From: Dictyostelium discoideum
Taxonomy: Eukaryota
DNA: 64,000 nucleotides
NCBI GenBank assembly: GCA_000004695.1
Contig: CM000150.2
Coordinates: forward strand, 4,576,001-4,640,000
Direction: 5' to 3'
The notes beneath the pieces were generated by a model. The model worked only from the letters and a program-made list of their open reading frames with translations, searched no databases and was not told the DNA's origin. Positions 1 through 64,000 of the stretch are shown here, piece by piece. A program made the translations under genes and the position numbers. Each line of letters opens with the position of its first letter. Position 1 is the first letter of the stretch.

Positions 1-952
1 TTAGTTGATTTCCTAAAAATGATTTTTTTTCTATTTTTAATTAATGTGACAATGTTTTTTTTTATTATTGTTTTTTTTTTTTTATTATATTTATTTATTT
101 TTTTTTATTTTTTATTTTTTATTTTTTATTTTATTTATTTATTTTTTGAGTGTTTAATTAAATTTTACAAATTAACTTACTTGATATTATTATTATTATT
201 ATTATTTTTATTACAATACAGTTAAAATATATGTTGTGATTTGTGTGTATGTGGTGGTATATGTTGAGTGTGTGTGAGTGTGGTGTGTGTATATTTAAGT
301 TGTGGGTGAATGTATTTATTTATATTGTTAAATATAATATGTGATATTTGAAACAATGAATGTCCTTTTTTATATTTTTTATTTTTTTATTTTTTTTTTT
401 GTTTTGTTTTATATTCTCTTTTATTTTTTTTTATTTTTATTTATTTTTATTTATTGTTATTTTTATGATAACTAATAATTGGAAAAAAAAATAAATAAAA
501 TGAAGGTAAAAAAAAAAAAAAAAAAAAATAATCTAAAAATACAACAATATATCTTTGTACTATCACGTTAATTATTTTTAAATTTTTTTTTTTATCTTTT
601 GACAAACAAAACAAAATAAAATTAAAAAAAAAAATAAAATAAAAAAAAAAAAAAAAAACAAAAATGGGCGAAAATTTCGAAAACCAGTGCAAACTGCCCA
701 ACACACAACCAAATAAAATCTTTTTTTTTTTTTTTTTTTCTTTTTTTTTATTTTCATTTTATTTTTTATTTTTTTTTTTTTTGATGGTTCAAGGTTTTCT
801 TATTTTCAAATAAAAAGTTTGTTTATCAAATCAAATCAATTTGATTTGAATTTTATTTTTATTTTTTTATTTTTTTTTATTTTTTTATTTTCATTTTTAA
901 AATATTTTTTTTATTTTTATTTTATTTTTATTTTATTTTTTTTTTTTTTACA

Positions 953-1576
953 TTAATGTAAGGATGGAATTGAAATGAAAAATGGATTATGAGCATTACA
1001 ATTTTCTTTACAACAAGATGAAAATTCTTGATTACATTGAGGATCTAAAGTTGAAGTTTTCCTACCACTACATGGTACACATTGAAGTGGTGGTGGTCCC
1101 CAAATGTTTAAACAAGTTGAAACTTTTAATGTACCACAATATTGATTCGTTTGATTATTGTAACAATTAATCCTTGAAGGACATTCAAATTTTGGTAAAA
1201 ATTCTTTAACAATTCCCCAAACACTTTTCTCACCATTTATTTCATCACCCATTACAAATTGATTACTCTTTATGTAATCTTGATTTACAGGGAATCCATA
1301 GTCATCTAAAACACTACTTAAACCAAAACCACCAACTGGTATATGATTACATCTTGGTGATTGTGATCCAATGAATTTTAATCCTTTAAATCTTAATTCT
1401 AAATATCTATCATGATTCCAACAATCACAATTATTTTTTAATAATTCTGGTTTATTCGTATTTGGTTTATTTTCAATTTTATCTTCAAATTTCTATAAAA
1501 TAATAATAATAAAAAAAATTATTAATAAATACCAACCTTTGGTTCCTTTTAAAACCCAAAAATATGGGGGTGTGAA

Positions 1577-1629
<53 letters not shown>

Positions 1630-2426
1630 AAAATACATACATTTTCAATTACCCAATTTTCAATTATATTAAAATCTAAAATTAATTGATTAATAATTGA
1701 TCTATCTAATAGCCAAGATAAAACTTTAAATTCAATTTCACCATTAAAAGTGACTTTATTTAATTGATTTGGTACTAAAAGTGATAAAGAGTTTTCATTT
1801 CTTATACTTTTTCTTTTAAGTGGTTTATCTAATAACCAATTATATTGTGGATGAGTTGTATGTAGAAAGAATGCAGTGGTAGCGAATTTAATTGATTTAT
1901 CTTTTTTCATTATTGATTTTGAAGCTTCAAAAAATTCGAAAACATCTTTTGAAATTTCAACATCCTCTTCAAATATAATTAATGATTGTAAATTTGGAAA
2001 TAACTTTTCAACAGTGAATTTCATACCGTGTACTAAATTTTTAAATGCAAAATATGCATTCCCATATGGTTGTTTACTTGATGATTCAGTTTCAATATGT
2101 GTTATTGATTTAAATAATTTTTGATTTTGATTTTGGTTTATTTTTTCATTTAAAATATCTTCCAATTGATTATACTCGTTATAATCGTTCATTGAAACTG
2201 ATTGTGTTAATACTAAATGATATTCGTTAGAATGATTTGCACTAATTATACTATCTAAACATTTACTAAAATCATTCATTCTTTTGAATGTCATTATTAA
2301 TATAACTTTTACATCTTCACTTGAATCTATAATTTCTTCATTTTTAAATAATGATTTTGGTGTAGTGTTTGATTTTACAATATTAACAAAAATAAATATT
2401 AATAAAAATAATGAAAAAATTTTCAT
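953..2426 (-). CDS. Glycosyltransferase family 13 (N-acetylglucosaminyltransferase I-like) secreted/type II protein, 2 exons: complement(join(953..1492,1641..2426)), about 441 aa
   Basis: ORFs 1485..2426(-) and 953..1252(-) are joined by a 148-nt intron. The donor is GAAAAT|GTATGT (plus 1640..1635) and the acceptor is TTTATAG| (plus 1493), phase 0. The intron contains a long poly(A/T) tract. There is an N-terminal signal/anchor (MKIFSLFLLIFIFVNIVKS). The motif 'IIFEEDVEISKDVFEFF' resembles the GT13 EDD motif (MGAT1 'IMEDDLEVAPDFFEYF'). Confidence 0.6.
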
Positions 2427-3149
2427 TTGTTAATATTAACAAGAATGTGTTTTTCAAATTTCGATCATTTTTTTTTTTTTTTTTTTTTAAATTTTTTTTT
2501 ATTTTTAATTTTTTTTTTTCACCCTACTTTTTTTTTATCTATTAATTTATTTTTATTTTATTTATATTTGCCTACTTTTTATGATTTATCATTAGATTTC
2601 AGATTATTTTTTATTTATATATATATATATTTTTTTTATTTATTTTATTTTTTTTTGAGAATATATTCCATAATGTGTATATTGTTAATTTTTTATGTTG
2701 GCAAAAATTAAAAAATGTTTGATTATGAATAATATATTTTCACCACACTTCAACACTCATAAAAAAAGACCCACAGTATGAGATAATTAAAAGACACATC
2801 GTTTTCTAATAAAAGTGGGGAAAAAAATAATAAAAAAAAATAAAAAAATCATATAATTATATGAAATATACACACAATTTGTTTTTATTTTTTTTTTATT
2901 TTTTTTTTTTATTATTTTTTTTATTTTTTTTCATTTTTTTTGTATTTGTATTTTTTTTTTATCTTTCTTATTTTTTTATTTTTATTTTTCCACATATATT
3001 ATTCTTTATTTTTTGAAGATTATGATTTCAGATACATTGGAAATCAATTTGTCAAAAACGGTAACTATTTTTCAAATAATATTACTTTAAATGTTGTTAT
3101 TTTTTATAATTATTAATATTTTTTTTTTTTTTCCAACTGACAATTTTAA

Positions 3150-3180
<31 letters not shown>

Positions 3181-3455
3181 GTAATTCAGTCCAAGATTTC
3201 GTTTAATTTAAGAATACCTTTTCATTTTGTAGTTGGATTGGGCCTTTGAAATGTAAGTTTTCTACTTTTTTCAAATAATAAAACCTTTTTTTTAAATGAA
3301 TTTATTTTAATAGTAATATTATTTTTTTTTTTATTTCTTCTTTTTTGATTTCTTTTTTTTTTTTTTTTTTATTTTTTAATAGAAAAAATTATTTAACATT
3401 ATCATTTATGATTCCAATTTATTTAAACTTTCTCTTTTAAATTCATTTTTTATAG

Positions 3456-3487
<32 letters not shown>

Positions 3488-3490
<3 letters not shown>

Positions 3491-4763
3491 AAAAATAATT
3501 ATTCATTGCTATTACTACTATTATTTATAAATATATTTTTTATTTCATTTGGTTCATCAATGAATCAAGTTACTTTGGATGAAACAACAAATTATATTTT
3601 TCAATGGGAATTGATAGAAAATGATGAAATTTTAATAATATGTAAATATAAACTCTTTTTTTTTTTTTTTTTTTTAATTTAGATTTACTAATTTAATTTT
3701 TTTATTATTTATTTTTTAATTTTTATTTTTTTAAAAAAAAAAAGTATCAGCAAATATAAAAACATGGTTGGGTATTGGATGGGGAAATGAAATTAATGGA
3801 ATGAGTAATGCAGATTATGCAATTGGAATATTCGATAATAAAGGTAATTTAAATATGAGTGATATGGTAGTAACACCAACTCAAAAAATGAATAAGCCAA
3901 GTTACGATACGAAAGTCGGTGGTACAAATGATATTTTAACATCATATGGTTATCAAACATCAGATTACACATATATAAAATTCACAAGAAAATTAGTAAC
4001 TGGCGATTTAGTTGGTGATAGAGATTTATTTGTGGATGGAAGAATGACAACTTTAATTTGGGCAAGAGGTTCATCCCAAAATTTAACATATCACGGTCAA
4101 AATAATCGTGGTGAAATTTCAATTGATCTAAGTGGTGCTAATAAATCAGTTCAAGTAAATAATAGTAAAGATGTGTATCTATATTGGCATATTTCATTAA
4201 TGTTGGGCTCATTTTTAGTTTTAATGCCATTTGGTATTTTCGTAGCAAGATATATGCGTCATTATCACTACTGGTTCCCATTACATTATTTATTACTAGG
4301 CACAGCATTCACATTCTCAATTGTTGCTTTCATTTTAGCATTTATGATGACATCAGATAGAAAATTCTCAAAACATCTATTACATGCCTGGTTTGGTTTA
4401 TTTACAATCATTCTAATGTGTTTAGTTGTAATTGGTGGTGTTATGAGCCACTTGTTATGGAAACCTGATAGAAAGAAAACTCCAATATTTCCTGATATCA
4501 TACATGCTTTTTTGGCAAGATTAACTTATTTAATAGCACTTGTATCAATTTGGACTGGTTTAAATACTTTTGAAATTCCAAAACAATTTTCAATTGTATT
4601 AGGTTTTGTTGTCTCTTTATTCTTTGGTTTAGTTATATTTTTAGAAATTTACAGAAAAAGATACCCAAATTCAGTTGGTGACCATGGTTTTGATAAAAAA
4701 GAAATTAAATTACAAGAAAGAAATAGTAGTACTGTTGATTCAACCATAAATATAAATAATTAA
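3488..4763 (+). CDS. DOMON domain + cytochrome b561 (ferric-reductase-like) membrane protein, 2 exons: join(3488..3641,3751..4763)
   Basis: Exon 1 is a signal peptide (MKNNYSLLLLLLFINIFFISFGSS) ending at the GTAAAT donor at 3642. The acceptor is CAG at 3750, with phase-1 continuity into ORF 3768..4763. The N-terminal half looks like a DOMON fold. The C-terminal half has 5-6 TM helices with four spaced His in 'WHISLM', 'LHYLL', 'HAWFG' and 'HAFLARL', typical of cyt b561. Confidence 0.6.
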
Positions 4764-4777
4764 TTTTTAATTTTCTG

Positions 4778-4815
<38 letters not shown>

Positions 4816-4925
4816 ATAATTAGAATTATAAAAAAATATTCCATTGAGAATATCTCATAAGATATTTTTAATTTTTATTTTATTTTTTTTATTCAACCAC
4901 TAACACCATTTCCCCACCACAATAA

Positions 4926-4976
<51 letters not shown>

Positions 4977-5401
4977 AATTATTTCTATTACTTTCACACT
5001 TTAATAGTAAATTTATATTTTCAAAACAGTAAACAGTTTCCATTAAAATCGTGGAGACCTAATATTTAAATCAAAATAGGAAAATATTATTTTTTTTGTT
5101 AAAGGTATGAAATTCTTTTAAAAAGTTAATAAAATATTTTTTTTTTTATTTTTTTTATTTTTTTTTTTGGTACAGAAAATATACAGAATAAATATTAATT
5201 TCCATTTTTTTTAAATTACGATTGGATATTTTGGTATTTTTTTTTGAAAATAAAAAAGAAAAAAAAATCAGAAAAATATCTTAAAAAAAATAAAAAATCT
5301 AAAATAATGAAGTGGAATGTTTTGAAAATTTTATAATTATTTTTTATTTCATTTTTTTTTTTTTTTTTTTCATTTATTTTTTTTTTTTTTTAAGATATAG
5401 A

Positions 5402-7474
5402 ATGGAAATAAATTTATTGAATTGGTTATTATTAAAAGGAAAAGAAGATTGGATACTTGAATATGTAAAGAGTTTATCAGATAATAATTTACATATAACT
5501 TTAAAATCACTTTATTTTCATTGTATATCTGAAATTGACTTAATTTCCTTTGATAAAAAGTATAGAAATTTACTATTAAAAGATATTGAACCAATTTATT
5601 TAAAATATAATAAAAATTCTCAAGAATTTATATATGGATGTGAAAATTGTTTAATTAAAAATAAAATTAAAGAAATAAATCAAATAAAAGAAAATCAAAA
5701 TTTATTTATCAAACCATTAATTACTTGTTTAGAAATAATAAAAAATAATAAAAGATTATTAATAAAAAAAGAAAATATAAATTTAATATTTAATCAACAG
5801 AGTGGTGAATTATTTTTAAATCAAATTTGGAGAAGTGATAGTATAAAGAATGAAATTATTAATTATTTATCAATTTTTAAATATCACAGATTTAAAATGA
5901 CATTTACATCAATTAAACAAATTCAAAAATATAAATTTAAAGATTATTTAGATCATGTAGAATTATCATTATCAAATTCAAGTTCAAATATAGATGGTGA
6001 ATCTATAAATGATTATTTAGAATTTCAATTACCAAATTCAATTAGAAAATTACAAATTAATTGTAATTATATTGATAATAATAATATTCTACAAACTAAT
6101 GATTACATTGAATATATTAGACCATCATCAATACCACCATCAGTTACATATTTAGATTTTAGTAGTAGTAGTATTGGTAGTTGCACAAATTATCATGATA
6201 ACCAAATAATTTTAAATAATAAACAAACATTACCAACAACAACTACACATTTAAATTATGATACCAATTTTATAAATCAAAGAAATTTTTTTCAGGAATC
6301 AATTACAATTTTAAAATTAGGAAATACTCAATTCACTTATTCAAATGAAAAAATTAAAATTGGTGTTTTACCATCACAATTGATTGAATTAGATCTAGGA
6401 GGTTATTATAATGAAATTGAAGAAAATGTATTACCACCAACTTTAAAATCGTTAACATTATGTCAAAGTTATAATAAAACTATTAAATTAGGTTGTTTAC
6501 CAAGTTCTTTAGAATATCTTTCATTTCATGGCGATTCTAATGCAATTATAAAAGATCATTCAGACACAAAAAAAGGTTGGTGGTCATTTTGGTCATACTT
6601 TTCAAACCAATTAAAAGAATCGCCACATCCACAACCAGTTTTAATTGTAGGTTCATTACCAATTAGTTTAAAAACTTTAAAATTATCATCACATCAATCT
6701 TTTTTAGATATTTTAATCTCAGAAGTTGTATCAATTTCTCATAAGTCTCTTACAAAGTTATCAATTATTCAAGAAAGTAAAATGTTTGATTATAAAACAA
6801 AAAAAGAATTATCAGATAGTGATGCCATTTTAAAATTTAATAATTGGAAACATTTAAATTTTAAATTACCACCGAGTGTAAAAATAATTAAATTAAACAC
6901 AAATAGATACTTTCAATTCTTAGAAAATGATTCATTACCATTCACTCATTTCAAAACAAATTCAACATGGGCAATTAAAACACTACCAAACACATTAAAA
7001 TCAATTTCATTGAAATCTCAATTCGATCCCTTCACAAATAAAAATCGAATAACAAATTATCCAGACTCTTTAGAAACATTAGTCATTGGTTCCATTGCTG
7101 ATATCCCATCGATTGATTCCATACCTAGTTCTTTGATTAGACTAGATCTCCTTTATGATTCTTCTTTTATTCCAAATTTTAATCATAATTTGTTAAAGTG
7201 CTCAAAATTAGTAACATTGAAAATACTATCTTTACCATCAACTTTTACAAAAGAATTAAATATTGATTTAGAATTCCCAAATTTAGAAATTTTATTTGTT
7301 GGTTCTTCAAATCCAAAAATTATAATATCACAACCACTAAAATCTTTAAAATTAAAAAAAATTATTATTAAAAATAATAATTATAATTTTATAGATAATA
7401 ATCTTCAATTTTATTCTCTTTTTAAAGTTTATAATAGTGATATAAAAAAAAATTTTTATAAACTAATATTGTAA
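5402..7474 (+). CDS. FNIP-repeat-containing protein, paralog 1 (about 690 aa, single exon)
   Basis: The long ORF probably starts at ATG 5402 (MEINLLNWLLLKGKEDWILEYV), which is conserved with the two paralogs downstream. It has repeated about 22-aa units such as 'LPSSLEYLSFHGD', 'LPNSIRKLQIN' and 'IPSSLIRLDL', matching the Dictyostelium FNIP repeat pattern (LPxSLxxLxFG..FNxxI). Confidence 0.65.
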   Translation: MEINLLNWLLLKGKEDWILEYVKSLSDNNLHITLKSLYFHCISEIDLISFDKKYRNLLLKDIEPIYLKYNKNSQEFIYGCENCLIKNKIKEINQIKENQNLFIKPLITCLEIIKNNKRLLIKKENINLIFNQQSGELFLNQIWRSDSIKNEIINYLSIFKYHRFKMTFTSIKQIQKYKFKDYLDHVELSLSNSSSNIDGESINDYLEFQLPNSIRKLQINCNYIDNNNILQTNDYIEYIRPSSIPPSVTYLDFSSSSIGSCTNYHDNQIILNNKQTLPTTTTHLNYDTNFINQRNFFQESITILKLGNTQFTYSNEKIKIGVLPSQLIELDLGGYYNEIEENVLPPTLKSLTLCQSYNKTIKLGCLPSSLEYLSFHGDSNAIIKDHSDTKKGWWSFWSYFSNQLKESPHPQPVLIVGSLPISLKTLKLSSHQSFLDILISEVVSISHKSLTKLSIIQESKMFDYKTKKELSDSDAILKFNNWKHLNFKLPPSVKIIKLNTNRYFQFLENDSLPFTHFKTNSTWAIKTLPNTLKSISLKSQFDPFTNKNRITNYPDSLETLVIGSIADIPSIDSIPSSLIRLDLLYDSSFIPNFNHNLLKCSKLVTLKILSLPSTFTKELNIDLEFPNLEILFVGSSNPKIIISQPLKSLKLKKIIIKNNNYNFIDNNLQFYSLFKVYNSDIKKNFYKLIL

Positions 7475-8062
7475 TACAATAAATAAATAAATTCAGTTTT
7501 ATTTCTTTTTTATTATTTTTTTTTTTTAAAGAAATTTTTTTATTTTTAAGATATGTTGTTTCTGTTGCTATTGCTAATAATCAATTGATTTAAAATAATT
7601 TTTAACCTTTTAAAAAAAATATATCATCCCACTATTAGTATTTTTTCAATCTATAAATTTAAAATTAACAAATAAAAAACAATCATAAAAATAAAAATAA
7701 TTTTAATTTTATTGTTTTTTATTAAAATTAAATTATTTTTACCATACTTTCATGAAATAAGAAAATTAATTGAAAAAATTTAATTTTATAAAGACAAAAG
7801 GATTAATAGACATAGTATTAATACAGAATAAATAAAAAAAGTATACCTTTAATCTATTTATACGTTTATTTATTTATTTCATTGTATTTATTTATTATTT
7901 AAAAAACTTGGATAATATAAAATTGGTATGAAAATCTTAATAAGACTTATTGTTTTAATAATATTTAAAACTGAAATTTTAAAAGTAGATAATTTAAAGT
8001 TTTTTTTTTAAAAAATAATATAAATAAAGTAAATCATAAGAAATAAAACAATTTCAAAAATT

Positions 8063-8168
8063 ATGGATAATAACACATTTGAAACAATTTTAATTGGAGG
8101 TGGAGCTTCAGGTTCATTATCTGCAATTAACATTGAAAAAAAGCATCAAGTTTTATTGTTGGAAAAAG
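8063..8168 (+). pseudogene. Orphan N-terminal exon/fragment of an FAD/NAD(P)-binding oxidoreductase (MDNNTFETILIGGGASGSLSAINIEKKHQVLLLEKG), followed by a GTAATG donor; no downstream exons found
   Basis: ATG 8063 opens a Rossmann dinucleotide-binding motif (GGGxSG) and ends at an apparent splice donor at 8169. The next 1.2 kb is low-complexity A-rich sequence and an AT-rich tandem repeat with no coding continuation. Confidence 0.25.
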
Positions 8169-8459
8169 GTAATGAATTATTTCCTACATGTAGTTCCACT
8201 ACATGGAAGTTCTTTTAAAATTCACACTGGATTTCATCATGTTCGTGATCTAAAAAAAAAAATTATGAAAAAAAAAAAAAGTAAAAAAAAAAAAGTAAAA
8301 AAAAAAAAAAAAAAGTTAAAAAAAAAAAAAAAAAAAAAAAAGGTTAAAAAAAAAAAAACGTTTGAAAATATAGTAAAAATGGATAAAAAAAAAAAGAAAA
8401 TAAAAAAATAAAAAAAAAACCAAGTTCAAAATTAATAAAATTTTGCTTGTTTTCGCATA

Positions 8460-9060
8460 TTTATTCTTATAATATATCTTATTTTTATTAATTCAATTCC
8501 TATATTTTTTAAAATAATAAAAAGTTTCATTTAAAATATATATTTTTTTTTTTTTATAAAATTTATTATTTTTTATCTTATTTTTTATCTTATTTTTTAG
8601 GGATTACTTATATTTTAATAAAATATGTTGAATATTATAAAATTTTCCAATTTATAATTTATTTTTTTATTTTTTAAACATCTTATTTTTAAAACCATAA
8701 TTAATAAAATTTATAACCTTCTTATATATTATCTCATTTTTTTAGTATTTATTATATTTTAATAAAATATGTTAAAAATTATATAATGTTTCAATTTTTA
8801 ATATATTTTATTATTTTTTTTATTATTATTTATCTTAATTTTTAATATATTTTATTAAAAAATAATAAAGGTTACATTTTTTATAAAATATCCTATTTTC
8901 TAATAATTATTATAATTATTTTTTAAAAAAAATAACCCCGAATTAATAAAATTTAAAAATTCTAATATATTTTCTTATTTTTTAGTATTAATTAAATTTT
9001 AATAAAAAATGCCATTTTTTTTTTTATAATAAGTTTCATTTTTTATAAAATTTATTTTTT
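8460..9060. repeat. Degenerate AT-rich tandem repeat (about 130-240 bp units) with the recurring core 'TATTTTAATAAAATATGTT'
   Basis: The core recurs at about 8601, 8751 and 8990 with similar flanks ('ttttttagtatt(a/t)att(a)tattttaataaaa'). Confidence 0.35.
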
Positions 9061-9331
9061 TTATTTTTTTGTTATTATTAATCTTATTTTGTAATAATTT
9101 TTATTAATTTATAAAATAGCATTACAAACTTTTATTAAAATTTAATTTAATTAATTATATTTTAACATTTTAATAGGTTTTTTTTTCCAGTGTTATATTT
9201 TTGTTTAAAAAAAAAAAAAAATTATTATTATAATCAAATAATTAAATAATGGTATGTATTTATTTTAGTGTGGGAAAATTGTAAGGGTGGATGTAAATTT
9301 CGGCATTAAAGTGGTGAAAGTAATTTTGTGG

Positions 9332-9364
<33 letters not shown>

Positions 9365-9772
9365 TTATTATTAATTTGTTTTTAAATTTCAAATGATTTT
9401 TATTTGATTTAATCCAATCATATGTAATTAATTTTAATAATCCCTGTATTAATATTTTATCATCTGATAAATTTTTGAAAAAAATACTAAAAGACAATAA
9501 AAAAAAAAAAAATTAAAAAGTAATAATAATTAGCAAAAACAAAAAAAAAGAAAAAAAACAGTTCTTTGTTTAGTTTTTTTTTTTTCTTTTTTTTTTGTAA
9601 ATAATTCTTTAATAAATTTAAATTAAAACTTTCACACGAAAAAATCTGCCGGCATCCGGATATGAAATTTTCATTTTTTAGAAGATGAATTATTTCAATG
9701 AACACTGCCTTAATTAGTCATATGGGCCAACAAAAAATAAGAATTATCTTTCTTTATCGAGACCTATTGGAA

Positions 9773-9884
<112 letters not shown>

Positions 9885-10185
9885 TATTGGTTTTTTATTA
9901 ATAATAATGATGGTGATAATAATAATAATAATAATAATGTATTAGTTTTTTATTAATAATAGACCCAATTGGAGAGTGCTAAACTACGAGCCTGTAAGTA
10001 ATTATCTCACAAATTTTAAATCTGAATTATTATTGTTTTTTTTTTAATTATTTATTAATATTATTTTTTTTATTATTATTTATTTTTTTTTTTTTTTTTT
10101 GCCTAGGTATTTAAAAAAAAAAAAAAATTAAAAAAAAAAAAAAAAAATTAATTTAATTCTTAAATAATTATTTTAAATTGTAAAA

Positions 10186-11127
<942 letters not shown>

Positions 11128-11311
11128 ATTACTTAGTGTCCTGAAAAATAAAACTCAAATTTTGGATTTTAACATCATATTAAAAAAAAATGGAATTAAA
11201 TGGAAAAAAATAATAAAAAAACAACAAATTAATGACACTTTTTTTAATATTAAACTAATTGGAGTTTGTAAAGTTATTGTATGTTTTTTTCAAAGTTATT
11301 TTACGGTATAT

Positions 11312-11347
<36 letters not shown>

Positions 11348-11613
11348 CAACACCTCTATTTTAATTGTTTTATTTTTTTTTATTTTTTTATAATTTTTTT
11401 ATATTTATTTGGTAAAATTGAAAAAAAAAAAAAAATCTAAAAAAAAATATCTACAGTAGATAATTATAATTATTTTTTTAATTTTTTATTTTTTATTTTA
11501 ATTTTTTTTTTTTTTTTTTATTTTTTTTTTATTTTTTTTTTTTTTTGTATTTTTTTTTTTTTTATTATTATTATTAATCAAATAGAAATAGAAATAGAAA
11601 TAGAAATAGAATT

Positions 11614-14316
<2,703 letters not shown>

Positions 14317-14926
14317 TCAATTTTTAATATTGTTTAATGTGGTTGGTATTAATTTTAGGAGTAAAAAAAAAAAAAACATTGTTTAGTTCAAATCGCCATT
14401 CTCTCGCACAAAACCTAAAAATATAAAAATATTTGAAAAAAAAAATAAAAAATAAATTATTAAAAAAAAAAAAAAAAAAAATCAGGCGACCAGTGGCAAA
14501 AATAAAAATAAAACAAAAAACAAAAAAAAACAAAAAAAGGTCAAAAAAACAAAAATAAAAAAAAAATTAAAAATAAAAAAAAAATTATCTGGTTAAAGAG
14601 TTTTTTTTTTTAAATATTTGATTATTACCACTGGTACTATTGTAATACCCAGAATGAAATTAAAAAAACAATTTCATTCCTTTTTTCTTTTTGTTTTTTT
14701 TTAAAATTTGTAAAAAAAAAAAAAAAAAAATTAAAAAAACAAAAAAAATAAAAATAAAAAATCGATCACATATAATTTATAAATATTTATAACTATAATT
14801 AATTTATTTTTAATAAAAAAAAAAAATCTTCATTTATTATATTTTTTTTTAAAAAAATAATATTTTATTTCTTTTTTTATTTTTTTCTATACAATAAAAA
14901 AAAAAAGATTTTTTAAAAAAAAAAAA

Positions 14927-16864
14927 ATGGAAAGAAATTTATTAAATTGGTTATTTTTAAAAGGAAAAATTGATGGTGATTGGATTTTAGAATATGTAAA
15001 GAATTTATCAGAAAATGGTTTACATATATCATTAAAATCACTTTATTTATATTGTAAATTTCAAATTAATTTTATTGAGGAAGAAAAATTTGTAAATTCT
15101 TATTTAATTAAAGAATTGGAACAAATTAACTCATTAAAAGATAATCATGAATTTATATATAGTATTCATGATAATTTTATTAAAAATAAAATCAAAGAAT
15201 TAGAAAAATGTTTTAATAATAAAAAAGAAATTGAAAATTTTACAAAACAACTATTAATTTGTTTGGATATAATTAGAAATAATAAAAAATTATTAATTAA
15301 AAATGAAAATTTTAATTATTTTAATTTAAAAAATAGTGAACAAAGTGGTGAAACTTTTTTAAACAATATCTGGAGAAATGGTTTAATTAAAGAGAAAATA
15401 ATTTATTATTTATCAATTTTTAAAAATAATAGATTTAAAAAGAAATTTACATCAATTAAAGAATTGGAACAATATAAATTTAAAGATTTTTTAGATTATG
15501 TTGAATTATCACTACCAAATAATAATAATAATAACAATCAAGATAGTGAATTTATAAATGATTATTTAGAGAATCAATTACCATTGTCAATTAGAAAATT
15601 ACAAATTAATAGTAATTTTTATAGTGGTGGTTATTATTATCAAGGTCAACCATATACAAGATATATTAAACCTTTATCAATATCACCATCTGTAACTTAT
15701 TTAGATTTTAGTTGCCATGATGAAATAAATTCTCAAATTAATATGAAATATGTTGATTTTAATTTACCAATTTTAGAAAATTATTTTTTTTTAAAAAATA
15801 ATAAAGATCAACAACAACAACAACAAGTTACATTTAAAATATTACATTTTAATACAAATTTTGATTCAAAAATTAATATTGGTGTTATTCCAGAAGGTGT
15901 TGAAACTATTGATTATACTACAGGTTGTAATCCAAGAGATGGTTTACTAAAATCTGAACAATTTCCAAAATCTTTAAAAACTTTAAATTTCAAAAGATTA
16001 AATTATGAACCACTTAAAAAAGATGATTTATATTGTAAAAATCAAACATTACCAACAACAATTACAAATTTATACTATGATACAAATACTATAATTGATG
16101 TAAATTTCTTTCCTCAATCAATTACAATTTTAAAATTGGGTAATACAAATTTAAGTTATGGTGGTTCAATGGATATATTAAAAGCTGGTGTTTTACCATC
16201 GAAATTGATTGAATTGGATCTTGGTGGTTATTTTAATGAAATTGAGGAAAATGTATTACCATCAACTTTAAAATCGTTAACATTGTGTGATGGATATATT
16301 AAAACTATTAAACCAAGATGTTTACCAAACTCATTGGAATATCTTTCATTTCACGGTGACGATAGTGTTGTACCAAAAGTAAATGATGGAATGCAATATT
16401 TAACATTGAAATCAGTTTTCAAAAAGAATCAACCATGTTTAATTAAAGGTTCATTACCAATTGGTTTAAAAACTTTAAAGCTATCTTCTCGTCAATCATT
16501 TTTAGATATATTAATACCAGATGTAATAACAAAATCACATTGCTCATTAACTAAACTATCAATTATTCAACATAAAATCTATGATTATCAAGATCAACTT
16601 GAATTATCAGAAGAAGGAACTACCTTAAAAATTAATAATTGGAAAAATTTAAAATTTAAATTACCACCAAATGTTAAAATAATTAAATACTTTTCAAATA
16701 GATATTTTCAATTTTTAGATAATTCCTTACCATTAACTCATTTTAAAACTCACTCTAAAACTGAATTTCTTTATAATTCTGATCCAAATTATTCAATATC
16801 TTTAAAAATGTGTAAAGATCATGTATTATCTCATACTAGTTATAAAAATAATAAAATAAAATAA
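14927..16864 (+). CDS. FNIP-repeat-containing protein, paralog 3 (645 aa)
   Basis: MERNLLNWLFLKGKIDGDWILEYVKNLSENGLHISLKSLY matches the paralogs. It carries the same FNIP-like LPxSL repeats and lacks the poly-Ser insertion. Confidence 0.7.
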   Translation: MERNLLNWLFLKGKIDGDWILEYVKNLSENGLHISLKSLYLYCKFQINFIEEEKFVNSYLIKELEQINSLKDNHEFIYSIHDNFIKNKIKELEKCFNNKKEIENFTKQLLICLDIIRNNKKLLIKNENFNYFNLKNSEQSGETFLNNIWRNGLIKEKIIYYLSIFKNNRFKKKFTSIKELEQYKFKDFLDYVELSLPNNNNNNNQDSEFINDYLENQLPLSIRKLQINSNFYSGGYYYQGQPYTRYIKPLSISPSVTYLDFSCHDEINSQINMKYVDFNLPILENYFFLKNNKDQQQQQQVTFKILHFNTNFDSKINIGVIPEGVETIDYTTGCNPRDGLLKSEQFPKSLKTLNFKRLNYEPLKKDDLYCKNQTLPTTITNLYYDTNTIIDVNFFPQSITILKLGNTNLSYGGSMDILKAGVLPSKLIELDLGGYFNEIEENVLPSTLKSLTLCDGYIKTIKPRCLPNSLEYLSFHGDDSVVPKVNDGMQYLTLKSVFKKNQPCLIKGSLPIGLKTLKLSSRQSFLDILIPDVITKSHCSLTKLSIIQHKIYDYQDQLELSEEGTTLKINNWKNLKFKLPPNVKIIKYFSNRYFQFLDNSLPLTHFKTHSKTEFLYNSDPNYSISLKMCKDHVLSHTSYKNNKIK

Positions 16865-17024
16865 ATTAAGTAATTAAAAAAAAAAAAGAATCAATTTAAT
16901 ATAATTTAATTCGATAAAACTAAAATAGATAATTTACAAAAAAAGAAAAGAGTAGATATATATACATATAGTTTGGAACACAAATTTTAAAATAATAGAT
17001 AATTTGGATGTTTTTTATTTATTT

Positions 17025-17070
<46 letters not shown>

Positions 17071-17104
17071 CTTTACTTGGTCAAAAGAAATCTACTAGTT
17101 TAAT

Positions 17105-17521
17105 TTATTTTGTGTAAACGAGATCAGTGATTGAGAAAATTGCTGGTTCTGAACCTTTAGTAATATAACCGAAAGTGAATGTGGTGTTAAATGCTAAACC
17201 GATTTGTGAAATGTATTGTGGGAAATGTAATTTTGCATGTTGTAAATCTTTTGGAATTGCTTCTACAAAGTCTAATTTCCAAAGATCAGATCTTCTTTGA
17301 ATGTTAAAATTGGATTCTGGTATTATAGTTGCATCATAAACCATTGATGTTCCAGTATTGGTTACAGTAGCAACATAGATAGAATAAGATATATCTTGAT
17401 CAGTCCATGTTGAATTTTTCATTTGAGAAATTGTTAATTGCATTGCTTGATTTTCACCATAAACTGCAAATGAAAACATTGCAATCATAAAAGTAATTAA
17501 TAAAATATGTTTGATCATCAT
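17105..17521 (-). CDS. Secreted 138-aa protein, tandem copy 1 (signal peptide + about 115-aa beta-rich domain, possibly carbohydrate-binding)
   Basis: This is an intact ORF (MMIKHILLITFMIAMFSFAVYG|ENQAMQLTISQMKNSTWTDQDISYSIYVATVTNTGTS...). It has a clear signal peptide. A CBM-like function is only a guess. Confidence 0.7.
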   Translation of the reverse strand: MMIKHILLITFMIAMFSFAVYGENQAMQLTISQMKNSTWTDQDISYSIYVATVTNTGTSMVYDATIIPESNFNIQRRSDLWKLDFVEAIPKDLQHAKLHFPQYISQIGLAFNTTFTFGYITKGSEPAIFSITDLVYTK

Positions 17522-18431
17522 TTTTAATAATTTTCTTTTTTTTATTTTTTTTTATTTAAGATCTTTAATTAAATTTTAATTTTTAATGTTTTTAAGAAAT
17601 AAGTAATTTTACTTTGTTTTTTTTTTTTAATGATTTAGAGAAAAAAAAAAATTCTTAAATAGTTTTTTTTTTTTTTTTTTTTTAAATAATAAATAAAAAA
17701 ATTCTTATATTATTATTTACAAGTTTTAAAATAATTAATGTAAAATATATAAAATATTTATAAAAATAGTATGCATAATGGCAGTATAATGATATAATAC
17801 CACTTAAAAAAGTATAAATTTTTAAAAAAAAAATGAAAATGTGGTAAAAAGTGGTAAAAATGATTAATATGATTAAATTAATGATTAAAAAAAAAAAATT
17901 TGGTAAAAACTAAATTGTAATGTGAAAATTGGTGACCTATTGTTTTTAATAATAATTAATTGTATTTTTTTTTTTTTTTTTTTTTTTGTATTAAATCATT
18001 TTTTATTACTTATTTGTTTTAAATGAGTTAAAAAAAAAAAAAAAAAAATAGAATAAAATATAAAAGGATTTTTAAAAAAAAAAACTGAATAATTAAATTT
18101 GAAAAAAAAAAAAAAAACGAACCCGATCCAACTAGTGAGAACAAGTTTTTGTAAGAAATTCAAATTTATTTTGAATATATTTTTTTTTTTTTTTTTTTAT
18201 TTTGGCTTACCCACAAACAATTACATTATATAAAATTTTATTAGATAAATAAAAAAAAAAAAAAAAATAAGAAATGAATAGATATTATCTAAACATTGAT
18301 TTAAGGCTGATATGGATAATTTCAAAAACTCATTTTTGGTATTAAAATAGATAATATGGACATTACAAATTTATTTGGTTTTTTTTTTTTTTTTTTTTTT
18401 TACTTTGTCAAAAGAAATCTACTGTTTCAAT

Positions 18432-18848
18432 TTATTTTGTGTAAACGAGATCAGTGATTGAGAAAATTGCTGGTTCTGAACCTTTAGTAATATAACCGAA
18501 AGTGAATGTGGTGTTAAATGCTAAACCGATTTGTGAAATGTATTGTGGGAAATGTAATTTTGCATGTTGTAAATCTTTTGGAATTGCTTCTACAAAGTCT
18601 AATTTCCATAGATCAGATCTTCTTTGAATGTTGAAATTGGATTCTGGTATTATAGTTGCATCATAAACCATTGATGTTCCAGTATTGATTACAGTAGCAA
18701 CATAGATAGAATAAGATATATCTTGATCAGTCCATGTGGAATTTTTCATTTGAGAAATTGTTAATTGCATTGCTTGATTCTCACCATAAACTGCGAATGA
18801 AAACATTGCAATCATAAAAGTAATTAATAAAATATGTTTGATCATCAT
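18432..18848 (-). CDS. Secreted 138-aa protein, tandem copy 2
   Basis: It is identical to copy 1 except T54I and I67 (2 aa differences). Confidence 0.7.
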   Translation of the reverse strand: MMIKHILLITFMIAMFSFAVYGENQAMQLTISQMKNSTWTDQDISYSIYVATVINTGTSMVYDATIIPESNFNIQRRSDLWKLDFVEAIPKDLQHAKLHFPQYISQIGLAFNTTFTFGYITKGSEPAIFSITDLVYTK

Positions 18849-18988
18849 TTTTAGTATAATTATTTTTTTTTTTTTATTTAAGATCTTTAATTAAAATTTG
18901 ATTTTTAATGTTTTTAAGAAATAAGTAATTTTACTTTGTTTTTTTTTTTTAATGATTTAAAGAAAAAAAAAAAATTAAATAGTATTTT

Positions 18989-19040
<52 letters not shown>

Positions 19041-19362
19041 AATAAAAAAATTCTTATATTGCTATTTACAAATTTTAAAATAATAAATGCACAATAGAAA
19101 AATATTTATTAAAATGGTATGCATACTGGCAGTATAATGATATAATAATATTACTTAAAAAAGTATAAATATTTAATAAAATAAAAATGTGGTAAAAATG
19201 ATTAATATGATTAAATTAATGATAAAAAAAAAAAATTTATAAAAATTAAATTGTAAAATGAAAATATAAAAAATTGGTGACCTTTTGCTTATATTAATAA
19301 CTTATTGTATTTTTTTATTTTTGGATTAATTAATTATTTATTTGTGTAAATGAGTTAAAGCG

Positions 19363-19398
<36 letters not shown>

Positions 19399-19761
19399 TG
19401 AACATATCAAAGGATTTTAAAAAAAAAACCTGAAAATTAAATTTGAGAAATAAAAATAACTCCACCCAACCAATGAGAACAAATTTCTGTAAGAAACCCA
19501 AATTTATTTTGGATTTTTTTTTTGTGATTCAATAAACAATGAACATTTTATTTTTGTATTGCATAAAACTTTAATAGATAATTAAAAAAAAAAAAAAAAA
19601 AAAATGAATAGATATTATCTAAACATTGATTTAAGGCTGATATGGATAATTTCAAAAACTCATTTTTGGTATTAAAATAGATAATATGGACATTACAAAT
19701 TTATTTGGTTTTTTTTTTTTTTTTTTTTTTTACTTTGCCAAAAGAAATCTACTGTTTTAAT

Positions 19762-20175
19762 TTATTTTGTGTAAACGAGATCAGTGATTGAAAAAATTGC
19801 TGGTTCTGAACCTTTAGTAATGTAACCGAAAGTGAATGTGGTGTTAAATGCTAAACCGATTTGTGAAATGTATTGTGGGAAATGTAATTTTGCATGTTGT
19901 AAATCTTTTGGAATTGCTTCTACAAAGTCTAATTTCCATAGATCGGATCTTCTTTGAATGTTGAAATTGGATTCTGGTGTTATAGTTGCATCATAAACCA
20001 TTGATGTTCCAGTATTGATTACAGTAGCAACATAGATAGAATAAGATATATCTTGATCAGTCCATGTTGAATTTTTCATTTGAGAAATTGTTAATTGCAT
20101 TGCTTGATTTTCACCATAAACTGCAAATGAAAACATTACAATCATAAAAGTAATTAATAAAATATGTTTGATCAT
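19762..20175 (-). CDS. Secreted 137-aa protein, tandem copy 3 (first of the MM pair lost)
   Basis: Same protein with a 3-nt deletion at the start codon region (ATCATCAT to ATCAT..), A13V, and a shorter 5' flank. Confidence 0.65.
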   Translation of the reverse strand: MIKHILLITFMIVMFSFAVYGENQAMQLTISQMKNSTWTDQDISYSIYVATVINTGTSMVYDATITPESNFNIQRRSDLWKLDFVEAIPKDLQHAKLHFPQYISQIGLAFNTTFTFGYITKGSEPAIFSITDLVYTK

Positions 20176-20963
20176 TTTAAGTATAATTTGTTTTTTATTT
20201 AAGATCTTTAATTAAATATTAATTTTTAATGTTTTTAAGAAATAAGTAATTTTACTTTGTTTTTTTTTTAATGATTTAAAGAAAAAAAAAAATCTCTTAA
20301 ATAGGATTTTTTTTTTTTTTTTTTTTTTTTTAAATAATAAATAGAAAAATTCTTATATTATTATTTACAAATTTTAAAATTATAAATATACAATAAAAAT
20401 TTTAATAGAAATAGTATGCATAATGGCAGTATAATGATATTATATAATGATATTTTATAATACCACTTAAAAAAGTATAAAATTTTTATAAAATAAAAAT
20501 GTTGTAAAAAGTGGTAAAAATGATTAATATGACTAAAAAAAAAAAATTTATAAAAATTAAATTGTAAAGTGAAAACTTTAAAATGGGTAACCTATCGTTT
20601 ATAATAATAATTAATTGTATTTTTTTTTTTTTTTTTTTTTTTAATTAATTATTAATTTGTTTAAATGAGTGAAAAAAATAAAAAAAAAAAAAAAAAAATA
20701 GGTGAACAAATCTGTTTTTAAAAAAAAACCTGAAAATTAAATTTGAAAAATAAAAATAAGAAATCCAATTTTTTTTTTTTGAATATCCAAAAACAAAGAC
20801 ACATTTTATCTTGGTATTGTATAAAACTTTAATAGATAATTTTAAAAAAAAAAAAAAAATATGAATAGATATTATCTAAACATTGATTTAAGGCTTATAT
20901 GGATAATTTCAAAAACTCATTTTTGGTATTAAAATAGATAATATAGACGTTACAAATTTATTT

Positions 20964-21002
<39 letters not shown>

Positions 21003-21028
21003 GGCCAAAAGAAATCTACTGTTTTAAT

Positions 21029-21445
21029 TTATTTTGTGTAAACGAGATCAGTGATTGAGAAAATTGCTGGTTCTAAACCTTTAGTAATATAACCGAAAGT
21101 GAATGTGGTGTTAAATGCTAAACCGATTTGTGAAATGTATTGTGGGAAATGTAATTTTGCATGTTGTAAATCTTTTGGAATTGCTTCTACAAAGTCTAAT
21201 TTCCAAAGATCAGATCTTCTTTGAATGTTGAAATTGGATTCTGGTGTTATAGTTGCATCATAAACCATTGATGTTCCAGTATTGGTTACAGTAGCAACAT
21301 AGATAGAATAAGATATATCTTGATCAGTCCATGTTGAATTTTTCATTTGAGAAATTGTTAATTGCATTGCTTGATTTTCACCGTATACTGCGAATGAAAA
21401 CATTGCAATCATAAAAGTAATTAATAAAATATTTTTGATCATCAT
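21029..21445 (-). CDS. Secreted 138-aa protein, tandem copy 4
   Basis: Same protein with H5N and S124L substitutions. Confidence 0.7.
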   Translation of the reverse strand: MMIKNILLITFMIAMFSFAVYGENQAMQLTISQMKNSTWTDQDISYSIYVATVTNTGTSMVYDATITPESNFNIQRRSDLWKLDFVEAIPKDLQHAKLHFPQYISQIGLAFNTTFTFGYITKGLEPAIFSITDLVYTK

Positions 21446-22953
21446 TTTTGATAGGTTTTTTTTTAGATTTTTTATTAAAGTTTAATTGTTTTTAAGAAAT
21501 AAGTAATTTTACTTTGTTTTTTTTTTTTTAATGATTTAAAGAAAAAAAAAAATTTCTTAAATAGTTATTTTTTTTTTTTTTTTTTTTTATAAATAATTTC
21601 TTGTTATAATTATTTACAAATTTTAAAATAATTAATGTAAAATATATAAAATATTTATAGAAATAGTATATGCATGATGGCAGTATAATGATATTTAAAT
21701 AAAATTGTGGTAAAAAGTGGTAAAAATGATTAATATGATTAAAAAAAAAAAAAAAAAAAATTACCAAAAAAATTAATAAAAACTAAATTGTAGAGTGAAA
21801 AATGGGTGACATATCGTTTATAATAAAAATAAATTGCATGTTTAAATAAAATAATAATAAAAAAAGAAAATTTTGAATAAATAAAAAAGATATATAAATA
21901 TTTCAACTTTACACAAACAAATATAATATAGTTTAAAAACTAATAAATTTTTGGTGTATATATGAGAATTAACTTCTTTTTTTTTTTTTTTTTTTTTTTG
22001 TTAAAGAAATAAAACAATAATTATTTGGAAAATTCCAAAATCAATTTGGAATTTGGAAATATCAAAATATTTTAGCTATTGACTTAGAACATTACTAAAA
22101 CCAATTGAATATTTTTGGTAGTGGAAATATTAAAATAATTATATTTAATGATAATTTAATTTTTATAACCATGCACTTCCTCACAACAAAATGTATATGA
22201 ATGAATTAAAAAAAAAAAAATAAAAAAATTATTTAAAGTTGACACCAAATTGGGACATTATAGTTGGAAAAATAAAAAAGATTACGAGGTGATTCTAGCT
22301 TGCTTATTTAAAAAAAAAAAATAATAAAAAAAAAAATAAAAAATAAAAATAAAAAAAATATCTCAAGTATGCGACGTTAGAATAATGCGTGCCCCGTGAA
22401 AAAAAGAGTATTGTTTTTTCAAAAAAAAAAAATTCAAAAAAAATTAAAAATTAAAAAAAAAATTCCAAACTTAGATTCTATCTTGATAAAAATCCCTCGT
22501 AGTTGTATTTTCTTTTTTTCCCATCATTTATTTTTATTTTTTTTTATTTTTTTTTTTTTATTTTATTTTTTTTTTTTTTATTTTGCCTCTACTTTCTAAT
22601 TAGCTCTTAATAAATTTCTTTCTAAATTTCAATATTGAGCAATTGCTATGATTGAAAATATCTAATTTTTTTTCCTTTTTTTTACAACATTGTTTCACCA
22701 ACAGGCAAAATTTTTTAAAAAAGGATTAAGAAAAAAAAAAAAAAAAAAAAATTTTTACCATTAATGTTAAATAAAAAGTTTTATTTAACAAATAAATAAA
22801 AACTAAATAACATATAAATAAATAATAATAATTTAAATTCTTGTATATATATAAAATAAAATAAAATAAAATAAAATAAAATAAAATAAAATAAAATAAA
22901 ATAAATATAAAATAAAATATAAATAAAATAAATATAAAATAAATAAATATAAA

Positions 22954-24449
22954 ATGAAAATATTTAATAAATTAATATTTTTAATAATTCAATGTATATT
23001 AATAATAAGTGTAACAAATGCTCAAGTTGATTGTGGTGGTACGGATAATCCATATCCAATTTATAATGAATTACCAGTTTTAATAAATCAAACTACCTAT
23101 GGCAAATTATATAAAATTGGTCCACCTGATAATTTAATAAATATAATAGAATTATATGGTACCCCATATCAAAGAGGTTTAGCACAAGGTCAATTATTAA
23201 AATCTGAAATTAATGATATTTTTGATAACTTTTTTGGTTATATTACAGTCATGGTAAATGAATTAGTTACAAAAGTTTGTATTAATTTAATTTTATTTTT
23301 AATTTTATTTAATAAATTTAATATTGACTTTTTTTTTTTTATAATAAAAATAATAATAATAGTATGCAGATTATTTACCAAAATTTTTAGTTGATGCACT
23401 TGAAGAGGGTGGTGTTGGATTAGCATTAGATATTACAGCAGATTTAACAAAGAAATATACACCAAAATCATTTTTTGAAGAAATGCAAGGTATTGCTGAT
23501 GGAAGTGGTATTGAATATAAAACAATTTTAAGGTAATTATTATAATTATATTTATATATTTATTTATTTATTAATTATTAATTATTAATTTTTTTTTTTT
23601 TTTTTTTAAAAACAATTAGATTACATATGTTCCCAGAATTAATTAAAGCAGCTTGTTCAATGGTTGGTGCATATAATTCAGCAACACTTAATAAAGGATT
23701 ATTACAATTACGAGCATTAGATTTTGGATTTGATCCAATGAATCCATTAAGACTTCATCCAACAGTAATGATTTATCATCCAGAATCAGTTAGTGCAGGT
23801 GGTGATGGTGGTCATGAATTTGCTACATTATCATGGGCAGGATTTTTAGGTACTCTTACTGGTTATAGTCAACATGTTGGTATTTGTGAAAAATATTGGT
23901 TTGGTTATAATGGCACAAGTTCACGTGAAGGTATTCCATTCCATTTCTTATTACGTGAGATTATTCAATTTGATGAATCAATTGATGAGGCATTAAATCG
24001 TATTATTAATGCTGATAGAACTTGCTCGGTTTTCATGGGTTTAGGTAGTAATCAAACTAATACTTTTAAAGCAGTCGAATATTCTTATGAATACGTTAGA
24101 GTATTTGATGATCAAACTCCATTCCCATCCTATGTTCCAACTCCTTCTGCTCATCCAGTAATTCAAGATGTAGTTTATATTGATAAATTCGTCCAACCAA
24201 GTAATCACCAATGTTTAGCTTCAGTTCTTCAAAAATCACTTGGTTCAATTGATGTAACCTCTTTAATCAATGCTGCCGCTCAATTACAAACTGGTGATAT
24301 TCATATTGGTATCTATGATTATCAACAAAATCAAATGTATGTTAGTGTTGGTACTCAATCTGGTCCATATCCACCACCTTCAAATTTCACTATAGTTCCA
24401 GCATATGCCAGACAATTTATTCAAATTGATTTAAATTCATTTTTTAATC

Positions 24450-24454
<5 letters not shown>
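22954..24454 (+). CDS. Secreted Ntn-hydrolase-like protein (acid ceramidase / peptidase C45 acyl-CoA:6-APA acyltransferase-like), 3 exons: join(22954..23253,23363..23532,23620..24454), about 434 aa
   Basis: Exon 1 has a signal peptide (MKIFNKLIFLIIQCILIISVTNA) ending at the GTAAAT donor at 23254. Intron 1 ends at the TAG acceptor at 23362; intron 2 is 23533(GTAATT)..23619(TAG). Phase is consistent throughout. 'LIKAA|CSMVG' is a candidate autoprocessing site exposing an N-terminal Cys nucleophile. The family assignment is tentative. Confidence 0.5.
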
Positions 24455-24480
<26 letters not shown>

Positions 24481-24794
24481 AATTGATTCAAATTCGTTTT
24501 CAATTTCTTAATAAAAAAAAAAAATAAAAATAAAAATAAAAAAAAAAAATAATTTAAGAATGATAAAAAAAAAAAAAAAAAAAAAATTATTTTTAGTTTG
24601 TTGATTAGCACACGATTGATTACTCACCAATAGAGTTGTGGGAAATATTATAATTTTTTTTTAAAAAAAATTTTATTTTATTTTATTTTTTTTATTTTTT
24701 TTTTTTAATTTTCAAAATTTTATTTTTTTTTATTTTTTTTTTTTTTTTATAATTTTTTTTTTTTTTATAAAAAATTAATTAACAAGTTTTTACA

Positions 24795-26080
24795 ATGAGT
24801 ACTACAACTAATAAAAAGCCAATTAGAGTTTATGTTGATGGTTGTTTTGATGTAAGTTTTTATTTATAAATAAAAAAATAAAAAAAAATAAAATAAAAAA
24901 TAAAAAAATGAAAATGAAAATAAAAATAAAAATAAAAAACATAAGGGACAAATTAATTAATTAATCTTAAAAAAAAAAAATAAAAATAAAAATAAAAATC
25001 AATTTTTTTTTTTTTTCAATTTTTTTTTATTTATTTATTAAAAAAAAAAAAAAGTTAATGCATTTTGGACATGCAAATGCATTAAGACAAGCAAGAGAAT
25101 TAGGAGATATTTTAGTAGTTGGTGTACATACAGATGAAGAAATTGCAAAAAATAAAGGTCCACCAGTTATGAATGAACAAGAAAGATATAAAGCAGTACG
25201 TGCATGTAAATGGGCAGATGAAGTTGCAGAAGGTGCACCTTATACTTTAACTGAAGAATATTTGGATAGTTTAAACTGTGATTTTTGTGTACATGGTGAA
25301 GATATTTCAGTTGGTGCAGATGGTAAAGATGTTTATGAAGGCATTAAAAAGAGTGGTAAATTTAGATTCATCAAACGTACTGAAGGTGTTTCAACAACCG
25401 AGTTGGTTGGTCGTATGTTATTATGCACCAAAGACCATCTTCAAAATGTTTCAGGTGAGCAAACCTCACCATTGGGAGGTGTCAATCCAAACGTTTTACA
25501 CAAACAATCACCATACACAAGTTTATCACATTTCCTCCCAACCACCAGAAAGATCGTCCAATTCTCAGAAGGTCGTTCACCAAAACCAAACGATAAAATC
25601 ATTTATATGGATGGTGGTTTCGATTTATTCCATGTAGGTCATACTGAGGCTTTGAAACAAGCAAGAGCACTCGGTGACTATCTCATCGTTGGTGTTCATG
25701 ATGATAGAGTAGTTCACGAACAAAAAGGTAGCAACTTCCCAATTATGAATTTACATGAACGTGTACTCTCTGTACTCTCATGTCGTTATGTCGATGAAGT
25801 TGTCATTGGTGCTCCATTCAGTGTCACCAAAGATATGATTGACTCACTTCACATCAATGTTGTCGTTCATGGTGATGATCAAGTTGTACTCGGTCCAGAA
25901 GGTGGTGTAGATCCATACAAACTCCCAAGAGAATTAGGTATTTACAAAGAAGTTAAACATACTGAAGGTCTCACTGCAACTGAAATCGTTAAAAGAATCA
26001 TTGATAATAGACTTCAATATGAAGCTCGTAATCGTAAAAAAGAAGCAAAAGAAATTAATTTCATTGAACAATCAAATTAA
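24795..26080 (+). CDS. pctA: Ethanolamine-phosphate cytidylyltransferase (CTP:phosphoethanolamine cytidylyltransferase, PCYT2-like), 2 exons: join(24795..24851,25055..26080), 360 aa
   Basis: Exon 1 is MSTTTNKKPIRVYVDGCFD followed by the GTAAGT donor at 24852. The AAAG acceptor at 25054 leads into LMHFGHANALRQ. There are two cytidylyltransferase HxGH motifs (HFGH and HVGH) in two tandem CTP-transferase domains. Codon usage is GC3-biased. The gene symbol is recalled from memory. Confidence 0.8.
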
Positions 26081-26286
26081 AAAAAATTAAAAAATAAAAA
26101 ATAAAAATAAAACAAATAAAAAAAAAAATAGAAAAAAAATTTAATAAAATCTTTAAGTGACCCATCAAATCGATCTTAACTTTTCTTTATGAAAGAGAAA
26201 AAAAATAAAATAAAATAAAAAAAAAAAAAAATGTTCACAATTAGATGTGATCGTATTTAGATCCTGACTTTTTTTTTTTATTTTTT

Positions 26287-26319
<33 letters not shown>

Positions 26320-26526
26320 CATTTTACAAATAAAAAAAAAAAAAATAAAAAATAAAAAAAAAAGCCATGGGTATGTTCACAAAACCCAATTTTTATGGTG
26401 GGATTAAAAATTTAATTAATTTTGAATTAAATTTTGAATTCTGATGATTTTTTTTTTTTTTCATTTTTTTTTTTTTTTCAATAAATAGGATTTTTTTTTA
26501 TTTTATTTTTTTTTTTCAATACTTAA

Positions 26527-27687
<1,161 letters not shown>

Positions 27688-27790
27688 ATTATTTAATAAA
27701 TAATAAAAAAACAAATTGTTGTAATAATCTAATATTTTCTTTTTTTTTTAATTTTTTTTTTTTAAATCTTAATAATTATTAAGTTATTTT

Positions 27791-27830
<40 letters not shown>

Positions 27831-28140
27831 CTATCAAAAAAATCAAATATATTTAAAAAATTTATTATTTACAGATACATTTTGAATGGTGAAGATAAAT
27901 ATATGCATTAGATGTAAAACAGCCAAAGAGTATGAAAATCAAAAAGATAAAGCTTCACCAACAAAAACAAATACAACAACAATTATAGAAGAGGATTTTA
28001 TAAAAACAAAAAAAAAACAAATTCAGAAATAAAGAAAAGAATCAAATTCAATTTCCAAATTAAAAGTTTGTGTATTGTATTTAATTGTTCAATATTACCC
28101 AATTATAAATAATTTTAACTATCATCTTATTATAATATCA

Positions 28141-28400
28141 ACTACTAACCAACCCAATTGAACACGGTATCGTTACCAGCTGGGATCATATGGAAAAAAC
28201 TGGCATCATTCTTTCTACCATGAACTCAGTGTTGCTCAGAAGAACAGTCAGCCCTCTTAACTGAATCCCCATTTAATTAAAAGGCAAACAGAAGAAAAAT
28301 GACTCAAATTATGTTTGAAACCTTAAATACCCCAGCCATGTGCGTTGTTATCCATTCAAGCCGTCTTGTACTTATTTTCTTCTGGCCGTACCACTACAAG
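28141..28400 (+). pseudogene. Actin pseudogene fragment (covering about actin codons 70-150, with frameshifts and stops)
   Basis: The fragment 'aacccaattgaacacggtatcgttaccagctgggatcatatggaaaaaactggcatcat...gactcaaattatgtttgaaaccttaaataccccagccatgtgcgttg...ggccgtaccactac' aligns to actin 26758..27010 ([19 protein letters not shown]...[17 protein letters not shown]...GRTTG). It carries indels. Confidence 0.85.
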
Positions 28401-28757
28401 AATTGAAAAAAAGAAAAAAATTGACCTTAGGGATAAAATCATTTTATTTTATTTTATTTTATTTTATTAAGAAAAAATATTTTTGATGAGAATAAAATTA
28501 AAAATTGCCTTTTAAAAAAAAAAAAAAAAAAAAAATAGTAAAAAAAAAAAAAAAAAAAGAAGAAAAAAAAAAAAAAGTGGAGAAAAAAAAAAAAAAACCA
28601 AGATATTTTCATTCCCTGTTCTTCAAGAAAAAAAATAAAAATAAAAATAAAAAATTTAGACTCTCGTTTTTTTTTTTTGTTCTTTTGTTTTTTTTTTGTT
28701 TTTTTTTTTAAACAGATAAAAAATTAATTAATTGTAATAATTTATTAATTTTTTTTT

Positions 28758-29654
28758 TTAAATTGAATTTGTTGCAGAAAATGATGGATAAGACGAATTT
28801 GAAAGGATTGCGCCAGTATTATTAAAATTTTCAGAATTTATTGATTCTTCTTTAAAGAAATCACTATTTTTTTCTTGTTTTTCTTGTTTTTGTTTTTCTT
28901 GTTTTTCTTGTTTTTGTTTTTCTTTTTCATGTTGTTTTTTCAATTTATTATAATCAACACCACCTTCTTCTAAATTTTGATTTTTAGAATTTTTACTGAC
29001 ATCGAAAAATGGTTTAACTTGATTTAAAATCTTTGAAGTATATCTTAAAGATAATATTGATGATAGGATTGTAAAAGTTGCAGTTAAAAAACTAACACCC
29101 AAAGTTGCATATAAATTTCTATATTCACATTCCATATCATACCCAGTATCTTGTTGATCAGTAACAAGTTCACAAATTTTCTTTGAATCTTTAACAATTA
29201 TTGAATCATAAATTGATATATAGAAACCACCAACTCCAAGTGCAAATAAAAATAATGTTATTAACCAATAGTTTATTTTTGATTTTTTAATAATTGTTGA
29301 TATTAATAAAATTAAATCAATTATAATTATAAAACATATAATTATTCTTTGAATACTACTCCTATCTGCCCAAGCACATTCCGTTGTTAATACAGGTTTA
29401 TCATTATTATATGCTACTATTTTACTTGGTGATAATTTATATGAACATAAATCTTCTTTTTTTTTTTTTTTTTTTTTTTATTTTTTTTTTTTTTTGGTGT
29501 GAGTATTTTTATTTTTATTTTTTTATTTGTATTTTTAAAAAACACAATTACCTGTAACATTTGAAGAAATTTGAGAAAAAGATAATACTAATAAAGCGAT
29601 AACACTTAAAAAATTGAATAAATATAAAGTAATTATTAAAGATTTTAAGAGCAT
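28758..29654 (-). CDS. Tetraspan membrane protein, family member A, 2 exons: complement(join(28758..29455,29552..29654)), about 267 aa
   Basis: Exon 1 is a signal/TM1 (MLLKSLIITLYLFNFLSVIALLVLSF) ending at the G|GTAATT donor. The AAAG acceptor at 29456 continues in phase 1 into DLCSYKLSPSKIVAYNNDKPVLTTECAWADRSS. This is followed by three more TM helices and a charged (KQEKQEKQ) tail. The protein is paralogous to B, C and D. Confidence 0.55.
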
Positions 29655-29943
29655 TTTCTTCTTTTTATTTTTAAATAAAAGAAACAAAAAATTGATATTT
29701 ATTTTTAATTTTTTTTTTTTTTTTTTTTTTTTACAAAAAAAAAAAAAAAAATCTTGGAGCTTTGAGAAAAACAACACAAAAATTAGAAGAAAAAAAAAAA
29801 AATTAGGCTCGATCTGAAAAGATTAAGCAGATCTACTTTTAAAAAAAAAAATACAAATAGATATCAAAAAAAAAAATATATATATATATACAAATATGAT
29901 TTTTATTTTATTATTTATTTTATTTTTTTAAAAATTTTTTTTT

Positions 29944-30819
<876 letters not shown>

Positions 30820-31268
30820 TTTATTTATAATATTTATATATGTTTATTATTTAAATAGTTGGGCGTTTATTTATTTATTATTTGTATTTATTTTCAAACA
30901 AAAATAAAATATAAAAAATTGATCATAAAAAATATCTTTTCCTTTTTTTTTTTTTTTTTTTTTTTTTGCCACTGCGTAATTTTATTGTTTTTTCAAGTGG
31001 ATTTCGATTTTTTTTTGCCAAAGTTTTTTCTTTTTTTTATTTTTATTTTTAGTTTTTGTTTTAGAATTCTGTTTATTCTTTTTTTTTTTTTTTTTTTTTG
31101 CCAGAGTTTTGTTCTTTTTTTTATTTTTATTTTTAGTTTTAGAATTTATTTTTTATTTTTTTTATTTTTTAAAAAAAAAAAAAATGAGTTATATACAATG
31201 GATTTTATTTTAATCAATTTTAAATTGATTCTTAAATAGGCGATGAGATTTATAAACGATAAAATATT

Positions 31269-31305
<37 letters not shown>

Positions 31306-32218
31306 TTAAATTGAATTTGAAGAAGAAGAAATGATTGGAGTTTTTTCTTCATCTTTTGCTTCATCATGATCGTGATGATGGTGATGATGATGATTGTCAC
31401 CATTGAAAATTCTTGATCTATATTTAAGTGCTAAAATTGAAGATAATAACATGAATAATGATGAACCAAAATTTAATGCAACAGTGCCATAGAAATATTT
31501 TAATTGACATTGACTACCCTCTAAAACCATATCAAAATTGGTATCATCGCAATAACTCTTTGTATTCTTAATAGCAAGACCATCAATAACTGATGAATAT
31601 CCACCAAATCCACCTATAACAAATAATAAAACAATTGCCTATATATTTATTTATTTATTTATTAAAAAAAGAGAAATAAATTAGTATATACTAATAAACA
31701 CTACTATTATTAATTGAAATGAGGGGAGAGAGACAGGGAGAGAAATAGAGAAAAGAATTTATATATATAAAAAAAAAAAAAAAAAAAAACATACAAATAT
31801 AAAAGAAAATCTCTTTGCTTTAAACATGAATACTATCAAACATATGATTGCAATAAAACCTAAACAATCAATTAATATTCTAATAGCACTTTGCTTTTCA
31901 GACCATGGACACATGGCATATGTTGAACCACTCTCTATTCTAATTGGTGTTACAACATCTTGTTCGCTACATAAACTTTCACTTAAACTTCCATTGGTTG
32001 AAAATCTAGCTTGTGTAAAACTAAATCCTAATACTGCTATTGTCAATATCTAAAACCATTTTTAATTGCAATAAGTATTAGTATTTTTTGTTTTATTTTT
32101 TTTATTTTTATTTATTATCCTTATTCTTCATTAGTGATACGTGATTTTAATCATTCTTGTTCTTGTTGATACATACTATATTTAAAAGTAAAACAACCAT
32201 TAATTTTGCTTTTGACAT
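31306..32218 (-). CDS. Tetraspan membrane protein, family member C, 3 exons: complement(join(31306..31638,31795..32049,32177..32218)), about 209 aa
   Basis: Exon 1 is MSKAKLMVVLLLNI followed by GTATGT. Exon 2 begins ILTIAVLGFSFTQARFSTNG (compare B: ILTLIFSFTQVTDSTNG) and ends at KAKRFSFIF|GTATGT. Exon 3 is AIVLLFVIGGFGGYSS...ECQ...HHHHHHHDHDE. All junctions are phase 0. Confidence 0.5.
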
Positions 32219-33097
32219 TTTTATATTTGTTAATTTCTTTTTATTTTTTTTATATGTGGTGTGTATGTGATTTTAATAAATTATTTTTCTTTTTAAGTGC
32301 CCTCAACAAAAATAAAAATATAAAAAACAAAAATAAAAAAATCAAAAAAAAATATTTAGCGACTTTTTTTTTTTTTTTATTTTTTTATTTTTTTTATTTT
32401 TTTATTTTTAATAAAAAAATTAAGATTTTCACTATTTTGGTCAAAACAAGACCTTGTTAATTTAAGTCGAAAACTTAAATTTTGATATCCCATTTTAATT
32501 TTTTTTTTTGAATTTTTTTTTTAATTATTAAAGTAATTAAACTTTTATTTAACTTACCCAATCATTTTTGTTAATATATTTTTATTTTTATTTTTATTTT
32601 TTTTTTTTTTAATCATTATTATTATTTTATCATTTTATTATTTTAAAAATTGTTATTATTATTTTTTTTTTTTTTTACCTTCACTAATTATTGTAATTTA
32701 GAAAAAAAAAAAAAAAGGTTTAAAAAAAATAAATATAAAAATAAAAATAAAAATAAAAATAAAAATAAAAATAAATTTAAAAAAAACATTGTAAACTAAC
32801 AAACTTTGTTAAATAAATAAACCTCATTTATCATTTTTTTTGTAAAATGATCTTTTTACTTTTTAAAAATAAAGTCAATAATTATTAAAATAAATAAAAA
32901 TAAAAAAAAAAATTAAAAAAAATAAAATTAAAAAATTAATTTTTTCATTTTCATTCGTTCGTTCAATACCGATCATTAGAATAGTTTATTTCTCTTTTTC
33001 TAATATGAATAATAACCACCTATACCATAATAAGAAACGGTAGTATTGGGGTTTTAATAATTCATTTCATAATTGTTTAAAATTAATAATATACAAT

Positions 33098-33134
<37 letters not shown>

Positions 33135-33159
33135 CACAATAAAAAAAAAGATTTTACTA

Positions 33160-33250
33160 TAAACACACTCATCAACACGAATACACACCACACCGCACAC
33201 ACACCACACACCACACACCACACCGCATAGACACACACACCAAATACATG
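33160..33250. repeat. CA/AC-rich low-complexity island ((CACAC/CACCG)n) in an otherwise AT-rich intergenic region
   Basis: The sequence is 'acacactcatcaacacgaatacacaccacaccgcacacacaccacacaccacacaccacaccgcatagacacacacacc'. Its reverse-complement counterpart, a GT-rich island, lies at 231..300. Confidence 0.6.
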
Positions 33251-34084
33251 TATACAATTGTATATCTTTATTATATAATTTTATTTTAATTTTTTTTTTT
33301 AGTTCTTTTACTTTTTTTAAAAACCATAAAGAAAAAAAAAAAAAATTATTACATTTTTAAAATAAATATATATATATAAAGATATAAAATAATTATTATC
33401 CAATGGATTGTAGATCAAATTCAATTAAATCTATTAAAGTATATAAATTATAATAAGTTTTTACTTTTAAACAAGGTAAAGTAAATTATTTAATTTTATA
33501 TAAAAATTAATAAATAAAATGAAATGAAATGAAATAAAATTATAAAAATTATCTATATATAATTTAAAGATATAAATTTTTTTAAAAGTGAAAATATTAT
33601 TTAATTTATTATTTTTTTTGTATAATATTTTTATATAAAATTTTTTTTTTTTTTTTGATTTTAAAAATTAAATCAATATATATATCTTTTTATTTTTTTA
33701 TTTTTTCATTTTTATTTTTTTTTATAGTGTGATATATTTGTAAAATAAATATTTTATAAATTTTCTTTATTGTTTATCAAAAAACAAATAAAAAAATCAA
33801 AATAAAAAATAACTTGTTGTATTATTATCCATATTGATCAAAAAAAAAAAAAAAAAAAATCAAAAAAATAATCTTAAATAATAATATATAATATAAAAAA
33901 AAAAAAAATAAAAATAATTACGTTTAAAAAATTTAAAATTTCCTGTAGTAATAATATTATTAAATTGTTGTATAATTAAAAAAAAAAAAAAAAACATTGT
34001 ATATTATTAATTTTGGAAATAAATAAAAATAAAAATAAAAATAAAAATAAAAATAAAAATAAAAATAAAATAAAATAAAATAAA

Positions 34085-35533
34085 ATGATAGTAAATCAAG
34101 CATTAATTGAATTAACAAAACAAGTTGCAGTTGCGGTTGAAGAAATTAAATTTTCACCCAACTCAACTAGTAATAATTCAACACCAACAAATAATAAATT
34201 AAAATCATCATCGTCATCAATTTCAAATTGTGATTCGCCATCATCAAAATCGAAATCGAATAGTTCAACTTCAACCCCAACATCACAACCACAAACACCA
34301 TCACAATTACCACAACAAGCACAACAACAAGCACAACAACAACATTATTCAGCAAATTCAATGAATCCGTATTATGCACAACAAGTTTTATTACAATTAC
34401 AAAAACCATCAACATTTGTAAAACACGTTCATGTCGTTGTAAAGAATACACCATTTGGAATTACATTAAGATCTAAAGAACCATTACAATTTAATTTTCA
34501 AAATTATGTTATAAAAGCCACCCTACTCTATGATAGTGACCCACCAAAAATGGTTGATTTCATTCATAATGAGCCATTACAATATGTTGCAACGGTATCT
34601 GAAGATGGGTCAGAGGTTTGTGTTGATGTTAAAGTTGGTATTTTGTCAAGTCAACATCAAGGATCAATGTTTTTAGTTGTATTACATATTAGTCATTGCT
34701 CAGCACCAACACCATCAAATAGTGAACCAATTAGTACAATTCTAACAAATATTGGTAATAACTCTATACACAGTTTAAACGTTACAAATATTTGTGTTGT
34801 ATCACATCCAATTAGAATTGTTTCAAAATTAGATCACGTTAAAAAAGAAGGTATACCAATTTTAAAGAAAAGAACATTTCACGAAATTTTAACTGATAAA
34901 TTAAAAAAATTACAAAAATCACAAGATAGTCAAAGTAAATGGATTAAAAATCTATATCAACAACATGGTGCTCAATATGATATGGAACCTTATAATAGTA
35001 CTTTACATTCTCAAAAAACTGATTCACTCTGTTCTTCTTCAACTTCCACACCATCATTTAATTCAACCTCCTCCTCCTCAAAGAATCAATCCCAATCAAT
35101 TAAAAATGAAGAAGAAGAAGATGGTGGTGAAGACGAAGAAGAAGAAGGAGGCGAAGATAATGATAATGAAAGTGAATCAAGTAATACCAATAGTACACAA
35201 TTAATTGGGAAAAAAAGTATAAATAAATTACCAATTTCAACAACAACTTCATCTTCAAATTTTAATAATTTAATGGTTAATAATAATATAAATAATAATA
35301 ATAATAATAATAATAATAATCATTTAATTCAAAATACAACTTTTTCATCAACTAGTCATTTTCAAAATTCTTTTAATAGAGTAGTTGAAGTTTATAATTT
35401 AATTCCAGAATATGAAAGAGTTGAAGTTATTAGAAAAATGGTTCAACAATTAAAATCTTATGATTTAGAACAATTGGTTTCAACATTTATTGATGAATTA
35501 AAATGTGGTTATGAATCAACTATAATTTCTTAA
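34085..35533 (+). CDS. Ser/Gln/Asn-rich protein of unknown function (482 aa, single exon), with an acidic E/D-rich block
   Basis: This is a clean ORF from ATG 34085. It has low-complexity N- and C-terminal regions, a central region of about 200 aa that is not low-complexity, and a C-terminal helical segment (VEVYNLIPEYERVEVIRKMVQQLKSYDLEQLVSTFIDELKCGYE). Confidence 0.45.
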   Translation: MIVNQALIELTKQVAVAVEEIKFSPNSTSNNSTPTNNKLKSSSSSISNCDSPSSKSKSNSSTSTPTSQPQTPSQLPQQAQQQAQQQHYSANSMNPYYAQQVLLQLQKPSTFVKHVHVVVKNTPFGITLRSKEPLQFNFQNYVIKATLLYDSDPPKMVDFIHNEPLQYVATVSEDGSEVCVDVKVGILSSQHQGSMFLVVLHISHCSAPTPSNSEPISTILTNIGNNSIHSLNVTNICVVSHPIRIVSKLDHVKKEGIPILKKRTFHEILTDKLKKLQKSQDSQSKWIKNLYQQHGAQYDMEPYNSTLHSQKTDSLCSSSTSTPSFNSTSSSSKNQSQSIKNEEEEDGGEDEEEEGGEDNDNESESSNTNSTQLIGKKSINKLPISTTTSSSNFNNLMVNNNINNNNNNNNNNHLIQNTTFSSTSHFQNSFNRVVEVYNLIPEYERVEVIRKMVQQLKSYDLEQLVSTFIDELKCGYESTIIS

Positions 35534-35668
35534 TAAAAATAAAATGTAATAAAAAAAAAAAATAAAATGTAATAAAAAAAAATAAAATAAAATTATAATT
35601 TTTTTTTTTTTTTTAAATAAATAAATAAATAAATAAATTTTTTTTTTTTATTATTTTAAAAAATAATT

Positions 35669-37378
35669 TTATTTATCAAATCGTAAATAAATTATAATAC
35701 TTTTATCACCATTACTAAAATTACCATCTTTAAAATTATTAAAATAATTTAAAATTTTTTTTTTAAAAATTAATTTTCTATTATAATATTTTTCATCTAA
35801 AGTTAAAGTAAATTCTTTTAAAGTTGAGTGAGAATTTTTTGAAAGTTGTTCTAATTTTTTAATATATTTTAAAGAATCATCAAATTGACATTCATTAATT
35901 TCTAATTCAATTGAATATAAACTTAAATTATTATGATTTTTTAATAATGGATTAAATATTGAAGAGACAAAACCTAATACAGTGAATTTGAAATGTTTAA
36001 TAGTTGAATTGATTGAGAAAACAGTTGAAAAGAAATAATCAGTAAATTGATCAAGTAATGGTGAAATTATTGAATCATCTATTAAGCTATCTAAATTTCT
36101 ACCTTTAGTTTTGAAAATTAAAGCTTTAATTGTTTTATTTCTAATTAAATTTGAATATGTTGATGTGAATTCAGTGAAATCAATATTTGTAAATTTTAAA
36201 TAATGTAATTGCGGTGGTGGACCGTCAAAAAGTGATTTAATACCATAGGATAGTTGAATCATTGATTCTCGAATAGAGGATGTATTATTTTTATCAATAC
36301 CATCATACATGCAATGTGGACCACGGAAACAGAAATTCTTTATCGTCATATTTTTTAACTGTTTGCAAGTATTTATTGAATTTATCATTGTTTCCCAATG
36401 GTTTTTAATTGTTTTAATTGTAGATTCATTTAAACCACCGAAATGATTACAACCATTATCATTGATACTTGAATAATTTCCACTTTCAGCTCTGATCATA
36501 TCATGAAATAAAATTGAACATGATAATGTATGAAGATTTGATAATTTATTTATATTTACCATATGATATGGTTCAACATGGTCAGTTCTATCAATTTGAA
36601 TCGATTCAATTCTTGGATTAATTATTTCATTAAAAAATGGTGAATAATTCATATGACAATATGCATCTTGATAATCATTACCATTTGGATTATATTTAAT
36701 TGAAAGTGGTTTAATTTTTTCAATAATATCTTCAAATGCATTTGGATTATTTTCACTTGTACCAACCATTGTTAATTTATTAATTTCAATATCTTTTAAA
36801 TAATAATCATCTGGTATACGATTTTCTTCATTATCATTTATAATTTTAAATAAATTATTTTCATTTTTATTTTCATGTTGTAGTTGTAGTTGTTGTTGTT
36901 GATTTTCTAAATTAATATTTAAAATTGAAAATTTTCCATTTATTTTTAATTTAAAATTTTTTTTTCCAGTTTTATTTGAAAAATAAAAATATTTTAATTT
37001 TTCATCAGAAATTGATTGAATTGGTTGTTGTTGTTGTTGTTTAATATTATTTGAAATTAAATTTGAAATATTATTAAACCATTTCTTTGATACTAATGAT
37101 ATTTCAATAATTTCATCAATAAAATAATATAAATTTTTAATTGTATATCCAAAATTATCTTTAAAATTATTTGTTCTTTTTTTATCAAAAATTAATAAAT
37201 AATTAATTATTGATTTTATAATTTCAAAATCCAAATAATCTGGAAATATTTTCTTATTTTCATTAAAATTATTATTATTATTTAGTTTTTGTTTTTTAAA
37301 TTGTTGAATTGGTAAATTTGTTGTAGTGGTTGTTGTTGTAGTTTTAGTTGATTGAGTTGTTGTTTGTGTAATTACCAT
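35669..37378 (-). CDS. F-box domain-containing protein (569 aa, single exon)
   Basis: The segment 'IFPDYLDFEIIKSIINYLL...EIIEISLVSKKWFNNISNLI' fits the F-box consensus (LPxEIlxxIfxxL...VcKrWxxli). The N-terminus is a poly-Thr low-complexity region. Confidence 0.5.
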   Translation of the reverse strand: MVITQTTTQSTKTTTTTTTTNLPIQQFKKQKLNNNNNFNENKKIFPDYLDFEIIKSIINYLLIFDKKRTNNFKDNFGYTIKNLYYFIDEIIEISLVSKKWFNNISNLISNNIKQQQQQPIQSISDEKLKYFYFSNKTGKKNFKLKINGKFSILNINLENQQQQLQLQHENKNENNLFKIINDNEENRIPDDYYLKDIEINKLTMVGTSENNPNAFEDIIEKIKPLSIKYNPNGNDYQDAYCHMNYSPFFNEIINPRIESIQIDRTDHVEPYHMVNINKLSNLHTLSCSILFHDMIRAESGNYSSINDNGCNHFGGLNESTIKTIKNHWETMINSINTCKQLKNMTIKNFCFRGPHCMYDGIDKNNTSSIRESMIQLSYGIKSLFDGPPPQLHYLKFTNIDFTEFTSTYSNLIRNKTIKALIFKTKGRNLDSLIDDSIISPLLDQFTDYFFSTVFSINSTIKHFKFTVLGFVSSIFNPLLKNHNNLSLYSIELEINECQFDDSLKYIKKLEQLSKNSHSTLKEFTLTLDEKYYNRKLIFKKKILNYFNNFKDGNFSNGDKSIIIYLRFDK

Positions 37379-37948
37379 TTTTTTTAATTTTATTTTTATT
37401 TTTTATTTTTATCAGTTTATTTAAAAAATTAAAATGATAAAATAATTTTATAATTTGCTCATGTTTAATTTCTTTTTTTTTTTTTTTTTAATTTTATTTT
37501 AATTTTAATTTTAATTTTTTTTTTTTTTTTTTTTTTTTTACACTTAAACAATAAAAAACCATGGTTGTGGTAGTGTTTCGTGTGTGTTGTTTGAATAAAA
37601 AAAAAAAAAAAAAAACCGAGTGTCTCTTTGATTTTAAAAAGTATAAATATAAAAAAAATAGGAGAACATTATAAAAAAATAAATTAAAAAAAAAAAAAAA
37701 AATTTAAATAAAAAATAAAAAGATCTGGGGGAATGAAAAGACAAACGTTTTTTTTATTTTTTTTTTTTTTTATTTTTTTTTTATTTCTTTTTTATTTTTT
37801 TTTTTATTTTTTTTATTTTTTTTTTGAATTTCAAAGCAACAATTTTATTTTCCCTTCAAAAACCAATCAGTCTTCAAATACGCATATGCCCATTTTTTAT
37901 TTTTTTATTTGAAAAATTAATTTTTTATTTTAATTTAATATTTATTTT

Positions 37949-37979
<31 letters not shown>

Positions 37980-38350
37980 GGGAAAATATCTATCGAGATA
38001 TCATTCCAAATTTAGATTAATCTAAAAATCATCCCACAAATTGATGAGTATAATTTTGACCTTGTTGATAGTAATAATCTTTGAAAATTCAATTAACAAT
38101 CAAACTCTTAACTTTTTTTTTTTTTTTTTTTTTTTAGTTTTAAAGAAAAACAAACAAATAAAAAAAAAAAAAAAACCATTTTTTCAGTTTAAACATTCCT
38201 TTTCCTACAAACACAAACAACTTTTTTTTTTTTTTTTTTTAATTTCTTTTTTTCAAAACTATTTTCTTTATTTCTTTTTTTTTTTAATTTGTTTTTTTTA
38301 TTTTTTGGAATTGAAAAAATTGCATTAGTGATTGGAAAAAAGTGTATAGG

Positions 38351-38382
<32 letters not shown>

Positions 38383-38753
38383 GAAAAAAAATTTAAAAAT
38401 AAAAATTAAATGAAAAAAAGATTTTTTAATTTACAATTCAAATAATTGTGAAGAAAAGGCATGTGATCAAAAAGTGTGAATTAATTTTTAATTTTTTAAT
38501 TTTTTTTTTATTTTTTTAATTTTTTTTTTTTTATTATATAAATAAAAAAAAAAAAAAAAAAAAAAATAAATACCACAAAAACATACACTATTTATTTTTA
38601 TTCTTAATTTTTTTAAATAAAAAAAAAAAAACACATAAAACACATAAAACACATATACAACATAAAAATAAAATTACCCAAAAAAAAAGAAATTTTTTTC
38701 TTTATAAAATTAAAATAAAGAAAAAAAAAAAAAAAAAAAAATAAAAAAAAAAG

Positions 38754-39368
38754 ATGCAAAAACCAAAAGTTTTAAAATTTATCTATAGTTTTATTCTTAG
38801 GCTTTCACTAATTGTTTTAGGTTTATCATTTTCTCAAATTACAAATAAATATAAAGGACAATCATATGGTACAATTGGTAAATATTTTTTTTTTTTTTTT
38901 TTCATTTTTCTCTAGACAAAAAGAAAAATAATAAATTTAATCATTAATATAAATAAAAATCTAAAGAGATCACTAAGAGTTATGTAGATACAATTTGTTT
39001 ATACTCAGAAGCTGTACCATATACTCAAACATTTCTCTTTTATGCAACTGAATGGCAACGTATCAACACAACAGATTCATCATCATCAAATACAACAACA
39101 CCAAACAACAATTCAACAGATAGTCAAACAACACCAACTACAAATGATGGTTGGGGAAATGTTGTTGTGGGAGTGGAAGAAGGTTTTGTGGAATGTGCTT
39201 GGAGAAATAGAAATTCAGTATTAAGAGTTATTGTACACATTCTTTCAATTTTATCATGTGTAATTGCTTTAACCTTAATTAAAAAACAAAAATTAAATCC
39301 ATTTTTAGTTGTAAGTATAGATAGATCCTATTTTATTATTTTCAAATACAACATATGGTTTGTATGTT

Positions 39369-39405
<37 letters not shown>

Positions 39406-39947
39406 TATATTTTGTATTTTAGAATGCATATTTAATGACAATTATAGGTATGGCTGGAATTTATTCTGGTGTAGTTGATAGTATTGGAGTTAAAAGAGCA
39501 TATGATTTTTGTATGACATTAAGTCCATTTTATAGTTCAGATTGTTATTATAAAGCATTTAATTGTACAGTTGTATTGAATTTCTTATGTTCTGCATTCT
39601 TATTCATTTGTGCAGTTTTATCAAGTAGATTTAGATATATACTTTTTAATGAAAGTGGTGATGTAAATAATAATAATACTAATAATAATAGTAGCAATAG
39701 CAATAGCAATAGCAATAGCAATAGAAATCCATCAAATACAAGAAATAGAGAAGTTGATATTGAAAATAATGCATCATCACCAAATAATATTGAATTGAAA
39801 CCACCAAAACCTTCAAAACCTTCAAAACCATCCAAAAATAATAGAGATCATTCAATTTTAGAAGAGGAAGTTGATTTTGAAAATAATGGAACTATTTTAA
39901 CTACAAATGATCAATACATAACCTCAAATAATGATAGAGATTTATAA
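38754..39947 (+). CDS. Tetraspan membrane protein, family member D, 3 exons: join(38754..38877,38979..39310,39423..39947), about 326 aa
   Basis: Exon 1 is a signal/TM1 (MQKPKVLKFIYSFILRLSLIVLGLSFSQ) ending at G|GTAAAT. Exon 2 is EYVDTICLYSEAVPY...ECAWRNRNSVLRVIVHILSILSCVIALTLIKKQK, which aligns to A/B/C, and ends at the GTAAGT donor at 39311. Intron 2 contains (AT)n. Exon 3 is NAYLMTIIGMAGIYSGVVD...C...C... plus an N/S-rich tail. Confidence 0.5.
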
Positions 39948-40747
39948 ATTCTTTTATTTTTTTTTTTTCTCTATTTTTTTTTTTTTTTTTTCATAATTTC
40001 TTCAATTCCCCAAAACTGTTTTAAAAATATATTTTTTGTATTAAAATTTTAAAAAATATTACAGTACCTATCTATTCATTTATTATTTTTGTAAAATTAA
40101 AGAAAAAAAAAAAAAGAAAGAAAAATAAAAAATAAAATTAATATTAAAAAATTAATTATAATTTCCAAGTTATAATTTAAAATAATTTTAAAAAGAAAAC
40201 AGATTTTAAAAAGAAATTCAATCTTCCAATTTATAAGAAAATTAAATTTAAATTACCTATCCACAACCATTATTATGGCTAAAAATCTTTTTTTTTTTTT
40301 TTTTTTTTTTTATATTCTTCTTTTTTTTTTATCATTTAATTTATTTTCAAACTGTTTAATTGTCCTACTAATCATGTTAGAATCTCCCCAAAAAAAATTT
40401 TTCAACCAAAGAACAAACCAAATTTCCCTATTATTTTTATTTTTTTATTTTAAAATCACCCCTTTTTTTGAGTTTTTTTTATTTTTTAAATTTTTTAAAA
40501 CAGATTAATTATATTGTAGTTTAAAAAAAAAAAATATTTTTTATATTAATATTAAATTAATCAAACTATCCATAAATTTGGTAAAATTTAATTTAAAAAA
40601 AATAAAATTTTAAAAAATAAAAATAAAAAATGATAAAAATAAAAAATGACAAAAAAAAAAAAAAAATCATTTTATTTTGTTTTTTTTTTTTTTTTTTTGG
40701 GATCTTATTATTGAAATAAACACACAAATAAAATAAAGAATAATAGA

Positions 40748-42103
<1,356 letters not shown>

Positions 42104-42382
42104 AAAAAAATAAAATAAAAAATAAATAAAATAAAAATATTTAAGGAAGAATAAAAAGATATCTTTGATTTGTAAATATTTGTTTAATAAACAATAGTTT
42201 TTAAATCTTTATTTTGTTTTTTTAAATTTTAAATTTTAAATTTTAAATTTTAATTAGAACTATATGCAAATAACATTAAAATAAATATGGTGATACCGGA
42301 AAAAAAAATTTTTTTTAGATAATTTTATATTTAGATTTTTATTGTTAAAAATAATTATTTAAATAATTTTGTTATTACATTT

Positions 42383-43679
42383 TTATTCAATTTTTTTTGG
42401 TTTATATTTATTATGAGTATTGGATTTATTATTAGTTGGGTAACTATTTTTATAAAAAGCACCAAATAATACCAAAAATCCCAACATATAAACTATCATA
42501 CACCAATGCATGAACTTAATAAAGTTACAATCATAATAGATACTATATGCTGATGCACTTAAATTTACCTAACAATTTTTTAAAAAAAGAAATAAAAAAA
42601 ATAATAAGTTAGATCATATATGCATAAACCAATGTATTATTATTATTATTGTTTTTTTTTTGTATATTTACAGCAAATTGGATTAATTGAATTTGAGTTA
42701 AATATTTCTTCCACCAAACATTAATACCAAATAATGCTAAAGTGTAATAACTGTACATAATGGTATGAATAATAGAATTAACCATTGCTGATAAAAAGCT
42801 ATCACCACCACCTACATATGATAGATCTAACCACCATAGGATTGGCATTGTAGAATGATGCCACACATGTCTATGAAAATGCAAAGTTTGTTAGTTTATG
42901 AATAAAATAAAATAATAAATAATAAATAATAAATAATAAATAAAATACTTACAAAACTTTATTATTAAATTTAAAAAAAAAAAATTTATGATAATAAAAA
43001 AATTATTAATAATTTAAAATAAAAAAAAATAAAATTAAATTAAAAATTATTCTAAAGTACTTACATGTGATTTGATTATCTTTTTTTCTTAAAACCATAA
43101 AAAATGTATCCATAAATTCAATAAACTTTGAGAAATAGAATAACCATAATACTTTAGCCATCTATATTAAAAAAAATTTTAAATAATTAATTTATTTTGT
43201 TTGGTTTTTTTTTTTTTTTCAATTTTTTAAGGATTAATAAATGAAAATAAATAATAAAAAAACATTATACATACACCAATTCCTTTTTCAGTATAATCAA
43301 CTGGGTTACATATTGGGGAATAATCATTTGAAATTGCTTGATGTGCAATTTCAATTGTCATATATAAACTTAATAATGTGCAAACTGCATTATGAATAAT
43401 TAATGGATATTTCAATTCAAATGGTTTTTTATTTTTCATTATCTTTTGACCTAATTTGACAATTATTACATATCCAATAATTAAATAGATCATTTCATTT
43501 GGTCTACTTAATAATGGCCAATTTAAAACTCTTTCATCTAATTTAATTAATATAAAAAAATAAGTATCAATGGATTGGTCCCCAAAAAAAAAAAAAAAAA
43601 TAAAAAAATTAAACTGACCTCTTCTTGATAAATAATATTCATATCTTTGAGATAAATAATTAAAATAATTATCGATCAT
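42383..43679 (-). pseudogene. ELO-family fatty acid elongase, inverted paralog of the upstream gene. Same 5-exon architecture, complement(join(42383..42568,42672..42870,43066..43161,43275..43537,43619..43679)), but the exon 3/exon 4 junction is out of frame
   Basis: All five exons are recognisable (MIDNYFNYLSQRYEYYLSRR; ERVLNWPLLSRPNEMIYLIIGY...; [32 protein letters not shown]; HVWHHSTMPILWW...HTIMYSYY...[15 protein letters not shown]; ...FMHWCMIVYMLGFLVLFGAFYKNSY..KPKKIE). Relative to the paralog there is +1 nt before the exon-3 donor (ACAT|GTAAGT vs ACT|GTAAGT) and -5 nt at the exon-4 acceptor. With canonical sites the frame is therefore lost. This is either a young pseudogene, or the gene uses alternative or non-canonical splice sites. 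Confidence 0.45.
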
Positions 43680-43898
43680 TTTTTATATAATATATATATT
43701 TTTTTAATTTTATTATGGTTGAAGGTTAACCGGATTGTAGTTTTTTATCTGCCCTTTAAAAAAAAGAAAAAAATAAAAGAAAAAAAAAAAAAAATAAAAA
43801 ATTAATAATAAAAAATTAAATTAAAAAAAAAAAGAAAACAAAAAAATATCGTGTGTCGCAAAGTTTTTTTTTGTAAATGGACCAAAATTATGGATCTT

Positions 43899-43933
<35 letters not shown>

Positions 43934-44199
43934 ATTTTTTTATTATCAATTTTTTTTTTTTAATAATATAATTTTTTAATTATCACAAATGAAGTTCAAA
44001 AAAAAAAAAAAATTAAAAAATTGTAGAAAAAATTAAAAGTATATGTAGTCAAATATTGATTTCTACAAATAATTAATTTCTTTTCTTTTATTTTTTTTTA
44101 AAAAAAAAAAAAGATAAAAATAAAAAAAAAATAAAAAATAAAAAATTTTCAAATAAAAATATCAACCCACTTTTTTTTATTTTTGTTTTTTTTTCATCA

Positions 44200-44232
<33 letters not shown>

Positions 44233-44270
44233 TTCCAAATATATTACTTAATTAACAAACGAAATTCATT

Positions 44271-44351
44271 ATGCCTCCAAAGTTTGGTTCATCAGCCCCT
44301 AAATGTGGCGTTTGTGCTAAAAGGTAACAATAAATAATAATAATAATAATG

Positions 44352-44442
<91 letters not shown>

Positions 44443-44449
44443 TAACAAC

Positions 44450-44483
<34 letters not shown>

Positions 44484-45012
44484 TAATAAAAATAATTATA
44501 ATGATAATTATAACACATTATAAAAATACATATTAATCATTTCAATTATCATAAAAATACAGTGTTTACGCCGCAGAAGCCTCACCATGTACAGTAGATG
44601 GAAAGACTTTTCATAAAAGTCTGTAATTTTTCATTTAAACAAAAAAAAAAACTGAAATTTTGAACTATCAATTTAATATACATGATTTTATTAATATTTT
44701 TTTTACTTTTATTATCATTATTTTTTATAAATAATTAGGTTGTACCTTATGTTCTGATTGCAGAAAAGGACTTGATTCAACAACAATTTGTGAAAATGAA
44801 TCTGTAAGATATTATATTTAATTTGGGTTTATTTTAGTTTTATTTTATTTTCCCATAAATCAGTATTAATATAAAATAATTATTTTAGAAACTTTATTGT
44901 AAATCATGTTATGGAAGAAAATTTGGTCCAAAACTCTTTGGTTTCGGTATTTATCAACTAATTATAAAATCAAATCAATTAAAAAAAAAAAAATTCTCAA
45001 ATTTATTAATTA

Positions 45013-45088
<76 letters not shown>

Positions 45089-45128
45089 ATTTTTAGGTGG
45101 TGGTGGTGCCATTGCTCACACTGAATAA
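44271..45128 (+). CDS. Small single-LIM-domain protein (CRP-like) with a Gly-rich C-terminus, 5 micro-exons: join(44271..44323,44563..44618,44739..44803,44889..44946,45097..45128), about 88 aa
   Basis: The assembled product is MPPKFGSSAPKCGVCAKSVYAAEASPCTVDGKTFHKSCTLCSDCRKGLDSTTICENESKLYCKSCYGRKFGPKLFGFGGGGGAIAHTE. It fits the LIM consensus C-x2-C-x17-H-x2-C-x2-C-x2-C-x17-C-x2-C, followed by the (F)GPKG..G motif of CRP/LimE-type proteins. Donors are GTAACA, GTCTGT (weak), GTAAGA and GTATTT. Introns 1 and 4 are filled with (AAT)n/(ATT)n. Confidence 0.55.
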
Positions 45129-45707
45129 ATTTGAAATCATTATTATTATTTAAAAATTCTATTTAAAAATGTACAAATCATATGAAAAACAACAATAAAT
45201 TATTTTTTTCCCAAACAAGAAATTTAATTTTTTTTTTTTTTTTTTTTTTTTTTCAGGAAAAAGAATTAAATTTAAGTTTCAAATTATGAATTATTGGAAG
45301 AAAAAAAATATATATATATCAAATATAAATTAAATAATTCAATATTCAAAAACTAATGAAGAATATAGGTAGACAATATTCAATGCAATGTTATTTTTTA
45401 ACTTTTTACATTATTTTTTATTTTTTATTTTTTATTTTTGTTTGGTCATTTAATAGCATTTCGATTCAATATTTGGTAACCCCTCAAAATTAATTACAAA
45501 AATGAAAAATGAAAAATAAAATAAACAATAATTTAAAAATAAAATTTTTAGAAATAAATAAACAAGATAAAAAATAAAAATAACTTCTTTAAATAAATAA
45601 CTTTTTTTTTTTATTGATACAAATGATTAAAAAAATTTTTTGATTATTATTTTTAATAATATTATTATTATTAAAATTATTATTATTATTATTACTACTA
45701 TGATAAC

Positions 45708-45762
<55 letters not shown>

Positions 45763-45792
45763 TTATTATTATTATTATTTTTATTATTATTT

Positions 45793-48700
45793 TTATCTTC
45801 TAAATGAAGAAGAATCAAAACTTTCTTTTGTTGATGTGGAAGAATTATTTTTATAGGATAAACCGGACTCACCAACTCTTCTGGAATTTGAATTAAAATC
45901 TTCACGATTTGGAGTTACATAATCTAAATGAACAATATTAGTTGATTGTTTTAAACCAGTGAAATGACCTTGATTATAACAATAGAAAATTGAAAGTGAA
46001 GGAATGATTTCAGTGATAATTAAACCTAAGAAACTAAATGTAATATTTGAAGGATTTGCAGCAACTAAAATTAAAACGAAAACACAATGAATGATAAAAC
46101 CAATTGAACAAGCAAATGTAACTATAAATATTTTCTTTTGATGTTGGCTTGAGGAACTATTTCCGCTTGAACCACTGCCACCACCTGAACTACTACCACC
46201 ATTTGTACTACCACCATTTCTATTTTTTTTAATTGATCTCATTGATAGATATAATGAACCACCCAAATAAAGGAAAGCTGAACCAATAACAAAAGAAATT
46301 ATAGCTTGAATAATGGCATAAACAATTGAAACTACATATTGCGAGGTTGTGCTTGAAACTTCTAAAACGATTCTAGTACCACAATCATTACTTGGATGAT
46401 CTTCAGTATAATTGAATACCAATACAATTACAATGAATAATAAATAAAGTATAAGATTTGTAGCTAAAATTATAATTTTCAAACGTTTAAATAATGTTCT
46501 ACCAGAATCTTTAGAATTTACAATCATATACCAAAGTGAAACGATAATGGTAAAAGCTGTAAAATAAATAAAAGTTGGTAAAACCACTAAAATATAATCT
46601 GCACTTGAATTATTTTGAAGTGCACCACTTGGTATAATAAAGAAATAAATGGCTCTAATTAAAATGAAAATTGATACAATCACAATTAAAAAGTGTACCA
46701 ATTTAATTTGTTCGACACCTTTATATTTTCTAATAACAACCATTACAACTTGGAAAATACCCCAAATTGCTGTTAACATGAAAATACAAGCCAATGTATA
46801 AATTAAACCGGTTGCAGTTTTATCAAAAACTTCTTTCTCTTGACTTGACCAATTTTCAATACGAATAATTGGAAAGAATGATTTATCCTCTGTGAAATTG
46901 GTTAATATTGTACAAAGTAATTCACTTTCATCAACTGGCGATTTTTTAGTAAAAGTTTCAACATCCAATGGTCTTAATGGTGAATTTGAAGTTGAGATTG
47001 CAAAATCATAAATATCATAGGATTTTGAATATTTTGTACCATTAAATTGTAAACAAATTGTTAATGATAAAACACCTTGTGTATTAATAGTTATACCATC
47101 ACCTAAAATTGTACCAATAATTGCATCTTTATCATTTAGAATACCATAATTGTCAGGCTTTTTATATGATACGAAATTTGATGATAAAGTTTGTGCAATA
47201 GTTGATTTATAAAGTTGTTGAGAAACTTGTGATACCAATACTGATGTACAACCCGATTGTACTGATTTCTTAGTAAATTCAACTCTACCAAATGAAAAAT
47301 CATATGATGATTCTTCATTTGCACATGGTTTAGATTGACCTAATAATAATGCCGATGATGAGAAACAATCTGGTGAACCATTTTCAGAACAACTACAACT
47401 AATTGAACGTAAATTACCTTCAACTCTTTCCATTCTACATAATACTTCAGAACGATAAAGATCTGCAATATGAGTATTTACTGAATCATCCAATTCATTA
47501 AAAAGTTGTTCATAATTTAATACTTTTCTAACAGAGGTTGGATAAACATATTGATTGGTTCTCCATTGTGGTTTAATAGAGATACCACCTTGCCAAACTG
47601 CTGGAGTCCATTGGAAAATATTTTCCCAAGAATTTAATGATTCATTACCACATCCTGTACAAAGTTCTTCTGTCATTTGATTGAATCTAAAATTATAAGG
47701 TAAATTGTATGGACTATTATCAAGGATTTTACAACCCATTGGTGCTTCACATTCTTCACGTGTTGTTGCTGGTGCCCACCAAGTGAAACCTTCATCAGCT
47801 TGTAAATTACAAACTCTATGTGAACCCTCTGGATAATATGGGAAACAACCCATTGGTGAATCTGACTGATAGAATGTATCACAAGTTGGAGTTTGGAAAC
47901 CAGTTAAATAAGCGAAATGACCTCTAACACATTTACCCATGTTCTCTGGATAGTATGGTACATTTTCTGTTGTGAAAAAGTAAGAATCTGAACATTGACC
48001 TGCATTTTCACATTCTGCTTTGGTTGCACATTCAATTGGTTGAAGATAACATTGACTAAATGTAAAATCATAACATTCATCATATGGTTGATTTTCACAA
48101 TCTACCCATTGATAAATAAGATCAACTCCATCATCATTTAATGCAGCACATGCTTCTTTAGTTTTAGTATTTGCTAATTCACACATATAATTATCTTCAG
48201 ACCAAGTTGTATTTAAAATTGTTTGACAAACTGTTTCATTCATATAGAAGCTACCACCTTCAACACCACAACCACTATAACCTAAACCAACACATTCTTT
48301 ACCACATGGTAAATTACAATTACCATAATTATTTTCACAATCAGTTGGATCAACATCATATAATACTTCACCATTTGATAATATACAAACATTTGCTACA
48401 GTTGGTGATTTACATTGAACTTCATCAAAGTTATCGTCGAAATTAAAACAATCTGTTGAATTTGTTGAACAATAACCACAATACTCTTGAATTGCATTAC
48501 ATTTATCGATACAAGTTTGTTCGTCATCAACTTCAGGATCACAATCTGTTGGAATTTGACAGAATCCAATTGATTCACAAGTATCTAAATTTGATTGTAA
48601 TGAAAAACTCCAACCACCGATCTGACCATCGAAACAAGCATCATGTACAGTTACACAAGAATGATCTAAACAATTGGTTGTTGGATAACATGAATAATTA

Positions 48701-51393
48701 ATACCAATACCACTAGCAGTATAAGTATAGGTACCACGATAATCATTACCATATTGATTGGTACAATCATCCCAACTCATTGCGTTGAAAACATTTGAAA
48801 TTAATGAAGCATTACTTTGAATACCATATTTATTTAAAAATGAATAAGTATATGATGCTGGTAACCTATTGAAAACACATTCTAAATATTTCAAATCCAA
48901 TTGTTCTGGTGGTATCATGCAAATTCTTTGTTTTAAATCACAAATGATTGATTGGTTAGTTGGACCATAGGTACCACAATCGTTATCGGAAATACATGGT
49001 GTATCATTTAAAACATCTTTACAATCTCTTAATGCATCTCTCATTTCCATTGCACTATTGGTTGAAACAAATGCTGGTACATCACAGTCACTAACTACTG
49101 ATAATGAATTATAATATTCATTTAAAACTGATGCTGTACATTGTGAACTAAAACATTGATCTTCAACCAAATCATCATAGATTCCAATGAATTCTGATAC
49201 TTTCACTGGCACCATTTTTGGTTGACAACATTGGAAAAATGATAATGTAACATTACAACATGGATCCAAATCATATTCTGGGTCATTCGATGAATATGAA
49301 CAAACTGAAAGACTTTTATTAACAAAACTATTATCAGTTTGTAAAAAACTACCTGCTTTATCACTACATGCTTTCCATGAATCTGATAATGTCAATGTAT
49401 CAATATTAAAAATAATTGAATTTACAATTGAAAAATCAGTATTATTATATAATGTACTCTCTAAACTATCCATTTCCTTTAATAATTCTTCAAATTTTTC
49501 ATTATCACATTTTAATTCATTATTTAATGTTAATGTAAAATTACCTTCTAATGGCTAATAAATAAATAAATAAATGAATATTAATTATTTTTTTTTTCTA
49601 TTATTATTTAATAATAATTAATAAATAACTTACATTTCCATTTTTATCAACCAAAGTATTTAAAAATTCAATTTTTGAAGTTAAAATATCTTGAAAACCT
49701 TTATTTAATTGAGAAAATTCACCTTCAGTAGTTGATAATAAAAATGCAGTTGAATAATGATTTTTTCTACTTTTATCATTATAATAAGTGATTTTATTAA
49801 ATCTATAATCATCAACAAATTGTGCTGGAATTGGCCAAACTGGAAATGATTCTAAAAATGGGTATAAAATTGAATAGGATGTACAGGTTGACCAACCACT
49901 ACATTTATAAAAACTACCATTTGGTAAGAATAATCTTGATGATCCTAAAATTGAAAATGCACCACCTCTTGCATAATTATCACTAATTGATATTAATTCT
50001 GTTGTTGTTAATGTTGATATTGTAAATGAATAAACTGATGCATAATATGTTGATACTGTAATATATAAAGTTTTTGGGGTACCATCTGAATTTGGTTTTA
50101 ATGATAAAATTATATAATCATCATCTAAATTAAATTAAATTTAAAAAAATTATTATTATTATTATTATTAATATTTATTAATATTTTTTTTTTTTTTTTT
50201 TTTTTTTCGAAAAAAAAAATATTTACTTTCATTAATACATTCCCATTTTGAAGGGTTTGTATAATTTGGTTTTGTATTTGATGGATCATCTGAAATGAAA
50301 AAATCAATATCTTGGAAAATTGTTGGTGCTGAAAATGAAACAATACTTGGTTTGGTAACTTGAAAAGTGTAATAAGCAAGTTCACTTGCAAGTTTAGTTT
50401 CACCAACTGCTGGTACACCATCAACAATACATTCATGATCTGGTAAATTTGGTAAATTTGTACATGTTGTTGTTGGTAATTTTGATGTTGGTTGAATTTC
50501 TAAAAATAAAAAAAAAAAAAAAAAATTAATAATTAAATATATTTCTATTTATAATTATTATTATTATTATTTTTATTTTTTTAATTTTTTTACCTTTTGA
50601 AATTATTGTTAAATTAAAGTTTATATATTTTGATAATGGTATAATTGTTAAGAAATAAGTATCCAAAGTCCAAACATCTAAAGAGGTACCATCAAGATCA
50701 AAACCATTATCAGATGGACAAAACGCTGGTTGAATAAAAGTATCTGGTGAAATGTTTGGAGTTAATCTATTGAATAGACTTGATGGTGAATTTCCAATAG
50801 ATATGTAGTATCTACCTTGATTTTGAGATGACTCAATTCTTATGCCTTCACAAATGAATGCATTTGCTTTATAACGAATTGTAATTGGTTTATCTGTAGA
50901 TTCAAAATTTGTTGGAACATTTGCCTTTATTGTATCCCAATTTGGATATTTTGTACTATTACAAAAATCAACATTACATAATGTTTGGTCACATGATGAA
51001 TCCAATATTTTTGGACATTCATTCATATTGGTATAATCGCATGAACAATCAATATTTCCATTAATTATTGGTAAAGTACAATCAAAGTTACCACATGGAA
51101 CATTTCTAATACGATATAAATCTTGATCAAATTCAAAATCTATTAATGCATAATCAAACTCAACTCCTAATACATTTGTTGATTTTTCTATAATTTTACT
51201 TGATTTTACATTTATACAATTTATTAAATATATACCTAAAAAAAATAAAAATAAAAAAAAATAAAAAATAATAAAATAAATGAGTAAGTAATTAATTAAT
51301 TTATTAAAATAAAAAAATAAAATAATTTTAATATTTACAATTTATTAAAATTAATATAATAAAAATTATATTAATTATTTTTTTTATTATCAT
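45793..51393 (-). CDS. Large (about 1740 aa) secreted cysteine-rich ectodomain protein with a C-terminal seven-transmembrane domain (orphan 7TM receptor-like), 5 exons: complement(join(45793..49554,49634..50124,50227..50499,50594..51235,51339..51393))
   Basis: Exon 1 is a signal peptide (MIIKKIINIIFIILILIN) followed by GTAAAT. Exons 2-4 use phase-1/phase-0 junctions with GTAAAA/GTAAAT/GTAAGT donors and (T)nAG acceptors, and all frames are continuous. The ectodomain has more than 100 Cys with many CxxC/C-x-C spacings and N-glycosylation sites. The C-terminus has 7 predicted TM helices with a Gly/Ser-rich third intracellular loop and a Ser-rich tail. Confidence 0.6.
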
Positions 51394-52079
51394 AGTATGA
51401 TAATTTATTTTATTTTATTTTTTTTCTATTAATACAAAATTTGCTGTTTGGAAAAACTTTTTAGAAAAAGAAAAAGAAAAAAGTTAAAAAATAAAAAAAT
51501 AAAAATATAAAAAAAAAAATAAAAATATAAAAAATAAATGTAAAAAAAAAAAAAAAAAAAAAAATATTTTTTTTTATTGTAATTTAAAAAAAAAGATTTT
51601 TATCCAACCACAAATATCTTCGAAACGTTTTTCGTTTGATCAAATTTTTTTTTTTATTTTCCAAAAAGTTTTTTTTTATTTTAAAAAATTCCCCACTCAA
51701 AAAAAAAAAAAAATATTTTTGGATTTTTTAAAAAAAAAAAGATCTTTTTAAATTTTTTTATTTTTTTTTTATTTTTATTTTTATTTTTATTTTTGATTGA
51801 TTTTCCAAAATACCCAAATATAACACACATATAAAAATATCTTTGCACACATACGCACCAAATTTGTTATTGTTAGAAAAAGTCTAATAATAATTGGGGT
51901 AGGACTTTTTCTAATTGTTGTAAATCAATGTCTGATGAGGGGTCATTCCTGTGCATCCTTGAAACTGATTCCTTTATAAATATTTCAATAAAGTCACATA
52001 ACATATCCATTGCATCTTCTGTTATTTTAATATTATCATTTTTAAAATTTAATCTTATTATTGATTCTATTGTTTTCTA

Positions 52080-52134
<55 letters not shown>

Positions 52135-52418
52135 AAACAAAATTATTAACATATGTTCAAAATAATAAAAAAAAAAACAAATAATAATGATAATACTTTT
52201 TTTACTTGAGACATATTTATTGGTTAAAAAAAAAAATAAAAGAAATTAATTTTTTTTACATTTTTGTAATTTTGAAATTTTTTAAAAAAAAAAATATCTG
52301 AAAAATAAAAAAATTAAAGTTATGACGAATAAATAAAAATAAAATTTTAAATATTTGATTAGTTAAATAGTATATATTTTTTTTTTAAAAAATCTAAATA
52401 ATTATTTTATTAATTAAT

Positions 52419-53156
52419 TTAGTTATCTGGAGCAGACCATTCAGCAATTGGTTGTTGAGTGAATTCAACAGCTTCAACGGCAGCAACTGGAGCGGCAGCA
52501 ACAGCGGCGGTTTTTTCTTTTTCTGGTTCTTCATCAGTATCTCTGTAGATGAAGAGATCGACTTTGACAGACCAGGTGGTGTTTCTTGGGATGGTACCTC
52601 TTAAGTATAAAACTTCACGAGCTAATAACCAGAACATTAAGGCAATTGAGTTTTTACCACGGTTGTTACATGGGATAGCAATATCAACACCGTCTAAACA
52701 TGAGGTGGTATCACAGAGAGCGATGGTTGGGATATTTACGTATGAAGCTTCCATTAATGGTTGTTTATCTAATAATGGATCAGCAACAATCAAAAGTCTT
52801 GGTTCAGTGAATTTTGATTGGATTTGATTGGTAAAGGTACCTGGGGTGAAACGACCAGAGAAAGCGGTGGCACCGATAAAGTTGGCGAATTTGAGGACGG
52901 CACGTTGACCCAATGGTTTGGCAGAGATAACTGAGATATCAGCTGGGTTTTCAATAGCAACGATGACACGAGCAGCTAATTGAATCTTTTCCCAAGTTTT
53001 GGCAAGATTGATGATGAAGTGACCATTATCCTTTCTCTTCCAGGTGTATGATTCCATTTCAACATCAACGTTGTTACCACCGAGATGGGTTTGACAAGCT
53101 AACATCTTTAAGATATCATCTTGATGTGGGTTTAATGCAGCTGGGAATTGAGTCAT
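52419..53156 (-). CDS. rpsA: 40S ribosomal protein SA (p40 / laminin-receptor homolog), 245 aa
   Basis: [42 protein letters not shown]...[19 protein letters not shown] carries the conserved RPSA/uS2 core. It shows the strong GC3 codon bias typical of highly expressed Dictyostelium genes. It appears to be a single exon here. Confidence 0.9.
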
Positions 53157-53763
53157 CTTTTATAAGAGTAACGTAGACGCTAAATTGTTCATTGTGTGTT
53201 ATTTATCAATTATCAATTATCAAAAATCAATCATTTATATATAATAATAATAATAATTTTGATTAATATTCATTCTATTATTTGATTATTTAAATTTTCT
53301 CACAGATTGACCAATATAAACTAAAATTCATTCCACTATTGATAATATGCATAGAATATGGATATGTGATATGTGATATAGATACCGTACATTTTAAAAT
53401 TCTTGACAAAAGAAAGAAAAAAAAAAAAAATTTTCAATTTGCGCGAATTTTTTTTTTTCATTTTTTTTTTTTTTCCCAATTTTTTTTTTAATTTTTTTTT
53501 TTTGATTACGTTTTAAACTTTTGGAAAATATGGCCGACAAAACAAGAAATTTTATGTGGTTGGCAAAAGATAAAAATAAATATATTAAAGAATATCAAAG
53601 AATTTTTAAATTTTAAATGATTCAAAATATAAAAAAAATATGTTCACACAAAAAAAAAAAAAAATAAATATTTTTACACAAAAAAAAAAAAAAAAAAAAA
53701 AAGATTGATAAAAAATTATCACTTTTTTTTTTTTTTACTATTTTCTTTTTTTTTTTTATTTAT

Positions 53764-55107
53764 TTAAAAATTTTGATAATATTGTTGTTGTTGTTGTTGT
53801 GGTGGTTGTTGATATTGTTGAGAAGTTGGTTTATTAAAGTTTATATTACTAAGAAGCATAATTTCATTACCAATTTGAAGAGAATGTTGAGAGTTTGTGG
53901 TATTTAAAGATAAATTATCATTATTAAAGAGTTTTAAAGGTGGAGCTATTTTACAGAGTTTTAGGAAATCAGCGATTTCACTTTCATGTGTTGTTTGTTT
54001 TGAATTTCTCAATGTTGATACAAACACAGCATCATCATTGTCGTCAAGTGTATTGATGGGTGGTGAGGATATTCTTGATCCATCCTTTGTAAATTGATTA
54101 ATATGATGTTCACTCAATAGTAAAGGACCATGAATTTGGCTGATTTTACTATTTTTCATTGAGGAATTGTTTAATCTATCTATACCACTTGCACCAAATG
54201 AATTGGTTGAACCTGGTGAAGAACTTTGATAGAGTGGATTATTGAATAATGCATTATTACCACTTATACCAATTAAATTATTATTGCTATTGTTGTTGCT
54301 GTTTAACAATGTTAAATTACCACTACTATTATTACCAACTAAACCACCACCACTACCACCAATACCATTACTATTATTTAATAAGGTTAAATTGTTATTA
54401 CTATTATTACCAACCAAACCACCACCACTTGCACCTGTACTACCAATTAAACCGCCACTTGTACCTGTACTACCACCACCACTGTAATAGTCCAAAGTTG
54501 AGGGTTCTTTAAATGGAGATATACTAACATGAAATGGTGGACTTTTTGTGCCAGATGAAGATGATTTTGGAAAGTTTTGAAATGGTGGAGCTTGTTGATG
54601 AATAGCAATTGGAGCAGAGGTTGCTCTAGTTTTTGATTGTTGATTATTGTATGATGTTGGTGATATACCAGTGGTTTGATTTGGAATTGTGAAACTAACC
54701 TGTCTTATTGGAAGTGGATTTGATGATGGATGATTATTAATGTTAATACCACCACTTGTATTAATATTATTACTTGTTGTTGTTGTTGTAGTTGTTGAAC
54801 CAAATGGTGGTGATGAACCATATTGATTATTATAATTTGCATTTCCACTTCCAATCTTTATTGAGTTTGATGAAAATGGTGGGGATGATGATAGTGATGG
54901 TGGTTTATTAAATGATGATGAATATTGTTGTTGTTGCTGTTGCTGTTGCTGTTGATATTGTCTATTATTTTGCATACCTGGTATAAATATTGGGTTGCTT
55001 TGTGGGTTATTATTATTATTTTCATTGAAATTATAGTTATTATTATTACTATTGATTATATTATTATTATTGTTATAACTATTATTGTTTGTATTAAAGT
55101 TATTGAA

Positions 55108-55142
<35 letters not shown>

Positions 55143-56502
55143 TGATGTTATTAAAATTATAGTTTGCATTACTATTACTATTATTGTAGTTATTAAAATT
55201 ATTATTTGTTTCAAAAGGCATCGAATTTGAGTCGTAAGGTGATGAAGAGGTTGGTTTTGAGTTATTATTATTATTATTGTTATTTAATAAATCTTGTAAT
55301 GTACCCATTCTCGTAAGTTGGGGGTATGATGATGGATAATCTCTGTTATATGATGTTGATAAATTATTATCATTGGTATTATTATTGTTATTGTCATTGT
55401 TGTTGTTATTATTATTGTTGATATTAATGTTATTTGTATTGTTTATAATATTCGTATAGTCATTATTACTATTGCTGTTGTTGCTATTATTATTATTATT
55501 ATCATAGTTATTTCCAGATTGATAGTTATTATAATCTTTAATTATAAATTGTGATTCTAAACCTATATGAGAACTAGCTGAAATCTCTCTCGTTAAATTT
55601 TCTTTATAGGATAAGTCAATTTTTAAAATACCCATAGGAGTTGGAATTGCTGTAAATGATACTGTTTTTATACTCGTAGCTATAATAAATATACATATAT
55701 ATATATATATATATTGTGTTAGTTTTTTTTTTTTTTTTTTTTATTTTTTTTTTTTATTTTTTTTTTTTTTTCTAGTTTTAATAATAATATATTTACATAA
55801 TGGAAATGAAGGAGTTGTAATTGATTGTGAATCACAAACTCTTAGTTGGTAATTAACTGAACAAGTTGCTGATCTATTTTTTGAAAAATTTTTAAATAGA
55901 GAATAGCAAGGTATATTTCTAAGCATTGCATAAATTGTTCTAATTAAAATAATAACATTTTTATAAAATTTAGGTAACTCAACTGAATTATCAATCTCTC
56001 TTCTACAAATTTAAAAAATAATTTTTTTTTTTTTTTTAACAATTAGTAAAATTATTATTAATTTTTTGTGATAGTATTGTGTATACATACGGATCAAATA
56101 TTATTCTCCAAGATTCAACAATTGTATTTAAACCTAAACCAACATTTTCATCAAAATGAATTTCTATAACAAATAAAATTCTCATATCATTTTTGAGTAC
56201 TATTCTATCAATTTCCTGTCTATGTATGTCTGATTCCTCTGTTTCTAAATGAAACTATATTATATATATAAAAAAAATAAATAAAAATAATAATTAAAAT
56301 AAAATAACAAACAAAAAAAAAAAAAAAAAAAAAAAAGTTAATCATTTGATCATATATGTGTGTAGTGTGTCTATGATTTATATATACATACAGTTTTATT
56401 AACCCTTCTTGAAACTGATGAAGTTTCAACTCTTGATAATAATATACATTGTGATATCTTTGAAATGGTTTTTCGGATTAAATCTGAATATCTTGAATCC
56501 AT
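53764..56502 (-). CDS. Protein with a conserved about 150-aa N-terminal domain and a very long Asn/Gln/Ser-rich tail (about 777 aa), 4 exons: complement(join(53764..55679,55797..55939,56091..56254,56392..56502))
   Basis: Exon 1 is MDSRYSDLIRKTISKISQCILLSRVETSSVSRRVNKT|GTATGT. Exon 2 is FHLETEESDIHRQEIDRIVLKNDMRILFVIEIHFDENVGLGLNTIVESWRIIFDP (phase 2). Exon 3 is TIYAMLRNIPCYSLFKNF...SFPL|T-GTAAAT. Exon 4 is the 623-aa ORF plus upstream (S)TSIKTVSFTAIPTP. Phases are consistent at all three junctions. The function is unknown. Confidence 0.5.
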
Positions 56503-57125
56503 TTTTTCTTTTTTTTTAATTAATATATAAAGTTGTGTCTGTATGAAATTATTCGTTTAATAATAAATATATAAAAATGATCTTTGTTATACTAAGATAC
56601 TATGACAATCGTTTGTACAATAGTAGTAAAGTATATATAAATATACATAAATAGTTTGTTAAATTATTTGAACTATATGGGCGAGTGTGGTGTTTTTTTT
56701 TTTTTTTTAATGTGTAATTTAAAAAAAAAAAAAAAAATAAAATAATAAAAAAATAAAAAAAAATAAAAAATAAAAAATAAAAAATAAAAAATAAAAAAAA
56801 AAAAACACCACAAAACTTATTTTTTTAATTTTTTCAAATATTATTTTTATTTTATTTTATTTTTTTATTAAAGTAAAAGGACAAAAATAGTACCAATTTT
56901 AAAAATAAAATAAAAAAAAAAAAAAAAAAAAAATTAAAAATAAAAATAATATCTAAAAAAAAAAAAAAAAAAAAACAAAATTAATATGGGAAAAACTTCT
57001 CATTTTAATGAGATATTATTTTTATATATAATTTTCATTCATAGCAAAAATAACCTTTTTCTCGATTAAATCGCACAATTTCTTATTATTATAAAAAAAA
57101 AAAAAAAAAAAAAAAAATAATAATA

Positions 57126-57160
<35 letters not shown>

Positions 57161-57486
57161 TATTCTAAAAATAGGATATTTTTATTTTTTATTTTTTTTT
57201 TTATAAAAATTTTATATTATTTAAATAATTTAAAGAAAATTGGATGACTATTCATTCAATTTTTAAAAGCAATTAATTGTTTAAAAAATTTTTCTCACAT
57301 TTTCACCCATTAATATTTTGGGAAATTTTCCATATTTCTAAAACAGTTTTTTTTTTTTTTTTTTTTTTTTTTAATAAACAATTTTTTTTTTTTTATTTTT
57401 TTTTATCATAAACACAAAAAACAATAATTAAATATTTTATATTTCTAAAAAATTAAATTTTTAACTTTAAAACTAAAAAATCAAAA

Positions 57487-58149
57487 ATGTCAGATAATAA
57501 CAATATCTTAATTAGTGAATGTATTAAAGAATCATTAATTGAATTTAAAGAAGTTTTAGAAGATGAATCAACAATTGTTTATCTTGGTGGCTTAATATCA
57601 GAAAGTGAATCATTTGAAGAGATTAAAGACCAATTCAATTTATTTTGTAAAGATTTCGATATGCCATTCAAAGATGAGGATAATGAAATTGATAGGGTAT
57701 TTAATCAATTAATTAATTTATTGAAGCGTAAAGGCTGCATTTCCTTCTCCGTTGAAAGTAAGCCAAAATCTCATTTAGTCTGCACCAATGGTGATAAGAA
57801 ATCCGTTAATTTGGAAGACCCAAATCTAACAATGGAGCAGTATTTATCATTGACTTATTCTGAAGACAGTCGTACCAGACTCGCAACTTTACGTACCATG
57901 TGTCCATGCAAGGTCAAAGCAGACATTGACCAGTTCTATGACAGAATCATCGAAATGTCCAAAGACAGTGATAGAAACATTCGTTATCAAGCAATGCATA
58001 ACCTCTGCGATGGTTCTCCTGCATGGAGAGAGGATGCCGTCATCCAAACTTTGGAGTCAATGCACAATGACAGTGACCCAAAGATCAGAAGAAGAATTCA
58101 CAACATTCTCACCCACTACAAGCATACTGGTAAATGGAACATTATGTAA
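57487..58149 (+). CDS. HEAT-repeat (PBS-lyase/E-Z type HEAT-like) protein, 220 aa
   Basis: This is a clean single-exon ORF. The C-terminal half has repeated 'DxxxR/IRxxAxxxL' HEAT-like units (RTRLATLRTMCPC, DRNIRYQAMHNLCDG, DPKIRRRIHNIL). Codon usage is moderately GC-biased. Confidence 0.5.
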   Translation: MSDNNNILISECIKESLIEFKEVLEDESTIVYLGGLISESESFEEIKDQFNLFCKDFDMPFKDEDNEIDRVFNQLINLLKRKGCISFSVESKPKSHLVCTNGDKKSVNLEDPNLTMEQYLSLTYSEDSRTRLATLRTMCPCKVKADIDQFYDRIIEMSKDSDRNIRYQAMHNLCDGSPAWREDAVIQTLESMHNDSDPKIRRRIHNILTHYKHTGKWNIM

Positions 58150-58980
58150 ACTTTTTAGTTTACAAAATTCTAATAATAGTTTTAAAAATAGTAATAATAA
58201 TAATATTATTCAACACCATCATCAATATGGAGCTTATTATTATCATCTTTATTATTATTTTAATAACTACTTTATGTTTTCAATTATAATTGTTAGAATA
58301 GTAACAATTACAAAACATCAACTTTGTAGTATTAAAAAATATCGTCCTTGGAGATGGAAATTTTAAAAGATTTCTAACGTTGGGCCAACAAGTGACACAA
58401 CAAATATCATTTATTCAACCAAAAAAAAAAAAAAAAATACTTTTTTTTTTTCTTTTTTACTTGTTCAATATTATTATTTTCTTTTTTTTTTTTTTAAAAA
58501 AAAAACAAATAACATATGGTTGTTCAGTCAATAGTAAAAATTAAAAAAAAAAAAAAAGAGCTTCTTTTTTTTTAATTAGTTATTTCTATATATTAATCAT
58601 TTTTTAAACTATAAAATTAAATTTATAATTAAAAAAGGTTCACTTCACTTCTAAATAATTAATAAATAAACTAAAAAAATATTAATTATTTCATTCATAT
58701 ACAAAATTGTTTTTTTTTTTTTTTTAACACTATTATTTTTTCTGGTTTTTTATTTTTTTTATATTTTATTTTAATCTTTAATAATTATTAAACGATCGAA
58801 CAAAAATAAAGGTTAAAAGTTTTTTTATTATGAAAAATTATTAATTTAAATTTTTTTATTTTTTATTTTTTTTATTTTTGTAAATATTGTTTTGGAAAAA
58901 AAATAATAATAAAATGTAATATTTATATTTACAATATTTTAATCTAATTAAATAATATAATTTTTTTATTTTTGTAAAAA

Positions 58981-59241
58981 ATGACAAGTATAATTAGTAA
59001 AGTTATTTCTGAAGTATTTGTTGAATTTAATGAATCAATTGGAAAGCAAGCTATTTTCTTTTTAACAAATTTAATAAAACAATGTACAAATCTTGATGAA
59101 ATGAAACAAGAATTTATAATATTTTGTAAAGATAATTCTTTAATTGAAAAGGATTCCGATATCGAAAAAACTTTTAGAGAGATTATTAATAATTTAAAAA
59201 AAAGAAAAATGAATTGCATTTACCATCAGATCATCCAATAA
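58981..59241 (+). pseudogene. Truncated paralog/fragment of the upstream HEAT-repeat gene (N-terminal about 85 aa only)
   Basis: MTSIISKVISEVFVEFNES...QEFIIFCKDNSLIEKDSDIEKTFREIINNLKKRK aligns to residues about 5-85 of the 57487 gene (ILISECIKESLIEFKE...FNLFCKDFDMPFKDEDNEIDRVFNQLINLLKRKG). The ORF then terminates and no HEAT-repeat half follows. Confidence 0.45.
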
Positions 59242-59488
59242 TTCAATCCTCACCAATTCTTCCTTCATCTCCTATTATTGAAAATAATAATAACTATAAA
59301 TAAACTTTTTTTTATTAATTTAGTTGTTCAATGCTTTTTTTATTTATAAATTTATTTATTATCTAATTTTTTTATTTAATTTTTTTATTAAAATTATATG
59401 GGGTTTTCAATATTATTTGTATTTTTTCAAATTATTTTTATAAAATTATTAAATTATATTTAGTATAACAATTTTTTTATTTATTATG

Positions 59489-59528
<40 letters not shown>

Positions 59529-59593
59529 ACAAAATTTTTTTATTTTTTTTATTTTCATTTTTTTTTTTTTTCATTTTAGTCAAAAAAACAATA

Positions 59594-61043
59594 ATGCAAG
59601 TTCAACAACCACAACAGATACAGCAACAACATTTACAACAACAACAGGCACAGCAGCACCAACAACAACAGGTACAGCAACATCAACAGCAACAACAACA
59701 ACAACAACAACAACAACAAATATATCAACAAATTGTAAATCAACCAGTTAATAATGTACATCAATTACCATCATTACAACAACAACAATTATTAGAACAA
59801 TATGATGAATTATTAAAACAAGTTAGTTTAATTAGGTCAAATGTTTCAGATTTTTTTAATAGTTTTATAGAGGATGCAAAACAACAACAAACCATTGTAA
59901 ATAAAGAAGAGATGAAACAAAAATTAAAGAAATCTATGGATTTAGTACTTGGATCAATTTCATCAATTGATAAAGTTTCAAAGAGAATATCGAGTTATTC
60001 ATTTCAAATTGCATCATCAAATTTCTCAACACAAGAAGCATCATGGGCTTATTCAACTGGTATCTATGATAATAGGAATATTAAAGTTCAATTAGAAATT
60101 AGAAATGAAAATTATTGGAGATCTCAAACTTCCTATAAATCATCACTAGCTTCATCAAATTTAGAAAATAAATTAAAAGATTTATTTCCAATCATTTTTC
60201 AAGAGGATGAAGAATCTTCATCATTATCAAAAAAAAGAAAACAAATTTCATCTTTAACTTCGAATTCACTAAGTACCACTACCATTACAACTACTACTAC
60301 ACCATCACCATTATTTAAATTACCATCAACACCACCAACTTTATTATTGTCAGGTACAATATCACCATTTTATGATTATTTTGCACAAATTGAGCGTGTA
60401 ATTCATTCAATTAGACAAGAATCTGCTTTGGAAATATTTGAAATTCAAAAACAATCATCTGGTGCACCAAAAGGTTTATTCGTTGAATGTCCTGACGTTT
60501 TTAAATGTTTAATTTGTTTTGGTATACCAAATGATAGAAAAGATTGTTTTACAATTGATAGAATTTCATTTTTTGGTGTAAAAGAAAATGTATGTATTTT
60601 AATTATTTTATTTATTTATTTATTAATTTATTAATTTATTTATTTATTAATTAATTAATTAATTAATTATTTATTTATTTTTATAGTTTGATTCATTATG
60701 GGCATCTTCAAAATATAATATATTTAAAAAGATTTCAGAAAATTCATTTGAAGCAATTAGTTATTATTCAGCAAATCCAAATGGTGGATCAATTTTAAAA
60801 TGTATTTTATCTTGGATTTGGTCATTTAGAGGTTTATTTTTAGAAGAATGTAAAGGTTGTCAAGATATTTTACATTTAGATTCTCCTCAATATATGTATT
60901 TACCACCTTCATTTAGAACTTTTGATAATTATACTCCTTACCATCCATCTTGTTATCAAAATCATTTATTATCTTGTAATTCTTTTTCTTCTTCAACTTC
61001 TTCCTCTATTCAACAAAGCCCTTTCTCACCTCTAAATAAATAA
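59594..61043 (+). CDS. PolyQ-rich protein with a C-terminal Cys/His motif, tentatively Mediator subunit 27-like, 2 exons: join(59594..60589,60687..61043), about 450 aa
   Basis: ATG 59594 opens MQVQQPQQIQQQHLQQQQ... Exon 1 ends at GAAAAT|GTATGT (60590). The TTTATAG acceptor at 60686 leads into FDSLWASSKYNIF...ECKGCQDILHLDSPQYMYLPPSFRTFDNYTPYHPSCYQNHL. The C-x2-C...H-x2-C spacing near the C-terminus is reminiscent of MED27. The identification is unverified. Confidence 0.4.
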
Positions 61044-61127
61044 AATAAAATAATAATAATAATAATAATAATAATAATTTAATTAAAAATAATAATAAAA
61101 ATAAATTGTAAATATTTTAAAATTGGT

Positions 61128-61430
61128 TTATTTTATTAAGATTATTTGTTGTTTTTGGGAGCTTTTTTTTCTTTTTGGGACCCCAGAAAAATTAAGATCC
61201 AAAATATTGACGAAAAATAGATCTTGAATATTTTTATTTCCTAATAATCCATCATCACCACTATAGTAGCACATTATGTCTGAAAATTTAAAAGTTGGGT
61301 AGGTTCCATCTTCTTTAGGTTTTAATGAAGCATAAAGCATTGCAGTACTTTTGTATTTTTCAAAATATTCCACCAAATCGGAGACTAATTTAGCTGGGCT
61401 ACCATCAGGTATCTCTAGTCATTAAAATCA
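61128..61430 (-). CDS. Terminal exon of an unidentified gene (...IPDGSPAKLVSDLVEYFEKYKSTAMLYASLKPKEDGTYPTFKFSDIMCYYSGDDGLLGNKNIQDLFFVNILDLNFSGVPKRKKSSQKQQIILIK*)
   Basis: The ORF is locally GC-richer and is preceded by an in-frame stop and a TAG acceptor at about 61430. Upstream exons were not identified; the region 61440..62000 is (TATTT)n/poly(T)-rich. Confidence 0.3.
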
Positions 61431-62216
61431 TATTCGAATTTCATATTTGATATTTTATTTTATTTTATTTTATTTTATTTTATTTTATTTTATTTTATTT
61501 TATTTTTTCAGTTTTTTTGTGTTTTTACAAAATTAATGAAAATTGTTGAACTAAAATAGAATATACAAAAATTGAAATGAACTTACTTTTTTTTTTACTT
61601 TTTTATTTATTTTTATATTTTTATTTATTTTTTTTGGGTGAAAAGTAATTTTGTACGACTCTGGTGGGTTTGCCACCTCTTTTTTTTTTTTTTTACTTTT
61701 AAATTTTTTATTTTCTATGCAACTCCCCTTATTATATTCATTTTAAAATATTTTGAGTGATTCATATAAAAAATAAAAAAAATTAAATCATTTTAAAAAA
61801 AATAAGGTTAAAGAAACGCTAAATTTAAATGAAAAAAAAATTTTATCAATAATTTTCGGTCAAATTCAGGGACATGATATTTTATATTTTGAAAAAAAAT
61901 AAATAAAAAAATTTTTAGTTATTTTCAAAATTAAACCCCCACATGACGTCAAGTTTTAAAATAAAAAAATTAAGATATTTTTTTTTTTTTTTTTTTTTTT
62001 TTTTCTAAAAAAATATCTAACCCCTCACTCAGAAGCTTCTTTGTTTTTTTTTGATCGTCACATATAAAGAAAGTTATATTGAAAAGGAATTTAATTTTTC
62101 TTTAAATTTTTACTTTTAATAAATTTTTTTTTTGATTTTGAACTATAAAAAGATGTTTTAAAATAGTTTTTTCATTTTTTTTAAACATTTTAAAATAAAA
62201 CAATTAAAAAAATAAA

Positions 62217-63569
<1,353 letters not shown>

Positions 63570-63578
63570 AAAAATTAA

Positions 63579-63610
<32 letters not shown>

Positions 63611-63722
63611 TTACCACCACCTTGCCATGTGTTTTTTTTTTTTAATGTGAAAAATATAGGGGAAAGGATGAAATTATTTTAATTTATAAAATTTTATTTT
63701 ATTTTAGTTTATTTTATTTATC

Positions 63723-63989
63723 TTAACATTTTTTTAATTGATATAATTCATTTTTTAAAATTTGAGCATCTTTTACAGCAATTTCCAATTCATTTGTTAT
63801 ACGTTCAATTGAAATAGTCATATTTTTTAAAAGATTATAAAGTGGTTCGACGGCTTCTGGTGAAATTTCATATTTAATTTTCTCTTTTTCCATTGAACCT
63901 AATTTCAATTGATTCGAGATTTCTTCGACTTTTGATTTAATTGAATTTGGTTGATTAATCTCTTCGAATAATTCATAGATTTTTTTCAT
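63723..63989 (-). CDS. Small (88 aa) predicted coiled-coil protein, unknown function
   Basis: The ORF MKKIYELFEEINQPNSIKSKVEEISNQLKLGSMEKEKIKYEISPEAVEPLYNLLKNMTISIERITNELEIAVKDAQILKNELYQLKKC runs from ATG at 63989 to a stop at 63723. It shows a heptad-like distribution of hydrophobic residues. It may be incomplete or part of a multi-exon gene extending beyond the window. Confidence 0.3.
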   Translation of the reverse strand: MKKIYELFEEINQPNSIKSKVEEISNQLKLGSMEKEKIKYEISPEAVEPLYNLLKNMTISIERITNELEIAVKDAQILKNELYQLKKC

Positions 63990-64000
63990 AATTCTTTCTT

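Follow-up and report, generated by a model that had tools for sequence, protein, structure and literature searches.

A tandem array of four small CBM49 genes in Dictyostelium discoideum: stalk expression, copy number and concerted evolution

Four genes stand head to tail on the minus strand within a 64,000-nt stretch of the D. discoideum AX4 genome (here 'the window', i.e., the whole of the DNA analysed), at 17105-17521, 18432-18848, 19762-20175 and 21029-21445, with products of 138, 138, 137 and 138 aa, respectively, and start-to-start spacings of 1327, 1330 and 1267 nt. The question which this locus raises is what these small proteins might do, and how four copies of a gene have come to be so alike. 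The array is real and already annotated, as DDB_G0270288, 290, 292 and 294 ("cellulose-binding domain-containing proteins"), the four products being exact matches to AX4 entries named 'cellulose-binding domain-containing protein'. These genes, that is, are an uncharacterized member of a known family, and no new kind of protein, element or mechanism. The explanation which best covers the locus as a whole, and which we consider probable, is one of four St15-type, single-module secreted CBM49 paralogues, with a function in the stalk and a history of both duplication and gene conversion.

The copies are lettered here in gene orientation, with all of the following on the minus strand. The first, copy a (21029-21445; DDB_G0270294 / EAL72497 / Q55BZ6; a 138-aa ORF identical to P0007), adjoins dcd1A and is preceded by its native upstream region (21446-21845), of which about 400 nt have been duplicated into each spacer. 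There follow spacer a-b (20176-21028, about 850 nt), copy b (19762-20175; DDB_G0270292; a 137-aa ORF, P0008), spacer b-c (18849-19761, 913 nt), copy c (18432-18848; DDB_G0270290 / EAL72495 / Q55BZ8; a 138-aa ORF identical to P0001), spacer c-d (17522-18431, 910 nt, consisting by alignment of the copy c 3' flank plus the copy d promoter) and then the last, copy d (17105-17521; DDB_G0270288 / EAL72494 / Q55BZ9; a 138-aa ORF, exact match P0006). Beyond copy d, the native 3' flank of the array (16865-17104, 240 nt) extends as far as the stop codon of DDB_G0270286, a convergent FNIP-repeat gene with a FNIP Pfam match; only the first 60-120 nt of this flank are clearly repeated in the spacers. As an initial annotation of this DNA had noticed, copy b has lost 3 nt at its initiator, i.e., it has one ATG fewer at its start. 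Its AX4 gene model (EAL72496 / Q55BZ7; P0014), starting at an internal Met, is just 124 aa long and appears to be without most of its signal peptide.

Family membership and stalk expression

The N-terminus of the array protein is signal-peptide-like: K4 precedes a run of hydrophobic residues (6-20; Kyte-Doolittle mean, 2.64), after which comes AVYG|ENQ, giving rise to a mature domain of 116 aa that contains no cysteine. The initial annotation's signal-peptide protein with a mature domain of this size is thus in agreement with the N-terminal hydrophobicity profile. Its suggestion of a small carbohydrate-binding matrix module fares equally well in the profile search that it had proposed: Pfam CBM49 (PF09478) matches at 41.6 bits (E=1.6e-10), versus a gathering cut-off of 23.4 bits, with residues 29-121 falling on profile positions 1-79 of 80. 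Copy d (17105-17521), for example, consists of a signal peptide and one such CBM49 module. The same annotation had allowed that placement in a well-characterized family of single-copy distribution would tell against it; the family is indeed well characterized, but is found in many copies in this genome rather than in one. Precomputed PF09478 is carried by every relative found. When 1.84 billion representative proteins were searched exhaustively, 14 relatives came back at E<=1e-3; twelve of these are 117-165 aa in length, and every named source is a dictyostelid, with the two longest (1062 and 825 aa) being without a name.

CBM49 was founded on the C-terminal module of the tomato endoglucanase SlCel9C1, and its fold is a beta-sandwich of the CBM2-like type. 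Structure prediction for the array protein gives a beta-rich fold with weak structural similarity to CBM2 cellulose-/chitin-binding modules, and a sequence search for solved structures found none detectable for this protein. Unlike the founding CBM49, the array module stands alone, i.e., it is attached to no catalytic domain, and two of its conserved Trp are replaced by Tyr. Of conserved surface Trp, tomato SlCBM49 has three, and single-CBM49 proteins of Dictyostelium have four (PMC6541295). Here W39 and W81 are invariant, with the other two St15 Trp positions occupied by Y49 and Y103, which are still aromatic.

The closest parallel is St15 (DDB_G0292218, EAL61319), a small stalk protein of D. 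discoideum, which over a full-length alignment is 31% identical to the array protein (E=6e-21). As with St15 and its neighbours (EAL61319-EAL61321), the protein comprises a signal peptide and one CBM49 module, with no further domain, an architecture that in the St15 type goes with a size of about 12-15 kDa; St15-type proteins are 121-122 aa, however, versus 138 aa in the array. Both are found as tandem clusters of small CBM49 genes. The array proteins nevertheless are only 31-44% identical to members of the St15 cluster, bear insertions of 4 and 7 residues and have Tyr at two of the four St15 Trp positions. Furthermore, array paralogues are near-identical (97-98%) and homogenized, whereas the St15-cluster members compared (P0005, P0038 and P0040) have visibly diverged from each other.

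The array genes also resemble St15 in being expressed late, at culmination and in the stalk/prestalk lineage. The initial annotation had asked for expression of all four copies, and published data, read from the supplements of PMC6198379, indicate that all four are transcribed, are listed as stalk-specific (on the 'Stalk' sheet), and are silent before 12-16 h with a peak at 20 h, i.e., at culmination. Stalk levels are 2.8-3.8 TPM for copy d, 2.0-5.1 for copy c, 3.8-7.4 for copy b and 6.9-13.0 for copy a, the last having the top mRNA level of the four (61.6 TPM at 20 h). Stalk values of 3.3-9.1 TPM for the four genes compare with at most about 1 TPM in spore, cup and vegetative cells (spore 0.3-1.0) and with 0 in prespore cells (PMC6198379). 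Stalk-specific genes as a whole are enriched for cellulose-binding matrix proteins (PMC6198379). As for the proteins, a published proteome has them at culmination and in fruiting bodies and at no other stage, their levels being similar to those of StaA and SP85 (copy d, 1.6e8 and 9.9e7 in fruiting bodies; copy a, 2.0e7 and 1.3e7 at culmination), with read mapping as well as peptide assignment being ambiguous among copies that are 98% identical. Both RNA-seq and proteomic quantification of these genes thus are probably biased by multi-mapping. Array mRNA levels are, in addition, modest (3-13 TPM in stalk), a point against the stalk-matrix explanation.

Spore-coat proteins of the SP85/PsB type display prespore/spore expression along with a Cys-rich or multi-domain architecture. 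A spore-coat role, which had been raised for the array, is not supported, given prespore expression of 0, no more than about 1 TPM in spores, enrichment in stalk and a mature domain without cysteine.

Copy number and dosage

The initial annotation had called for a comparison of copy number across strain assemblies. At the syntenic site, as verified by tblastn, the counts are 4, 4, 3, 3, 2, 2, 1, 1 and 1, that is, with 4, 3 or 2 copies in different strains and a single copy in the three sister species, D. citrinum, D. dimigraforme and D. firmibasis. One 'cf. discoideum' assembly, GCA_054859235.1, has a different duplication unit, and the copy-number history consequently is not one clean series. 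Selection on these genes is purifying (dN/dS of 0.05-0.28).

Does this series reflect selection for dosage? Such selection is a plausible candidate. Against it stands neutral copy-number variation, in which unequal crossing-over expands and contracts the array, conversion follows passively from the homology of tandem copies, and each copy is simply kept functional without selection for dosage. That alternative we view as a serious possibility, if somewhat short of an even chance: close strains range from 2 to 4 copies, GCA_054859235.1 represents a second, independent duplication, St15 likewise resides in a tandem cluster, and matrix protein families with cellulose-binding domains have been described as undergoing extensive gene gain and loss (PMC9117722). 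Pointing away from neutrality, but not decisively, are a stepwise copy increase toward D. discoideum with no pseudogenized copy seen, every copy in all strains being intact with dN/dS well below 1, and the transcription of all four genes from conserved promoters. A more ambitious claim, that array copy number (1-4 across the D. discoideum clade) is an adaptive and still-segregating dosage polymorphism, through which the quantity of a cellulose-coating protein, and with it the mechanics or durability of the stalk, would be adjusted while conversion keeps the product uniform, or instead that the Trp-to-Tyr changes and insertions represent a new ligand specificity, strikes us as doubtful. As natural strains possess 2, 3 or 4 copies, the dosage hypothesis is nonetheless testable in what is a genetically tractable model.

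Ligand, promoter block and palindrome

What might the array protein bind? Cellulose binding has been reported for St15, StaB, CelB, EcmC and EcmD (PMC12821622), and for Dictyostelium single-CBM49 proteins (PMC6541295). We infer the following for the array. Each gene would be driven by a conserved core promoter of its own and is switched on in stalk-lineage cells at culmination; its secreted product would then most likely bind cellulose microfibrils of the stalk tube or of stalk-cell walls, presumably via a face made up of the four conserved aromatic positions, W39, Y49, W81 and Y103; and there it may serve the stalk matrix as a structural component or as a coating. A comparable case is that of the Luke lectins of Acanthamoeba castellanii, which also are secreted, non-catalytic CBM49 proteins from a multigene family, and which are abundant in the wall of a resting structure that contains cellulose (PMC6541295), though in another organism and in a cyst wall rather than in a stalk.

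Those same Acanthamoeba lectins bind not cellulose alone but also chitin (PMC6541295), and the ligand of the array protein may instead be something other than cellulose, whether another glycan or microbial wall polymers, in which case the protein might, for instance, protect the stalk as a lectin. Consistent with this, two of the four canonical Trp have become Tyr and there is a 7-residue insertion (VEAIPKD, residues 86-92) along with loops longer than those of St15. We view this alternative as unlikely, however, as the genes are expressed specifically in stalk at culmination, when cellulose is being deposited, cellulose-binding matrix proteins are over-represented among stalk-specific genes, and the nearest characterized relatives bind cellulose. 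It may be observed separately that, of the four Trp which are typical of Dictyostelium CBM49s, only two are kept as Trp, which speaks against cellulose binding.

The conserved block upstream of each gene is a putative core promoter with 5'UTR. In copy d (17594-17731, minus strand) it consists of CAAAGTAAAATTACTTATTTCTT (17594-17616), TTTAAATCATT, an oligo-T run, the TATA-like CTATTTAAGA (17653-17662) and TTTTAAAAYTTGTAAATA (17714-17731). Homologous blocks, also on the minus strand, are found within 18916-19080 (copy c), 20237-20379 (copy b) and 21494-21628 (copy a). The block is common to all copies and is in large part retained in D. citrinum, D. dimigraforme and D. firmibasis, with low divergence at -164 to -69 in paralogue and orthologue comparisons alike.

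A second candidate signal, proposed by the initial annotation as shared by every unit, is the palindrome TAGATATTATCTA. It is found in three of the four units (at 18279, 19609 and 20866), not in all, and as part of a 33-nt insert, CCTTAAATCAATGTTTAGATAATATCTATTCAT (gene orientation), which is seen only in spacers, at 18274-18306 (palindrome at 18279-18291), 19604-19636 and 20861-20893. That insert does not occur beyond the last copy or in any single-copy species, and is imperfect in strain cf205. The palindrome is repeated, that is, because the spacer has been duplicated, and statistically it is not unusual, with 140 perfect 6+1+6 palindromes in the window. That it could be a functional regulatory or processing element is quite unlikely, notwithstanding its perfect conservation in three spacers of AX4 and in those of three further D. 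discoideum assemblies, the back-to-back GATA-type cores within it, and a TTATCT/AGATAA density of 2.34 per kb in the array versus 1.19 per kb in the window: both 2-copy strains lack it, the single-copy species presumably express their gene without it, and copy a, with its top mRNA level, has no such element upstream.

Gene conversion and the age of the array

The copies had been described as more than 95% identical, spacers included, which applies to the coding sequences but not to the spacers. Coding sequences are 97.3-98.6% identical, differing at 6-11 nt, whereas for the three spacers between copies identity is 92.5-94.1% over aligned columns (75-78% with indels counted), and whole units are 94.0-95.4% identical (82-84% with indels counted). 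A stated difference of 1-3 substitutions is near the mark for proteins (1-4 residues differ), though not for DNA. Spacer 3' portions, i.e., the promoter part of each, align by BLAST with -398 to -11 of the native region upstream of copy a at 70-78% identity.

In a tree of coding sequences, genome clades receive 100% bootstrap and position clades 0%. In a tree of the 420 nt upstream, by contrast, the last-copy clade receives 100% and the non-first clade 99%, first copies group across strains at 54-77%, and genome clades receive 0% for AX4, for the 355+385 pair and for cf205, and 15% for cf235. Since upstream regions cluster by position but coding sequences by genome, the array is old, and it is gene conversion rather than recent duplication which keeps the coding sequences alike. 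Spacer c-d, the oldest, is orthologous across AX4, two 3-copy strains (355 and 385) and one 2-copy 'cf. discoideum' strain (cf205), with identities, indels counted, of 89% to the 355 b-c spacer, 87% to that of 385 and 83% to the single cf205 spacer. Genomes differ from each other by 6-23 array-wide fixed differences, mostly synonymous, and AX4 and 355 have zero polymorphic sites in common.

The initial annotation had offered either very recent amplification or ongoing gene conversion, of which the latter stands. Amplification so recent that copies are alike simply by being young, without conversion, might seem to follow from the high coding identity, but is very improbable, being refuted by the conflict between trees, by spacers and upstream regions that are far more diverged than coding sequences and that remain positionally orthologous across strains, and by fixed synonymous differences which would be impossible without homogenization.

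As in classic concerted-evolution arrays, then, paralogues are closer within a genome than are positional orthologues, array-wide substitutions are fixed and flanks retain positional orthology. Nothing is unusual in that comparison; conversion covers a short tract of about 350 nt, confined to the coding part and proximal 3'UTR. From +110 to +460, counted from the ATG, and nowhere else, paralogues are closer to each other than positional orthologues are. A single copy presumably existed in the ancestor common with D. citrinum, D. dimigraforme and D. firmibasis, with duplication likely preceding the split of D. discoideum from one 'cf. discoideum' lineage and expansion to 3-4 copies following later. 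Conversion at about +110 to +460 would repeatedly have homogenized the part that encodes the mature domain, the spacers meanwhile diverging. The array may be viewed as an ordinary but tidy and well-resolved case in which a matrix gene of a simple multicellular organism has expanded in tandem and has been kept uniform through short-tract conversion.

That the reference has wrongly collapsed or expanded a single-copy gene is a negligible prospect, with nothing found in its favour, as copies differ at 15 coding-sequence sites as well as in their spacers, each gene has its own reported expression values, and 3 or 2 syntenic copies are present in other strains. The head-to-tail array of four copies as initially described is instead recovered from ORFs, from tblastn of the window (exactly four copies) and from an independent D. 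discoideum assembly, GCA_054883475.1, where the same four copies differ by 4 substitutions and 54 gapped nt over 4.8 kb.

A tandem array of four CBM49 genes

The array consists of four minus-strand genes, designated here in gene orientation as copy a (21029-21445; DDB_G0270294; 138 aa), copy b (19762-20175; DDB_G0270292; 137 aa), copy c (18432-18848; DDB_G0270290; 138 aa), and copy d (17105-17521; DDB_G0270288; 138 aa). Start-to-start spacing among the four ORFs is 1327, 1330, and 1267 nt, and tblastn within the window recovers exactly four CBM49 gene copies, in agreement with the head-to-tail array of four genes, at approximately 1.33-kb spacing, that was described in the initial annotation. 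An additional tblastn match at 52764-53060 (E=1.2) was dismissed as chance, the ORF there resembling by sequence a ribosomal protein SA gene. The array goes unreported by Tandem Repeats Finder, the output of which holds only homopolymer and low-complexity rows, because the longest period considered is 500 nt. The window has a GC content of 20.8% and includes FNIP-repeat genes, one of which, DDB_G0270286 (14927-16864), neighbours the array on one side, with DDB_G0270296 (dcd1A) on the other.

These genes are already annotated and present in public expression tables, and they represent an uncharacterised member of a known family. The D. discoideum AX4 entries EAL72494-97 (XP_646682-85; Q55BZ9-Q55BZ6), named ‘cellulose-binding domain-containing protein’, exactly match the four ORFs. 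Locus tags were assigned via supplementary tables, these being the only source, as the four genes go unmentioned in the main text of the papers in the searchable library when sought by UniProt accessions and locus tags. The 3-nt loss that had been noticed at the initiator of one copy is indeed seen, with copy b possessing one starting ATG fewer. The AX4 model of that gene (EAL72496/Q55BZ7) is only 124 aa, starting at an internal Met and missing most of the signal peptide, while an in-frame ATG, as used by the newer annotation KAM9940652.1, gives 137 aa. The orthologue in D. citrinum is also modelled at 124 aa, yet its tblastn match reaches residue 1.

That the array is an assembly artefact can be rejected, since a second, separate assembly of D. 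discoideum, GCA_054883475.1, also contains all four copies, differing over 4.8 kb by 4 substitutions and 54 gapped nt. Differences between the two are almost all in homopolymer run lengths, for which genuine slippage and errors in sequencing A/T runs are both possible causes. Between copies, 6-11 of 414 coding nt differ (97.3-98.6% identity). The >95% identity that had been claimed with spacers included, however, does not hold for the spacers (850, 913, and 910 nt), whose identity is 92.5-94.1% over aligned columns and 75-78% when indels are counted; the corresponding whole-unit values are 94.0-95.4% and 82-84%. The promoter part of the spacers is only 70-78% identical to the native upstream region of copy a, as determined by BLAST with dust filtering and length cut-offs against homopolymer matches.

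An old array with coding regions evolving in concert

The best-supported reading is that the tandem array is old, that its copy number is variable, and that its coding regions evolve in concert. Copies were counted by tblastn at the syntenic site, i.e., a 441-aa dcd1A-like gene, the CBM49 genes, and an FNIP gene. There are four in AX4 and GCA_054883475.1, three in the D. discoideum assemblies GCA_054859355.1 and GCA_054859385.1, two in the ‘D. cf. discoideum’ assemblies GCA_054859205.1 and GCA_054859235.1, and one each in D. citrinum, D. dimigraforme, and D. firmibasis. A benefit of increased dosage may explain why the array exists, but neutral copy-number turnover is a serious rival explanation, with matrix families already described as displaying ‘extensive gene gain and loss’ (PMC9117722). 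In all comparisons dN/dS is 0.05-0.28, and the protein therefore is under purifying selection.

Amplification was suggested initially to be very recent, a possibility that spacer orthology, upstream trees, and array-wide fixed differences together reject. The AX4 c-d spacer (between copies c and d) has orthologues in the b-c spacers of the two three-copy strains (87-89%, gaps counted) and in the sole spacer of GCA_054859205.1 (83%, gaps counted), with remaining pairs, GCA_054859235.1 aside, at 72-80% identity. The GCA_054859235.1 spacer is instead 1447 nt, only 38-41% identical to all others, and includes approximately 916 nt of duplicated upstream sequence; its two-copy array (L008, 8137-10417) has a unit of 1864 nt. 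This spacer and unit point to the locus having been duplicated independently in that strain. With neither tRNA genes in the window nor Rfam matches within 14000-24000, there is no hidden RNA gene behind the conservation of spacers.

Trees of the 420 nt upstream group by array position, with the last copies (copy d of AX4 and copy c of both three-copy strains) joined at 100% bootstrap and all non-first copies, including copy b of GCA_054859205.1, at 99%; genome clades receive 0% (AX4, the two three-copy strains together, and GCA_054859205.1) or 15% (GCA_054859235.1). Coding-sequence trees conflict with these, grouping by genome, that is, with AX4 copies a-d at 100%, each ‘cf.’ pair at 100%, and all position-based clades at 0%. 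Only at about +110 to +460 from the ATG do paralogues resemble each other more than positional orthologues do; elsewhere orthologues are closer. Array-wide fixed differences, i.e., sites at which every copy in one array differs from every copy in the other, number from 6 (AX4 versus GCA_054859355.1) to 23 (AX4 versus GCA_054859235.1), about half or more of them synonymous. For AX4 versus GCA_054859355.1 and AX4 versus GCA_054859205.1, the two comparisons in which individual sites were itemised, all fall within nt 126-393. Polymorphic sites within arrays number 15 in AX4 and 11 in GCA_054859355.1, none of them shared. Parallel mutation cannot produce this combination of tree conflict and array-wide fixed differences, whereas gene conversion can, as can unequal exchange of equivalent effect limited to the coding region. 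Ongoing gene conversion thus is the portion of the initial proposal that is supported.

A stalk-specific, St15-type protein

Pfam places the protein, on residues 29-121, in CBM49 (PF09478; 41.6 bits, gathering threshold 23.4; E=1.6e-10), resolving a family assignment for which a profile search had been recommended. At the N-terminus, K4 precedes a hydrophobic core of 15 residues (mean Kyte-Doolittle hydropathy 2.64), which is followed by AVYG|ENQ, leaving a mature part of 116 aa with zero cysteines and two N-glycosylation sequons (N36 and N112). Searched exhaustively with phmmer, 1.84 billion representative proteins yield only 14 relatives at E<=1e-3, 12 of which are 117-165 aa, while the other two (1062 and 825 aa) are long and contain multiple repeats. 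Those with named sources are all dictyostelid (Dictyostelium, Polysphondylium, Tieghemostelium, Synstelium, Acytostelium). Among them is St15 (EAL61319 = DDB_G0292218), a small, single-CBM49, cellulose-binding stalk protein; the alignment spans its whole length, with 31% identity (E=6e-21). No relative with a solved structure is detectable by sequence, a profile search of the PDB giving only multicystatin (E=0.73), which was treated as chance.

The best-supported reading of the array product is as an St15-type stalk-matrix cellulose-binding protein. Direct cellulose binding has been stated for St15, StaB, CelB, EcmC, and EcmD (PMC12821622), and the array subfamily, too, would be expected to bind cellulose, presumably within the stalk wall. 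Where St15 has Trp at four positions, array proteins keep two, the invariant W39 and W81, but have Tyr at the others (Y49 and Y103). At the St15 locus, outside of the window (EAL61319-EAL61321; ACTFIR_003300-003302), small single-CBM49 genes form a tandem cluster too, though there the members compared (P0005, P0038, P0040) are clearly mutually diverged, whereas the window array is homogenised.

Published data answer as well the question of whether and when all four copies are transcribed: All are on the ‘Stalk’ (stalk-specific) sheet of the Kin et al. 2018 supplements (PMC6198379) and all are highest at 20 h. At 0, 4, 8, 12, 16, 20, and 24 h, values (PMC6198379) are 0, 0, 0, 0, 17.2, 61.6, and 18.7 for DDB_G0270294; 0, 0, 0, 0, 12.7, 42.8, and 7.8 for DDB_G0270292; 0, 0, 0, 0, 2.1, 11.3, and 2.9 for DDB_G0270290; and 0, 0, 0, 0.2, 0.9, 15.3, and 3.2 for DDB_G0270288. 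Prestalk values are 0-1.9 and prespore values 0 (PMC6198379). Mean TPM in purified stalk, in the order of copies a to d, is 9.1, 5.5, 3.3, and 3.3, versus about 1 or less in spore, cup, and vegetative cells (PMC6198379). The prespore and spore values rule out the spore-coat role that had been offered as one option.

In the life-cycle proteome (PMC12821622), DDB_G0270288 protein is found in fruiting bodies only (1.6e8 and 9.9e7), at a level comparable to StaA (1.6e8, 2.3e8) and SP85 (1.9e8, 7.3e8), and DDB_G0270294 protein in culmination (2.0e7, 1.3e7) and fruiting bodies. In gene orientation, 20-h mRNA declines from one end of the array to the other (a 61.6, b 42.8, c 11.3, d 15.3), a gradient of a > b > c ≈ d that may be genuine or may result from mis-mapping between near-identical copies; per-gene values and gradient alike are approximate because reads and peptides of 98%-identical paralogues are hard to assign. 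Copy a retains its full native upstream region.

Flanking motifs and neighbouring genes

Alignment of the 230 nt before each ATG, from all copies and the single-copy species, reveals an identical order of blocks upstream of all copies, largely conserved in single-copy species too: TTTTAAAAYTTGTAAATA, an A-run, TATA-like CTATTTAAGA, an oligo-T run, TTTAAATCATT, and CAAAGTAAAATTACTTATTTCTT. Core promoters in Dictyostelium usually consist of a TATA box and then an oligo-T run, and these blocks may be viewed as a putative promoter, which would account for the expression of every copy. Divergence at -164 to -69 is low for both paralogue and orthologue comparisons.

In the four D. discoideum assemblies, each copy but the last is followed, 141-151 nt past its stop codon, by the palindrome TAGATAATATCTA (gene orientation), within a spacer-only, 33-nt segment (18274-18306, 19604-19636, and 20861-20893). 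It thus is present in three of the four units rather than in each, as was first described. That segment is missing after the last copy, in all single-copy species, and in GCA_054859235.1, and is imperfect in GCA_054859205.1. The window, moreover, holds 140 perfect 6+1+6 palindromes, of which 36 contain two or more G/C, and copy a reaches the top mRNA level despite lacking the element upstream. The suggestion of a shared regulatory or processing signal consequently was rejected as unsupported, with the palindrome repeated because the spacer was duplicated. Downstream of each gene (16925-20941) the exact 8-mer TTATCTAT, with a GATA-type core (AGATAA) on the other strand, occurs one to two times, variant copies being visible as well in the 3'-flank alignment. 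By a post-hoc count, TTATCT/AGATAA occurs at a density of 2.34 per kb across the array versus 1.19 per kb in the window.

The FNIP-repeat genes at 11614-14316 (+) and 14927-16864 (+) are adjacent and have alike N-termini (MERNL..WL.LKG..DWILE..), therefore forming a second tandem paralogue pair beside the array. The former includes a 46-unit ATC repeat (14019-14156) encoding poly-Ser, and past the proximal FNIP gene, gene content varies between species. On the other side, ORFs at 22954-23394 and 23627-24454 (+), on the same strand and approximately 230 nt apart, with a weak Pfam AAT match (E=0.008), look like two exons of the acid-ceramidase-like dcd1A (DDB_G0270296).
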